A stretch of 64,000 nucleotides of DNA from an uncultured Cetobacterium sp. Lineage in GTDB: Bacteria; Fusobacteriota; Fusobacteriia; Fusobacteriales; Fusobacteriaceae. A program made the translations under genes and the position numbers. Below the pieces are notes generated by a model. The model had not been told where the DNA came from and ran no database searches. It was given only the letters and a program-made list of their open reading frames with translations. Location of the stretch: positions 215 to 64,214 of the forward strand of contig CAAFWD010000215.1 in assembly GCA_900766645.1 (NCBI GenBank), given 5' to 3'. This document shows, in pieces, positions 1 to 64,000 of this stretch; the stretch's first letter is position 1; each line of letters opens with the position of its first letter.

Positions 1-2
1 TA

Positions 3-2165
3 TTGGAAGCAGCTGTAAAGGCAGGAGCACCGAAGAATATTATTGGTTGGATAGATGAACCATCAGTTCAAGCATCAAATGATTTAATGAGAATGGCTGA
101 TTTAATATTAGCAACAGGTGGACCAGGAATGGTTAAAGCTGCATACTCATCAGGAACACCAGCAATAGGAGTAGGAGCAGGAAATACTCCAGTAATAATA
201 GATGAGTCAGCTCACATAAAAATGGCAGTTAACTCTATATTATTATCTAAGACATTTGACAATGGAGTAATATGTGCATCAGAGCAATCTGTAATTGTAC
301 CAGATTCAATATATGACGAAGTGAAAGCTGAGTTCTCAGCAAGAAATGCATATATTTTAAAAGGTGACGAAGTAGATAAAGTTAGAAAGACTATAGTTAT
401 AGATGGAAATTTAAATGGAGATATAGTGGGTCAATCGGCATATAAAATTGCACAGATGGCTGGTGTTGAAGTTCCTGAAAATACTAAAGTTTTAATAGGA
501 GAGGTTGAATCAGTAGAGTTAGAAGAAGCTTTCTCTCATGAAAAATTATCACCAGTGCTAGCTATGTACAGATCTCATAGTTTTAAAGAGTCGCTAAAAA
601 AAGCTGACAGATTAATAGAACTAGGAGGAATGGGGCATACTTCAGTTTTATATGCAGACGAATTAGAAGCTACAGACAGAATAGAGCAATTTGCAAAATT
701 AATGAAAACAGGAAGAACACTTATAAATATGCCTGCAGCTCAGGGAGCAATAGGAGATGTATTTAACTTTAAACTAGCTCCATCATTAACATTAGGATGT
801 GGATCATGGGGAGGAAACGCTGTTTCTGAAAATGTAGGAGTTAAACATTTAATCAATATTAAAACAGTGGCTAAAAGGAGAGAAAATATGTTATGGTTCA
901 GAATTCCAGAAAAAGTATACTTTAAATTCGGTTCACTTCCAGTGGCTTTAGAGGAGTTAAAAGGAAAGAAGAGAGCTGTAATCGTAACAGATCAACAATT
1001 AGCATCATTAGGATATACAGATCATATTACAACAGTTTTAGAAAAAGTGGGAGTAGACTTTAGAGTATTCTCAGACGTTCAAGCAGACCCAACACTATCA
1101 GTGGTAGAAAAAGGTGCAGAGCTTATGAGAGGATACAATCCAGATGTTATTATAGCTTTAGGTGGAGGTTCAGCAATGGACGCTGCAAAAATTATGTGGG
1201 TTATGTATGAGCATCCAAATGTAAACTTCCAAGATTTAGCAATGACATTTATGGATATTAGAAAAAGAATAGTACAATTCCCTAAAATGGGTAAGAAAGC
1301 TGAATTATGGGCAGTAGCAACATCGGCGGGAACAGGTTCAGAGGTAACTCCGTTTGCTGTAATAACTGATGATTCAACAGGGGTAAAGTATCCATTAGCA
1401 GACTACGAAATAACTCCAAACGTAGCAGTAGTTGATCCACAATTAATGTTAACAATGCCAGCAGGATTGACAGCTGCATCAGGAATTGACGTAGTGACAC
1501 ACGCGATAGAGGCTTATGCTTCAATAATGGCATCAGAGTTCACTAACCCATTAGCGTTAGAGGCAACAAGATTATCATTTAAATATCTTCCTGAATCTGT
1601 GAAGGGAGGAGCAACAGCTAAAAAAGCCAAGGAAAAAATGGCAAATGCTTCATGTATGGCTGGAATGGCATTTTCTAATGCATTCTTAGGAGTATGTCAC
1701 TCAATGGCTCATAAATTAGGAGCAGCATTCCACATTCCACATGGAGTAGCAAATGCGTTACTACTAGATGAGGTAATTAGATTTAATGCCACAGATAAAC
1801 CGTTTAAAATGGCAGGATTTGCACAATATAAATATCCAAATGCTAAGGAAAGATATGCTAAATTAGCAGATTACTTAGGAGTTACAAATGTTAATGAAAC
1901 ATTAGAAGAAAAAGTAAAAGAGTTAAGAAGAGCAATTTCTGATTTAAAGAAAGAGATTGGAATAAAAGCAACAATAGCTGAGTATGGAATTTCAGAGGAT
2001 GAGTTCCTATCTAAATTAGATAAAATGGTGGAGGATGCATTTGATGATCAATGTACTGGTGCTAATCCAAGATATCCATTAATGGTAGAATTAAAAGAGA
2101 TGTATTTAAGAGCATACTATGGACCAGAAAAATATTTAGAAAAAATAAAAGAAGAGAATAATTAA
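3..2165 (+). CDS. adhE: Bifunctional aldehyde-alcohol dehydrogenase AdhE (5' end truncated by window edge)
   Basis: ALDH motifs ATGGPGMV, FDNGVICASEQ, linker LTLGCGSWGGN; Fe-ADH motifs ALGGGSAMDAAK, CHSMAHKLG. Confidence 0.97.
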   Translation: MEAAVKAGAPKNIIGWIDEPSVQASNDLMRMADLILATGGPGMVKAAYSSGTPAIGVGAGNTPVIIDESAHIKMAVNSILLSKTFDNGVICASEQSVIVPDSIYDEVKAEFSARNAYILKGDEVDKVRKTIVIDGNLNGDIVGQSAYKIAQMAGVEVPENTKVLIGEVESVELEEAFSHEKLSPVLAMYRSHSFKESLKKADRLIELGGMGHTSVLYADELEATDRIEQFAKLMKTGRTLINMPAAQGAIGDVFNFKLAPSLTLGCGSWGGNAVSENVGVKHLINIKTVAKRRENMLWFRIPEKVYFKFGSLPVALEELKGKKRAVIVTDQQLASLGYTDHITTVLEKVGVDFRVFSDVQADPTLSVVEKGAELMRGYNPDVIIALGGGSAMDAAKIMWVMYEHPNVNFQDLAMTFMDIRKRIVQFPKMGKKAELWAVATSAGTGSEVTPFAVITDDSTGVKYPLADYEITPNVAVVDPQLMLTMPAGLTAASGIDVVTHAIEAYASIMASEFTNPLALEATRLSFKYLPESVKGGATAKKAKEKMANASCMAGMAFSNAFLGVCHSMAHKLGAAFHIPHGVANALLLDEVIRFNATDKPFKMAGFAQYKYPNAKERYAKLADYLGVTNVNETLEEKVKELRRAISDLKKEIGIKATIAEYGISEDEFLSKLDKMVEDAFDDQCTGANPRYPLMVELKEMYLRAYYGPEKYLEKIKEENN

Positions 2166-2207
2166 TAAAAAGAGATACTACCTTAATTTAAAGTTATTTG
2201 ATATACG

Positions 2208-2237
2208 CAAAAGAAGCCCTGAAAGGGGCTTCTTTTG
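2208..2237. terminator. Bidirectional intrinsic terminator between convergent adhE and DUF2147 gene
   Basis: CAAAAGAAGCCCT-GAA-AGGGGCTTCTTTTG inverted repeat. Confidence 0.85.
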
Positions 2238-2269
2238 TATTTTTTAAATATATTTATATATTTAATCTA

Positions 2270-2740
2270 TTAATTGTTGCCTTTTAATCTAGACCAAATC
2301 TGTTTAGAACCTATAAAACCAGACTTATCTAGACTTCCTTTAACAATAATAGTATTTTCATCTTTAAAAGTTATAGAACAATAGTATGTTTTGCCATTTT
2401 CAGGATTATAGATATTACCATTAATAAATTTATTTTTGTTCTTGTCGTAAGTGAAATTGCTAACGAAATCGATACCTTCTAATGTTCTTTTTTGTAAATC
2501 AGGATTTTGATTAGCAAGGTCCATCTTTTTTTGTCCTTCAAATTCGTGTCCTTCCTCATACACTGGGATAGTTAGTTTAGAAATTTTACCAAAATATTTA
2601 TCATTTTTTTGATAAAATTCTACTATTATTTGATTTCCATTTTTAGCCTTTTCTGTAATCCATTTTCCGATGATTGGATTTTCTGAAGAAAAAGAAAAAG
2701 TCCCAATCAATAGGGAAAGTAAAACAATAAATTTTTTCAT
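2270..2740 (-). CDS. DUF2147-family secreted/periplasmic protein
   Basis: Signal peptide; IIGKWIT, YFGKI, NP-D-KR-L-G, G-IYNPENGKTY, IG-KQIW motifs. Confidence 0.85.
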   Translation of the reverse strand: MKKFIVLLSLLIGTFSFSSENPIIGKWITEKAKNGNQIIVEFYQKNDKYFGKISKLTIPVYEEGHEFEGQKKMDLANQNPDLQKRTLEGIDFVSNFTYDKNKNKFINGNIYNPENGKTYYCSITFKDENTIIVKGSLDKSGFIGSKQIWSRLKGNN

Positions 2741-2894
2741 TTTTTATCTCCTTTATAAAATTTTATATTATTATAACAGGTGTTATACAAAAAAACAATA
2801 CTAGAAAAAAAGCACAAAATAAAAACTTTTTTTCTTTTATAAGTAATTATAAAAATAATTTATTTTTTTTATATAACATATACATTAAATAAAT

Positions 2895-2923
2895 TTGATT
2901 GTAAATAATAAAAGAGGTATATT
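2895..2923 (+). promoter_or_regulatory. Putative sigma70 promoter of peptide ABC operon
   Basis: TTGATT-17 bp-TATATT. Confidence 0.5.
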
Positions 2924-2976
2924 TTATTAACAATAATTATGGAAATGAAACTAAAATTTAAAACAGGGGGCACTAA

Positions 2977-4479
2977 ATGAAAAAGAGTTTATTAATTTTA
3001 AGTACATTAGTTGCTTTTTTAGGGTTAGGTTTAGAAGCTAAGGCTGATAAAGATACTCTAATAATAGCTCAAGGGGCAGATGCAAAAGTATTGGATCCTC
3101 ATGGATCTAACGATCAGCCATCATCAAGAGTATCAGGTCAGATATATGATACATTAGTAAAACAGGATTTAAATATGAATATTATTCCTGGGCTTGCAGA
3201 GTCTTGGACACAAGTTGATGATACAACAACTGAGTTCAAATTAAGAAAAGGAGTAAAGTTTCATAATGGACAAGAGCTAACAGCAGATGATGTAAAATTT
3301 ACATTAGATAGAATGAAAGAGTCTCCTGCAGTATCTCATATAATAAAAGCAGTAAGTTCAGTTGAAGTAGTTGATGATTATACAGTAAGAGTTAAAACGG
3401 ATAAACCGTTTGGAGCTCTTTTAGGACACTTAGCACATACAGCAACATCAATATTAAATAGAGAGGCAGTTGAAGCTGGAGGAGATCAATATGGTCAAAA
3501 TCCAGTAGGAACAGGACCTTATAAATTTGTTAATTGGCAAGCAGGAGATAGAATAACATTAATTGCAAACCCAGATTATTATATGGGAGAAGCACCTACA
3601 AAAAATGTTATTTTTAGAAGTATTGTTGAGGGAACAAATAGAACGATAGGATTAGAAACAGGAGAAGTAGATGTAGCATATGATTTAGAACCTATTGATA
3701 AAATGATGGTACAAGGTAATGATAATTTAGATTTCGTTGAAGAGCCATCTTTATCTATGGCATATTTAGGATTTAATGTTAAAAAAGCACCATTAGATAA
3801 TCTGAAAATTAGACAAGCTATTTCTTATGCTATAAATGTTCAGGATATAATAGACGTAGCTTATCAAGGATCAGCAACAAAAGCAAACTCACCGATAGGG
3901 CCAAAAGTATTTGGATATAATCCGAACGCAAAATCATATGAGTACAATCCTGAAAAAGCAAAACAACTTTTAAAAGAAGCTGGATTTGAAAATGGAGTAG
4001 ACTTAAAATTATGGGTAAATGATAATCCTACTAGAAGAGATATTGCTGTTATAATGCAAGATCAATTAAAACAAGTTGGAATTAATGTTACAATTGAGAT
4101 GCTTGAGTGGGGAGCTTATCTAGATGGAACAGCTAGAGGAGATCACGATATGTTCATATTAGGATGGGTTTCTGTAACTGGAGATGCAGATTATGGATTA
4201 GATCCTTTATTTAACTCTGCTAATCAAGGAGGAGCAGGAAATAGATCGTTCTACTCAAATCCTCAAGTTGATAAACTACTAACAGATGCTAAAAATTCAA
4301 CTGATCCTGAGAAGAGAAAAGAATATTATTATGAAGCTCAAGAGATAATTCAGGAAGAAGTACCTATTTTTACGATAGCATATACATCTCAAAATATAGG
4401 AAAACAAAATACAGTTAAAGATTTCCATATGCATCCAGCAGGACACCACAAAGTATATGGAGCATATAAAACAAAATAA
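2977..4479 (+). CDS. Peptide/glutathione ABC transporter substrate-binding protein (family 5)
   Basis: Signal peptide; LAESW, LRKGVKFHNG, PVGTGPY, YNPEKAKQLL motifs. Confidence 0.93.
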   Translation: MKKSLLILSTLVAFLGLGLEAKADKDTLIIAQGADAKVLDPHGSNDQPSSRVSGQIYDTLVKQDLNMNIIPGLAESWTQVDDTTTEFKLRKGVKFHNGQELTADDVKFTLDRMKESPAVSHIIKAVSSVEVVDDYTVRVKTDKPFGALLGHLAHTATSILNREAVEAGGDQYGQNPVGTGPYKFVNWQAGDRITLIANPDYYMGEAPTKNVIFRSIVEGTNRTIGLETGEVDVAYDLEPIDKMMVQGNDNLDFVEEPSLSMAYLGFNVKKAPLDNLKIRQAISYAINVQDIIDVAYQGSATKANSPIGPKVFGYNPNAKSYEYNPEKAKQLLKEAGFENGVDLKLWVNDNPTRRDIAVIMQDQLKQVGINVTIEMLEWGAYLDGTARGDHDMFILGWVSVTGDADYGLDPLFNSANQGGAGNRSFYSNPQVDKLLTDAKNSTDPEKRKEYYYEAQEIIQEEVPIFTIAYTSQNIGKQNTVKDFHMHPAGHHKVYGAYKTK

Positions 4480-4544
4480 GGGATATAAAGGGACCTGTTA
4501 AGGTTCCTTTAATTTCATAAAAGCTACGAAAAAAGGGGGCAACG

Positions 4545-5471
4545 ATGCATAAATATGTAATAAAAAGAATTTTATTATTGATACCAGTATTACTAGGGGT
4601 GTCATTTTTAGTATTTACGATAATGTCATTTACACCTGGTGATCCTGCGCAGCTAATCTTAGGAGAAAGTGCTCCAAAAGAAGCTGTAGCACAATTGAGA
4701 ATAGAGATGGGACTTAACGATCCTTTTATAGTTCAGTACTTCAGATTTGTAAAAAATGCAGTTATGGGAAATTTTGGGCAATCATATACAACAGGTAGAG
4801 AGGTTTTTGGAGAAATATTTTCTAGATTTCCAAATACTTTAATATTAGCGGTTTTAGGAATAATTATAGCTGTTTGCATAGGAATTCCATTAGGGATAAT
4901 TTCAGCTACAAGACAGTATACAATGATTGATAGTGTAAGTATGATTGGAGCTTTACTAGGAGTTTCAATGCCAGTATTCTGGTTAGGGTTAATGTTAATT
5001 TTAACATTCTCTGTAAATTTAAGATGGCTACCTTCAGGTGGTTTTGATGGATTGAAAAGTTTAATACTTCCATCAATAACTCTGGGAGTAGGGTCTGCAG
5101 CTATAATAACTCGTATGACCCGTTCATCTATGCTTGAAGTAATAAGACAAGACTATATAAGAACAGCAAGAGCAAAGGGTGTAGCAGAAAAAGTTGTTAT
5201 AAATAAGCATGCTTTAAAAAATGCGTTAATACCAGTAATAACAGTTGTGGGATTACAATTTGGAGGATTACTAGGGGGAGCAGTATTAACAGAGTCAGTT
5301 TATTCATGGCCTGGAGTTGGAAGAATGATGGTTGATGCAATAAGACAAAAAGATACTCCTACAGTATTAGCAGCAGTTGTATTTTTGGCAACAACATTCA
5401 GTATAGTAAATTTAGCAGTTGACATACTTTATGCATATGTTGATCCGAGAATAAAATCACAATATAAATAG
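4545..5471 (+). CDS. Peptide ABC transporter permease (DppB/GsiC-like)
   Basis: PGDPA, SMPVFWLG, QDYIRTARAKG, DPRI motifs. Confidence 0.93.
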   Translation: MHKYVIKRILLLIPVLLGVSFLVFTIMSFTPGDPAQLILGESAPKEAVAQLRIEMGLNDPFIVQYFRFVKNAVMGNFGQSYTTGREVFGEIFSRFPNTLILAVLGIIIAVCIGIPLGIISATRQYTMIDSVSMIGALLGVSMPVFWLGLMLILTFSVNLRWLPSGGFDGLKSLILPSITLGVGSAAIITRMTRSSMLEVIRQDYIRTARAKGVAEKVVINKHALKNALIPVITVVGLQFGGLLGGAVLTESVYSWPGVGRMMVDAIRQKDTPTVLAAVVFLATTFSIVNLAVDILYAYVDPRIKSQYK

Positions 5472-5482
5472 GGGGTAATACA

Positions 5483-6364
5483 GTGGCTACAATAAAGACT
5501 ACGAATGCAGGAAAAAAAAGAAGTCAATGGGCAGAGTTATGGAAAAATTTAAAGAAAAATAAAATGGCACTGTTTGGTTTAGTAATGTTGACAATTATAG
5601 TTTTATTAGCAATATTTGCAGATCAAATAGCTGATTATGATCAAGTTGTTATAAAGCAAAATTTAAGATATAGATTGAAACCACCTTCAGCAGAACATTG
5701 GTTAGGAACAGATGAGTTTGGAAGAGATATTTTTGCAAGATTAATACATGGAGCTAGAGTATCACTAAAAGTAGGTATAATAGCAGTAGGTATAGCTATT
5801 GTAGCGGGAGGTTTTTTAGGAGCCTTAGCAGGATATTATGGTGGGAAATTAGATAATATAGTAATGAGAGTTATGGATATTTTCTTAGCGGTACCAAGTA
5901 TTTTGTTAGCTATTGCAATTGTTTCTGCATTAGGACCAAATTTAATAAATCTAATGGTTGCAGTAAGTATATCTAATATACCTAGATATGCACGTATTGT
6001 AAGAGCCTCAGTTTTATCTATAAGAGATCAAGAATTTGTAGAAGCTGCTAGAGCAATTGGAGCTAGTGATGCTAGAATCATTATGAGACATATAATACCT
6101 AACTCGTTAGCACCAGTTATTGTTCAAGGGACTTTAGGAGTTGCAAGTGCTATCTTATCTACAGCAGGTTTAAGTTTTATAGGTTTAGGAATTCAGCCCC
6201 CAGCACCAGAATGGGGATCTATGCTATCAGGAGGAAGACAGTATTTAAGATACGCATGGTGGGTAACTACATTCCCAGGAGTATCTATAATGATAACTAT
6301 TTTATCATTAAATTTACTTGGAGATGGGTTAAGAGATGCGTTAGATCCGAGATTAAAACACTAA
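5483..6364 (+). CDS. Peptide ABC transporter permease (DppC/GsiD-like)
   Basis: HWLGTDEFGRD, FVEAARAIGA (EAA loop), PEWGSML, GDGLRDALDP. Confidence 0.93.
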   Translation: MATIKTTNAGKKRSQWAELWKNLKKNKMALFGLVMLTIIVLLAIFADQIADYDQVVIKQNLRYRLKPPSAEHWLGTDEFGRDIFARLIHGARVSLKVGIIAVGIAIVAGGFLGALAGYYGGKLDNIVMRVMDIFLAVPSILLAIAIVSALGPNLINLMVAVSISNIPRYARIVRASVLSIRDQEFVEAARAIGASDARIIMRHIIPNSLAPVIVQGTLGVASAILSTAGLSFIGLGIQPPAPEWGSMLSGGRQYLRYAWWVTTFPGVSIMITILSLNLLGDGLRDALDPRLKH

Positions 6365-6383
6365 TTTTTATGGGGAGAGGATT

Positions 6384-7388
6384 ATGGAAGATAAGTTATT
6401 AAATATAAAAAATTTATCAATAAATTATATAACAGAAGATGAAAAAGTTTTAGCAGTTAACGAATTGGAGATAGAGTTAGGTGAAGGGGAAACATTAGGA
6501 TTAGTAGGAGAAACTGGAGCTGGAAAAACGACGACAGCATTAGGAATAATGAGATTAGTACCAAATCCACCAGGAAAAATAATGTCAGGAGAGATTATTT
6601 TTCAGGGAAGAGATTTGTTACAACTTTCTGAAGAGGATATGAGATCGATAAGGGGAAGTCAGATAAGTATGATATTCCAAGATCCGATGACATCATTAAA
6701 TCCAGTTTTAACAGTAGGAGAGCAAATTGCAGAGGTTATTCAAATTCATGAGAAATTATCTGTAAAAGATTCGTTGGAAAAGGCTAGCCAAATGTTAGAG
6801 TTAGTAGGAATTCCAGGAAATAGATTGAATGACTATCCGCACCAATTTTCTGGTGGAATGAAACAGAGGGTTGTAATTGCCATAGCATTAGCATGTAATC
6901 CTAAGCTTCTTATAGCAGATGAACCAACAACAGCTTTAGATGTAACGATTCAAGCACAGGTTTTAGATTTGATGAATGATTTAAAAGAAAAATTAAAAAC
7001 GTCAATGCTTTTAATAACTCATGATTTAGGAGTTGTTGCACAAGTTTGTGATAAAGTTGCGATAATGTATGCAGGAGAAATAGTAGAATCTGGAACTCTT
7101 TATGATATATTTGAAAGACCAAAACATCCATATACTCATGGGTTATTTGATTCGATACCAAATTTAGAAGAAGAGACAACTAGATTAAAACCTATAAAAG
7201 GACTTATGCCAGACCCAACAGCACTTCCTTCAGGATGTAAGTTCCATCCTAGATGTCCATATGCTCAAGAAGTTTGCTCAAAGCAAAATCCAAATGTGAC
7301 AGATATAAATGGACAAAAAGTAAGATGTTTAGCTTATGAGGGAGTAATTCAGGTTAAAGAACTACAGGAGGGAAGAGATGGCAGATAA
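6384..7388 (+). CDS. Peptide ABC transporter ATPase (DppD/OppD-like)
   Basis: Walker [24 protein letters not shown]-terminal HPYT and Cys cluster. Confidence 0.93.
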
Positions 7389-8358
7389 AATTTTAGAAGT
7401 GAAGAACCTAAAAAAGTACTTTAACACACCAAAAGGACTTTTGCATGCTGTAGACGGAGTAACATTTAGTATAGAAAGAGGAAAGACTCTTGGAGTGGTT
7501 GGAGAATCTGGTTGTGGTAAATCTACAACAGGAAGAGTTGTTTTAAGACTTTTAGAAGCCACAGATGGAGAAATCTATTTTGAAGGAAAAAATGTAAGAG
7601 GATATAATAAAGATGAAATGGTAAAATTAAGAGAAGAAATGCAAATAATTTTCCAAGATCCATATGCATCATTAAATCCAAGAATGACTGTTAGTGAAAT
7701 TATAGCAGAGCCATTAATTATTCATAAAAAATGTTCTTCTAAAAAAGAATTAGATGAAAGAGTATTAGAGCTTATGGAAACAGTAGGATTAAGTGAAAGA
7801 TTAGTTAATACATATCCTCACGAGTTAGATGGAGGAAGAAGACAAAGAATCGGTATTGCGAGAGCACTAGCGTTGAATCCAAAATTTATTGTTTGTGATG
7901 AGCCTGTATCTGCATTGGATGTTTCGATTCAAGCACAGGTACTGAATCTAATGAAAGATTTACAAGAGGAATTTGGATTGACATATATGTTTATAACTCA
8001 TGACTTATCAGTTGTAAAACATTTTTCAGATGATATAGCTGTAATGTATTTAGGGGAATTAGTTGAAAAAGCACCAGCAAAAGAACTATTTAAAAATCCA
8101 ATTCACCCATATACTAAGGCGTTATTATCAGCTATTCCAGTTCCAAGTATAAAGCAAAAAATGAATAGAGAGAAACTGAAAGGAGAGATAACATCTCCTA
8201 TTAACCCTGGGGAAGGGTGTAGATTTAGAAAAAGATGTAGTATAGCAACTCCAGAGTGTGGAAATTCAACACCAGTTTTAAAAGAAGTTTCACCGGGACA
8301 TTTTTACGCATGCCATTTAATAGAAGAAGACAAAAATAATCAAGAAGAAAATAAATAA
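7378..8358 (+). CDS. Peptide ABC transporter ATPase (DppF/OppF-like)
   Basis: GESGCGKS, LDGGRRQR, CDEPVSALD, HPYT. Confidence 0.93.
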   Translation: MADKILEVKNLKKYFNTPKGLLHAVDGVTFSIERGKTLGVVGESGCGKSTTGRVVLRLLEATDGEIYFEGKNVRGYNKDEMVKLREEMQIIFQDPYASLNPRMTVSEIIAEPLIIHKKCSSKKELDERVLELMETVGLSERLVNTYPHELDGGRRQRIGIARALALNPKFIVCDEPVSALDVSIQAQVLNLMKDLQEEFGLTYMFITHDLSVVKHFSDDIAVMYLGELVEKAPAKELFKNPIHPYTKALLSAIPVPSIKQKMNREKLKGEITSPINPGEGCRFRKRCSIATPECGNSTPVLKEVSPGHFYACHLIEEDKNNQEENK

Positions 8359-8369
8359 TAAAAAAAGGA

Positions 8370-8411
8370 TAACTTCAAATTAGGATAATACTAATTTGAA
8401 GTTGTTTTTTT
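8370..8411 (+). terminator. Intrinsic terminator after peptide ABC operon
   Basis: AACTTCAAATTAG-GATAATA-CTAATTTGAAGTT followed by GTTTTTTT. Confidence 0.75.
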
Positions 8412-8423
8412 AAGGAGGCTTTT

Positions 8424-9893
8424 ATGGAAAAATTTGACAGTAGAAAATATTTGTTAACTAGTAAGATGGTATTGCTAAAAGCTTTTAATGAATTGTATCC
8501 AGAAGAGTGTTTAGTTATTAGAAATGCTTTGAATAATGGTGTATATGTGACAGTTCAAGGAAGGGAGTTAGTTTCAGAAGAACAGATAGAAAAAGTTAAA
8601 GAAAAAATGGAAGAGATTGTAAAAAAAGGATTGCCATTAAAAAAAACATTCTTTGAATCAGAAATGATAACAAGGGAAAATTTAATGGGATTAAGAGATG
8701 ATCTTTTAGATCTTCTTGAAAATACGGGAATTATTTCTTTTTATATATATGAGCTAGATGGATATAGAAGTTATTTTATAGAAGAGTTATATGGAAATAC
8801 AGGGTATGTAGATTTATTTGAACTTTATCAATATGATGAAGGAATGATATTGAAAACACCAAGGGATATAGATGGAGTTATACAAATTCCTAAAGTTATA
8901 GATGATAAAAAATTGGCGAAAGTGTATAAGGAAAGTTCTAAGTGGAATGATATAATGAATGTTTCTTGCTTAGGAAGTCTAAATAAAATAAATTTAGAAG
9001 GAAAAATAGTTGAATTAATTAGAGTGAATGAAACATTACATAATAAAAAAATGGCAAAAATAACAGAAAAAATAGTAGAAGACAAAGAAATAAAAATAAT
9101 AACAATAGCAGGACCGAGTTCTTCGGGGAAAACAACATTTAGTAATAAATTAAAATTACAACTTCTAGCTTCAGAGTTGAAACCGGTATTAATATCGTTA
9201 GATGATTATTATATAGGGAGAGACAATATTCCTATTGATTTAGATGGAAAAAAAGATTTTGAAAGTGTTTTAGCATTAGATTTAGAGTTATTAAATGAAA
9301 ATTTGAAGGGACTACTAAGAGGGGAAAGTGTGGAACTTCCTAAATATGACTTTTCAACTGGAAGCAGAAAAGAACAAGGAGAAATGATGGAATTACCGGA
9401 GGATGGGATAGTAATTTTAGAAGGAATACATGGTTTGAATGAAAAACTTTTAGAAGGGATACCATCTAGAAAAGTATTTAAAATATATATAAGTTGTTTA
9501 ACACAGTTAAATATAGATTTTCATAATAGAATAAAAACTAGTGTTGTAAGAAAGATGAGAAGAATTGTAAGAGATAGCATATCAAGAAATTTTGATGCTG
9601 AAGAAACATTGGAGATGTGGGATAGAGTTAGAAGAGGAGAAAGTAAAAATATATTTCCGTATCAGGAAAATGCAGATGTAATATTTGATACGAGTTTAAC
9701 CTATGAAATAGGAGTTTTAAAACCATATGTAGAGAGAGAGTTAATAAAGATAAAAATGAACAGCCCTCACTATAAGGAAGCGAGAAAACTTTTAAGGATG
9801 TTGAGTTATTTTACAACTATATCAGATAAGTACGTTCCAGATGATTCGATATTAAAAGAGTTTGTAGGAGGAAGTCATTTCTATGATTATTAA
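8424..9893 (+). CDS. Nucleoside (uridine) kinase family protein with N-terminal ThrRS-like extension
   Basis: AGPSSSGKTT P-loop, SLDDYY, EGIHGLN, RRIVRD, IFPYQENAD. Confidence 0.85.
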   Translation: MEKFDSRKYLLTSKMVLLKAFNELYPEECLVIRNALNNGVYVTVQGRELVSEEQIEKVKEKMEEIVKKGLPLKKTFFESEMITRENLMGLRDDLLDLLENTGIISFYIYELDGYRSYFIEELYGNTGYVDLFELYQYDEGMILKTPRDIDGVIQIPKVIDDKKLAKVYKESSKWNDIMNVSCLGSLNKINLEGKIVELIRVNETLHNKKMAKITEKIVEDKEIKIITIAGPSSSGKTTFSNKLKLQLLASELKPVLISLDDYYIGRDNIPIDLDGKKDFESVLALDLELLNENLKGLLRGESVELPKYDFSTGSRKEQGEMMELPEDGIVILEGIHGLNEKLLEGIPSRKVFKIYISCLTQLNIDFHNRIKTSVVRKMRRIVRDSISRNFDAEETLEMWDRVRRGESKNIFPYQENADVIFDTSLTYEIGVLKPYVERELIKIKMNSPHYKEARKLLRMLSYFTTISDKYVPDDSILKEFVGGSHFYDY

Positions 9894-9904
9894 GAAAAGT
9901 ATTT

Positions 9905-9958
9905 AATAAATTGCACCCTGAACCTTTCTGAGTGGAAGGCAAGGGTGCAATTTTTATT
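9905..9958. terminator. Long bidirectional hairpin between convergent kinase and folP
   Basis: AATAAATTGCACCCT...AGGGTGCAATTTTTATT outer stem with inner CCTT/AAGG stem. Confidence 0.75.
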
Positions 9959-10775
9959 TGTTAAAAAATATAATTTTATCAGCAATAGAAAAAGCTTTTT
10001 TGTGTTCTAAAACATCATGAACTCTTATAATTTTAGCACCTTTAGAAACTCCAATTGTATTTACAGCGATAGTACCTTCTGTTCTTTCTTTTGGAGAAAG
10101 AGATAGATCTAATCCTATAAATCCTTTTTTAGAAACTCCTAGAAGTAAAGGAGCCAGAGAGGAAAGTTCATCTAATCTATTTATAACCTCTATATTTTCA
10201 TCGTATCCTTTTCCAAAGCCAATTCCAGGATCAATAATTATTTTATTAGGATTCAAACCATTATTTTCAGCTATATTAAAAGTTTTCTGAAAGAATTTTT
10301 TCATTGATAGAATAATATCTTCAGAATATATTTTAGAATCTTGATTGTGCATGGCGATAACAACAGCATTATATTTAGCTGCTATTTTTGCCATTTCTCC
10401 ATTATCTTTTTGTAGTCCCCACACATCATTAATAATATGAGCGCCATTAGAAAGTGCAGCATCGGCGACTTGGTGTCTATAAGTATCTATAGATATAAGA
10501 CAATCAAATTTTTTAGAAATAGCTTTAATAACTGGGATTACACGATTCAATTCTTCTTCGAGAGAAACTTCAATATGCCCAGGTCTTGTAGATTGTCCTC
10601 CTATATCTATAATATCGGCACCGTCATTTAAAAGTTTTTCAGTTTGTTCTAAGGCTTTTTCAATGGAGTTAAATTGACCACCATCAGAAAAAGAATCAGG
10701 AGTAATGTTTAGGATACCCATAATTAAAGTTTTGTTGTCTAAAGAAAAAAATTTTCCAAGAGATTCGAAATGCAT
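9954..10775 (-). CDS. folP: Dihydropteroate synthase
   Basis: MGILNITPDSFSDGG, DIGGQSTRPG, SIDT, DPGIGFGK, RVHDV. Confidence 0.97.
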   Translation of the reverse strand: MHFESLGKFFSLDNKTLIMGILNITPDSFSDGGQFNSIEKALEQTEKLLNDGADIIDIGGQSTRPGHIEVSLEEELNRVIPVIKAISKKFDCLISIDTYRHQVADAALSNGAHIINDVWGLQKDNGEMAKIAAKYNAVVIAMHNQDSKIYSEDIILSMKKFFQKTFNIAENNGLNPNKIIIDPGIGFGKGYDENIEVINRLDELSSLAPLLLGVSKKGFIGLDLSLSPKERTEGTIAVNTIGVSKGAKIIRVHDVLEHKKAFSIADKIIFFNK

Positions 10776-10786
10776 GTATTACCTCC

Positions 10787-11602
10787 TTATGAATTTAAAA
10801 GTCTTTTTAGCATTACAATAGTTTTTCCTTCTAGAGGGTGAATTATATTTGGAGCTATCTCGCTAAGTGGATCCAAAACAAAGGATCTTTCGCACATCCA
10901 TGGGTGAGGGATTGCAAGGTGATCTAATTGATAAATTTCATTATTGAAAAGAAGAATATCTAGGTCGATAATTCTAGGGCCCCATTTAATTTCTCTAATT
11001 CTTCCCATATCTTTTTCAATATTTAAAAGGTTTTCTAATAGTTCTTCAGCGGTTAGAAGAGTTTTTATTTCAAGACAAGCATTTAAAAAGTTATCTTGAA
11101 TAACATCTCCGAAAGGTTCTGTTTCTAAAAAATTACTAATTTTTGAAACAGTAGTATTTTTAATTAAGTTAATTTTTGAGATAGCAGTATCTAAATTCTT
11201 TTTAGTATTTCCAATGTTGGTTCCAATAGAAAGATATGCAGTATTTCTTTTTCTATTAGCTTCTACAGCGACAAAATCAAAATGTTTTTTAATAGGAGCC
11301 CAAGGTTTTTTTACAATAACTTTTACAGCATTGATAAGGGGGTACTCTATTAGTACATTTTCAGCTATGGACTCAGCTAACGCTTCGATTAAATCGAATG
11401 ATTTTGAAAAGAAAACTTTTTCTACGGTGTCAGAAACAAAACCGTAATGAGTTGAGTGTTCTAAATCGTCATTAACACCAGCCTTTCTAAAAGATGTTTC
11501 CATTTCTAAAGAGATTACAAATTTTTGATGTAAAAATTTTTCCTCTTGAAAAACACCATGATTACCTATAAATTCTAGATTTTTTATATATATTTTATCC
11601 AT
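10787..11602 (-). CDS. folK: Fused dihydroneopterin aldolase (FolB) / HPPK (FolK)
   Basis: N-terminal HGV..EE...QKF, LIEALAE, KPWAPI; C-terminal YLSIGTNIG, FLNA, WGPRIIDLDIL, PHP. Confidence 0.93.
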   Translation of the reverse strand: MDKIYIKNLEFIGNHGVFQEEKFLHQKFVISLEMETSFRKAGVNDDLEHSTHYGFVSDTVEKVFFSKSFDLIEALAESIAENVLIEYPLINAVKVIVKKPWAPIKKHFDFVAVEANRKRNTAYLSIGTNIGNTKKNLDTAISKINLIKNTTVSKISNFLETEPFGDVIQDNFLNACLEIKTLLTAEELLENLLNIEKDMGRIREIKWGPRIIDLDILLFNNEIYQLDHLAIPHPWMCERSFVLDPLSEIAPNIIHPLEGKTIVMLKRLLNS

Positions 11603-11614
11603 AGTATCTCCTTT

Positions 11615-12166
11615 TTATTTTATAAGTGTTAAAACTTCTGTTTTTAAATTTGAATTACTATCAAAAACTCCTCTTGAAGCAGTTGTAATAACTTTAGAAC
11701 CTACAGCTTTTACTCCACGCATAGTCATGCATGTGTGTTCTGCTTCAACGACTAGAAAAACACCTTTTGGATTTAAAGATGAAAAAATAGCATCTGCAAT
11801 TTCTGCAGTTAATCTTTCCTGAAGTTGGGGTCTTTTAGAAAAAGCTTCAATAACTTTAATTAAATCACCAAAACCAACAATTTTTCCATTTGGAATATAA
11901 GCAATAGATATTTTTCCGAAAAATGGAAGAAAATGGTGCTCACACATAGAGTAAAAAGTTATATTTTTTTCTAAAACTAAATCATCTTTTTCAACAGGAA
12001 AAGTTCTTTTTAGAAAATCAGAAGGGTTAAGTTTTAATCCTGAAAAGATTTCTTTATAAAAAAGTTCAATTCTTTCAGGAGTATTTTCAATGACCTCTTG
12101 AGAGATTAGATTGTTATCTGAATTTAATTCAGTAATTATATTTTTAATAGCATTTTTTATACTCAA
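11615..12166 (-). CDS. folE: GTP cyclohydrolase I
   Basis: TPER, FYSMCEHHFLPFFG, RPQLQERL, HTCMTMRGV; TTG start after GAGGTG. Confidence 0.96.
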   Translation of the reverse strand: MSIKNAIKNIITELNSDNNLISQEVIENTPERIELFYKEIFSGLKLNPSDFLKRTFPVEKDDLVLEKNITFYSMCEHHFLPFFGKISIAYIPNGKIVGFGDLIKVIEAFSKRPQLQERLTAEIADAIFSSLNPKGVFLVVEAEHTCMTMRGVKAVGSKVITTASRGVFDSNSNLKTEVLTLIK

Positions 12167-12254
12167 TTTTTCACCTCGAATATTCAGTTATATATTGGAT
12201 TATAACATAATATAATTACAAAAAAATAGATAAATGTTTGTAAAGAAAAAATGC

Positions 12255-12283
12255 TTGACAAACTTTGGCGATATAGATATAAT
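12255..12283 (+). promoter_or_regulatory. Consensus sigma70 promoter of ylxM-ffh-rpsP
   Basis: TTGACA-17 bp-TATAAT. Confidence 0.85.
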
Positions 12284-12297
12284 ATATTGGTGATATT

Positions 12298-12609
12298 ATG
12301 GAATTGGATGAGATGTTAGAAGTCTCTATTCTGCTTGACTATTATAAGAATCTTTTGAGTGATAGACAAAAAGAATATTTGTTAGAGCACTTCGAAGAAG
12401 ATTTATCTTTAACAGAGATAGGAAAAAAGCACAATGTAAGTAGACAAGCTGTCTATGATAATATTAAAAGAGGAATAAAAATCTTAAGGGGTTATGAAAA
12501 TAAGATAGGATTCTATAAAAGAGATAGAGAGCTTTTAGCCCAACTTAAAGATTTAAGAGAAAATTTTTCTAAGAAAAAATTAGATGAGATAATTGAAAAA
12601 AACTTTTAG
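12298..12609 (+). CDS. ylxM: YlxM (UPF0122) HTH protein
   Basis: LLDYY..LL..RQ, DLSLTEI...VSRQAVYDNIKR; upstream of ffh. Confidence 0.92.
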   Translation: MELDEMLEVSILLDYYKNLLSDRQKEYLLEHFEEDLSLTEIGKKHNVSRQAVYDNIKRGIKILRGYENKIGFYKRDRELLAQLKDLRENFSKKKLDEIIEKNF

Positions 12610-12620
12610 TAGGGGTGGCC

Positions 12621-13964
12621 ATGTTAGAAAATTTAGGAAGTAGATTCCAAGATATAATGAAAAAAGTAAGGGGTCATGGAAAACTAAGTGAAAGCAACAT
12701 AAAAGAAGCTTTACGTGAAGTTAGAATGTCTTTACTAGAGGCCGATGTAAACTATAAAGTAGTTAAAGATTTTGTGTCTAGAATACAAGAAAAGGCTGTA
12801 GGGACAGAGGTTTTAACAGGTATAAATCCAGGACAACAATTTATCAAAATTGTAAATGATGAGTTAATAGAGCTTTTAGGTGGAACAAATTCAAGATTAA
12901 CTAAAAGTGTAAAAAATCCGACTGTAATAATGTTAGCAGGATTACAAGGAGCAGGAAAAACTACATTTGCAGCAAAATTAGCTAATCACTTAAAAAAGAA
13001 AGGTGAAAAGTTATTTTTAATAGGAGCAGATATATATAGACCAGCAGCTATGAAGCAATTAGAGGTTTTAGCTCAGCAGATAGGTGTGGATGTATATTTT
13101 GAATTAGGTAGTAACGATGCAGTGGGTATTTGTGAAAGAGGACTTGCAAAAGCTAAAGAAGTGGGAGCAACTTACTTAATAATAGATACTGCAGGAAGAT
13201 TACATATAGATGAAAAATTAATGGAAGAGTTAAAAGATGTTAGAAAAATAGTAAGACCTCAAGAGATACTTCTTGTAGTGGATTCTATGATCGGACAAGA
13301 TGCTGTTAACTTAGCACAATCGTTTAACAATGCATTAAGTATAGATGGAGTGGTTTTAACAAAGTTTGATGGAGACACAAGAGGAGGAGCTGCACTATCT
13401 ATAAAATCAGTTGTGGGAAAACCTATAAAGTTTGTAGGAACTGGAGAAAAGATAGAAGATCTAGAGCTTTTCCATCCTGAGAGATTGGCTTCAAGAATTT
13501 TAGGAATGGGAGATGTTGTTTCTCTTGTAGAAAAAGCTCAAGAGGCTATAGATGAAGAGGATGCAAAGTCTTTAGAGGAAAAAATCAGAACTCAAAAATT
13601 TGATTTAGATGATTTCTTAAAGCAACTTCAAAATATAAAAAAATTAGGTTCTTTAGGAAGCATATTAAAAATGATTCCTGGAATGGGTCAAATAGGAGAT
13701 TTAGCCCCAGCTGAAAAAGAAATGAAAAAGGTAGAGGCTATAATTCAATCAATGACAAAAGAGGAAAGAAAAAAGCCTGAACTTTTAAAAGCTAGCAGAA
13801 AGCAAAGAATTGCAAAAGGAAGTGGAACTCAAGTATCAGATGTAAATAAATTGTTAAAACAATTTGAACAGATGAGAGAGATGATGAAGATGTTTTCAAC
13901 TGGAAAGTTTCCACAGCTACCTGGAATGGGTGGGAAAAAAGGTGGAATGAAATTTCCTTTTTAA
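12621..13964 (+). CDS. ffh: Signal recognition particle protein
   Basis: LLEADVN, GLQGAGKTT, DTAGR, TKFDGDTRGG, RIAKGSG; ATG at 12621 fits RBS AGGGGTGG better than GTG at 12615. Confidence 0.98.
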   Translation: MLENLGSRFQDIMKKVRGHGKLSESNIKEALREVRMSLLEADVNYKVVKDFVSRIQEKAVGTEVLTGINPGQQFIKIVNDELIELLGGTNSRLTKSVKNPTVIMLAGLQGAGKTTFAAKLANHLKKKGEKLFLIGADIYRPAAMKQLEVLAQQIGVDVYFELGSNDAVGICERGLAKAKEVGATYLIIDTAGRLHIDEKLMEELKDVRKIVRPQEILLVVDSMIGQDAVNLAQSFNNALSIDGVVLTKFDGDTRGGAALSIKSVVGKPIKFVGTGEKIEDLELFHPERLASRILGMGDVVSLVEKAQEAIDEEDAKSLEEKIRTQKFDLDDFLKQLQNIKKLGSLGSILKMIPGMGQIGDLAPAEKEMKKVEAIIQSMTKEERKKPELLKASRKQRIAKGSGTQVSDVNKLLKQFEQMREMMKMFSTGKFPQLPGMGGKKGGMKFPF

Positions 13965-14025
13965 AAATAAAAATTAGTTAAACCCAAAAATAAAATAGAG
14001 ATATATAAAGGAGAAGTGATTTTAA

Positions 14026-14289
14026 ATGTTAAAATTAAGATTAACTAGAATGGGAAGCAAAAAGAGACCTGTATACAGAATAGCAGCTATGGAAGCGTTA
14101 TCAAGAAGAGATGGAAAGGCAGTAGCATACTTAGGAAACTACTTCCCATTAGAGGATGGAAAAGTAACTCTTAAAGAAGAGGAAATCGTAAAGTTCCTTA
14201 TGAACGGAGCACAACCTACAAGAACAGTTAAGTCATTATTAGACAAAGCTGGAGTTTGGGCAAAGTTCGAAGCTGCAAAGAAAAACTAA
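14026..14289 (+). CDS. rpsP: 30S ribosomal protein S16
   Basis: MLKLRLTRMGSKKRPVYRI, RRDG, GAQPT. Confidence 0.97.
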   Translation: MLKLRLTRMGSKKRPVYRIAAMEALSRRDGKAVAYLGNYFPLEDGKVTLKEEEIVKFLMNGAQPTRTVKSLLDKAGVWAKFEAAKKN

Positions 14290-14302
14290 TTGCAATAAAA
14301 AT

Positions 14303-14328
14303 GAGGTGCCTAAAAGGCACCTTTTTTT
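14303..14328 (+). terminator. Intrinsic terminator after rpsP
   Basis: AGGTGCC-TAAAA-GGCACCT followed by T run. Confidence 0.85.
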
Positions 14329-14338
14329 CTGTTTATAT

Positions 14339-14368
14339 TAGACAATGATTATTAAAATATGGTATAAT
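14339..14368 (+). promoter_or_regulatory. Putative promoter of tex...glyS block
   Basis: TAGACA-18 bp-TATAAT with extended -10 TGn. Confidence 0.6.
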
Positions 14369-14403
14369 ACAAGGTAAATTCGACAACAAAAAGGAGATAG
14401 AAT

Positions 14404-16572
14404 ATGGATATGCTCTTTAATAGAATTGCAAAAGAAATGGGGTTAAAGGTTAGTCAGATATCTAATACAATAAAGTTATTGGATGAAGGGGCAACTGTAC
14501 CATTTATAGCAAGATACAGAAAAGAAATTACTGAAAATTTAGACGAAACGAATATTTTGAAGATATCAGAGATGATAACATATTTAAGAAATTTGGAAAG
14601 TAGAAAAGATGAAGTAATTAGATTGATCGATGAACAAGGAAAACTAACAGAAGAACTTCAAAAGCAAATTTTAGCAGCAGAAAAACTTCAGGAAGTTGAA
14701 GATTTGTATTTTCCATATAAAAAGAAGAGAAAAACAAAAGCTGACGTTGCTAAAGAGCAAGGTCTTGAACCTCTATCTGAGTTTCTTTATAAATGTAACT
14801 CATATTCAGAACTAGAGGAAAAGGCAAAAGAGTTTATAACGGAAGAGGTTACAACTATTGAATTGGCAATAGAAGGAGCCAAGCTAATTATTGCTCAAAA
14901 TATTTCAGAAAAACCTAAGTACAGAGAAAAAATAAGAGAGGAACTATTAAAAAAAGGGATTTTAGTTTCTAAAAAAACTAAAAAAGCTGAGGAGATAGAT
15001 TCCAAGCTTGTGTACAAAGATTATTATGAATATGAAGAGAATGTTGCAAAAGCTGTTTCTCACAGAATATTAGCTTTAAATAGAGGTGAGAAAGAGGATG
15101 TATTATCTGTAAGTGTTGTTTTTAATGATTTAGAAAGGGAATTTATAGAAAATTACCTACTAAAATGTGAATTTGAAAATAAATCTTTAGTAGAATTATA
15201 TAAAGAGGTTATTAAGGATTCGCTAACTAGATTGATACTACCATCTATTGAAAGAGAAGTTAGAAATATTTTGACAGAAAAATCAGAAGAGGAAGCAATA
15301 GTTGTATTTAAAGAAAATTTAAAAAATCTATTAATGCAATCTCCTTTAGATAATAAAAATATACTAGCTTTAGATCCAGGATATAGAACAGGTTGTAAAG
15401 TAGCAGTTATAGATAATAATGGATTTTACAGAGAGAGCACAGTTTTCTTTCTAGTAAAAAATATGCATACAGAAAAACAATTAAAAGATGCAGAAAAGAG
15501 AATGATAGATCTTATAGAGAAGTATTCTGTAGATATAGTTGTTATAGGAAATGGAACTGCATCAAGAGAAACAGAGAGTTTTGTTGCAGAAGTTCTTAAG
15601 AAGCTAAAAAAAGATGTAAAATATCTAATTGGAAATGAAGCAGGAGCATCAATATATTCTGCATCTAAAATAGCGGTAGAAGAATTTCCAGATTTAGATG
15701 TAACAGTTAGGGGAGCTATTTCCATTGGAAGAAGAATACAGGATCCTTTAGCTGAATTAGTAAAGATAGATCCTAAATCTATTGGAGTTGGGATGTATCA
15801 ACATGATGTGAATCAAAAAAAATTAGATGCGTCATTAGAAGAGGTAATAGAACAAGTTGTAAATAGAGTTGGAGTAAACTTGAATACAGCTTCATGGGCT
15901 TTATTATCATATATATCAGGAGTAAAAAAGACAGTAGCTAAAAATATAGTTGAATACAGAAAAGAGAATGGAAATTTTAAGAACAGAAAAGAGTTGTTGA
16001 AAGTAAAGGGAATAGGTGCAAAAGCTTATGAACAAATGGCCGGATTTTTAGTTATTTTAAATGGTGAAAACAGTTTAGATAACACAATCATTCACCCAGA
16101 ATCATATGGGATTGCAGAGGATATTCTTAAATCTGTAGGGTTAAGCTTGAAAGAATATGCTAAAGATCCTGCTTTAGCAAGAGACAAGTTTAAAGGATTT
16201 GATCCTAAGAAGTACTCGGAAGAAAATGGATTAGGATCTGAAACTGTAAAAGATATATATGAAGCTTTAATTAAGGAAAGAAGAGACCCAAGAGATAGCT
16301 TCCAAAAGCCGTTATTAAAATCAGATATTTTAAGTATAGAAAATTTAACTCCTGGAATGGAGTTAGAGGGAACAGTTAGAAATGTTGTTAAATTTGGTGC
16401 TTTTATAGATATTGGTTTAAAAAATGATGCTCTTCTTCATATATCGGAGATATCAGATAAATTTATAGATGATCCAAGTAAAGTTTTAGCAGTTGGACAA
16501 ATTATAAAAGTTAAGATAAAAGATATTGATAGAGAAAGGGAGAGAGTAGGGTTAACAAAAAAGGGGTTATAA
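14404..16572 (+). CDS. tex: Tex family RNA-binding transcription accessory protein (S1 domain)
   Basis: GATVPFIARYRKE, LDPGYRTGCK, QDPLAELVKIDPKSIGVGMYQHD, C-terminal S1 FGAFIDIG. Confidence 0.96.
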   Translation: MDMLFNRIAKEMGLKVSQISNTIKLLDEGATVPFIARYRKEITENLDETNILKISEMITYLRNLESRKDEVIRLIDEQGKLTEELQKQILAAEKLQEVEDLYFPYKKKRKTKADVAKEQGLEPLSEFLYKCNSYSELEEKAKEFITEEVTTIELAIEGAKLIIAQNISEKPKYREKIREELLKKGILVSKKTKKAEEIDSKLVYKDYYEYEENVAKAVSHRILALNRGEKEDVLSVSVVFNDLEREFIENYLLKCEFENKSLVELYKEVIKDSLTRLILPSIEREVRNILTEKSEEEAIVVFKENLKNLLMQSPLDNKNILALDPGYRTGCKVAVIDNNGFYRESTVFFLVKNMHTEKQLKDAEKRMIDLIEKYSVDIVVIGNGTASRETESFVAEVLKKLKKDVKYLIGNEAGASIYSASKIAVEEFPDLDVTVRGAISIGRRIQDPLAELVKIDPKSIGVGMYQHDVNQKKLDASLEEVIEQVVNRVGVNLNTASWALLSYISGVKKTVAKNIVEYRKENGNFKNRKELLKVKGIGAKAYEQMAGFLVILNGENSLDNTIIHPESYGIAEDILKSVGLSLKEYAKDPALARDKFKGFDPKKYSEENGLGSETVKDIYEALIKERRDPRDSFQKPLLKSDILSIENLTPGMELEGTVRNVVKFGAFIDIGLKNDALLHISEISDKFIDDPSKVLAVGQIIKVKIKDIDRERERVGLTKKGL

Positions 16573-16575
16573 AAT

Positions 16576-18915
16576 ATGAGGATAAGAAAAGACTCATTAT
16601 TAGTAAAGATAATCTTTTACAATGATATAGCTATATTTATAACCTCTATTTTAATTGCGATGGCTGTAATAATAACTTCTTTTCAGGCTATGGAAAGAAG
16701 AGTGGAAGATACAACTGAAAATAAGATGAAGCTACTTGTTACAAATTATGAGAGCTATTTTAGAGAAGTTAGAAATGATGTTTACAAAGAGATCGGAAAA
16801 CACCATATCTCGGAAGGGAATCAAAAGATTGCGGAAACATTAAAATATAACTTATTAAAAAGAGATTTTAAAAACTACTATGAGTGTGTAATTACGATTT
16901 TGTCAGCTGATGGAAATCTTTTAGGTGAGTACGGAAGTGATAGCCATTTAGGAACACTAAATGATAGTAATATACGGATATTATTAGCAAATGCTAAGAA
17001 AAAAGAGGTAGAAGAGGACGGATATTATTTAGCTAAAATAGGACCTTTGATTTATTCGAGGATTGTAATTCCTTATGGAGATGAAAATACAACAAATTAT
17101 ATAGTAGTTTCTATTCCTATAAATTTAAACTTTTTGAAATCTTTAGAAGAGGGATTAGGCTTAAGCTCAGCAGACAAATCAATCTTTTTAGTAAATGGTA
17201 AATCAAAAGATGGGGTTCAAAGCAAAAAGTTTTTTTCAGAAAAAGTATACGATGAGATAGCTAAAAAAGATTATTCTTACTATTATTTGAATGAAAAAAT
17301 AGATGGGGATAGTTATTATGTAGGTGTTTATAATCTTATTGAATATACAGATGAATATTTAGGAAGTTTTGTTTTGGCAATATCAAAAGAGAAATTAATT
17401 GAAGAAAAAATAATGACAACTATTTACATAGGGGCATTAGTACTATTTATCATGATATTAAGTTCTACAATTTCAAATAAAGTTTTTAGAAAACTGTTAT
17501 TACCACTAAGTGAAATAGCAGATTTAGCAGATAAAATTTCTAATGGTGAAAAGATTAGAGATATAAAATTAATGGGAGAGGGAGAAATAAGAACTCTTTC
17601 AGATTCATTTAAAAAAATGATCGAGAAATTAAATATTGCTCAAAAAGATTTAAAAAATCAAAATAGAGAGCTATTAAGAAATATTGAAAGAATTGAAGCT
17701 ATAGATAGATTATTAATGGGAATGAATATAGAGAAGGATACATATGAGACAATTAGAAAGTTAGTATCTGGATTTACATCTGAAGTCGGATTGGGATATG
17801 GAAGAGCTATGTATTTTAGATACAGTAGAGAAAATGATTACCTAATCGGAGAAAGAGTTTCTATAAACGGAAGTTTGAGTGAAGAAAGCTCAAAAGGATT
17901 CAAATTCCAAGTTGCGGATTTAAAAGAATTAATAAGATTCACAAAAGTTTCAGTGAGAGATAATAATTTATTAGCACAATCTTTTAATGGTCAAAAAATA
18001 ATTTATAAAAACGATAGTGGATATAAATATGATTTAGGTAGCGATTTATTAAAAGCGATTGGGCTTAAAAATTTCTTTATTTTTCCAATTCATGGTGCTG
18101 GAAAATATTCAGGGATAATTATAGTAGATAACTACACAAAAGATGTAAAAATAAATCAAGAAGAGTTAGAGTTATTAAATTTATTAGCTATTAACTTTTC
18201 AATTGGAATAAACAATAAGGAGACAACAGCTGAAATTTTAGAAAATCAAAGAGTTATGACAATAGAGAAATTAGCTACAAGATTTTTAAAACTAAGAGGG
18301 GAAGTTGTTGAAAAGCTCCTTCAATGTATAGATGATGAAAATTCAGGAGAGAGAATTATACAGGAGTTAGATGAGATAAAATCTTATTTAAAAAGAATAA
18401 AAGAGGATAATGTATCCTTAAGAGATTACTCTGAACACTCTCAAATGAAAATGGAAAGATTATGTTTAGATAAACTATTGAATAAAGTTATAGGAAGCTA
18501 TAAGGAGAAATTTGAGAAGGAAAATATTTCAGTTTCATTTTTCAGTGCAACTAGTGGAGTTATTTTAGGTGATGAAAGTTGTTTTGAAAAAGTAATCAAA
18601 GAATTACTTGAAAATTCGTATATAGCTTTATTAAAAAGAAAAAGTAATAGAAGAATAAATATAATTCTTTCAAAAAGAAAAATTAACGAAAAAATAGAGT
18701 TAAAAATAATTGATAATGGTGTTGGAATGACTAAAAAGCAGTTAGAAGACATCTATGAACCATTTATTACAAATTCACCTCAAAATTTAGGTTTAGGGCT
18801 ATTCTATGTGCACAAAATAATAAAAGATCACAAAGGGGTTATAAAGCACTTTACCGAAGAGGGAAAAATGACAGAAGTAAAAATAACTTTAAATGCATAT
18901 AAGGAGGAAGTGTAA
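16576..18915 (+). CDS. Membrane sensor histidine-kinase-like protein (2 TM, HAMP, GAF-like, HATPase_c), apparently lacking the phospho-His
   Basis: Two hydrophobic helices, HAMP (PL..I...ADKI..G, GEI..L..SF..M), N box ELLENS, G1 DNGVG, F box IYEPF, G2 LGLGL. Confidence 0.8.
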
Positions 18916-21710
18916 TGGAAGAAAGAGATTATGGAAAGACGTTAAACCTTCCGAAAACAAGTTTCCAGATGAGAGCAAACTTACCGACGAAGGAACCTAA
19001 CATTTTAAAAATGTGGGATGATCAAAAAATTTATGAAAAAGGTTTAGAAAAGGGAAATAAAACATTTATCCTTCATGATGGACCTCCATACGCAAATGGT
19101 GGAATTCATATAGGACATGCTTTAAATAAAATATTAAAGGATATTATATTAAAGTATAAAAGATTATCAGGTTTCACAGTTCCTTACGTACCAGGATGGG
19201 ATACACATGGACTACCAATTGAGCTTAAAGTAAGTGAGGAGCTTGGAGAAAAAATGAAGGAGATGTCTCCTTTAGAAATTAGAGAAAAGTGTGCTGCTTA
19301 TGCTAAAAAATGGGTAGAGGTACAAAAAGAAGGATTCCAAAGACTTGGAATTTTAGGAGAATGGGATAACCCATATCTAACTTTAAATCCAGAATATGAG
19401 GCTAAACAATTAGAGGTATTCGGAGAGTTATATGAAAATGGGTACGTATTCAAAGGATTAAAACCGATTTATTGGTCTCCAGTTACAGAAACAGCTTTAG
19501 CAGAAGCTGAGATTGAATATAAGAATCATAAATCACCATCTATTTATGTAAAGATGGAAGTTAATAAAGAAATTTTAGATAAAATTGGAATGACTGAACC
19601 AACATTCTTAGTAATTTGGACAACAACACCTTGGACATTACCTGCAAATACAGGAATTTGTTTAAATGGAGAGTTTGAGTACGGAGTTTATGCAACAGAA
19701 AAAGGAAATTTAATTTTAGCTAAAGTTTTAGCAGATAAAGCTTTTGCTGACATGGGAATAGAAAATGTTGAGTTAGTAAAAGAGTTCGTAGGAGCAGATT
19801 TAGAAAATTTAACTTACCAACATCCATTCTTAGATAGAACAGGAAGAGTTGTATTAGGAACTCACGTAACTGCAGAAGCAGGAACAGGAGTAGTTCATAC
19901 AGCACCAGGACATGGACAGGATGACTACGTTGTAGGAGTGAGATATGGGTTACCAATCGTTTCTCCAATAAACAATAAAGGAGTTCTAACAGAGGAAGCT
20001 GGACAGTTTGCAGGACTATTCTATAAAAAGGCAAACAAAGTTATAGCTGATCATTTAACAGAGACAGGGCATTTATTAAGTTATAAAGAGTTTGAGCACT
20101 CTTATCCACACGATTGGAGATCAAAAACTCCAGTTATATTTAGAGCCACTGAGCAATGGTTTATTAGATGTGAAGGATCTGACCTGAGAGAAAAGGCATT
20201 AAAAGCATTAGATGATGTTAAGTTTGTTCCTGAATGGGGAAGAAATAGAATAGGTTCTATGTTAGAAACAAGACCTGACTGGTGTATCTCAAGACAAAGA
20301 ACTTGGGGAGTTCCAATTCCAGTATTCTATAACGAAGCAACTGGAAAAGAGATTTTTGAAAAAGAAATCTTAAATAGAGTAATAGATATTGTTAAAAAAG
20401 AGGGTTCAGGAGCTTGGGTAAAATACACAGCTGAAGAATTAATCGGAGAAGAGTTATTAGAAAAATATAACTTAAAAGGTATCGAGTTAAGAAAAGAAAC
20501 AAATATTATGGACGTTTGGTTTGACTCAGGAGTTTCTCATAGATCAGTATTAGAAACTAGAGAGAGATTACAGAGACCAGCAGATCTATACTTAGAAGGA
20601 TCAGATCAGCATAGAGGATGGTTCCAAACATCACTATTAACTTCTGTTGGATCAACAGGAGATGCTCCTTTCAAAATGTTATTAACACATGGATTCGTTA
20701 ATGACGGAGAGGGAAGAAAAATGTCTAAGTCAATTGGAAACGTAGTTGCACCTCAAGATGTAATTAAAGTTTACGGAGCAGATATTTTAAGATTATGGTG
20801 TGCATCAGTTGACTATAGTGAGGATGTAAAAATTTCTGATAATATCTTAAAGCAAATGGCAGAAGCTTATAGAAGAGTAAGAAATACAGCTAGATACATT
20901 TTAGGAAACTCAGCAGACTTTAACCCAACAACAGATTCAGTAGCTTATGAAGATTTAATGGAAATCGATAAGTGGGCACTAAATAAATTAGAGAGATTAA
21001 AGAGAGTGGTTACAGAATCATATGATAAATATGAGTTCTATAACTTATTCCAAGAGATCCATTATTTTGCAGGAATTGATATGTCAGCATTCTATTTAGA
21101 TATAATCAAAGATAGATTATATGCAGAGAAAGCAGATTCAAAAGAGAGAAGAGCAGCACAGACAGTTATGTCAGAAATTTTAGTTACATTAACTAAGATG
21201 ATAGCTCCAATCTTATCATTCACAGCAGAAGAGATCTGGGGAACTTTACCAGAATCATTAAAAGATTCTGAATCAGTTCTATTAACAGATTGGTATGTAA
21301 ATAAGAACGAGTACTTAAGAGATGACTTAGATTCTAAGTGGGAAGCTATAGTAGCTTTAAGAAAAGATGTTAATAAAACTTTAGAGTTAGCAAGACAAGG
21401 AGAAAATAGAATAATTGGAAACTCTTTAGATGCTAAGGTATTACTTCACTCTACAGATTCTGAATTAACTAACTTCTTAAAAGAAAATAAAGAAATCTTA
21501 GAAGAGGTATTTATTGTATCTCAATTAGAGATTGTAGATTCTGCAGACGAGACATTCATGAAAGGTGAAGAGAAGGAAGCTTTACTTGTAAAAGTTGAAC
21601 ATGCAGATGGAGAAAAGTGTGAGAGATGTTGGAAATACTCGACAGAGTTAGGAACAAATGAAGAGCATTCAACAATTTGTCCAAGATGTACATCAGCACT
21701 TATTGACTAA
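18915..21710 (+). CDS. ileS: Isoleucyl-tRNA synthetase (type 1)
   Basis: [27 protein letters not shown]-terminal zinc finger CERCW...CPRC. Confidence 0.98.
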
Positions 21711-21729
21711 TTTTATAAAGAGGTGAGTT

Positions 21730-22188
21730 GTGTTATACATAGCTATAATAATTTTATTAGCATTAATAGATCAACTTTCAAAATATAAAATAGACAATTG
21801 GTTAAGAGAAGGAGAAACTTTCCCTGTTATAGGGGAGTTTTTCCACTTAACTTATGTAAAAAATAGAGGAATAGCTTTTGGAATGTTCCAAGGAAAGTTG
21901 GATATAATATCTTTAGTAACAATTTTTGTTATCATAGGAGTGGGAGTATATTTTTTTAAGAATAGAAAAACGTTTTCTGTTTTTGAGAAGGTAGGTTACA
22001 GTTTCATACTAGGTGGAGCAATAGGTAATATAATTGATAGATTATCTAGAGGTTTTGTTGTAGATATGATAGATTTTAGAGGAATATGGGTATTTGTATT
22101 CAACTTAGCAGATGTTTGGATCAATATAGGAGTTATTCTGATAATAATAGATAGTTTATTAGAAAATAAAAGGAAAAAGAAAAATTAG
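21730..22188 (+). CDS. lspA: Lipoprotein signal peptidase II
   Basis: [32 protein letters not shown]. Confidence 0.96.
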
Positions 22189-22199
22189 GAGGAAGTGAA

Positions 22200-23072
22200 A
22201 TGACATTTCAAGAGATGATATTTGCTCTTCAACAGTATTGGAGTTCAAAAGGATGTATCATTGGAAATCCATATGACATAGAAACAGGAGCAGGAACATT
22301 TAACCCAAATACATTTTTAATGTCTTTAGGACCAGAGCCTTGGAACGTGGCATATGTGGAGCCATCAAGAAGACCTAAGGATGGAAGATATGGAGAAAAC
22401 CCAAATAGAGTTTATCAACATCATCAATTTCAAGTAATAATGAAACCATCGCCAGATAATATTCAAGAGTTATATCTTGAATCATTAAAAGTTTTAGGGA
22501 TTGATCCATTAAAGCATGATATTCGTTTTGTTGAGGATGATTGGGAATCACCAACATTAGGAGCATGGGGATTAGGATGGGAAGTATGGTTAGATGGAAT
22601 GGAAGTAACTCAATTTACATATTTCCAACAAGTTGGAGGATTAGAGTTAGATATAGTTCCAGTGGAAATAACTTATGGACTAGAAAGATTAGCTCTTTAT
22701 ATTCAAAATAAAGAAAATGTATATGATTTAGAGTGGGCTCCAGGAATAAAATATGGAGAGATGAGATATCAATACGAATATGAGAATTCAAAATATTCAT
22801 TTGAAGTAGCAGATTTAGACAGCCATTTCAGATGGTTTGATGATTTTGAAAAGGAAGCAGATAGAGCATTAAACGAAAATTTAGTTATACCAGCTTATGA
22901 CTATGTTTTAAAATGTTCTCACACATTCAATGTTCTTGACTCAAGAGGTGCAATCTCAACAACAGAGAGAATGGCATACATTTTAAGAGTTAGAAACCTA
23001 GCAAAGAGATGTGCAGAAATATTTGTACAAAATAGAAAAGAACTAGGATACCCTTTACTTAAGAAGAAGTAA
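22200..23072 (+). CDS. glyQ: Glycine-tRNA ligase alpha subunit
   Basis: [40 protein letters not shown]. Confidence 0.98.
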
Positions 23073-23096
23073 AAGGAAAAAAGAGGAGGAATAGAA

Positions 23097-25172
23097 GTGA
23101 GATTACTTTTTGAAATAGGAATGGAAGAATTACCAGCAAGATTCCTTGTTCAAACTCTAAAAGAGATGAAGGAAAACTTAGAAGGTAAATTAAAAGATAA
23201 AAGAGTTAAATTTGATGAGATAAAAACATTTGGAACACCAAGAAGATTAGTTGTTTTAGTTGAGGGATTATCAGAGACTCAAGAGGACTTAGATATTTTA
23301 AATATGGGTCCAGCTAAACAAGTAGCTTTTGGTGAAAACGGAGAAATTTCGAGAGCAGGACTTGGATTTGCTAAATCTCAAGGAGTAGAAGCTACGGATT
23401 TAGAAATAGTTGAAACTCCAAAAGGTGAATACATAGCTGTCAGAAAATTTTTAAAAGGTGAAGCTACAAAAACTTTACTATCAGATCTATTAAAAGAATT
23501 AGTTTTAGAGATTAATTTCCCTAAGTCAATGAAATGGGGAGAGAAAAAGTTAAGATTTGCTAGACCTATTCAATGGTTCTTAGCATTAGTGGATGAAGAA
23601 GTAGTAGAGTTTGAAATAGAAGGAATCAAAAGTGGAAAAACTTCAAGAGGACATAGATTTTTTGGATCTAACTTTGAAGTTAATACAGTGGATGAGTATT
23701 TCGAAAAAATAAAAGAGAACAATGTAATTGTTGATATTGAAGAGAGAAAAAATCTTATAAAAACACTTATAAAAGAGAATTGTGAAGATGCAAATGAGAA
23801 GGTTCTTATAGATGAAGAGTTATTAAACGAGGTTACAAACTTAGTTGAGTACCCATATCCAATAGTTGGAACATTTAATTCAGATTTCTTAGAAGTTCCT
23901 CAAGATGTATTAATTATATCTATGCAAGTTCACCAAAGATATTTCCCAATTTTAGATTCAGAAGGTAAACTTCTGCCTAAATTTGTAGTTATCAGAAATG
24001 GAATTGAAAATTCTGATCAAGTAAGAACAGGAAATGAGAAAGTTCTTTCTGCTAGATTAGCAGATGCTAGATTCTTCTACCATGAAGATTTAAAGAAGCC
24101 TTTAATAGAAAATGTAGAAAAGCTAAAGAATGTAGTTTTCCAAAAGGATTTAGGAACTATTTATAATAAAATAGAAAGAGCTCAAAAAGTAGCTGAATAC
24201 TTAGTGGATACAATTGGAATGGAAGAGAGAAAAGAAAATGTCTTAAGAACTCTTTTACTTTCTAAAGCGGATCTTGTTTCAAACATGATTGGAGAAAAAG
24301 AATTTACAAAACTTCAAGGATTTATGGGAGCAGATTATGCTTTAAAATCTGGTGAAGATGAGGCAGTAGCTAAAGGAATAGAGGAACACTACTATCCAAG
24401 ATACCAGGGAGACGTATTACCTAAAGGAATCGAAGGAATTGTAGCTGGAATCTGTGATAGATTAGACACATTGTGTGGATGTTTTGGAGTAGGAATAATT
24501 CCAAGCGGATCTAAAGATCCATTTGCTTTAAGAAGAGCAGCATTAGGAATTGTTAATATAATACTTGAGGCAAACTTAAATATATCTTTAGAGGCTCTTG
24601 TTGAAAAATCATTATCTACTTTAGAGGAATCTGGAGTATTAAAAAGAGATAAAACAGAAGTTAAAACAGAAGTTATGGACTTCTTTAAGCAAAGAGCACT
24701 TAATGTATTTACAGAAATGGGATATCCTAAAGATGTTGTATCAGCAGTGGTTGACAAAAACTATGATAACTTAGTTGAAACTTTATTAAAAATAAAATCT
24801 GTAGATGAGTTTACAAAAATGGATAGCTTTAACAACTTAGTTGCTTTAATGAAGAGAGTTGGAAATATTTCTAAAGGATTCGCTGGTGACATTGTAGATC
24901 CGTCTTTATTAAAAGAAGAGGTTGAAAAAGAGTTATTTGAAAAAACTAATGAAGTATCAAGACTAGCTGAAGAAAAATTAAATGAAAAAGATTATATTGG
25001 ATATTTAAATACTATTTTAACAACTGAAGATGTTATAAATAGATATTTTGAGTCTATAATGGTTATGGATAAAGATGAATCTATAAAAAATAATAGATTA
25101 TCTCAACTTAATGTTATAGGTGATATCTTTAATAAAATTGTTAACTTAACTTTAATTGAAGAAAAAAAATAG
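23097..25172 (+). CDS. glyS: Glycine-tRNA ligase beta subunit
   Basis: LFEIGMEELP, TPRRL, HQRYF, GNEKVLSARLADA, GSKDPFALRR, NRL. Confidence 0.97.
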   Translation: MRLLFEIGMEELPARFLVQTLKEMKENLEGKLKDKRVKFDEIKTFGTPRRLVVLVEGLSETQEDLDILNMGPAKQVAFGENGEISRAGLGFAKSQGVEATDLEIVETPKGEYIAVRKFLKGEATKTLLSDLLKELVLEINFPKSMKWGEKKLRFARPIQWFLALVDEEVVEFEIEGIKSGKTSRGHRFFGSNFEVNTVDEYFEKIKENNVIVDIEERKNLIKTLIKENCEDANEKVLIDEELLNEVTNLVEYPYPIVGTFNSDFLEVPQDVLIISMQVHQRYFPILDSEGKLLPKFVVIRNGIENSDQVRTGNEKVLSARLADARFFYHEDLKKPLIENVEKLKNVVFQKDLGTIYNKIERAQKVAEYLVDTIGMEERKENVLRTLLLSKADLVSNMIGEKEFTKLQGFMGADYALKSGEDEAVAKGIEEHYYPRYQGDVLPKGIEGIVAGICDRLDTLCGCFGVGIIPSGSKDPFALRRAALGIVNIILEANLNISLEALVEKSLSTLEESGVLKRDKTEVKTEVMDFFKQRALNVFTEMGYPKDVVSAVVDKNYDNLVETLLKIKSVDEFTKMDSFNNLVALMKRVGNISKGFAGDIVDPSLLKEEVEKELFEKTNEVSRLAEEKLNEKDYIGYLNTILTTEDVINRYFESIMVMDKDESIKNNRLSQLNVIGDIFNKIVNLTLIEEKK

Positions 25173-25202
25173 TTGACAAATATATACGATAAAGTATATA
25201 AT
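25173..25202 (+). promoter_or_regulatory. sigma70 promoter of the metK leader
   Basis: TTGACA-18 bp-TATAAT immediately after glyS stop. Confidence 0.75.
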
Positions 25203-25220
25203 TATCACATAAAAAAACAA

Positions 25221-25303
25221 ATCATCAAGAGAAACTGAGGGACTGGCCCTATGACGTTTCAGCAACCTACCTAAGAGGTGTGGTGCTAATTCCAGAAAGA
25301 TGA
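25221..25303 (+). ncRNA. SAM-I riboswitch aptamer (compact, no P4 helix)
   Basis: TCATCAAGAG...GAGGGACTGGCCC.ATGA...CAGCAACC...GGTGCTAATTCC.AGAAAGATGA; upstream of metK. Confidence 0.93.
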
Positions 25304-25321
25304 CTTATTAAAGAGCATTCA

Positions 25322-25360
25322 AGGCCTTTTATCTTTCTGGATAAAAGGCTTTTTTATTTT
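25322..25360 (+). terminator. SAM riboswitch expression-platform terminator
   Basis: GCCTTTTATC-TTTCTG-GATAAAAGGC followed by T run. Confidence 0.88.
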
Positions 25361-25391
25361 TCTTGATGATCATAAATAGGAGGAAAAATAA

Positions 25392-26546
25392 ATGAAAAAT
25401 TTAATTTACTTTACATCAGAGTGTGTATCACCAGGACATCCAGATAAAATAGCAGACCAAATATCAGATGCTGTATTAGATGCTTGTATAAAAAATGATC
25501 CGGCAGCGAGAGTTGCATGTGAGGTATTCTGTACAACTGGACAGGTTGTTGTAGGAGGAGAGATTACAACAACAACATATATTGATATTCAAAATATAGT
25601 AAGAAGTAAAATAGAAGAGATTGGATATAGAACAGGAATGGGATTTGATGCTGATTGTGGAGTTTTAAATGCAATTCACTCTCAATCTCCAGATATTGCT
25701 ATGGGAGTAGATGTAGGAGGAGCAGGAGACCAAGGAATAATGTTCGGAGGAGCAGTAAAAGAAACTCCAGAATTAATGCCATTAGCATTAGTTTTATCAA
25801 GAGAAATATTAGTAAGATTAACAAAAATGACAAGAAGTGGAGAGATCACTTGGGCTAGACCTGATGCAAAATCACAGGTAACTTTAGCATATACTCCAGA
25901 AGGAGAAATTGTTGGGGTAGATACAGTAGTAGTGTCAGTACAACATAATCCAGATGTAACTCAAGAACAGATTCATAAAGACGTTAAAGAGTTAGTAATA
26001 AAACCAGTTTTAGAAAAATATAATTTAAACTCAGAAGAAGTAAAAAATTATCATATAAACCCAACAGGAAGATTCGTAATCGGAGGACCTCATGGGGATA
26101 CAGGATTAACAGGAAGAAAAATAATTGTGGATACTTACGGAGGATTCTTTAGACATGGTGGAGGAGCTTTCTCTGGAAAAGACCCTTCTAAAGTTGATAG
26201 ATCAGCAGCATATGCAGCGAGATGGGTTGCTAAAAATATAGTTGCAGCAGATTTAGCTGATAAATGTGAAGTTCAGTTATCATATGCAATTGGAGTAGTA
26301 GAACCAACATCTGTAAAAGTAGATACATTTGGGACAGGAAAAGTAGATGAAATCAAATTAGCAGAAGTTATAAAAGAAGTCTTTGATTTAACTCCTAGAG
26401 GAATTGAAAGAGATTTAGAATTAAGAACTGGAAACTTTAATTATCAAGATTTAGCAGCTTTTGGACATATAGGAAGAACAGATTTAGATTTACCTTGGGA
26501 AAGAACAAATAAAGTTGAGTTAATAAAAGAATTATTAGCAAAATAA
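25392..26546 (+). CDS. metK: S-adenosylmethionine synthetase
   Basis: FTSE...[39 protein letters not shown]. Confidence 0.98.
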
Positions 26547-26580
26547 AATAAAAAGGGAGAGATTATCTCCCTTTTTATTT
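26547..26580 (+). terminator. Intrinsic terminator after metK
   Basis: AATAAAAAGGGAGA-GATTA-TCTCCCTTTTTATT. Confidence 0.85.
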
Positions 26581-26691
26581 TTATATCTTTCCTTTCTATA
26601 AGGTATCTATATTCTATATATATGCTGGCTAAATTTAACCAAACTTTGTTAACTTTTAGCCAGGGCTTGGTCAAAATAGACAGAGTTTTTA

Positions 26692-26721
26692 TTGACACAA
26701 ATTACACTAAAGTGGTAAACT
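26692..26721 (+). promoter_or_regulatory. Putative promoter of ArsC-family gene
   Basis: TTGACA-18 bp-TAAACT with extended -10 TGn. Confidence 0.6.
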
Positions 26722-26748
26722 TAAGAAAAAATAAAAGGAGGAGAAGTT

Positions 26749-27105
26749 ATGAAATATTTATTTTTAAACTACCCTAAATGTTCAACATGTGTGAAAGCTA
26801 AAAAATGGCTAGAGGAGAATAATATTGATTTTGAATCTAGACATATAGTTGAAAATAATCCTACAAAAGAGGAATTAAAAGAGTATTTAAAAAAGAGTGG
26901 TCAACCAATAAAAAAATTCTTTAATACAAGTGGGATTCTTTATAGAGAGATGAAATTAAAAGATAAAGTAGCAGAAGGGAATGAGGATGAGTTATTGGAA
27001 ATTTTATCTACAAATGGGATGCTTGTAAAAAGACCGCTGTTAATATCTGATGAAAATGTTTTGATTGGATTTAAAGAAAATGAATGGGAAAAAATAAAGA
27101 AATAA
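26749..27105 (+). CDS. ArsC/Spx-family protein (YusI-like)
   Basis: YPKCSTC.KA.KWL, FFNTSG..YR, MLVKRPL, GF.E..W. Confidence 0.9.
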   Translation: MKYLFLNYPKCSTCVKAKKWLEENNIDFESRHIVENNPTKEELKEYLKKSGQPIKKFFNTSGILYREMKLKDKVAEGNEDELLEILSTNGMLVKRPLLISDENVLIGFKENEWEKIKK

Positions 27106-27119
27106 AAATAAAAAAGTTG

Positions 27120-27148
27120 TTGACATTTTTTAGAACTTATGGTACTAT
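27120..27148 (+). promoter_or_regulatory. tRNA operon promoter
   Basis: TTGACA-17 bp-TACTAT with extended -10 TGn and A-rich upstream tract. Confidence 0.7.
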
Positions 27149-27180
27149 AATTTAGTAGCAACGACGCAACAAGCAGAGTT

Positions 27181-27255
27181 GCCCCGTTCGTTCAGTGGTA
27201 AGGACAATAGATTTTCACTCTATAAACAGGGGTTCGATTCCCCTACGGGGTACCA
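27181..27255 (+). tRNA. tRNA-Glu(TTC)
   Basis: Acceptor GCCCCGT/ACGGGGT, anticodon stem ATAGA/TCTAT with loop TT-TTC-AC, GGTTCGA T arm, encoded CCA. Confidence 0.93.
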
Positions 27256-27257
27256 TT

Positions 27258-27333
27258 GGGGATATAGCTCAGTTGGGAGAGCGACGCACTTGCACTGCGT
27301 AGGTCAGCGGTTCGACTCCGCTTATCTCCACCA
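27258..27333 (+). tRNA. tRNA-Ala(TGC)
   Basis: Acceptor GGGGATA/TATCTCC with G3:U70, anticodon loop CT-TGC-AC, CCA end. Confidence 0.96.
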
Positions 27334-27335
27334 TC

Positions 27336-27412
27336 GCCTAGATAGCTCAGTTGGCTAGAGCACTCGGTTCATACCCGAGCGGTCGAAGGTTCGAATCCTT
27401 TTCTAGGCACCA
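27336..27412 (+). tRNA. tRNA-Met(CAT), probably elongator
   Basis: Acceptor GCCTAGA/TCTAGGC fully paired (not initiator-like), loop TT-CAT-AC; lacks the C4-G69/C5-G68 pattern typical of tRNA-Ile2. Confidence 0.88.
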
Positions 27413-27422
27413 TTTGATTTCT

Positions 27423-27447
27423 AAACACTCTTATGAGTGTTTTTTTT
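27423..27447 (+). terminator. tRNA operon terminator
   Basis: AAACACTC-TTAT-GAGTGTTT followed by T run. Confidence 0.85.
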
Positions 27448-27450
27448 ATA

Positions 27451-27477
27451 ACTTTATATAACTTTTTTCTGTAAACT
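27451..27477. other. Candidate dif-like Xer recombination site
   Basis: ACTTTATATAA-CTTTT-TTCTGTAAACT; arms resemble Firmicute dif arms ACTTCCTA(T/G)AA and TTATGTAAACT; sits at the strand-bias switch; spacer is 5 rather than 6 bp. Confidence 0.4.
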
Positions 27478-27485
27478 TAATGAAT

Positions 27486-27509
27486 AAGAAGACTTTGTCT
27501 TCTTTTTTT
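27486..27509 (+). terminator. Second + oriented terminator-like hairpin
   Basis: AAGAAGAC-TTT-GTCTTCTT followed by T run. Confidence 0.6.
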
Positions 27510-27517
27510 ATTTTAAA

Positions 27518-27548
27518 TTAAAAGAGGGAACTAAACTCCCTCTTTTAA
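27518..27548 (-). terminator. Terminator of P-type ATPase gene (symmetrical)
   Basis: TTAAAAGAGGGA-ACTAAAC-TCCCTCTTTTAA. Confidence 0.8.
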
Positions 27549-27551
27549 TAA

Positions 27552-30164
27552 TTATGATTCTTTACTATATTTTATATGTTTTAATATTTGAATTATTACT
27601 GTTGGTATAAAAGCAAGTGTAGTTATTTCTACAAAATTCATCACACTTAAATCTGTTACAGCAAACATTCCATGGAATGCTGGTACCAATAATACAGAAT
27701 ATAATAAAACTGTTCCTAGTACAAATGCATATATACTATACATATTATTAGTAAATCCTAACTTTATAACTGATCCATTTCCTCTACAATTAAATCCATG
27801 AAACAGTCTTGCTAAGCACAGAGTTGAAAATGCCATTGTACTGCCAAGACCTGCACTTCCTCCATCTAGTCCTAGATAAAACGCTATCATTGTTGCTACT
27901 GCAATTAATCCACCTTCCATTAAAATCCTTCCAGATAATTTCTTATCTAATAATGGTGCTGAAGGGTCTCTTGGTTTCTCATTTAGAACATCATTATGTG
28001 ATGGTTCCATCCCTATCGCAATTGCTGGCAAACTATCTGTCAACAAATTAATAAATAATAGATGAACTGGAGCAAATATCACTGGCAATCCCATTAACGA
28101 TGAATAAAATACAGCTAAAATTCCCGCCATATTTCCTGACAATAAAAATCTTATGGAATTTTTTATGTTAGCGTATAAGTTTCTTCCAGTTATAACAGAT
28201 TTTACAATAGTTGAAAAGTTATCATCTGCTAATATCATTGATGCTGCATCTTTTGAAACCTCTGTTCCTGTTATTCCCATAGCTATCCCTACATCTGCTT
28301 TCTTTAAAGCAGGTGCATCATTTACTCCATCTCCAGTCATAGCACAAATTTTTCCTAATCTTTGCCAAGCTGAAACTATTCTTATTTTATGCTCTGGTGA
28401 TACTCTTGCATATACAGATACTTTTGGAACATGCTTTATCAATTCTTCATCACTCATATGCTCAATCTCTATACCATTTAACGTTTCGTCTCCATCTTTG
28501 TATATTCCAATCTCTTTTGCAATAGCCTTCGCAGTTATTTTGTAATCTCCTGTTATCATAACAGGTTTTATCCCTGCTCTAATACACTCTTCAACTGCCT
28601 CTTTAGATTCTAATCTCGGAGGATCAATCATACTTATTAGCCCTATAAAAATAAAATCATTTTCATCTTCTAAAGTTATATCTCTATCACTATTTATATC
28701 TTTAACTGCAAAAGCTAATACTCTTAATCCGTTTTCAGCGTATCCAATGTTTGCTTTCTTTATCTTTTCTCTTTTTTGAGAAGTCATTTCAATAAGTTGA
28801 TCATTTTCTCCTAAGATATATTTAGATTTTTCTATTACTACATCTGGTGCACCCTTAGTTACCATAATATATTTGTCTTTTGTTTTATGAAGAGTACTCA
28901 TAAGTTTTCTATCTGAATCAAATGGTAACTCTTTTAATCTAGGATATTCTTCTCTTATTTCTTTGTCTGAATATCCATATAAAATACCTAAATTTATCAG
29001 TGCAATCTCTGTTGGATCCCCAACTTCTTGCCCTCCTTCACAAGTTGCATCACTACATAAAATGGCACTCTTCAACAATCTTCTTTCTAATTCATCATCT
29101 AAAGAGATCTCTTCGGCCTTTGTATTCTCATCATTAACAAAAATATTTTTTACTGTCATCTTATTTTGTGTCAAAGTTCCTGTTTTATCTGAACAAATAA
29201 CTGAAACACTTCCTAAAGATTCAACAGAATGTAATTTTTTTACTATTGCATTTTCTTTTGCCATTTTTTGAGTTCCAATAGCCAAAACTATTGTAACTAT
29301 CGAGCTTAACGCTTCTGGAATAGCCGCCACTGCTAAAGCAACCGCAAACATTAATGCATCTAAAGTAGCAATTCCTCTATATAGGCTCATAAAAAATACA
29401 ACAATACATAAAATTATTATTCCTATTGATAGTTTTTTCCCAAAATTCTCTAATGCTTTTTGAAGAGGTGTTGAACTATCTTCTGTTTCATCAAGCAAAG
29501 ATGCTATTTTCCCTAATTCTGTCTTCATTCCTATAGATGTTACAACCAAAACTGCTCTCCCGTAAGTAACTAGACTTCCTGAAAAGACCATATTCTTTTG
29601 ATCTCCCAATGCTAATTTTTCATCTGGCATTATTTTATCTGTCTTTTCTACACTTTCAGACTCTCCTGTTAGAGAACTTTCATTCACCATCAATGAGTAA
29701 GATTGAATAACTCTAGCATCACTTGGTATAACGTCCCCCGCTTCAACAAATACAATATCTCCTGGTAAAAGATCTGCTGAATCTATCTCTTGTTTTTGTC
29801 CATCTCTTATTACTGTAGCTTTTGGTGATGAAAGCTTCTTTAAACTTTCTAAAGATTCCTCAGCTTTCATATGTTGAACTGTTCCTAAAACGGCATTTAA
29901 AATTAATACCACTAAAATTACTAAAGTACTCTCTTTATTTCCTGATATAAAAGATATTCCTGCTGCAACTAAAAGTATCATAACTAAAAAATCTTTAAAT
30001 TGCTCTAAGAATACAGCCAATATTCCTTTTTTTTCTCCCTCATTCAGCTTATTTTTTCCATATTCTTTTTCTAGTTCTTGTAATTGTGAACTTTTTAATC
30101 CTTGTTCTGAAGTTTTAAACAAAGATAATATGCTGCTCTTCTCTTCTGAATATAAATGTTTCAT
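27552..30164 (-). CDS. P2-type cation-transporting ATPase (Ca2+/Mn2+ family)
   Basis: TGES, IPEAL, DKTGTLT, KGAPD, TGDGVNDAP, INLLTD; ATG at 30164 follows GGAGG (ORF-track start 30176 is probably too early). Confidence 0.93.
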   Translation of the reverse strand: MKHLYSEEKSSILSLFKTSEQGLKSSQLQELEKEYGKNKLNEGEKKGILAVFLEQFKDFLVMILLVAAGISFISGNKESTLVILVVLILNAVLGTVQHMKAEESLESLKKLSSPKATVIRDGQKQEIDSADLLPGDIVFVEAGDVIPSDARVIQSYSLMVNESSLTGESESVEKTDKIMPDEKLALGDQKNMVFSGSLVTYGRAVLVVTSIGMKTELGKIASLLDETEDSSTPLQKALENFGKKLSIGIIILCIVVFFMSLYRGIATLDALMFAVALAVAAIPEALSSIVTIVLAIGTQKMAKENAIVKKLHSVESLGSVSVICSDKTGTLTQNKMTVKNIFVNDENTKAEEISLDDELERRLLKSAILCSDATCEGGQEVGDPTEIALINLGILYGYSDKEIREEYPRLKELPFDSDRKLMSTLHKTKDKYIMVTKGAPDVVIEKSKYILGENDQLIEMTSQKREKIKKANIGYAENGLRVLAFAVKDINSDRDITLEDENDFIFIGLISMIDPPRLESKEAVEECIRAGIKPVMITGDYKITAKAIAKEIGIYKDGDETLNGIEIEHMSDEELIKHVPKVSVYARVSPEHKIRIVSAWQRLGKICAMTGDGVNDAPALKKADVGIAMGITGTEVSKDAASMILADDNFSTIVKSVITGRNLYANIKNSIRFLLSGNMAGILAVFYSSLMGLPVIFAPVHLLFINLLTDSLPAIAIGMEPSHNDVLNEKPRDPSAPLLDKKLSGRILMEGGLIAVATMIAFYLGLDGGSAGLGSTMAFSTLCLARLFHGFNCRGNGSVIKLGFTNNMYSIYAFVLGTVLLYSVLLVPAFHGMFAVTDLSVMNFVEITTLAFIPTVIIQILKHIKYSKES

Positions 30165-30200
30165 AAACTCCTCCATTTAATTTTAATAAAATTATAAAAT

Positions 30201-30246
30201 AAAAAAAGACTTTTAGCGTAGGCAAAAAACCTACGCTAAAAGTCTT
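30201..30246 (-). terminator. Riboswitch-controlled terminator upstream of the ATPase
   Basis: Minus strand AAGACTTTTAGCGTAGG-TTTTTTG-CCTACGCTAAAAGTCTT followed by T run; 5' arm overlaps aptamer 3' strand. Confidence 0.9.
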
Positions 30247-30325
30247 GTTACCTTACTATTTAAGGTGTATGATACCAGGCTTTTGGCCGTGATGTTGATA
30301 CCACACTTACAACTACTCCCTCTCA
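30237..30325 (-). ncRNA. yybP-ykoY (Mn2+) riboswitch
   Basis: Minus strand GAGAGGGAGTAGTT...ATCAACATCACGGC-CAAAA-GCCTGG...AACAAGACTTTT; typical position upstream of a P-type ATPase. Confidence 0.85.
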
Positions 30326-30355
30326 GCATAACTGATAAGTATTCATTTTATAAAA

Positions 30356-30384
30356 AGTATATACTTTCTTTTTTTTATTGTCAA
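30356..30384 (-). promoter_or_regulatory. sigma70 promoter of riboswitch-ATPase transcript
   Basis: TTGACA-17 bp-TATACT on minus strand. Confidence 0.8.
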
Positions 30385-30391
30385 TATTTTT

Positions 30392-33300
30392 TTATATCTT
30401 AGCTATATCAAATACATCTAAGTCCATTTTGTCTACATTTAACTCTTGAACTTTAATAACTGCATTTAATGTATCTATAGATGTTAATACTTCAACACCA
30501 TATTCTATAGCTGTTCTTCTTATTTTAAATCCATCCCTTTGAGCATCATTTGCTTTTGTAGGAGTGTTTATTAATAAATCCACTTCTCTATTTTTTAGAA
30601 GATCTAATATATTAGGAGAATCTTCATTTATTTTCTTAACAGCTGTTGCTTCAATTCCATTCTCTTTTAAGAATTTTTGAGTTCCTTCTGTTGCAAAAAG
30701 TTCACATCCTAAATTTTTAAGTGATTGTGCAACTGGTAAGAATTCATCTTTATCCTTATCTCTTATTGTTAATAAGATCTTCCTATTTCTTACGTTTTGA
30801 ACTCTTCCTCCTCCTAGAAGTCCTTTAAATATAGCTTCATCTGCAGTATTTCCTACTCCTAAAACCTCTCCTGTTGACTTCATTTCTGGTCCTAAAGAAA
30901 CTTCTACTCCTGATAATTTTTCAGTTGAGAATACTGGTACCTTTACGGCTACTACTGATGGTTTTTTATAAATCCCTGTACCAAACCCTAAGTTCTCTAG
31001 CTTTTCTCCCATTATAACTTTTGTTGCTATATCAATTACAGGCACTCCTGAAATTTTTGCAATATATGGAACTGTTCTCGATGATCTAGGGTTAACTTCA
31101 ATTACATATAACTCATTTTCATAAGCAATAAACTGAATGTTCATCATCCCTTTTACATTTAATTCTTTAGCTATTTTTCTTGTGATTTTTTCTAATTTCT
31201 CCTCTGTTCCCTCATATAAATTTTGAGGCGGATAAATCGTTATAGAGTCTCCTGAGTGGATTCCTGCTCTCTCTAAGTGTTCCATTACTCCTGGAATTAA
31301 TATCTCTTCTCCGTCACATATAGCATCTACTTCTAGCTCAATACCATTTAAGTATTTATCTATAAGAACCGGATTCTCTGGATCTCTTTCAAATGAAGCT
31401 TGTAAATAATTTACTAAGTTATACTCATCGTGACAGATTTCCATTCCTTGACCACCTAATACATATGAAGGTCTCACAAGTACTGGATATTTAACCTCTT
31501 CAGCTATTTTCTTTCCAGCTTCAATATCCCAAACTGCTCTTCCTTTTGGTCTTTTTATGTCCAGTTTTTCCATAATATCTTCGAACTTCTCTCTGTCCTC
31601 TGCAGCGTCTACCATCTCTGCTGAAGTTCCTAATATTTTTATTCCTCTATCTCTTAAATCGTTAGCTAACTTTATTGCTGTCTGTCCACCAAATTGAATT
31701 ATTACTCCTTCTGGTTTCTCTTTATCAATTATATTCATAACATCTTCAGTTACTAATGGTTCAAAATATAATCTGTCTGCTGTTGAGAAATCTGTTGAAA
31801 CTGTTTCTGGATTGTTATTTATAATGATACTTTCAATCCCCATATTTCTTAATGTTTTGATTGAGTGAACAGTACAATAATCAAACTCTATTCCTTGTCC
31901 AATTCTGATTGGCCCTGAACCAATAACTATTACTTTTCTCTTATCCGTTGTTTCAACTTCATCAAATTGGTCATACGTTGAGTAGAAATACGTTGAATCT
32001 GCCGCGAATTCTCCAGCACAAGTATCAACCATTTTATAAACTGGCTTTATTCCATACTCTCTTCTTTTTCTTGCAATATCCTCTTCGCTTACATTCATAA
32101 GTTGAGCTATACCTTTGTCTGCAAATCCTTTTTTCTTTACATTTTTTAAGAACTTCTCTGTTAAATCTTTAAGCTCCATTTTCTTCATTAACTCTTCTTG
32201 CTTTACTAACCATTCAAGTTTTTCCATAAAAAACTTGTCTATTCCTGTTAATTTCTGAAGTCTCTCTTTCACATATCCTCTTCTCAACATTTCAGCCACT
32301 ACGAAGATTCTTTCGTCATCAGGTCTTACTACAACTTCTTTTAACTCTTCCATACTCATTTTTTCAACTACTGGATGCTCTAAGTTGTATCTTCCAATCT
32401 CTAAAGATCTTAATCCCTTTAAGAAAGCTGCTTCAAAGTTATTTCCTATCGCCATAACTTCTCCAGTTGCCATCATTTTTGTTCCTAATCTCTTATTAGC
32501 TTTTTTGAATTTATCAAATGGCCACTTAGGAATTTTCACAACTATATAGTCTAAAGCAGGCTCAAAACATGCAAATGTTTTTCCTGTAACTTCATTTACT
32601 ACTTCATCTAATGTGTATCCTAATGATAATCTTGTAGCAACTCTAGCTATTGGATAACCTGTAGCTTTTGATGCTAACGCTGATGATCTAGATACTCTTG
32701 GATTTATTTCAATAATAGCATACTCAAATGATTTTGGATGAAGAGCAAACTGTACATTACACCCTCCTACTACTCCAATTTCATCAATTATTTTTAAAGC
32801 TGATGTTCTTAACATTTGATACTCTCTATCTGAAAGAGTTTGTGATGGAGCAACTACTATTGAATCTCCTGTATGTATTCCAACTGGGTCAATATTTTCC
32901 ATGTTACAAACTGTTATACAATTTCCATCTTTATCTCTTATTACTTCATACTCTACCTCTTTCCACCCTAAGATAGACTTTTCAATTAAAACTTGTCCAA
33001 CTCTTGAAAGTTTTAATCCTTTTAGTAAGATATCTTCTAACTCTTGTGGAGTATCTGCTATTCCTCCACCAGTTCCACCTAATGTATACGCTGGTCTTAC
33101 TACTACTGGATATCCAATTTCTCTAGCAACTTTGAATCCTTCTTCTAGACTCTCAACTATTTTACTTTCGATTACTGGCTCTCCTATTTTATCCATAGCT
33201 TCTCTGAACAGTTCTCTATCTTCTCCTCTTTTAATAGATTCGATAGATGTTCCTATTACTCTTACATTATACTTCTCAAGAATTCCTTTATCATTTAATT

Positions 33301-33598
33301 CAACAGCCATATTCAATGCTGTTTGTCCACCCATTCCAGCTAAAATTGAATCTGGTCTCTCTTTTGCTATTACCTTCTCTACAAATTCTGCTGTAATTGG
33401 CTCTATATAAATTTTATCTGCTACAGCTTTATCCGTCATTATTGTTGCTGGATTTGAGTTGATTAATACTACTTCAATTCCCTCTTTTTTTAAAGTCTCA
33501 CAAGCTTGCGTTCCTGAGTAATCAAACTCTGCTGCTTGTCCTATGATAATTGGTCCTGAACCTATTACTAATGTTTTCTTTATCGACTTATCTAACAT
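30392..33598 (-). CDS. carB: Carbamoyl-phosphate synthase large subunit
   Basis: [17 protein letters not shown], two ATP-grasp halves ([19 protein letters not shown]), MGS domain. Confidence 0.98.
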
Positions 33599-33632
33599 TT
33601 AACTCCTCCTAAACTCTTTCCAAACTTTAAAA

Positions 33633-34685
33633 TTATCCCTCTATAACTTTTAAGAAATCATCAAATAGATATTGAGAATCTGATGGTCCTGGCCATGCTT
33701 CTGGGTGATATTGAACACATAATATTCTATGTTCTACACTTCTCATTCCCTCAATTGAATTGTCATTTAAGTTTATATGTGTAACTTTCATAGACTCTGG
33801 AACTTGATCTACAACATAACCATGATTTTGAGATGTTATAAATATTCTATTTTTCTCTAAATCTTTAACTGGATGGTTACATCCTCTATGTCCATATTTT
33901 AATTTTTTAGTTGTTCCTCCTAAAGCCCACGCTAATAATTGGTGCCCTAAACAAATTCCTACAATAGGAAGTTTCCCAACTAATTTCTTTATTTCATTTA
34001 TTACTCCTGTTAACTCAGCAGGGTCTCCTGGTCCATTCGATAGGAACACTGCATCTAAATTATAAGATAATAACTCTTCTGCCGTTACGTTCCAAGGGAA
34101 TACTATTTGATGTACTCCTCTTTCTTGGAATGATCTTAGAATGTTTTTCTTAACTCCAAAATCTACTACTCCAATTCTTTTCCCCTCTCCAGGAATTTCA
34201 TAAATCTCTTTTGTACTTACTCTTTCTACTGCATCTGTATTACTAAAGTTTTCAAAGTATTCGTTAATCTCTTTTTGAGTTAACTCTTTAGCTGTTATTA
34301 GAGCTTTCATCGCTCCCTCTTCTCTGATTATTTTAGTTAGGTGTCTTGTATCTACCCCTTTGAATCCTACAACTTTATGCTGTCTTAAGAATCCATCTAA
34401 AGTCATTTCACATCTAAAGTTATTTGGAAGTTTTGCATCCTCTTTGATTATGAACCCTTTTAACTTTATTCCATCAGACTCCATATCCTCTAAATTTATT
34501 CCGTAGTTTCCAACCATTGGGTAAGTCATAACAACGATCTGTCCATAATAAGATGGATCAGTTAATAGCTCCTGGTATCCAGTCATTCCTGTATTAAATA
34601 CAAGTTCCCCTACACTGTCACCTAATTCTCCAAAAATCTTTCCTTCAAAACTCATTCCATTTTCAAGAATTAATTTTCCTTTCAT
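33633..34685 (-). CDS. carA: Carbamoyl-phosphate synthase small subunit
   Basis: GELVFNTGMTGYQE.LTDPSY, SNGPGDP, GICLGHQ, QYHPE. Confidence 0.98.
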   Translation of the reverse strand: MKGKLILENGMSFEGKIFGELGDSVGELVFNTGMTGYQELLTDPSYYGQIVVMTYPMVGNYGINLEDMESDGIKLKGFIIKEDAKLPNNFRCEMTLDGFLRQHKVVGFKGVDTRHLTKIIREEGAMKALITAKELTQKEINEYFENFSNTDAVERVSTKEIYEIPGEGKRIGVVDFGVKKNILRSFQERGVHQIVFPWNVTAEELLSYNLDAVFLSNGPGDPAELTGVINEIKKLVGKLPIVGICLGHQLLAWALGGTTKKLKYGHRGCNHPVKDLEKNRIFITSQNHGYVVDQVPESMKVTHINLNDNSIEGMRSVEHRILCVQYHPEAWPGPSDSQYLFDDFLKVIEG

Positions 34686-34710
34686 TCAGAACCCTCCTAA
34701 AATTTTCCAT

Positions 34711-34740
34711 AAAAAAAGGAATATGAAAATTCATATTCCC
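34711..34740 (-). terminator. Attenuator/terminator in carAB leader
   Basis: Minus strand GGAATATGA-ATTT-TCATATTCC-TTTTTTT, about 25 nt before carA ATG and downstream of the promoter. Confidence 0.85.
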
Positions 34741-34877
34741 TGCTTTATATAAATATTAAAATTAAAAACTAAAAAATTAAAAAATACATTTTTTAAAAAT
34801 GAAATAAATAAATTTAAAAACAATAATGGCGACTTAGATTTCTTCTTTTTTCTAACTCTCGAAATGTTTTTTAACAT
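34731..34877 (-). CDS. Putative 48-aa carAB leader peptide (not in ORF track)
   Basis: SD AAGGAGGT then ATG; MLKNISRVRKKKKSKSPLLFLNLFISFLKNVFFNFLVFNFNIYIKQGI*; TGA lies in the terminator 5' arm. Confidence 0.7.
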   Translation of the reverse strand: MLKNISRVRKKKKSKSPLLFLNLFISFLKNVFFNFLVFNFNIYIKQGI

Positions 34878-34913
34878 CTATTTATAACCTCCTTAAATTT
34901 TGCTCTGAGAATG

Positions 34914-34942
34914 AGTATATACTAATTTTAAAAACTTGTCAA
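34914..34942 (-). promoter_or_regulatory. carAB sigma70 promoter
   Basis: TTGACA-17 bp-TATACT on minus strand. Confidence 0.85.
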
Positions 34943-35025
34943 TTTTTATTTTTAATTCCCTCTTGATATATTTCAGTTTAAGTTGTAATATTGGTACTGA
35001 AATTTATATGTGTCGGAGGTTTTTT

Positions 35026-35406
35026 ATGAAATATTCAATAATTACTAATAATAATAAAGTTTTTAATTTTTACAAAGAAACTGATAGTGTCGTATTTTTA
35101 CAAGATTCTTCCATCAATGAAATACTTGAATTTGTTAATGAAAAATGTTTTGAAGGACATCAGCTTTTAAGTGACCCTATTTTATACAATCTTGAAAATC
35201 AATCTAATCCATTTAAATCTATTCTTATTGGAAAAGATATTTTAAAAGATAATTCTCACTCTATAAAAATGACCACTGGTGTTTTAGATCTTATTGAAAA
35301 AGTTAAATTTTCACCTAAGGAAGATCTAACAGAAATTGAATTAGAAGAATTTAGATTTGTTGACTTAAATCTTATTAGAAATAGTATTGAAAAGTTAATT
35401 TTTTAA
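35026..35406 (+). CDS. GrdX-family protein
   Basis: IITNN..V, GHQLLSDP, PFKSILI, FRFVDL.LI pattern; ATG at 35026 follows GGAGG. Confidence 0.7.
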   Translation: MKYSIITNNNKVFNFYKETDSVVFLQDSSINEILEFVNEKCFEGHQLLSDPILYNLENQSNPFKSILIGKDILKDNSHSIKMTTGVLDLIEKVKFSPKEDLTEIELEEFRFVDLNLIRNSIEKLIF

Positions 35407-35430
35407 GGATGAGATAACTCATCCTTTTTT
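35405..35430 (+). terminator. Terminator after grdX-like gene
   Basis: AAGGATGAG-ATAA-CTCATCCTT followed by T run. Confidence 0.8.
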
Positions 35431-35497
35431 ATTTTTTTATATAATATTTCCCTGTATTATTGTATAATAACCTTAAAATATTATTGGAGGATTTAAT

Positions 35498-36358
35498 ATG
35501 GAACTTATTATATTAACAGGTCTGAGTGGTTCTGGTAAATCCACTGCTATAAAAACTTTAGAGGATCTTGAGTTTTTTACAATGGACAATATTCCCTTCC
35601 GTTTTGCAGGTTCTATTTTAGAAGATATTCAAAATAAAAAAGTGTTAAAAAGAGTTGCATTAGGACTTGATATTCGAACTATCATCGATAGAAACGATTT
35701 CAATCTTTTCTTTTCTCAAATTGATGCTTTAGGTATTAAATATAAAATTGTTTTTTTAGAAGCATCTGTTCAAGCAATTTTAAATAGATATAATCTTACA
35801 AGAAGAAAACATCCACTTATGAAAAATACTCTTCTTCAAAGTATTGAAGATGAAATCTGCATTATGAAAACTATTAAAGACCGTGCTGATCTTATTATTG
35901 ATACAAGTTTTTTAAGTGCTAAAGAGCTTTCTAAAAAAATTGAAAATGTTGCTTCTATTTTTTCTAAAAATGTACTTATTAATATCCATATACAATCTTT
36001 TGGATTTAAACATGGTGTTCCTATAGATGCAGATATGATTTTTGATGCTAGAACCCTTCCTAATCCATACTATATTCCTGAGTTAAAAAATTTAACTGGA
36101 AAAGATTCTCAAGTTTATGAATACGTTATGAACTTTGATCAATCTAGAGAACTATACAACAAAATAAAAGACCTCATTATTTTTTTAATTCCAGGCTATA
36201 TAAAAGATGAGAAAAGGCATCTTACTATCGGAATTGGGTGTAGCGGTGGAAAACATAGATCTGTATCTCTTGCTAGAACACTTTTTGATGATTTAAAACA
36301 TTTGGATAATATCCATGTTAATCTGACTCATCGTGAAGAAGAAAGGGGCAATTGGTAA
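35498..36358 (+). CDS. rapZ: RNase adapter RapZ (YvcJ/YhbJ) P-loop protein
   Basis: TGLSGSGKS, DIR, TRRKHPL, SFGFKHG, LPNPYY, GCSGGKHRSV. Confidence 0.95.
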   Translation: MELIILTGLSGSGKSTAIKTLEDLEFFTMDNIPFRFAGSILEDIQNKKVLKRVALGLDIRTIIDRNDFNLFFSQIDALGIKYKIVFLEASVQAILNRYNLTRRKHPLMKNTLLQSIEDEICIMKTIKDRADLIIDTSFLSAKELSKKIENVASIFSKNVLINIHIQSFGFKHGVPIDADMIFDARTLPNPYYIPELKNLTGKDSQVYEYVMNFDQSRELYNKIKDLIIFLIPGYIKDEKRHLTIGIGCSGGKHRSVSLARTLFDDLKHLDNIHVNLTHREEERGNW

Positions 36359-36359
36359 A

Positions 36360-38129
36360 ATGTTAACTCTGTTTAATAAAGAGATTCCAGATAATCCTGG
36401 TGTTTATTTAATGAAAAACAATCAGAATATTATTTATGTTGGAAAAGCAAAAAATCTCTCAAAAAGAATAGCCTCTTATTTTAACAAAGAACACTCAGAT
36501 GAAAAAACAAAAGAGCTTGTTAAAAATATAAATGATATTGATTTTATAATTTGTAACAGTGAAACTGATGCTTTAATATTAGAAAATAATCTAATTAAAA
36601 AATATTCTCCAAAATATAATATAAATTTGAAAGATGAGAAAACTTATCCATATATACTTTTAACAAAAGAGCTTTTCCCTAAAATTTCTATTATTAGAAC
36701 TACAAAAAAATTAAATGAAAATTTAGGAGATTATTATGGCCCTTTTCCATTTGGAGCATTCAATTTAAAAAAAATTCTTATAAAACTTTTTAAAATTAGA
36801 GATTGTAATAGAGATATGACTAAACTATATTCGAGACCTTGTCTTAAATATCATATGAAACTTTGCTTGGGTCCTTGTATAAAAAAAGATATCTCCATTG
36901 AATACAATGAAAATATTAAAAATGTTTCAAATATTCTAAAAGGGAATACTGGTGAAGTCATTAACTCCCTAAGCAATAAAATGATTCAAGCCGCAGGTAA
37001 TATGGAGTTTGAAAAAGCTATTTTATATAGAGAACAAAAAAATGAAATCGAAAAAAATATTCATAATCAAATAAGTGAATATGGAAAAGATATTGATGAA
37101 GATGTTTTTACTTTTTATATAGAAGATTTTAAAATTTTTATTTGTGTTTTAAATATTCGCTCTGGAAAAATACTGGGTAAAACTTTTTCAACCATAAATT
37201 TAAAAAATAAATTTTATGATGATCTATTTTTAGAGACTATTTCAAATTTTTATTCTAAATTTCCAATTCCTAAAAATATTATTTTCCAACACTTTTATGA
37301 AAACAAAAAAAATAATATCGAATTAATTTTTCAATCTATTTTTAACAAAAAAATAAATTTATTTTTTCCAAAAGTTAAATCTAGAAGAAAAGATCTTTTG
37401 GATATGGGAATTAGCAATTTAAAAAAAGATATTGATAATTTTTACAATAAAAAATCTATTGTAGAAAAAGGGCTAAAAGATCTATATACAAAGTTAGAAT
37501 TAAAAAAAATCCCTCTAAAAATAGAATGCTTCGATATCTCTAATATTCAAGGAAAGGATGCTGTAGCTTCTATGAGTGTAGCTATAGAAGGAAAAAAATC
37601 ACCTAAAAATTATAGAAAATTTAAAATTCAAACTAAAGATACACCTGATGATTTCCAAATGATGAGAGAGGTTATCGAAAGAAGATACAGCAAACTTTCT
37701 TCTAACGAATTTCCAGATGTTATCTTAATAGATGGTGGTCTTGGACAAATTAATGCTGTCGGTCAAATACTTGAAAATTTAGGAAAAGATAATATTTCTG
37801 AGTTATTAAGTATTGCTAAAAAAGAGGAAGAAATTTTTAAATATGGTAATAACGAACCATATATTTTCTCTAAAAATGACGAAGCTTTAAAAATTTTACA
37901 AAGAGTTAGAGATGAAGCTCATAGATTTGGAGTTACATATCATAGACTACTGCGAAGTAAAAGAGTTATTTCAAGTGAATTAGATTCTATTCCTGGAATA
38001 GGAGCTAAAAGAAAAGAGGAATTACTCAAAAAATTTGGTTCTGTTGAAAGAATTAAAAAAGCTAGCCTTTCTGATTTGGAATCTATTGTTCCGAGAAATT
38101 TAGCAATAAAAATAAAGGAGATGATATAA
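36360..38129 (+). CDS. uvrC: Excinuclease ABC subunit C
   Basis: PGVYLM..IIYVGKA GIY-YIG, IECFDIS, IDGG.GQ, RDEAHRF, HhH IPGIG; ATG at 36360 preferred. Confidence 0.96.
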   Translation: MLTLFNKEIPDNPGVYLMKNNQNIIYVGKAKNLSKRIASYFNKEHSDEKTKELVKNINDIDFIICNSETDALILENNLIKKYSPKYNINLKDEKTYPYILLTKELFPKISIIRTTKKLNENLGDYYGPFPFGAFNLKKILIKLFKIRDCNRDMTKLYSRPCLKYHMKLCLGPCIKKDISIEYNENIKNVSNILKGNTGEVINSLSNKMIQAAGNMEFEKAILYREQKNEIEKNIHNQISEYGKDIDEDVFTFYIEDFKIFICVLNIRSGKILGKTFSTINLKNKFYDDLFLETISNFYSKFPIPKNIIFQHFYENKKNNIELIFQSIFNKKINLFFPKVKSRRKDLLDMGISNLKKDIDNFYNKKSIVEKGLKDLYTKLELKKIPLKIECFDISNIQGKDAVASMSVAIEGKKSPKNYRKFKIQTKDTPDDFQMMREVIERRYSKLSSNEFPDVILIDGGLGQINAVGQILENLGKDNISELLSIAKKEEEIFKYGNNEPYIFSKNDEALKILQRVRDEAHRFGVTYHRLLRSKRVISSELDSIPGIGAKRKEELLKKFGSVERIKKASLSDLESIVPRNLAIKIKEMI

Positions 38130-39062
38130 ATGAAAAAAATATTACTACTTATTCCTTTTACATTAATTGTTGGTTGTAGTAACTTTTCTCCAAGAAAAGA
38201 TTTAAGCAAAAATATTACTTTTGAAAATTCTATCATAAAAAAAGGAGAATATAATTTTACTTTAATATCTCTAAATTACCCTGGTAATTATTCTGATAAA
38301 GTAAAGTTCTTTAATACTCTTAATGACACATTAGTTAATCTAGATCCATACAGAAAATCAAATCTTAATCTTATCATTTCTCCAGATTTAGAAAAAGATA
38401 TTAATGCTCTTTTAGAAACTGGTTGGATTGGAAAAGAAAGTTTAGTTATGAAAAATGCTGCTGATTTAGACAAAACTGAAAAAATATTCTTAGACTCTTT
38501 AAATATTAAAACTCCTGAAAATTCAGGAAATATTCAAAAATATTTAAATCTTCAATATTACTTTTTACTTAAATTAAATAATTCTGAAAATCTTTATAAT
38601 AGCAATGTTTTATATACTGAATATGATAAATCACTTTTTGCTGAAAATTTAATAATTAAAAGAAAAAATCTTATAGATAATTTAAAATCTATTAAGAAAA
38701 ATTTTGTTTATGAATCTAAAAATAAATTTAATACCCAAGATATAATTTTTACTCAAAATGATTCTAATCTTTCTAATCCAGTTATTTTTGTGGATTCAAA
38801 TAAATTTAGTGGATTTACATTAGATAATGATAGTTTGATCGTTTCAACTAATAGTAATCATGAATTTCTTTCTACGAAAAATTATATCTTTACTTCTCAA
38901 ATAGCCAATCTGACATCACCTAATGAAATTATCCACTATTCTTTCAAAAAAAATTCAATAGGTGTTTCAAATTTAAATATTTGGGAAAGAATTGTTAAAG
39001 AAAATTCTGGTGATGAAAATATATCTTTAGAAAATAATTTTTTAAAATTGGAGGATAATTAA
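38130..39062 (+). CDS. Hypothetical lipoprotein
   Basis: MKK + hydrophobic stretch + lipobox IVGC; RBS AAGGAG; no recognised domain. Confidence 0.75.
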   Translation: MKKILLLIPFTLIVGCSNFSPRKDLSKNITFENSIIKKGEYNFTLISLNYPGNYSDKVKFFNTLNDTLVNLDPYRKSNLNLIISPDLEKDINALLETGWIGKESLVMKNAADLDKTEKIFLDSLNIKTPENSGNIQKYLNLQYYFLLKLNNSENLYNSNVLYTEYDKSLFAENLIIKRKNLIDNLKSIKKNFVYESKNKFNTQDIIFTQNDSNLSNPVIFVDSNKFSGFTLDNDSLIVSTNSNHEFLSTKNYIFTSQIANLTSPNEIIHYSFKKNSIGVSNLNIWERIVKENSGDENISLENNFLKLEDN

Positions 39063-40574
39063 TTGATTATATATACTGTTATCGTTTTTATTATCTGTGT
39101 ATCTTTTTTCCTTTTAAAAAAGCAAGAGAAGAAAAAAAATGATGAAATATTAGACATCCTTAAAAGTTTCTCTGATGGAAATTTTATAAAAGATATCCCT
39201 GAAGAATATAAACACGATTATGTGAACGCCGTTAATACATTTACTAAACAAGGTCTTGAACTTGATAACTCTATAGAAGAACTTAGAGAATATAAAAAAG
39301 AATTAGAAGTTACATACAACGCTCTTTTAACAAAATCTAAACAACTTGAATATAGTAACCAAGTTCTTGAACAAAGAGTTGCTAGCTTATCAAATATCAA
39401 CTCTTTATCTAAAACAGTTTTATCTATCATGGAATTAGATAAAATTATTTCTACAATTTTAGATGCTTATTTTGTTCTTACTGGTGCTAAACGTATATCT
39501 CTTTATCTATGGGAAGGCGGAAGGCTTATTAACAAAAGAATAAAAGGAGATATTGATTTTAGAGGAGAGTTAAGTTACCCAGAAGAAGTTTTAAAACAGT
39601 TTACTAGAAAAGATTTTAAAAAAATATACAATGAGCTACTAAAAGGGTTCACTCTAACTCCAGACGAAAAAATAATTGCATCTCCTCTTACTGTAAAAGG
39701 AAAAGAACTTGGTGTTATCTTTATTATTGAAGATAAATCAAAATTAATTCACAGTGATGAAGAAACTATTTATGCACTTACTATTCAAGTTGCTATAGCT
39801 ATTAACAATGCTCAAATATATTCTGATTTACTTATAAAGGAAAGAATGTCTAACGAATTAGAGGTGGCATCTAGAATTCAAAAACGAATCATTCCTAAAA
39901 AAATTAAAAGTGTTCTTGGTCTTGAAGTAGCAACTTTCTTTGAACCTGCCAAAGAGATTGGAGGAGATTACTATGATTATTCCCTTTTAGATGAACATAC
40001 TTTTAGTATTACTATTGCAGATGTTAGTGGAAAAGGGGTTCCAGCTGCATTTCTTATGGCTCTTGGTCGTTCTGTTTTAAAAACTCTTGAGCTCCAAAAA
40101 GAAGAACCTTCTTCAAACCTTAAAAAGTTAAACCAACTTATATATTCAGACATAACTGAAGATATGTTTATTACTATGATGCACAGTAAATATGATTATG
40201 AAACTAAAATCCTTACCTACTCAAATGCAGGACACAATCCTCTTGTAGTTTACAATAAAGAACTAAACACTGTTGAAACTCATTCTGTTAAAGGTGTAGC
40301 TATTGGATTTTTAGATGACTATAACTATAGACAAGGGGAAATAAAATTGAATATTGGTGATATTGTTGTTTATTACACAGATGGTATAACTGAATCTGAA
40401 AACTCTAAAAAGGAACTTTTTGGAATAGAAAGATTAAAAGATATTGTTATGAAAAATTCACATCTCGAAGCTAGAGAAATAAAGTACAAACTTTTGTCTG
40501 AAATTAACAACTTTCAAAATGGTTGCGAACAAAATGATGATATTACATTCGTAATTATAAAGAGAAACCAATAA
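39063..40574 (+). CDS. Membrane-anchored GAF + PP2C/SpoIIE (RsbU-like) serine phosphatase
   Basis: N-terminal TM, coiled coil, GAF ending AIAINNA.IY, EL.VA.RIQ, GGDYYD, ADVSGKG, YTDG, DDIT. Confidence 0.9.
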   Translation: MIIYTVIVFIICVSFFLLKKQEKKKNDEILDILKSFSDGNFIKDIPEEYKHDYVNAVNTFTKQGLELDNSIEELREYKKELEVTYNALLTKSKQLEYSNQVLEQRVASLSNINSLSKTVLSIMELDKIISTILDAYFVLTGAKRISLYLWEGGRLINKRIKGDIDFRGELSYPEEVLKQFTRKDFKKIYNELLKGFTLTPDEKIIASPLTVKGKELGVIFIIEDKSKLIHSDEETIYALTIQVAIAINNAQIYSDLLIKERMSNELEVASRIQKRIIPKKIKSVLGLEVATFFEPAKEIGGDYYDYSLLDEHTFSITIADVSGKGVPAAFLMALGRSVLKTLELQKEEPSSNLKKLNQLIYSDITEDMFITMMHSKYDYETKILTYSNAGHNPLVVYNKELNTVETHSVKGVAIGFLDDYNYRQGEIKLNIGDIVVYYTDGITESENSKKELFGIERLKDIVMKNSHLEAREIKYKLLSEINNFQNGCEQNDDITFVIIKRNQ

Positions 40575-40580
40575 AATAAA

Positions 40581-40609
40581 TTGACTAGTTTCATATTAAG
40601 TATTATAAT
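40581..40609 (+). promoter_or_regulatory. Promoter of nucleoside ABC operon
   Basis: TTGACT-17 bp-TATAAT. Confidence 0.75.
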
Positions 40610-40681
40610 TTTGTATATATTTTTATATGTAATATTTGCTGTAATAATATTATTTTAAATTTTTTTTAGGGAGGATTCTAA

Positions 40682-42202
40682 GTGAATAATTATATCTTAG
40701 AAATGAAGAACATAAGAAAAACTTTCCTAGATGGTAAGGTTATTGCCAATGATGATATCACTCTTAAAATTATTAAGGGAGAAAAACATGCTATCGTTGG
40801 GGAAAATGGTGCTGGAAAGTCAACTCTTATGAAAATGTTAAACGGTCTTTACATGCCTACATCTGGGCAAATTTTTTATCATGGTAAAGAGGTTGAAATA
40901 GATTCGCCTAGTAAGGCTGCTGCTTTAGGTATTGGAATGGTTTATCAACACTTTATGCTTGTTCCTACTCTTACTGTTGCAGAGAATATGATACTAGGTG
41001 TGGAACCAAAGAAAGGGATGAGTCTTGATATCCAAAAAGCTAGAGAAGATGTGAAAAAAGTATCTGAAAAATATGGTCTTGCAATAAATCCTGATGCTCT
41101 TGTTTCAGATCTTTCTATTGGAATGCAACAAAGAGTAGAGATTTTAAAAATACTTTTTAAAGGAGCTAATCTTCTAGTTTTTGATGAACCTACTGCGGTA
41201 TTAACTCCACAAGAGATTAGAGAACTTTACAAAATAATGGACAATCTTATCGCTGAAGGAAAAACAATTATCTTTATCTCTCATAAACTTCAAGAAGTTT
41301 TAGATATCTCTGATAATATAACTGTTATTAGACGTGGAAAGGATATTGCAAATTTTCCTACTGCTGAAGCTACAAAAGAAAAGATAGCTAATGCTATGGT
41401 TGGAAGAGCTGTTTTATTTACTACTGAAAGACCTGAAGTTGAAATCGGAGAAAACGTTTTAACTGTTACAAATTTAACTGTTAAAGATCATCTAGGGGTA
41501 ATCAAAGTAAATGACGCCTCATTTACTATTAATAAAGGTGAAGTTTTAGGAATTGCCGGAGTTGAGGGAAGCGGTCAAACTGAATTAGTTGAAACTTTAA
41601 CTGGATTGAGAGTTCCTTCTCAAGGAGAAATGGTCCTTGACGGTGTAGTTTTAAAGAAAAAAACACCTAGAAAAATATCTTTACTTGGACTAGCACATAT
41701 TCCTGAAGACAGACATAAAAGAGCTGCTATTGCTCAGTTTAGTGTTATGGAAAATTTTGCTCTAGGGCTTGAAAGAGACGAATATTCTAATCACGGACTT
41801 ATTAATTTCTCAAAATTAAGAAAAGATGCTGAAATGTATATGGAAAAATATGATGTTAGACCTCGTAGTGTCGATACTGCTTTTGGAAGATTATCTGGTG
41901 GAAACCAACAAAAGATAATAGTTGCTAGAGAGTTAGAAAAGAAGAATAACAATCTTATTATAGCTGGACAACCAACTAGAGGGGTTGACATTGGAGCTAT
42001 TGAATCGATACATAAACTTATCTTAAATGAAAAAGCTAAAGGAAAAGCTGTCATGGTAGTTTCATCTGAACTATCAGAGGTACTGAATCTTTCTGATAAA
42101 ATAGCTGTTATGTGTGCAGGAAAAATAACTGGTATCCTTTCTAGAGAGGAAGCTAACGAGGAGAAATTAGGAATACTTATGGCGGGTGGTAAACTTGATT
42201 AA
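40682..42202 (+). CDS. Nucleoside/sugar (CUT2) ABC transporter ATPase, two NBDs (NupA/YufO-like)
   Basis: GENGAGKS, GMVYQHF, DEPTAVLTPQE, IPEDR, LSGGNQQK, QPTRGVD. Confidence 0.92.
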   Translation: MNNYILEMKNIRKTFLDGKVIANDDITLKIIKGEKHAIVGENGAGKSTLMKMLNGLYMPTSGQIFYHGKEVEIDSPSKAAALGIGMVYQHFMLVPTLTVAENMILGVEPKKGMSLDIQKAREDVKKVSEKYGLAINPDALVSDLSIGMQQRVEILKILFKGANLLVFDEPTAVLTPQEIRELYKIMDNLIAEGKTIIFISHKLQEVLDISDNITVIRRGKDIANFPTAEATKEKIANAMVGRAVLFTTERPEVEIGENVLTVTNLTVKDHLGVIKVNDASFTINKGEVLGIAGVEGSGQTELVETLTGLRVPSQGEMVLDGVVLKKKTPRKISLLGLAHIPEDRHKRAAIAQFSVMENFALGLERDEYSNHGLINFSKLRKDAEMYMEKYDVRPRSVDTAFGRLSGGNQQKIIVARELEKKNNNLIIAGQPTRGVDIGAIESIHKLILNEKAKGKAVMVVSSELSEVLNLSDKIAVMCAGKITGILSREEANEEKLGILMAGGKLD

Positions 42203-43244
42203 AAATAAAAAGATTTTAAATATACTTGTTCCAATTATTGCTGTTTTAGTAGCACTTTTAATTGGAGCTGGAATAATTTTATACATGGGTGAAAATCCTA
42301 TTACAGCATATTACTACTTATTTACTGGAGCTTTCGATGGGGTTACCCCTATCGCTAGAACTCTTTTAGAAGCAACTCCACTTATTTTTACTGGACTTGC
42401 TGTTCTTATCGCCTTTAAAGGAGGTATGTTTAATATCGGTGCTCAAGGTCAAATGGTTATTGCTGGTCTTACTGCAGCAGCTATTGGTGGATTTGTCACT
42501 AATATTTTTATTAGTAATGTATTTGTTATCTTAATTGCTGGTGGTTTAGCTGGTTTTTTCTGGGCTTCTATTGCTGGTTATCTAAAAGCAAAATTAGGAG
42601 TACATGAAGTTATTTCAACTATTATGCTTAACTATATTGCTATAAATTTTGAACAATACTGTCTAAACTATCCCTTAAAAGCCCCAGGTTATAACCCTCA
42701 AACTCCTTCAGTTATTGAAGCTGCTAGATTGGGTAAACTTTTAGATATTAGAGTTCCTTTAAATTACGGATTTATTTTAGCATTAATTGCTGTATTTTTA
42801 GTTTGGTTTATACTGGAAAAAACTGTTCTAGGTTATCATATAAAGGCTGTTGGATATAATCCTACTGCTGCTGAAAATAATGGTATTAATGTAAAGTTTA
42901 CTATTCTTTTAACTCTTGGAATTTCAGGTTTTTTAGCTGGTTTAGGTGGTGTTGAAAGAGTTCTTGGTGGTGTAGGTCAATATGCTTATAAAACTGGAAT
43001 TACTGCTACTTATGGTTTTGATGGTATTGCTGTTGCTCTTCTTGGAAAAAACAATCCTATAGGTGCTCTTCTTGCTGCTATATTATTTGCTGCTCTTAGA
43101 GTTGGTGGTAGAGCTATGCAGTTTAATACTGAAGTTCCTAGCCAGATGGTTATTATGATTCAAGCTATTATAATTCTTTTAATTGCTGCTGAAAATATGA
43201 TTAGATCTTGGTTAGAAAAAGGTTCAAAAGGAGGAGCTGAATAA
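42186..43244 (+). CDS. Nucleoside ABC transporter permease (NupB-like)
   Basis: TPLIFTGL, FNIGAQGQ, EVISTIMLNYIA, GFDGIAVALLG. Confidence 0.9.
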   Translation: MVNLIKNKKILNILVPIIAVLVALLIGAGIILYMGENPITAYYYLFTGAFDGVTPIARTLLEATPLIFTGLAVLIAFKGGMFNIGAQGQMVIAGLTAAAIGGFVTNIFISNVFVILIAGGLAGFFWASIAGYLKAKLGVHEVISTIMLNYIAINFEQYCLNYPLKAPGYNPQTPSVIEAARLGKLLDIRVPLNYGFILALIAVFLVWFILEKTVLGYHIKAVGYNPTAAENNGINVKFTILLTLGISGFLAGLGGVERVLGGVGQYAYKTGITATYGFDGIAVALLGKNNPIGALLAAILFAALRVGGRAMQFNTEVPSQMVIMIQAIIILLIAAENMIRSWLEKGSKGGAE

Positions 43245-44125
43245 TGATGAATATTATTATTAGTTTGATTTTAGCTACAATAAGACAAGCTGCTCCAATT
43301 CTAATTACAGCAATTGGTGGTATGTTTTCAGAGGTTTCTGGAGTTGTTAATATTGGTTTAGAAGGTATGATGCTTATGGGTGCTTTTGCATCAGCAGTTA
43401 TATCTTATTATACTGGAAGTTGGGTTTTAGGTATTTTAGCTGGAGCTATTACTGGTGGAATTGTTGCCTTTATTCATGCTATAATTAGTATAAAGTATAA
43501 AGGTAATCAAACTGTTTCTGGAGTTGCAATTAATCTTTTTGCATCTGGTTTTACTATATTCATGCTTAGAATTTTATTTGAACAAGCTTCAAATAGTCCA
43601 TCTGCAACTAGAATTCCTCTTGTATTCAATTTTTCTCTTTTAATATATATAATTTATGGTATTGCTATTTGGGCAAACTATTTCTTATATAAAACTGTTA
43701 CAGGTCTTAGACTTAGAGCAGTTGGAGAATATCCTCTTGCTGCTGATACTGTAGGTATCAGTGTTGAAAGGATTAGATATTTTGGAGTTATTATGTCTGG
43801 TGTTTTAGCAGGACTTGGCGGAACTTATCTTTCAATCGGTGCCCTTAGTCAATTTTCTAAAGAAATGTCTGCAGGTAGAGGATTTATAGCTCTTGCAGCT
43901 CTTGTTTTTGGAAAATGGAAACCTAAAGGTGTTCTTTTTGCAAGTTTACTATTTGGATTTGCTGATGCTGCTCAAACAGTTATACAGCAACATGTTCACT
44001 TTATTCCTCCACAATTTATACAAATGATTCCTTATATTTTAACACTTCTAGCTCTAGCTGGAGTTGTTGGTAAAGCTGTCGCACCAAGTGCTTCTGGTAA
44101 ACCATACGACAAAAATACAATTTAA
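43244..44125 (+). CDS. Nucleoside ABC transporter permease (NupC-like)
   Basis: SGVVNIGLEG, GLRLRAVGE, GRGFIALAA..FG.W.P, PY. Confidence 0.9.
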   Translation: MMNIIISLILATIRQAAPILITAIGGMFSEVSGVVNIGLEGMMLMGAFASAVISYYTGSWVLGILAGAITGGIVAFIHAIISIKYKGNQTVSGVAINLFASGFTIFMLRILFEQASNSPSATRIPLVFNFSLLIYIIYGIAIWANYFLYKTVTGLRLRAVGEYPLAADTVGISVERIRYFGVIMSGVLAGLGGTYLSIGALSQFSKEMSAGRGFIALAALVFGKWKPKGVLFASLLFGFADAAQTVIQQHVHFIPPQFIQMIPYILTLLALAGVVGKAVAPSASGKPYDKNTI

Positions 44126-44141
44126 AATATGGAAGGTGATT

Positions 44142-45053
44142 ATGAACAAAGAAAAATTTTCAAGTATTGGGGGACAAGCTGTTATTGAAGGGGTTATGAT
44201 GAGAAACGCTGACCTTCTTGCTACAGCAGTTAGAAAACCTAATGGTGATATTGTATATAAAAAAACTAGAATTTCAAAAAATAGAAGCAAGCTTTCTACA
44301 ATTCCTTTTTTAAGAGGAGCTGTCACACTATTTGATGCTCTTGTTTTAGGAGTTAAAGAACTTACTTTCTCTGCTAACGAAGCTGAGGTTGAAGAGGAAC
44401 AGCTTTCTCAAAAAGAAGCTATTATGACTACTATTTTCTCTCTATCCTTAGGAATAGGTCTCTTTATTGTACTTCCTTCAATCATTAGTAGTTTTTTATT
44501 TAAAGATAATAAAATCCACAGTAATTTTACTGAAGCTACTTTAAGACTTTTGTTCTTTGTTCTATATATTTTTTTAATATCTCTATCTAAAGATATTCAA
44601 AGAGTTTTCCAATATCATGGAGCTGAACATAAATCAATATATGCTTATGAAAACGGATTGGAATTGACTCCTGAAAATGCAAAAAAATTTACTACTTTAC
44701 ATCCTAGATGTGGAACTAGTTTTTTATTGATTGTTATGCTTGTGGCTATCATAGTTTTTACAACTTTAGATTTTATTCTTCCTCCACCTACAAGTTTTCC
44801 TATGAAATTACTTACTAAAGTGGTTTTAAGAGTATTATTCATGCCTTTAATTGCTGGAATTTCTTATGAATTCCAAAGATATACAAGTAATCATTTAGAT
44901 AATTTTTTTGTTAAGCTAATCGCATATCCAGGAATGGCTCTTCAAAAAATGACAACTAAAGAACCTGATTTAGATCAACTTGAGGTAGCTATAGTTGCTA
45001 TGAAAGTAGTTTTAAATGAAGATGTTCCAAATGCTACAGAAGTTTTTAGATAA
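44142..45053 (+). CDS. DUF1385 (YqhQ-like) membrane protein
   Basis: IGGQAVIEGVMM, RVFQYHGAEHK, HPRCGTSF, LQK.TT.EP; ATG at 44142 follows AAGGTG. Confidence 0.9.
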   Translation: MNKEKFSSIGGQAVIEGVMMRNADLLATAVRKPNGDIVYKKTRISKNRSKLSTIPFLRGAVTLFDALVLGVKELTFSANEAEVEEEQLSQKEAIMTTIFSLSLGIGLFIVLPSIISSFLFKDNKIHSNFTEATLRLLFFVLYIFLISLSKDIQRVFQYHGAEHKSIYAYENGLELTPENAKKFTTLHPRCGTSFLLIVMLVAIIVFTTLDFILPPPTSFPMKLLTKVVLRVLFMPLIAGISYEFQRYTSNHLDNFFVKLIAYPGMALQKMTTKEPDLDQLEVAIVAMKVVLNEDVPNATEVFR

Positions 45054-45056
45054 TTT

Positions 45057-45088
45057 AAAGACAGCTCGATTTGAGCTGTCTTTTTTTT
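45057..45088 (+). terminator. Intrinsic terminator
   Basis: AAAGACAGCTC-GATTT-GAGCTGTCTTT followed by T run. Confidence 0.85.
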
Positions 45089-45099
45089 ATTAAAAGTCC

Positions 45100-45128
45100 T
45101 TGATAAAATTCTCTAAGAGTAGTATAGT
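45100..45128 (+). promoter_or_regulatory. Putative promoter of Cys-rich gene/clpB
   Basis: TTGATA-17 bp-TATAGT. Confidence 0.6.
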
Positions 45129-45161
45129 AGGTTTAAGAGTATTATTTGGGAGGTATTAATT

Positions 45162-45464
45162 ATGAATTATAAATTTAATCAGAATAGGGCTTGTGAATTT
45201 TTCCCTTGTCATAAAATGGAAAATCTAGATGACTTTAATTGTATGTTTTGTTACTGCCCTTTATATATGTTAGGTAAAAATTGTGGTGGTAATTATAAAT
45301 ATACTGCTGGTGGAATCAAAGATTGTTCTAACTGTTTACTTCCACATATTAAAGATGTAAGTTATGATCACGTTCAAAAGAAAATGTTAGAAGTTATTGA
45401 AATCGTTAGAAATGATCATCTTAGAGACATTGGGGAAGAAGATAAAATTATTGATATAAAATAA
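45162..45464 (+). CDS. Cysteine-rich small domain (zf-like) metal-binding protein
   Basis: CEFFPCH, FNCMFCYCPLY, CGG, KDCSNCLLPH. Confidence 0.85.
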   Translation: MNYKFNQNRACEFFPCHKMENLDDFNCMFCYCPLYMLGKNCGGNYKYTAGGIKDCSNCLLPHIKDVSYDHVQKKMLEVIEIVRNDHLRDIGEEDKIIDIK

Positions 45465-45497
45465 AAACTATTTTAATTTTGTAAGAGGTGATGTTTT

Positions 45498-48065
45498 ATG
45501 AATCCAAATGATTTTACAGAAAACTCTATGCTTGCACTAACAGAAGCTCAGGCTCTGTCACAAAAATATATGCAGCAGAGTATCAAACCTGAAATTTTAG
45601 CTCTAGCTCTTGTAGCTCAAAAAGAAGGGCTTATTATTCGTGTTCTTAATAAAATGGGAGTTAATACCAACTCTATCATTCTTAATTTAGAGGCACTTTG
45701 TGATAGGCTTCCTAAAGTTCAGGGAGGTTCTACTAATATTAATCTCGATCATAAAACTAATGAAATTCTCATTAAGGCTCAATCCTTAATGAAAAAAATG
45801 GAAGATTCATATATCAGTGTCGAACATATTTTTATGGCACTTTTAGATGAAACAACTTTTTTATCAAGTTTTGTTGATAGAAAAGAGTTTGAAAAAGCTA
45901 TTATAGAAATCAGAGGTAATAAAAAAGTTGATTCTCCTAATCCTGAACTTAAATATGAAGTTTTAGAAAAATATGGTCGTGATCTTGTTGAACTTGCAAG
46001 ACAAGGAAAAATAGATCCTATTATAGGTAGAGATGGAGAGATTAGAAGAACTATTCAAATCATTTCTAGAAGAACTAAAAACAATCCTGTTCTTATTGGA
46101 GAACCTGGTGTTGGTAAAACTGCTATTGCAGAAGGATTAGCTCAAAGAATTTTAAATGGAGATGTCCCTGATTCTTTAAAAAATAAAAAGTTATTCTCTC
46201 TTGATATGGGATCGTTAATCGCTGGTGCTAAGTTTAGAGGAGAATTTGAAGAAAGACTTAAAGCTGTTCTAAAAGAAGTTGAAGATTCTAATGGTGAAAT
46301 TATACTTTTCATTGATGAAATTCACACTATTGTAGGTGCTGGAAAGAGTGACGGTGCAATGGATGCTGGTAACCTTTTAAAACCTATGCTTGCCAGAGGA
46401 GAAGTTAGGGTTATTGGTGCTACTACTTTAGATGAATATAGAAAATATATAGAAAAAGACCCTGCTCTTGAAAGACGTTTCCAAGTTGTATTAGTTAACG
46501 AACCTACTGTAGAAGATACTATCTCTATACTTAGAGGTATCAAAGAGAAATTTGAAGTTTATCATGGTATCAGAATAACAGATGGTGCAATTGTTGAAGC
46601 TGCGACTTTAAGTCATAGATATATCCCTGATAGACAGCTTCCTGATAAAGCTATTGACCTTATTGATGAAGCTGCTGCTATGGTTAGAACAGAAATGGAT
46701 TCTATGCCAGAAGAATTAGATCAACTTACTAGAAAAGTTATGCAACTTGAAATTGAGAGAGAAGCTCTAAAAAAAGAAACCGACCCCTATTCAAAAGAAA
46801 GACTAGAAATTTTAGAAAAAGAACTTTCAAATCTAGTGGAAAGAAAATCTACTTTAAAAGCTCAATGGGAAAATGAAAAAAAAGATATGACTATCTTAAA
46901 AGATATTAAAGCTGAAATAGAAAATGTTAAACTTGAAATCCATGAAGCTGAAAGAAAATATGATCTTAATAGATTAGCTGAACTTAAATATGGTAAACTT
47001 GCTTCTCTTGAAAAGCAGCTTGTAGAAGAGCAAAAACGATTAGAAGAACAAACTGGTTCAGATAAACTTATAAAACAAGAGGTAACAGTTGAAGAAATCT
47101 CTGAAGTTATTTCTAAATGGACTGGAATTCCACTTTCTAAACTAATGGAAAGTGAAAAAGAAAAACTTCTTTCCTTAGAAGAAAATCTGAATAATAGAGT
47201 AGTTGGTCAAGAAGAAGCTGTTAAAGCCGTATCTGAAACTATTCTTAGAGCTCGTGCAGGCCTAAAAGATCCAAATAGACCTATCGGTTCATTTGTATTT
47301 TTAGGTCCTACAGGTGTTGGTAAAACATATTTAGCTAAATCTTTAGCTTATCTATTATTTGACGATGAAGAAAATGTTATCAGAATTGATATGAGTGAAT
47401 ATATGGATAAATTCTCGGTTACTAGACTTATTGGTGCCCCTCCGGGATACGTTGGGTACGATGAAGGTGGACAATTAACTGAAGCTGTCAGAAGAAAACC
47501 ATACTCTGTTATTCTTTTCGATGAAATCGAAAAAGCTCATCCTGATACTTTCAATGTTCTTCTTCAAGTTTTAGATGATGGTAGGTTAACAGATGGTCAA
47601 GGGAAAGTTGTTGATTTTAAAAATACTCTTATAATAATGACATCTAATATTGGTAGTCATCTTATTCTAAGTGATCCTTCTTTGAATGAAAAAACTAGAG
47701 AAGAAATTCAAAAACTACTTTTAGCTAATTTTAGACCTGAATTTTTAAATAGAATTGATGAAACTATTATATTTAAAGGCCTAGAACTAAAAGAGATTAA
47801 AGGAATTGTAAAACAACTTCTAATATCTTTAGAAGAAAAATTAAAAGATAAAAAAATCAATTTTAACATTACAGATTCTGCTATTGAATTTTTAGCTAAA
47901 TCTTCTTATGACCCACAATTTGGAGCTAGACCTCTAAGAAGATATATTCAAAAATATATTGAGACAGAGATAGCTAAAATAATTTTAAAAGGTGAAATCA
48001 AAGAAAGAGAATCTATTCTTATTGATTTTGATGGAGAAAAAATAATTTTTAAAACTTCAGTATAA
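45498..48065 (+). CDS. clpB: ClpB disaggregase
   Basis: Two AAA+ modules ([16 protein letters not shown]), long M-domain coiled coil, PPGYVGY, GARPLRR. Confidence 0.93.
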
Positions 48066-48067
48066 CT

Positions 48068-48103
48068 AAAAAATAGAGATAGGTTTTCCTATCTCTATTT
48101 TTT
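48068..48103 (+). terminator. Terminator after clpB
   Basis: AAAATAGAGATAGG-TTTT-CCTATCTCTATTTT. Confidence 0.88.
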
Positions 48104-48106
48104 CTA

Positions 48107-48135
48107 TTGACATTTTCTAAAAAAAATGTTATTAT
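48107..48135 (+). promoter_or_regulatory. Dedicated promoter of solitary 5S rRNA gene
   Basis: TTGACA-17 bp-TATTAT with extended -10 TGn. Confidence 0.7.
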
Positions 48136-48141
48136 AATTTA

Positions 48142-48259
48142 GCTTGGTAACGATAGCTACGGTGATACACCCAGTAACATTTCGAACCTGGAAGTTAAGA
48201 CCGTAAACGCCAAAAGTACTTGGGGGGCAGCCCCCTGGGAGGATAGGAAGTTGCCAAGC
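48142..48259 (+). rRNA. rrf: 5S rRNA (orphan, no adjacent 16S/23S)
   Basis: Helix I GCTTGGTAAC/GTTGCCAAGC, ACACC, CGAAC loop, GAAGTTAAG, AGTACT, GGGGG-CAG-CCCCC, GGGAG.ATAGG; about 118 nt. Confidence 0.93.
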
Positions 48260-48300
48260 TTTTTTATTGGCTGATTGATAAAAAAATCTAAAAATATCTA

Positions 48301-48338
48301 AAAAAGGACCATGATAACTAATTTATCTGGTCCTTTTT
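48301..48338. terminator. Bidirectional terminator downstream of sepF
   Basis: AAAAAGGACCA.GATAA...TTATC.TGGTCCTTTTT. Confidence 0.75.
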
Positions 48339-48344
48339 GCATTG

Positions 48345-48665
48345 TTATTTTTTGTTATATCTAGGAATAATCTCCTCTTCTTCATCAAATCTTGCACTTG
48401 CAATATCCTTTGAAACCTCTTTATATTCAAGTTGATAAGATTTATTCTTAGGTATTGAACAATATATTTTATCACCTGGATTTATAATTTGTCCATCTTG
48501 GATATGAACTGCTCCGCTTACAAAATCCAGTATTCTTTGTGATTTTTCTGGATCTAAGTCACTTAAATTTATATGTACTATTTTTTCAGCTTTTATATAC
48601 TCAATACACTTTAAGCAATCCTCAAATCTCATAGGTTTTAAAAAAACTATATCGTAATCTGCCAT
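48345..48665 (-). CDS. sepF: Cell division protein SepF family
   Basis: KP..FED, VHINL, QRILDFVSGA; ATG at 48665 follows AAAGGGGTGA. Confidence 0.8.
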   Translation of the reverse strand: MADYDIVFLKPMRFEDCLKCIEYIKAEKIVHINLSDLDPEKSQRILDFVSGAVHIQDGQIINPGDKIYCSIPKNKSYQLEYKEVSKDIASARFDEEEEIIPRYNKK

Positions 48666-48699
48666 TTTAATCACCCCTTTTATTTTGATTATACACTAT

Positions 48700-49644
48700 T
48701 TAGATATTTTCTACTACTTTTTTTATAATATCCTCAGCTGAAAGATCTGATGCAAACCCAGCAGCCTTAATATGCCCGCCGCCACCGAACAAGGCAGCTA
48801 CAGCATTAACATCCTTATCATGTTTACTTCTTAAACTTCCTTTTATCTTTCCGTTAGGCTCTCCTCTTAAAAATAAAGAAGCTTCACTTTCATTATAATT
48901 TAATAACTCCTCTACTAATCCTTCTGTTTCATCCTTAGTTGCTCCTACAGTTTGTAAAAACTCATATGGAAGATAGAAGTAACTTAATTTTTTTTCAGAA
49001 TCAAATTTCATTTCGCTTAAAGCTTTTCCTAAGATTCTTAATCTCGCCAATGATTTTGATTTAAAAAAGTCATTAACTATTTTATTATTATTAACCCCTA
49101 GCTTCATTAAATTAGCTGCAACTTTAAATGTATTTTCACTAACATTACTATGAGCAAAATTTCCTGTATCATTTACTAACCCTAAATACATTGCCTCACC
49201 CATCTCTAAAGTTATCTCTATTCCTAAATCTTCTAATATCCCATACATTAATTCAGATGTTGATGAAATATCCTCTACTATATTTATATCTCCATATTTT
49301 GAATTACTTATATGGTGATCTATGTTTATTTTAAATGTATCTTTTATAATTTCTACTACGTCACCTATTCTATCTAAAGTAGCTGAATCTACTAAGATAG
49401 CAAGATCATAATTTTCATCTTTAATATCTTTAATATTTTTTATTTTTTCTATACCCTTTAAAAAAGCTATATTTTTAGGTATTGGATCTTGGATTACAAA
49501 TTCTATTTTTTTATTAGGATATTTCTTTTCTAATCCTAATAACAATGCCAATCCAGATCCTATTATATCTCCATCAGGATTTATATGCCCTGATATTATA
49601 ATGCTTTTAGCATCTTCTATTTTGTTTTTTATATCATTTATCAT
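48700..49644 (-). CDS. nrnA: DHH/DHHA1 oligoribonuclease/pAp phosphatase
   Basis: HINPDGD, IDHH, DTGNF, SLRS, GGGHIKAAG; ATG at 49644 preferred. Confidence 0.9.
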   Translation of the reverse strand: MINDIKNKIEDAKSIIISGHINPDGDIIGSGLALLLGLEKKYPNKKIEFVIQDPIPKNIAFLKGIEKIKNIKDIKDENYDLAILVDSATLDRIGDVVEIIKDTFKINIDHHISNSKYGDINIVEDISSTSELMYGILEDLGIEITLEMGEAMYLGLVNDTGNFAHSNVSENTFKVAANLMKLGVNNNKIVNDFFKSKSLARLRILGKALSEMKFDSEKKLSYFYLPYEFLQTVGATKDETEGLVEELLNYNESEASLFLRGEPNGKIKGSLRSKHDKDVNAVAALFGGGGHIKAAGFASDLSAEDIIKKVVENI

Positions 49645-50545
49645 TTTTTTCCTTCCAATCCTTTGCATTAAAATCTAAATCGAATGTATACCCTCTTCCC
49701 ATAACTTCGTGAACATCTGAAACAACTACAAAGGCTTCTTTATCGACTTCAGTTATCAACTCTTTTAATAAATGTATTTCTCTACTTCTAAGTACTGTTG
49801 TAATTACGTCTCTATCTGATTGACTAAACAGTGCTTTTGCAACATAATGATTTCCTGTTTTTCCTAGATCCTCAACTATTATTTTTCTAACTTTCTCTAT
49901 TTCAGAAGTTACAATATAAGCCATTTTAGCATTTCCCATACCATTAATTATTTTATTTATTACAACTCCTGTTGCATATAAGTTAATTAATGCGTATAAT
50001 GCTTTTTCAGCTCCAAATATATACCCAGCTAATATAACTATTGTTGAATCTACCATTATTAATCCTTGTCCTATAGGGATTTTTAAATATTTATTTAAAA
50101 TTCCTGAAACAATATCACTTCCACCTGTTGTTCCACCATTTTTTATAACTGTTCCAAGTCCTACTCCCATTAAAACTCCTCCATAAAGAGTTCCTAATAT
50201 AATACTTGTTGGATTTGAAAAATCTATAAATTGATTTATATGTGGAAATAAAACTTTTATCAGTTCTACGTTTAGTGATAAAAACGATATTCCAGCTAAT
50301 GTTTTAGCTCCATAAGCTTTTCCAAAAACTTTAATTCCAATTATAAACAGCGGAATATTTATCGCAAAGATCAATGTTCCTACTGGAATTTTTGTAATAT
50401 AGTTTATTAAAATCGCAGCTCCTGTAGCTCCTCCTGGTGCTAAATTTGATGGTACTAAAAATGCATTTATTGCTATTGATGCAATTACTGTTCCTATGAA
50501 TATAAATACATAGTCTTTTAAAATTTTAATCTTTTTTCTTTTCAC
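49634..50545 (-). CDS. YitT-family membrane protein
   Basis: LAPGGATG, INIPLF, GGTTGGSDI, D.EAF....V.EV.GRG. Confidence 0.9.
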   Translation of the reverse strand: MKRKKIKILKDYVFIFIGTVIASIAINAFLVPSNLAPGGATGAAILINYITKIPVGTLIFAINIPLFIIGIKVFGKAYGAKTLAGISFLSLNVELIKVLFPHINQFIDFSNPTSIILGTLYGGVLMGVGLGTVIKNGGTTGGSDIVSGILNKYLKIPIGQGLIMVDSTIVILAGYIFGAEKALYALINLYATGVVINKIINGMGNAKMAYIVTSEIEKVRKIIVEDLGKTGNHYVAKALFSQSDRDVITTVLRSREIHLLKELITEVDKEAFVVVSDVHEVMGRGYTFDLDFNAKDWKEKNDK

Positions 50546-50557
50546 TTTAATCCCCCG

Positions 50558-52477
50558 TTACATTTTTTCCTTTTTTAATTCTTTTAAATATATCTCTTCT
50601 GAGTTATATCCCATTCTTTTAGCCATCAAATTCATCACTGCTATCTCTACCATGGCAGCAGCATTTCTTCCCGATGAAATATAAAGCTTTATCTTTGACA
50701 CTTTATTTCCTAAAATATTCTCTGTTGATTCTTGATAATCCATAGCAGTTAAATAATCTTCACTTTTTAATTCTTGAAGTTCTATTACCATATCTAATCT
50801 TTTACTAATTCTAACAGCTCCAACACCATATAGTGCTTTTACGTCTATTATACCTAATCCTCTTATCTCCATAAAATAGGGAAGTTTTGATGCTCTCCCT
50901 GTTATATCCCCTATAACACCCTTTTCAAATCTAACAGAATCATCCGCTATTAATCTGTGACCTCTATGAATTAATTCTAAAGCTGTTTCACTTTTTCCTA
51001 TTCCACTTTTTCCAGTTAATAAAACTCCAAAACCATATAATTCTACAAAAACTCCGTGTTTAGATACTGTTGGTGCAAAATAATTTTCTAAATATGCACT
51101 AACTGTTGCTACAATATGACTGGTTCTATCCATATCTGTTTCAAGTAAAATAATGTCTCTCTCAACTATTAAGTCAAAGAAATATTTTGGTATATTTTTC
51201 AATTTTGAAATAAGAATTACTGGAAAATCATTTTCCAAATATCTTTTTAAATTTCTTAACCTCTCATCTTCAGGTAAGCTTTCTAAATATTTAAATTCAT
51301 TTTCTGTAAACAACTGAATTCCTGTATATCCCTCTTGATCATACATTTCAAAATATCCCGTTAATGCTAATGATGGCCTGTGGACTCCTGTTGTTGTTAT
51401 ATATTTTTTATCTAAAAGATCCTGTCCATTTAAAACTTTTAAATCAAATCTATTTTTAATATAACTTACAGGTAAACTCGTTTTATTATCCACAGCAGCA
51501 CCCCTTGCTTTATCTTTTTTATTTTTTTCAATAAGCTTTCTGGATTCTCTCCAAAAATATTCAGCTGAATTAACTCCAGTTTTTTTCAATCTATAGTTTA
51601 TAGCAGCTGTTTCGATTATTATTGCTAAATTTCTCCCTTTTCTAACTGGAAGAGTTACTTTAGGGACTTTCAATCCTAAAAATTCTTCATAAACTTCGTC
51701 TAATCCTAATCTATCATAGAATTTTTTTTCATCCCATTTTTCAAGTTCTATTAAAAGAGTTATTTTTTTACTACTTCTTGTGCTTTTAATTCCGAAATGC
51801 GTTGTAACATCTATATCATTTCCATCTTTTCCAAATAAATAAAAATGGCTATCCCCTTTTCTCTTTTCAGAAGTATTAGAACCTAATATAAATCTATTTG
51901 CTATATTTTTTATTTTCAATCTTGTATCAGTTATAAATTTATGACCTCTTTCAAGTAATTCAACTGTAGCACCTAACCTTGCATCTTCATATCCTTTTAA
52001 TAAAATTCCAACTCCGTATACATCTAAAAGAATATGGTCATTAATAACTGTTTCTCTGGCTAATACCTTTTGTAAAAAGAACTTTGAATTTCTGATAAAT
52101 TCTGTTGTCCTATATTGTGTTTTTAATACTGGCTTTTTTACTTTTTCAGCAATTTCCAAAATTTCGTCCAATACATCTGTTTCACAAGTTAGTATTAAAG
52201 CTGGAAATGGAAAGCTTAAATATTTATTTAAAATTTCTAATCTTTTTTCTTTAGATATTCCTTCTAAATAACGGCTTTCTTTTCTTCCTAAAACATTTAA
52301 ATTAGTATTTAACTCTTCTCCATTAAAAAAGAACCCTGAAAGCTCATAACCTACTCTATATATACTTTGAGTCATTATATAGTTGCATCTATGGTCTTTA
52401 GTTAAATACTCCAATTTTAGTGCTTTTACAAACTCATCAACTGCCAATCTTTTTAATACTGTCTTTTGAATTATCAT
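50558..52477 (-). CDS. hprK: HPr kinase/phosphorylase, tandem-duplicated form
   Basis: C-terminal unit HGVFV..G.GVLLTGKSGIGKSETALEL..RGHRLIADD, EIRGLGII, GRN; N-terminal unit with DRLG and PVRKGRNLA. Confidence 0.92.
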   Translation of the reverse strand: MIIQKTVLKRLAVDEFVKALKLEYLTKDHRCNYIMTQSIYRVGYELSGFFFNGEELNTNLNVLGRKESRYLEGISKEKRLEILNKYLSFPFPALILTCETDVLDEILEIAEKVKKPVLKTQYRTTEFIRNSKFFLQKVLARETVINDHILLDVYGVGILLKGYEDARLGATVELLERGHKFITDTRLKIKNIANRFILGSNTSEKRKGDSHFYLFGKDGNDIDVTTHFGIKSTRSSKKITLLIELEKWDEKKFYDRLGLDEVYEEFLGLKVPKVTLPVRKGRNLAIIIETAAINYRLKKTGVNSAEYFWRESRKLIEKNKKDKARGAAVDNKTSLPVSYIKNRFDLKVLNGQDLLDKKYITTTGVHRPSLALTGYFEMYDQEGYTGIQLFTENEFKYLESLPEDERLRNLKRYLENDFPVILISKLKNIPKYFFDLIVERDIILLETDMDRTSHIVATVSAYLENYFAPTVSKHGVFVELYGFGVLLTGKSGIGKSETALELIHRGHRLIADDSVRFEKGVIGDITGRASKLPYFMEIRGLGIIDVKALYGVGAVRISKRLDMVIELQELKSEDYLTAMDYQESTENILGNKVSKIKLYISSGRNAAAMVEIAVMNLMAKRMGYNSEEIYLKELKKEKM

Positions 52478-52488
52478 ATGAGCTCCTT

Positions 52489-52686
52489 CTAATTCTCTTT
52501 ATAAAAATCCTCTGTTCTTGCTCTGTACTCTAAATCAATTTTTTTATTAAATTTTTCTATTTTTTCTTCTCTATCTTTGTATATAAGCACTAAATCTTTT
52601 ACCAATGTATACTCATAATAAGCTAAAGTTAAAAATATAGAAAAAGTTATAACTTTAAAAAATATCTGAATCTTTTTATTTTTCAT
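52489..52686 (-). CDS. Small hypothetical membrane-anchored protein
   Basis: 65 aa, basic N-terminus then hydrophobic helix; fills the folC-hprK gap and overlaps the folC stop; RBS GAGG. Confidence 0.65.
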   Translation of the reverse strand: MKNKKIQIFFKVITFSIFLTLAYYEYTLVKDLVLIYKDREEKIEKFNKKIDLEYRARTEDFYKEN

Positions 52687-53923
52687 TTAATAAAACTTCC
52701 TCTTTAAATTTACTCAAAAGATAAAATGATCCACAAATTAATACCACTTTTTTATTCGGTACTGATAAAGCTAACCTATATGCCTCTTTTAAATCCTCTT
52801 CATACAACTTTCCAGTTTTATTTGAATCTAAATCATACAATTCTTTAGCACTCTGGCCTCTTTTATTTTCCTTTAAAGATGTATATATAATATCTCCCAC
52901 ACATTCATCTAAAATATTTATTATACTTTTAGAGTCCTTATCTTTTAAAATCGCTACTACTGCAATTATATCCTTTTTTTCATAGCCTTTTTTTATAGTT
53001 TCACACAATGTTTTAGCACCCTCTCCATTATGTGCTCCATCTAAAATAATTATTTTTTCATTTTTTAAAACTTCAAATCTGCAAGGCCATGAAACTTTTG
53101 TTATTCCTCTTTGAATAATTTCATCTGATATTTCCAATTCTTTCAAAACTTCGTATGCACATAAAAAGTTTTTATATTGATAATCTCCAAAAAGAGAAAA
53201 ATTATATTCTTTTCCTTCTAACTCTATCTTAGTTATAAAACTTTTAAAATCCAATCTATATTTTCCATCTTTATACTTATCTAAAACATTTGTATAATTG
53301 CTTGTTTTTTCTTCGATTGCTTTTAAAAATTCCTTATCATCACATCCTACAATAACTTTAGATTTTCTCTTTATTATTCCAGCTTTTTCTTTTGCTATAT
53401 CACAAATACTATTCCCTAAAAACTCAATGTGATCTAAAGAAACATTTGTCACTACACATATATCTCCATCAGCTATATTAGTGGCATCGTATTTCCCACC
53501 CATTCCAACTTCTAAGATAACATATTCAGCTTTTTTATCTGAAAAATACTTAAACATCATAGCAGTTGTAACTTCAAAGAAAGTTGGAGTTATCCCCAAC
53601 TTTCTCACAACCTCTTTTACATATGAATAATATTCAGCTATCTCTTCATCACTTATTTCAGTTCCATTTAAACAGATTCTCTCATTAAATTTTAATATAT
53701 GGGGAGATGTATATTTTCCTACACTATTTCCATTTTCTACTAAAACTTTCTCAACTGTTGTTGATGTTGAACCCTTTCCATTTGTCCCTGCAATATGTAT
53801 AACTTTATAATCGTTTTGTGGATTTCCCATCTCTTTACAAATCATCTCTATATTAGATAATCCTAATTTAATCCCATGTAAAGAATAAGAATATAGCTCT
53901 TCTAAAAGTAATTCAATATCCAT
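52676..53923 (-). CDS. folC: Folylpolyglutamate synthase/dihydrofolate synthase
   Basis: HIAGTNGKGS, YTSPH, EVGMGG.YDATN, EKAGI, LDGAHN, CGSFYL. Confidence 0.96.
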   Translation of the reverse strand: MDIELLLEELYSYSLHGIKLGLSNIEMICKEMGNPQNDYKVIHIAGTNGKGSTSTTVEKVLVENGNSVGKYTSPHILKFNERICLNGTEISDEEIAEYYSYVKEVVRKLGITPTFFEVTTAMMFKYFSDKKAEYVILEVGMGGKYDATNIADGDICVVTNVSLDHIEFLGNSICDIAKEKAGIIKRKSKVIVGCDDKEFLKAIEEKTSNYTNVLDKYKDGKYRLDFKSFITKIELEGKEYNFSLFGDYQYKNFLCAYEVLKELEISDEIIQRGITKVSWPCRFEVLKNEKIIILDGAHNGEGAKTLCETIKKGYEKKDIIAVVAILKDKDSKSIINILDECVGDIIYTSLKENKRGQSAKELYDLDSNKTGKLYEEDLKEAYRLALSVPNKKVVLICGSFYLLSKFKEEVLLNEK

Positions 53924-53935
53924 ATGCCCTCCATA

Positions 53936-54631
53936 TTACATTTTTTCTAACATTCCTTCAATTATCATCTTTGAATTTTGAGCTGCTAATTTTACAAACT
54001 CATCAAAGTTCATATTCGCATCATGATTTGCCTTGTCAGAGATTGATCTAATTATAACAAATGGTTTATTTAAAACTTGGCATACGTGAGCTACTGCAGC
54101 TCCTTCCATCTCTGTACACTCTCCATTAAAAGTATCTCTTAACCATTTTATCTTATCTGGAGAAGCTACAAATTCATCACCACTTACTATTGTCCCAGTC
54201 CAAACTTTATCTTCACCAAACTTCTCTTTTGCAACTTCTTCTGCTAACTTAACTAATTCTAAATCACTTTTAAATTTAGAGTTTTCCATTCTAGGAATAA
54301 CACCAAAATCATATCCAAATGCAGTAGCATCAAAGTCATGTTCTACTAAATCTGTTGAAACAACAATATCTCCAATATTTATCTCAGGATTTAATCCTCC
54401 AGCTACTCCAGTAAACATTATCTTATCAACATTAAATTCTTGAATTAAAAGTGTTGAACAAATTGCTGCATTTACTTTTCCTATTCCACACTCAACTAAA
54501 ACTATATTTTTCCCTAAAAGTTCTCCTTTATAAAATTCATATCCACCTAGTACTCTTGTTTCTTCTAAAGTCATAACCTCTTTAAGTTGAATAACTTCTT
54601 CATGCATTGCTCCTATAATTCCTAATAACAC
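53936..54631 (-). CDS. mtnN: MTA/SAH nucleosidase
   Basis: GIIGAM..E, GIGKVNAA, TGVAGG, EMEGAA, RSISD.A. Confidence 0.95.
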   Translation of the reverse strand: MLLGIIGAMHEEVIQLKEVMTLEETRVLGGYEFYKGELLGKNIVLVECGIGKVNAAICSTLLIQEFNVDKIMFTGVAGGLNPEINIGDIVVSTDLVEHDFDATAFGYDFGVIPRMENSKFKSDLELVKLAEEVAKEKFGEDKVWTGTIVSGDEFVASPDKIKWLRDTFNGECTEMEGAAVAHVCQVLNKPFVIIRSISDKANHDANMNFDEFVKLAAQNSKMIIEGMLEKM

Positions 54632-54651
54632 TTGTATCCTCCTAAAACTAT

Positions 54652-55509
54652 TTATTTTACTTTTTTATATAATTTCCATCTATCATGAAACCACATCCAC
54701 TGACTCGGATAATTTGATATTATTTTTTCCATTTTAGTTATCATATTTTGAGTATTTACTCTAACATCCTCTTTAAAACTTCCAGTTCTTACTAATTCTA
54801 TCTCATCAGTAAAGTATGTAGTACATGTATTATCTCTATTCATAACATTATAAGCTATTACTAATGGCATATTATTTTTTAATGCTATGTTAACTATTCC
54901 AGTTGGTGAAACTGTATCCTCACCAAAAAATTCAACTGTTGTTCCTTTATCTCTATGATCACTAAATAAAGCTATTACATCTTTAGCCTCTATATGTTCT
55001 TGAAGCTCTCTTGAAGTTTGTTTAGACTTTTTTAACAATACAACATTTAATCTATTTCTAGCTTCTGTTATAAAATCATCTATGTATGGATTTCTCTGTT
55101 TTTTGGCAACTGTTACTACTTTATATTTTTCAGCTGCTTTCAGTGATGCCTCCATATTTCCCATATGTATTAAAGCTACTGCTAAACCATTTCCTCTTTT
55201 TTTTATTTTATCAACTTTTTCAAATCCCTCTAAAGTTACACTATTTTTCAAATAATCTTCAAACCAAAGCGTAGATAAAAATGCCTTTGACATTATCTTA
55301 TACGAATCTAAAGCGATCTTCTCTCTCTCTTTCTCTGTTTTTTCAGGAAAAGCGAGTTTTAAATTAGCTAAAGCTATTATTCTTCTTTTTTTTATTAATT
55401 TATATCCTAAAACACCTAAAATTTCTGCCAATTTAAATCTCTTTTTTTCTGATATTGAAAGCAAAATAGAACGAAAAGCTTTAAATATTATATATTGAAC
55501 TTTATACAT
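54652..55509 (-). CDS. Lipid A late acyltransferase (LpxL/HtrB family)
   Basis: NL.LAFPE, HMGNME, FFG, YPSQWMWFHDRWK. Confidence 0.88.
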   Translation of the reverse strand: MYKVQYIIFKAFRSILLSISEKKRFKLAEILGVLGYKLIKKRRIIALANLKLAFPEKTEKEREKIALDSYKIMSKAFLSTLWFEDYLKNSVTLEGFEKVDKIKKRGNGLAVALIHMGNMEASLKAAEKYKVVTVAKKQRNPYIDDFITEARNRLNVVLLKKSKQTSRELQEHIEAKDVIALFSDHRDKGTTVEFFGEDTVSPTGIVNIALKNNMPLVIAYNVMNRDNTCTTYFTDEIELVRTGSFKEDVRVNTQNMITKMEKIISNYPSQWMWFHDRWKLYKKVK

Positions 55510-55585
55510 CTTTTCCTATCTCCTATCCATTTTAATCAATTTATTATAACATAATTTTAATATTTTCGTTTTGATTTTTCTAAAA

Positions 55586-55615
55586 TAAAAGGCAAGCATT
55601 ATCGCTTGCCTTTCC
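55586..55615 (-). terminator. Terminator after L,D-transpeptidase gene
   Basis: AAAGGCAAGC-ATTATC-GCTTGCCTTT. Confidence 0.8.
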
Positions 55616-55616
55616 T

Positions 55617-56801
55617 TTAAAATACTATAACCATAACATTTTCATCTGGTCTTTGCTCATTAGATTTTCTATTTACTTTTTTATTAGTTACCCAATCAAA
55701 TAAGAACTTTATATGAGCTTCTGTATTTCTGATACATTTTCTAGTTCCTTCTACAGTTCCTAGCATATCCTCTTTTTGTCTCACAAAAAAATCTCTATTT
55801 ATTTCTTCTTCATAGTTTATTGGAGTTCCATGAATATATCCTCCACCTGAGAAACGAATTGCATATCTTGCAATTCCAGCAGCTTTATTATATTCATCTC
55901 TATATCCCATTTCATATTTCGCCATTGGAACTATAAAATATCCTTTTGGTGTTTCAAAACCTAAAGTACTTTCTATTCCTGTTTTATTTAAAGAATAAGA
56001 TATTAACTCCCAATCTCCAGAACTATTTTTTTGGAATATCCCTTGATTTTCATTTTGTAAGTCTATTGCAATTACTTTTCTGAAATTAGAATCAACTTTT
56101 GGATATCTACTTAAAACTTTTTTTTCTACTTTTAAAGGTTTCTCTTTTATAGAAAGTGCATTCACATTTGCATAATTTCCACTAGTAGAATCTATTGACA
56201 ATAAAGATCTGTCTGGAATATAAAGAGTTTCTCCTTTGTACGTTGACTTTGCATTTTGATCTGCTGAAACTCCATATTTATCCTTACTTCTTTTTAAATT
56301 AGAATTACTAGGGTTTGGAACGTAAGTGTTTATTGAGACTAACTCTTTCCCCTTAGCTTCTTCACTTTTTAAAAAGTTTTCAAGTTTATCTATTCTGCTT
56401 GTCATCTCTTCAAATCTAAAAGTTCTAAAGTTTACTAATCTTGCTGATATGTATCCTTCTCTTGTTCTTCCTTTTGTATCAATTAGCTCTACTTTATACC
56501 ATTCATTTCCACCGACAACAACTCTTTCCAACGCTTTTAACTTTGTATTAAAAGGAAATCTTACTAACTCCCTTGAACGAACTGAAGCATCCTCTCTTAT
56601 TGGTGCATCAACACTTTTAATATATACATAATTTAAAAACTCTGGCTCTGATTCGTTATTTATAATATTTACATTTACACTCATCGGTATTATATTTTCG
56701 TATTTTGCTTTTACTTGTTTTGCTGCTGCTAATAGTTGAGTTGATGAAAAAGCAAGTGTGAATAACATAATCCCCAGAGAGATTAGTTTCCTTTTTTTCA
56801 T
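55617..56801 (-). CDS. Secreted SH3b + YkuD-type L,D-transpeptidase family protein
   Basis: Signal peptide; SH3-like WYKV...GYI; TP.G.F, YAIRF.GG.YIHG, catalytic C in TRKCIRN; ATG at 56801 follows AGGTGG. Confidence 0.8.
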   Translation of the reverse strand: MKKRKLISLGIMLFTLAFSSTQLLAAAKQVKAKYENIIPMSVNVNIINNESEPEFLNYVYIKSVDAPIREDASVRSRELVRFPFNTKLKALERVVVGGNEWYKVELIDTKGRTREGYISARLVNFRTFRFEEMTSRIDKLENFLKSEEAKGKELVSINTYVPNPSNSNLKRSKDKYGVSADQNAKSTYKGETLYIPDRSLLSIDSTSGNYANVNALSIKEKPLKVEKKVLSRYPKVDSNFRKVIAIDLQNENQGIFQKNSSGDWELISYSLNKTGIESTLGFETPKGYFIVPMAKYEMGYRDEYNKAAGIARYAIRFSGGGYIHGTPINYEEEINRDFFVRQKEDMLGTVEGTRKCIRNTEAHIKFLFDWVTNKKVNRKSNEQRPDENVMVIVF

Positions 56802-56810
56802 TAAAACCAC

Positions 56811-58256
56811 CTATTTTAACTTTGATTCCATAAGTTCAGTTACCATTTTAGGATTTGCTTTTCCTTTAGAAAGCTTCATTACCTGTCCTATTAGTCCCTT
56901 TAAAACTCTTGGTTTTCTTCCTTCATCTGAGTTATGGTAATCCTCTACCATTTTTGCATTTTCAGCTAGTACTTGATCTACAATACTTTCTATTGCACCT
57001 AGATCCACAACCTGAATCATTCCCTCTTCTTTTACAATTACTTCAGGATCTCTATCATCATTTAATTTAATTGTAAATAATTCCTTAGCAATTTTAGACG
57101 AGATAACTTCCTTTTGAATTAAGTTTATTATTTTCCCTAAGTCTTCAGGAGTAATCTTTGATTCTTCTATTGTTTTTCCACTTTCTTTAAGTTCTCTTAA
57201 AACTTCTGTCATAATCCAGTTTGATGAAAGTTTTGGATTATTTGTAAACTTTACTAACTCTTCAAAATAATCTGCTAACTCAATCTCTTCAGTTAAAATA
57301 TGAGCATCATATTCTGGAAGTCCATAGTCATTTGTAAATCTATTTAATTTTTCTGTTTTTGATTCTGGCATTAATTCTTTTATTCTTTCTATCTCTTCAT
57401 TTTTTATAACTAATCTTGGAAGATCTGGTTCTGCAAAATATCTGTAATCCATTGCATCCTCTTTACTTCTCATAATTCTTGTTACTTGAGATTCATCATC
57501 CCATAATCTTGTTTCTTGATTAATTGTCTCGCCATTTTCTATTGCTTCTATTTGTCTTCCAATTTCGTAATCTATTGCTCTCGCTACAGCTTTAAATGAG
57601 TTTAAGTTTTTAACTTCTACTCTTGTTCCGTATACTTTACTTCCTTTTTCCATAACTGAAATATTAGCATCACATCTTAATGATCCTAATTCCATTGATA
57701 CATCACTTATTCCAGTATATTTTATTGTACTTTTTAATAAATTTAAATACTCATATGCTTCCTCTGAACTTCTTAAATCTGGTTCAGATATAATCTCTAA
57801 TAAAGGCATTGATGCTCTATTAAAATTAATTAATGACTCTGTTCCTATATGAGTTGATTTCCCAGCATCTTCCTCTATTTGGATTCTTGTAATTCCTACT
57901 CTTAACTCTCTTCCTGAATTTAGTTTTACATCTAAATGTCCCTTTTCACAGTATGGAGTTTCAAACTGAGTTATTTGATAGTTTTTAGGTGTATCTGGAT
58001 AGAAGTAATTTTTTCTATCAAATCCACTTACATTGTTAATTTTACAATTTAATGCTAATGCTGCTTTTATTGCATACTCTACTACTTTTTTATTAAGTTT
58101 AGGTAGTGCTCCTGGATGTCCTAAACAAATAGGGCATGTATGAGTGTTAACGTCTGAGTTATCATAATTTGCATCACATCCACACCAAACCTTTGTTCCT
58201 GTTTTTAATTGAAGGTGCACTTCAAGTCCTATTACTGATTCCCATTGTCTCGCCAT
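56811..58256 (-). CDS. gatB: Asp/Glu-tRNA amidotransferase subunit B
   Basis: VIGLEVH, FDRKNYFYPD, EEDAGK, GSLRCDANIS, DYRYF.EPDLP. Confidence 0.98.
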   Translation of the reverse strand: MARQWESVIGLEVHLQLKTGTKVWCGCDANYDNSDVNTHTCPICLGHPGALPKLNKKVVEYAIKAALALNCKINNVSGFDRKNYFYPDTPKNYQITQFETPYCEKGHLDVKLNSGRELRVGITRIQIEEDAGKSTHIGTESLINFNRASMPLLEIISEPDLRSSEEAYEYLNLLKSTIKYTGISDVSMELGSLRCDANISVMEKGSKVYGTRVEVKNLNSFKAVARAIDYEIGRQIEAIENGETINQETRLWDDESQVTRIMRSKEDAMDYRYFAEPDLPRLVIKNEEIERIKELMPESKTEKLNRFTNDYGLPEYDAHILTEEIELADYFEELVKFTNNPKLSSNWIMTEVLRELKESGKTIEESKITPEDLGKIINLIQKEVISSKIAKELFTIKLNDDRDPEVIVKEEGMIQVVDLGAIESIVDQVLAENAKMVEDYHNSDEGRKPRVLKGLIGQVMKLSKGKANPKMVTELMESKLK

Positions 58257-59701
58257 TACACTCTCTCCTTTATTGCTTTTTCAAAAGCATCTCCTGCTCT
58301 TAATATATCTTCTTCTCCAAATGCTTTTCCTAACAACTGAATTCCAACTGGTAACCCATCTGTTTTTCCTGCAGGAATTGAGATTCCTGGTATTCCTGCT
58401 AAGTTTGCTGGAATTGTAAAGATGTCTTCTAAGTACATTTCAACTGGTGTCTTTTTGTCGTCTAATCTAAATGCTGGTCCTGGAGTTACTGGAGTAAATA
58501 TAATATCAACCTTTTCAAAAGCTAAATCAAAGTCGTTTTTTATTAAGTTTCTTACTTTTTGAGCTTTTTTGAAATAAGCATCAAAGAATCCTGCACTTAG
58601 TACATAAGTTCCTATCATAATTCTTCTTTTTACTTCATCTCCAAATCCTTCACTTCTTGATTTGATATATAGATCATCAATATTTTCAGGATTTTCTGTT
58701 CTATGACCATATCTAACACCATCAAATCTTGCTAAGTTTGAACTTGCTTCAGCTGGTGCTAATACATAGTAAGTTGGTGCTGCATATTTTGTATGTGGTA
58801 ATGATATTTCAACTACCTCTGCTCCTAACTTTTTAAATACTTCTAAAGCTTCATCTACAACTTTTTTAACTCCAGGATTTAATCCTTCTATGAAATATTC
58901 TTTCGGAACTCCTATCTTCATTCCTTTAATATCTCCAGTTAAACAATCTAAATAATTTGGAACCTCTATATCTTCAACTGTTGAATCATACTCATCAATT
59001 CCAGCAAGTGTATTTAATGCTAAAGCAGCATCTTTAACTGTTTTAGTAAATGGTCCTATTTGATCTAGTGATGATGCAAAAGCCATTAATCCATATCTTG
59101 AAATTCTTCCATATGTAGGTTTTAGTCCCACAACTCCACAGAATCCTGCCGGTTGTCTTATACTTCCTCCTGTATCAGATCCTAAAGAAATGTAACACTG
59201 CTCTGCTGCAACTGATGCTGCTGCTCCTCCACTACTTCCTCCTGGAACTCTTTCTAAATCCCATGGATTTTTTGTCACTCTTTCGTGTACTGATGTTGTT
59301 GTTGTAGATCCCATTGCAAACTCATCCATATTTGTTTTACCAATTATTATTGCATCTGCTTTTTTTAATTTTTCAACAACTGTTGCATCATAAATTCCTT
59401 CATATCCCTCTAATATTTTAGAAGCTGACTGAGATGGCTCTCCTATTGAAACCATATTATCTTTTATTGCTACTGGAACTCCAGCTAACTCTCCAACTGA
59501 CTCTCCATTTTTTATTCTTTCATCAAGTGCTTTAGCTTCCTCTAAGGCTTTTTCTTTTCTTAAAGAAACAAAACTTCCAATCTCTCCATCTGTCTCTTCT
59601 ATTCTATTAAAAATAGCTGTTGCTACCTCTAAGGCTGTTAATTCTTTTTTTGCTATTTTTTCTTTTATTTCATAAGCTGTTAATTTATATATCTTATCCA
59701 C
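58256..59701 (-). CDS. gatA: Asp/Glu-tRNA amidotransferase subunit A
   Basis: GKTNMDEFAMGS, PGGSSGG, GSDTGGSIRQPA, NLARFDG. Confidence 0.98.
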   Translation of the reverse strand: MDKIYKLTAYEIKEKIAKKELTALEVATAIFNRIEETDGEIGSFVSLRKEKALEEAKALDERIKNGESVGELAGVPVAIKDNMVSIGEPSQSASKILEGYEGIYDATVVEKLKKADAIIIGKTNMDEFAMGSTTTTSVHERVTKNPWDLERVPGGSSGGAAASVAAEQCYISLGSDTGGSIRQPAGFCGVVGLKPTYGRISRYGLMAFASSLDQIGPFTKTVKDAALALNTLAGIDEYDSTVEDIEVPNYLDCLTGDIKGMKIGVPKEYFIEGLNPGVKKVVDEALEVFKKLGAEVVEISLPHTKYAAPTYYVLAPAEASSNLARFDGVRYGHRTENPENIDDLYIKSRSEGFGDEVKRRIMIGTYVLSAGFFDAYFKKAQKVRNLIKNDFDLAFEKVDIIFTPVTPGPAFRLDDKKTPVEMYLEDIFTIPANLAGIPGISIPAGKTDGLPVGIQLLGKAFGEEDILRAGDAFEKAIKERV

Positions 59702-59719
59702 AAAAAAATCCTCCTTTGA

Positions 59720-60010
59720 TTATTCTCCTACTACTTTTGGAACTATTAATGCCCCGTCTTCTGATGCAGGAGCATTTTTCATTGCTTCCTCTGCTGTTAG
59801 TGATTTTCTTATTACATCTTCTCTTAATTTTACACCACTATCATGCACTTGCACTAATGGTTCCACTGAATCTGTATTTACCTCACTTAAAATATCTATA
59901 TACTCTAAAATATTATTTAAGTCAGTTTGAAATTTTTGAATCTCCTCTTCCTTAAACTCAAGTCTTGCTAGTTTAGCAACATTTAGTACTTCTTCTCTTG
60001 TTAAAGACAT
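59720..60010 (-). CDS. gatC: Asp/Glu-tRNA amidotransferase subunit C
   Basis: VAKLARL, LRED, NAP, VPKV. Confidence 0.95.
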   Translation of the reverse strand: MSLTREEVLNVAKLARLEFKEEEIQKFQTDLNNILEYIDILSEVNTDSVEPLVQVHDSGVKLREDVIRKSLTAEEAMKNAPASEDGALIVPKVVGE

Positions 60011-60029
60011 TACTTCCTCCTTTTATTTC

Positions 60030-60743
60030 TTATAATGATTTTAAATATTTTATTTCTTCAGATGTTAATCTTCTATACTTTCCTACTTCTAAATCACCAA
60101 GTTTAATTTTTCCAATTGACTCTCTTCTTAAATAGATCACTGGATGCTTTACTGCCTCAAACATTCTTCTAACTTGACGATTTCTTCCCTCTCTAATAGA
60201 TAATAAAACTTCACTCTTATTATGATGTCTTTTTATCATCTTAGCTCTTCCTGGAAGTGTAGGCCCATCATCTAAAATCACTCCTTTAGCAACTCTAGAT
60301 AAATCCTTGTCCTTTATTTCACCTTTTATTATAGCATAATATTCTTTAAATACTTCACCTTTTGGATGAATAACTCTATTAAATATTTCACCATCGTTAG
60401 TTAAAATAATAGCTCCTTCAGTTTCATAGTCTAATCTTCCAATAGGGTATAATCTATCGCTACAGTCTATTAAATCCACCACAGTTTTTCTACCTCTATC
60501 ATCTTTAGCTGAACTAAGTACTCCTTTTGGTTTATTCAATAAGAAATAATATTTTTTCTGAGTTTTTGATTTTTCAAAAGTTTTTCCTTTTATTGATATC
60601 TCATCTTTTTCAGTTACTTTTTGACCTGGAGTAACTGGTTTCCCATTCACTTTTATATCTCCATTTTCAATAAGTTTATCTATCTCTCTTCTTGATGCCA
60701 CACCTTTTTGTGCTAAATATTTATTTATTCTCATCGCTTCCAT
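60030..60743 (-). CDS. rluB: rRNA pseudouridine synthase (RsuA/RluB family)
   Basis: S4 domain RINKYLA..GVASRR, NKP.G, GRLD, EGRNRQVRRM; follows scpB. Confidence 0.88.
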   Translation of the reverse strand: MEAMRINKYLAQKGVASRREIDKLIENGDIKVNGKPVTPGQKVTEKDEISIKGKTFEKSKTQKKYYFLLNKPKGVLSSAKDDRGRKTVVDLIDCSDRLYPIGRLDYETEGAIILTNDGEIFNRVIHPKGEVFKEYYAIIKGEIKDKDLSRVAKGVILDDGPTLPGRAKMIKRHHNKSEVLLSIREGRNRQVRRMFEAVKHPVIYLRRESIGKIKLGDLEVGKYRRLTSEEIKYLKSL

Positions 60744-61272
60744 TTAACTTCTCCTTCATCTCTTCATATTTAGGAAGCTCTTCTACTGATGTTATCCCTA
60801 GATAACCTAAAAACTTATCTGTAATTTCATATAAATTCGGCTTTCCTATTGTATTTTTTTTACCACAAATTCTTACAAATTTTCTTTCTTCTAAAGTTTG
60901 AATCACTCTGTCTGTTGAAACACCTCTAACTGCTTCTATCTCACTTTTTGTCACTGGTTGACGGTAAGCAATGATAGATAATGTTTCTAAAGCAGCATTA
61001 GAAAGTTTCTTAGGTTTAGTATCCTGTTTAAAAAACATATTTACAATTTCTCCACATCTTGGATTTGTAATAAAATATACTAACTCTTCGTGAATTTCAA
61101 TATTTATTCCAGTTTGGATTCTTTCCTTTTTTAGCTCTTCTAATACCTCTATAACTTTTTCTGAAGATAAAGAAAAAAACTTGCTCAAATCTTTTATTTT
61201 TATCTCATCTCCACCTAATAAAAGTATTGATTCAATCTGCTCTTTTATTCCTAATTTTACTATATTGTTCAT
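60721..61272 (-). CDS. scpB: SMC-Scp complex subunit ScpB
   Basis: LS.AALETLSIIAYRQPVT..EIE.VRGV, G.P.LY..T..FL. Confidence 0.95.
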   Translation of the reverse strand: MNNIVKLGIKEQIESILLLGGDEIKIKDLSKFFSLSSEKVIEVLEELKKERIQTGINIEIHEELVYFITNPRCGEIVNMFFKQDTKPKKLSNAALETLSIIAYRQPVTKSEIEAVRGVSTDRVIQTLEERKFVRICGKKNTIGKPNLYEITDKFLGYLGITSVEELPKYEEMKEKLNGSDENK

Positions 61273-62786
61273 ATTAATCCCCTATAATAAATATTTTTTA
61301 TATATAAAAATATCTCCTCTGCCACTATATCACTTTGATTTTCTTCTTCAAACAAAAAATGTCCAGTGCTATTTAAAATTCTATCACTTTGATTTTTATA
61401 TCCTTCTTCATATAAAATCAATGCTAATTCTAAATTAGGAATTATTAAATTCTTATTATCTCTTCTTAGAATTCCATAAGAGTTGTTACTTTCAACTATT
61501 AAACTTTTAATATTTTTATCAAATTTTTCTTTTGAAAGTATCCTCATATATTTTATATAACCTTTTCTTTTTAGATATCCTTGATCATTAAGAATTTCTT
61601 CCTCCAAATCAACTCTAACTTTCTCTTTTAACTCTTCCATATTATCTGCGATTTTATTTATATCCATATTTTTTTCAATATTATTCAAAAATTCATAAAA
61701 AATATAACTTTTCAATTTCCAATTTCCTTCTCTGTTAGAAATTTCAGTATATCCTTCTAATAAATTTTCTCTTAAATTTGAAGTTATTTTATCTAAAAAT
61801 TTACCATCTGATATTTCCAATCCTTTTATTTCTGCTATCTTTAAAAAATAATAGTAGTAATAAATCATATCCATTCCTTTTCTATTTTGAAATAAAATTT
61901 CTGTAAAAAATTCATTATCTATAGATTCTGGAGATAATAATGCCTTTATATAAAATAATTTTAATTTGTTTAAATATCTTTCTTTTCCTAAATTTTCATT
62001 TAATTTTGTTTGAATAGAATTATCTGATTGTAATATATAAAAATCTTTCAAAACATCTACAGTTAATTTTTTTTGATCAGAATATTTTTTATTAAATTCT
62101 AACCAAAATCCAACTTCATCACCATATATTTTATCAAAATTTTCATTTTTTGATTTTATAAAATTCTTAAAGTCTATTGATAAAAGATTTCCACTATTAT
62201 TTTCATTTATTGTCTTCCATAAATATATCTTCTCATCTAAACCTTTTATTAATTTATCCTCTAAAACTTTCACTTTAAATTTATTAAAATCAAAAGGACT
62301 CGCTAAAAAAAGATTTAAATTTGAATCCTTTAAAAAATTAACACCTCTATAGCTATAATAATTTTCATTATTTAATACTTCTCCTGAAGTATCTGTGGGA
62401 GAAATTCTATATACAATTTTATAACCTTTTTTCCATCTTATCTTACTCAAATCTGTATACAAATACATTCTACTTTTTGTAGAGTTTGATAGAATAACAT
62501 AAGTTTCTATTTTTTGATTTTCTATAGAATATTCAAGTCTTAATATATTTTTTCCTTGAATATATTCAACCTTAGTATAATAATCTCTTGCATTATATAT
62601 TTTATAATCTTTTATAAAAAGAATATCAATGTTCGAAATTTCATCTCTCTTAGATATATCTCCACGAATATTTTTTAAAACATTATTTTTTCCATCATAA
62701 AAAAGAGCTATCTCACCATTACTAATGAGATAGTCAGCTTTAACTATTGAAAATAAACACAAAAAGATTAATACTATGTTTTTCAT
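61269..62786 (-). CDS. Hypothetical secreted protein (505 aa)
   Basis: Long ORF with RBS AAGGGG and SPase I-like signal peptide (..VKA/D); packed between mreB and scpB. Confidence 0.75.
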   Translation of the reverse strand: MKNIVLIFLCLFSIVKADYLISNGEIALFYDGKNNVLKNIRGDISKRDEISNIDILFIKDYKIYNARDYYTKVEYIQGKNILRLEYSIENQKIETYVILSNSTKSRMYLYTDLSKIRWKKGYKIVYRISPTDTSGEVLNNENYYSYRGVNFLKDSNLNLFLASPFDFNKFKVKVLEDKLIKGLDEKIYLWKTINENNSGNLLSIDFKNFIKSKNENFDKIYGDEVGFWLEFNKKYSDQKKLTVDVLKDFYILQSDNSIQTKLNENLGKERYLNKLKLFYIKALLSPESIDNEFFTEILFQNRKGMDMIYYYYYFLKIAEIKGLEISDGKFLDKITSNLRENLLEGYTEISNREGNWKLKSYIFYEFLNNIEKNMDINKIADNMEELKEKVRVDLEEEILNDQGYLKRKGYIKYMRILSKEKFDKNIKSLIVESNNSYGILRRDNKNLIIPNLELALILYEEGYKNQSDRILNSTGHFLFEEENQSDIVAEEIFLYIKNIYYRGLI

Positions 62787-62797
62787 ATAACCCCTTT

Positions 62798-63844
62798 TTA
62801 ATAATCACTTTCTGGTGAAATTAAAACTCTTTTATATTTGTCAAACTCTTTTAATAGATGCTGTATTCCGTTAACAACTGCATTTAATGGGTCTTCAGCT
62901 ACAGTAACTTCTAAACTTAAACTCTCAGCTATTCTTTTATCCATTCCTCTTAGAAGAGCTCCTCCTCCTGCTAAATAAACACCTTTTCTTTTTATGTCTG
63001 ATGAAAGTTCTGGCGGAGTTTTTTCTAAGATACTTTTTATCTCCTCTATTATAAGTACAATAGCTTCCTCTAATGCCTCTGCTATTTCAGATGAATAAAC
63101 CTTTACATTTTTAGGTAGACCACTTAAAGCATTTCTACCACTTATCTCTATAAATATATCCTCTTCCAAGTCTGTTACTGCTCCAACAGCAATTTTTATC
63201 TCTTCAGCTGTTTTTTCTCCTATAAATAGATTGTGCTTTTGTCTAATATAATCTATTATTAAAGAATCAAATCTGTCTCCTGCTATTTTTAGAGATGATG
63301 TTTTTACAATTCCTCCTAAAGATATTACTCCTATTTCAGTAGTTCCTCCACCGATATCAACAACCATATTTCCTTCAGGTTCAAATATATTTAATCCTAT
63401 CCCAATAGCTGCTGCCATTGGTTCTTCTATTAAGTATGCTTCTCTTGCTCCAGCTTCTCTAGTTACATCCATAACAGCTCTTTTTTCTACTTGAGTTACT
63501 CCTGCTGGAACACAAATAATTACTCTTGGGCTTGATAATGTTTTTCCTTTATTTACAATTTTATAGAACTCTCTTAACATTTTTTCTGTAACTTCGTAAT
63601 CTGCAATTACTCCATTTTTTAAAGGTCTAATTGCTTCTACAGTATGAGGGGTTCTTCCTATCATCTGTTTTGCCTTTTCCCCAACTTCAAATATCTCTTT
63701 TGTTCTTGTATTTATAGCAACAACTGAAGGAGCATTCATTATTATCCCTTTATTTTTTATACATATTAGAGTATTCGATGTTCCTAAATCTATTCCTAAA
63801 TCATCTGAAAATATCCCTAAAAATTTACCTAATACTTTCTTCAT
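62798..63844 (-). CDS. mreB: Rod shape-determining actin homologue MreB
   Basis: GIDLGT.NT, RPL..GVIADY, EEPMAAAIG, VVDIGGGTT, GGGALL. Confidence 0.96.
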   Translation of the reverse strand: MKKVLGKFLGIFSDDLGIDLGTSNTLICIKNKGIIMNAPSVVAINTRTKEIFEVGEKAKQMIGRTPHTVEAIRPLKNGVIADYEVTEKMLREFYKIVNKGKTLSSPRVIICVPAGVTQVEKRAVMDVTREAGAREAYLIEEPMAAAIGIGLNIFEPEGNMVVDIGGGTTEIGVISLGGIVKTSSLKIAGDRFDSLIIDYIRQKHNLFIGEKTAEEIKIAVGAVTDLEEDIFIEISGRNALSGLPKNVKVYSSEIAEALEEAIVLIIEEIKSILEKTPPELSSDIKRKGVYLAGGGALLRGMDKRIAESLSLEVTVAEDPLNAVVNGIQHLLKEFDKYKRVLISPESDY

Positions 63845-63869
63845 CTATTATTCTCTCCTTTGAAATAAT

Positions 63870-64000
63870 CTATATTTTTTTAATATCTTTAATTTCTACA
63901 CCAATCTCTTCTAATGTTTTAATAAACTTATTTATAGGAAATCCCATTATAGAGAAGAAGTCTCCCTCTATTTTTTCAACAAAAACAGAACCTAATCCTT
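63870..64000 (-). CDS. maf: Maf-family nucleotide pyrophosphatase, C-terminal part (truncated by window edge)
   Basis: Manual translation GLGSVFVEKIEGDFFSIMGFPINKFIKTLEEIGVEIKDIKKI*, matching the Maf C-terminal I.GD...V.GLP motif; upstream of mreB. Confidence 0.85.
   Translation of the reverse strand, partial: GLGSVFVEKIEGDFFSIMGFPINKFIKTLEEIGVEIKDIKKI

Follow-up and report, generated by a model that had tools for sequence, protein, structure and literature searches.

The carAB leader and its counterpart before pyrB

The window, by which we mean the whole 64,000-nucleotide stretch of Cetobacterium DNA analysed here, carries on its minus strand carA (33633..34685; carbamoyl-phosphate synthase small subunit), preceded by its own Shine-Dalgarno (SD) site at 34698-34693, and, downstream of it, carB (30392..33598; large subunit). 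The relatives of this carA with 90-93% identity bear the name Cetobacterium. The carA leader, on the same strand, begins with a sigma70-type promoter (TTGACA-17-TATACT, 34914..34942) that matches the consensus at 11 of 12 positions. Promoter-like sites as such are common in this neighborhood (15 between 34000 and 36000, with 11.2 expected); this one is the best of the 15, and it is kept, together with its spacing, in the genus relatives of the leader. Transcription is predicted from the promoter to start near 34907-34906. An SD site, AAGGAGGT (34887..34894), stands 9 nt before the ATG of a leader open reading frame (ORF) of 48 codons (34731..34877), the first third of which is purine-rich and basic and the remainder U-rich: codons 1-17 hold 11 U in 51 nt, and codons 18-43 (34749..34826) hold 51 in 78. 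This second stretch, a predicted UTP-sensitive pause region, includes the motif TTTAATATT (34760-34752), which is also present in the pyrB leader. The frame runs into an intrinsic terminator (34711..34741; pair probabilities 0.87-1.0) with the arms GGAATATGA (34739-34731) and TCATATTCC (34726-34718) followed by U7 (34717-34711), and the 5' arm ends with the leader TGA. The gene upstream of the leader is divergent, so this is not the terminator of a preceding gene. The promoter, SD site, ORF, U counts and TGA in the 5' arm had been described in an earlier, sequence-only reading of this DNA, and we found all of them where it had put them, base for base.

Windows of 78 nt with at least 51 T make up 0.02% of those in the genome, and T-rich windows of this length are spread over many loci (81 with at least 50 T). 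The leader peptide matched no Pfam family (E<=1) and no NCBIfam family (E<=0.01), no Rfam family covered the pyrimidine leaders in a scan of the window or in the carA and pyrB loci at E<=1, and the orthologous ORF of C. somerae is annotated as a hypothetical protein only. Elsewhere in the window, on the plus strand, lie a SAM riboswitch before a 384-aa MetK-like ORF (25219-25306), three tRNAs (27181-27409) and a 5S rRNA (48143-48259).

A paralogous leader, again with promoter, SD, ORF and terminator, precedes the pyrB operon of the same genome (contig C134); its ORF starts with GTG, has 39 codons and stops inside the terminator loop. In this operon pyrB was identified by TIGR00670 and pyrE among the PRTase matches, and the remaining genes were read from their translations as pyrK-D-F-C. 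The same module, consisting of an SD site, a short U-rich ORF and an overlapping intrinsic terminator, with the antiterminator absent, stands before both carAB and pyrB. A scan of 714 upstream regions in this genome found a terminator-like site in 131 and an SD-ORF reaching the terminator in 22, of which four, including carA and pyrB, have at least 50% U before the hairpin. The third of these is an 82-codon frame that is likely to be a real 84-aa membrane-protein gene, and the fourth (L356:97-260) covers a tandem glycine riboswitch that precedes an amino-acid symporter and is a false match. With these two non-leader matches removed, the U-rich version of the module is found only on pyrimidine units. 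Ornithine carbamoyltransferase was found in none of five genomes of the genus, of which four are 98-99% complete; the product of carAB thus seems to be used for pyrimidines alone.

Two leaders of other kinds were noticed in this genome. Upstream of a predicted sodium-dependent transporter at 16723 (L354, contig C191), a 25-codon leader with three terminal Trp codons is followed by a terminator and looks like a classical Trp attenuator, in a genome of the runaway type described below. Upstream of a MetN-like ABC ATPase (L355, contig C64), a 23-codon leader with five internal Met codons is followed by hairpins and a U tract and is a candidate Met leader-peptide attenuator.

Conservation across Fusobacteriaceae and constraint on the leader

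A match to carA was found in 119 genomes and one to pyrB in 114, and from these we surveyed the regions upstream of 84 carA and 90 pyrB genes; the survey leaves out genus g14 and the pyrB of g23, and the family tallies leave out six carA loci of the order's other families (L025-L030, 46-49% identity). With a promoter-anchored rule for calling starts, the module was called in 146 of the 174 Fusobacteriaceae regions (72/84 carA, 74/90 pyrB), spanning 13 genera. The 28 uncalled regions comprise three that are truncated, ten recovered by the first calling rule, one miscalled under both rules, five pyrB copies inside an operon behind carB, two arginine-operon carA copies directly behind argJ, in which the module is absent, and seven loci of genus g21 (L092, L094, L098, L099, L144, L161, L165), in which neither the pyrimidine leader module nor pyrR was found. 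Genus g21 still has the purine module described below (L365). One surveyed PyrB (L031:1327-2391) is extended at its C-terminus by ∼55 aa that include four cysteines and weakly match PyrI (TIGR00240, E 0.0034), possibly a partial fusion with the PyrI regulatory subunit.

The reading frame is open to the hairpin in 146 of the 152 loci that have a terminator and an SD start. Among the 139 distinct leaders, the other two reading frames are open in 13 each, and shuffling gives a mean probability of an open frame of 0.058. All 21 full-length leaders of L001-L022 retain the promoter, the SD site (with its core in 21/21), the start codon and the terminator; indels in the ORFs of these genus leaders preserve the frame, with single-base slips confined to the stretch immediately before the hairpin. 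The stop codon itself moves: it lies in the 5' arm in 5 of the 21 and past the terminator, in the carA SD or beside the ATG, in the other 16. Thus the stop within the 5' arm, to which the earlier reading had drawn attention, is true of the present leader but is not a conserved feature. Across all 146 leaders the stop ends between -8 and +85 nt from the 5' end of the hairpin (12 before it, 107 within it, 27 beyond it). Since stop sites vary and the frame holds, the conserved property would be that the ribosome reaches the hairpin, not the point at which it stops. In L004 and L007-L021 the stop lies in the carA SD or abuts the ATG, which could add translational coupling, and hairpin-terminated transcripts of these leaders would have no stop codon.

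The median U share of the last 60 nt before the hairpin is 55%; it is at least 50% in 107 of the 146 leaders, a level reached by 1.1% of CDS windows in the genome, and below 45% in 11. A hairpin is retained with differing sequences in all 13 genera according to per-sequence folds, on which the claim of a conserved hairpin rests; for seven terminators from different genera RNAalifold gave a weak consensus (-0.15 kcal/mol, 6 pairs), because the terminator arms do not align. The U-rich module was found in none of 30 NCS2 permease loci and none of 4 pyrG loci, which served as negative controls. We also looked for a C-rich mirror of the module on pyrG and for modules on uracil and xanthine permeases, and found neither. 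The pyrG leaders of four genera (L378-L381) have a conserved short hairpin, a U-run loop and a U tail, with no leader ORF; pyrG itself was not found in the 84%-complete assembly of this genome (G000) or in G044. The genome scan and the family survey both support a restriction to pyrimidine biosynthesis units, and comparing the leaders reveals the expected combination of a conserved SD-ORF-U-tract-terminator geometry with an unconserved peptide (146/174 regions, 13 genera). On this comparative evidence the leader module is real, conserved and pathway-specific.

Folding gave no sign of a competing structure: no antiterminator was found in any of 146 folds, the 5' arm pairs upstream in 0 of 146, and opening the 3' arm by force costs 13.4 kcal/mol. 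Folding of the U-rich strand back onto its own leader SD, which appears in the minimum free energy structure, was rejected at z -0.19 relative to shuffled sequences. A search for pyrR (NF003549) detected the gene in 20 of the 22 g14 genomes, and the remaining 14 genera, with 109 genomes, gave no match (this genome is 84% complete and most same-genus genomes exceed 90%). The PyrR-binding loop RF00515 was not found in this genome, and was found in all three g14 genomes used as a positive control, two of them scoring below gathering. The absence of an antiterminator, first suggested by a single leader, extends to the 146 folds, and the absence of the pyrR gene to the 109 genomes outside g14. The module has in common with PyrR attenuation of the B. 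subtilis type (RF00515) a terminator in the leader of a pyrimidine operon; PyrR attenuation is used by the sister genus g14, whereas neither pyrR nor an antiterminator was found in the module genera. In four Clostridium/Bacillota carA leaders (L336, L339, L340, L313), a hairpin resembling the PyrR loop of L412-L414, with no Rfam match at the gathering threshold, overlaps the SD of a short ORF, and in L336, L339 and L313 the called ORF stops inside the terminator or past it; translation of these leaders may be under PyrR control.

The leader peptides range from 25 to 87 aa and give no alignment across genera, as predicted for an unconserved peptide. In the last 20 codons before the hairpin, codon counts, which come from related, non-independent leaders and have this genome as their only background, lean towards U: the ATT share of Ile is 0.64 (0.47 in the genome, 0.49 in membrane-protein genes), the GTT share of Val 0.71 (genome 0.59), the TTT share of Phe 0.92 (0.83) and the AAT share of Asn 0.94 (0.81), and Tyr behaves likewise. 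The third positions of Thr and Leu-CTN are not U-enriched (0.42, 0.48), and ATT is not enriched within this genus alone (34:38 in carA leaders, 23:28 in pyrB leaders). Over the 24 codons nearest the hairpin, synonymous divergence (pS) is 0.173, compared with 0.591 in the first 14 codons and 0.491 in the carA CDS. The corresponding pN/pS values, 0.68 for the last 24 codons and 0.33 for the first 14, are below 1, so some constraint at the amino-acid level may exist. Of 55 occurrences of the motif TTTAATATT, 51 are in the frame that encodes F-N-I; in four pyrB leaders the motif encodes a stop. F-N-I occurs in the last 15 codons of 56 of the 139 distinct leaders and is absent from 83; where it occurs, it is spelled with TTT AAT in 56/56 (genome 163/207) and with ATT in 48/56 (82/207 for the full triplet in the genome). 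Because the peptide and its stop vary, the frame always reaches the hairpin and the U-rich synonymous sites are constrained, the signal appears to lie at the RNA level, and it is most likely that of a pyrL-type UTP attenuator with a sequence unrelated to pyrL.

The same data bear on two explanations that place the function in the peptide. The first is a nascent-peptide or codon-dependent stall just before the hairpin, involving the basic N-terminus and the Phe/Asn/Ile-rich tail with its F-N-I, through which a metabolite or a tRNA shortage would block termination. The recurrence of F-N-I in one frame and the pN/pS values speak for it, and the Trp-rich and Met-rich leader peptides elsewhere in the genome suggest that ribosome-stalling control is in use; it is nevertheless improbable in our judgement, since most leaders lack F-N-I, those that have it never depart from TTT AAT, the same DNA motif is a stop in four leaders and the peptides cannot be aligned across genera. 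Moreover, with the antiterminator absent, a stall further upstream would favor termination. Sensing of arginine, specifically, was rejected as unlikely, since no ornithine carbamoyltransferase was found and 22 of 70 carA leaders are without any Arg codon.

Under the second explanation, the ORF product would be a small membrane protein with a role of its own, and termination would be constitutive or under an RNA-binding protein. This agrees with the basic N-terminus and the hydrophobic stretch after it (in the present peptide the best 19-residue Kyte-Doolittle mean is 1.76) and with the hypothetical-protein annotation in public records. We consider it very unlikely: 41% of the 139 peptides reach a 19-residue mean of 1.6, lengths vary more than threefold in the range given above, single-base slips before the hairpin freely alter the length and C-terminus, and the purine-operon counterparts discussed below have hydrophilic peptides. 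Furthermore, the stop ends inside or beyond the hairpin in 134 of 146 leaders, and the terminated transcripts of 27 would contain no stop at all.

Proposed ribosome gating, pausing and coupling

Sequence comparison documents the parts of the leader and their geometry, shows that they are conserved in the family and stand on both de novo pyrimidine units, and reveals a constraint at the nucleotide level. From these we infer that a ribosome translates the leader ORF and blocks the hairpin, and that UTP is the quantity sensed; a ribosome-gated UTP sensor of the pyrL type, built from a conserved ORF that overlaps the intrinsic terminator, is the probable function of the carAB leader. At low UTP, RNA polymerase would pause in the U tracts, and the ribosome translating the leader would close the gap and cover the 5' arm of the terminator, so that carAB is transcribed; at ample UTP, polymerase would outrun the ribosome and terminate. 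The position of the stop, between -8 and +85 nt from the hairpin, fits occlusion by the ribosome, and in E. coli a terminator 5 bp after a stop codon is repressed by translation (PMC4824070).

The closest known arrangement for the pyrimidine leaders is E. coli pyrL-pyrBI, in which a short leader ORF overlaps a uridine-rich stretch and an intrinsic terminator lies inside the ORF (PMC3641672, PMC4824070, PMC5021804). As measured here, E. coli pyrL has 44 codons, 88 nt from start to hairpin and a stop at +47 nt, and ends 3 nt before pyrB; this stop position is close to the +45 to +54 subtype seen in 16 of the 21 genus leaders. In contrast to E. coli pyrL, the Fusobacteriaceae module has a far higher U share and stands also on carAB. 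E. coli pyrL is just 34% U before the hairpin, which makes U share a crude proxy. E. coli carAB is controlled at initiation by ArgR, PepA, PurR, RutR and UTP-dependent reiterative transcription (PMC6524683). Reiterative transcription at a U run after the start (AAUUUG) is a feature of pyrBI; no T3 run was seen directly after the predicted transcription start of the carA leader. No homology to the PyrL peptide was detected among Pfam (E<=1), NCBIfam or Rfam profiles, and we therefore do not file the leader in the pyrL family. Amino-acid attenuators of the trpL type resemble the module in that a short translated leader controls an intrinsic terminator. They work through regulatory codons and an antiterminator, with >20 bp between the leader ORF and the terminator (PMC4824070), whereas in Fusobacteriaceae the ORF reaches the hairpin, the antiterminator is absent and many carA leaders lack Arg codons.

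The host lineage differs from E. coli in a further respect: Fusobacteria are classed as organisms of runaway transcription and E. coli as coupled (PMC13323073). This genome shows the signature of runaway transcription. Among its gene-following terminators, 379 of 566 start within 12 nt after the stop codon (median 8); the same rule, applied to 158 kb of E. coli, gave 3 of 20 (median 25). Thus general transcription-translation coupling, which the sequence-only reading had taken its model to imply, does not follow. The logic of pyrL requires polymerase to be ahead at ample UTP and to be caught only when it pauses, and a runaway background is compatible with it. In such a polymerase-ahead lineage, termination would be the default and pausing would create the coupling, which at these leaders would be local and conditional on pausing, not constitutive.

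The NusG of this genome has R-N-T at the motif position; an N81/T82 pair marks the pause-promoting NusG of B. subtilis (PMC12288461). The leaders contain on average 3.5 (carA) and 2.7 (pyrB) TTNTTT sites, at which a B. subtilis-type NusG may lengthen pauses. With an N-T NusG and about three such sites per leader, the U tracts could be constitutive pause sites and not UTP sensors, so NusG may aid the UTP mechanism or be the basis of its main rival, which we take up together with the purine operons.

Rho was present in all five genomes tested, and in B. subtilis a high T content is reported to help direct Rho to its targets (PMC13323073). Rho might therefore load on the U-rich stretch unless the ribosome masks it, and the hairpin would then serve chiefly as a pause or a 3' end. 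This explanation has the slimmest chance of those considered: the leaders are poor in C (4-10% by codon position) and short (73-214 nt from start to hairpin), and a canonical hairpin with a U tract is present in every genus.

A purine-operon counterpart and implications for the family

In the purE operon of this genome (L358:377-530, contig C148), a purine riboswitch (RF00167, 78.8 bits) with its own terminator, bearing a C at what we take to be the guanine-discriminator position, is followed on its 3' side by a second SD-ORF-terminator module with an A-rich ORF. Neither this mirror arrangement nor the module on the pyrB operon lay within the view of the sequence-only reading. Among 67 purE regions scored (three more stand outside the score), the leader ORF reaches the hairpin in 35, and most of the others have purE inside an operon. 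The purE leaders of this genus average 0.62 A and 0.20 U, with ATT and GTT shares of 0.29 for Ile and 0.23 for Val; TTNTTT is absent from 24 of the 35 purE leaders, and the AAA share of Lys in purine leaders, 0.75, is below that of the genome (0.83).

In operons that start with fhs or purL, the module stands 3' of the riboswitch in 8/8 loci of g15, in single loci of g17, g21, g22 and g23, and also in g18 and g14. For these last two genera it was called in L366 (g18) and in L252 and L254 (g14), and inspection by eye added L370 (g18) and L253 (g14). A content is 0.47-0.67 in the eight g15 loci and 0.33-0.45 in four loci of g18, g21, g22 and g17 (0.33 in L366), and the g14 leader L254 is U-rich (U 0.47). 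The purine mirror varies from strong to weak among genera. Taken over all loci that combine riboswitch and module (L358, L186-L229, L252-L254, L270, L359-L373), the leader is A-rich in most genera, and we regard the A-rich module as a candidate ATP-sensing attenuator in series with the purine riboswitch. At another locus (L271:65-474), three consecutive purine riboswitch aptamers precede purL.

The g15 loci suggest a variant of this arrangement. At five fhs loci of g15 (L359, L361, L362, L364, L371), the purine riboswitch lacks its own terminator, and in eight loci a predicted hairpin covers the leader SD (probability of pairing 0.74-1.00, a value without shuffle comparison). With an SD-hiding hairpin and no riboswitch terminator, translation of the leader would relay the riboswitch signal to the downstream terminator.

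These counterparts bear on the main rival to UTP sensing, in which the ribosome-gated terminator reads translation capacity or growth rate: NusG-stabilized pauses at TTNTTT sites would have a fixed duration, and ribosome loading or elongation speed would set the read-through. The NusG motif, the mean numbers of TTNTTT sites and the purine operons that share the layout with leaders that are not A-rich (L254, L366) are all consistent with it. On the other hand, composition tracks the pathway, with U-rich leaders on pyrimidine units and A-rich leaders, mostly free of TTNTTT, on purE, and the U-rich version is confined to pyrimidine units in the genome-wide scan; we therefore consider a readout of translation rate unlikely.

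The closest model for the purine module is Salmonella mgtM, a short ORF with an adenine stretch and an unconserved peptide through which ATP is read by coupling (PMC3641672). This leader of mgtCBR switches between alternative stem-loops, with no intrinsic terminator described, and there high ATP turns on a virulence/Mg2+ locus. In the purine module, by contrast, the ORF overlaps an intrinsic terminator, the operon is biosynthetic and low ATP is expected to switch it on. In the titles and abstracts searched, with most subscription journals outside the scope, we found no description of a purine-biosynthesis attenuator that senses an NTP in series with a riboswitch, of an A-rich leader behind a purine riboswitch or of such leaders in Fusobacteriota.

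Taken jointly, the pyrimidine and purine leaders admit a tentative reading, which we put forward as possible: most Fusobacteriaceae may use one repressor-free device, in which the U-tract leaders of carAB and pyrB sense UTP and the A-tract leaders of the purine operon sense ATP in series with a guanine-type riboswitch, so that both branches must be low. The device would operate by local coupling induced by pausing in a runaway phylum, and in some genera the riboswitch would act only by hiding the ribosome-binding site of the leader ORF.

In bacteria of runaway transcription, among which Fusobacteria are classed (PMC13323073), ribosomes are not expected to shield terminators, and here is a family-wide regulon whose geometry is sensible only if the ribosome reaches the hairpin in time. 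The leaders are natural substrates for testing whether NTP-starved pausing imposes coupling in runaway cells. The module would supply the missing pyrimidine control in genera in which PyrR was not detected, including Cetobacterium, and, if this interpretation is true, many of the hypothetical small membrane proteins annotated before carA and pyrB would be regulatory by-products.
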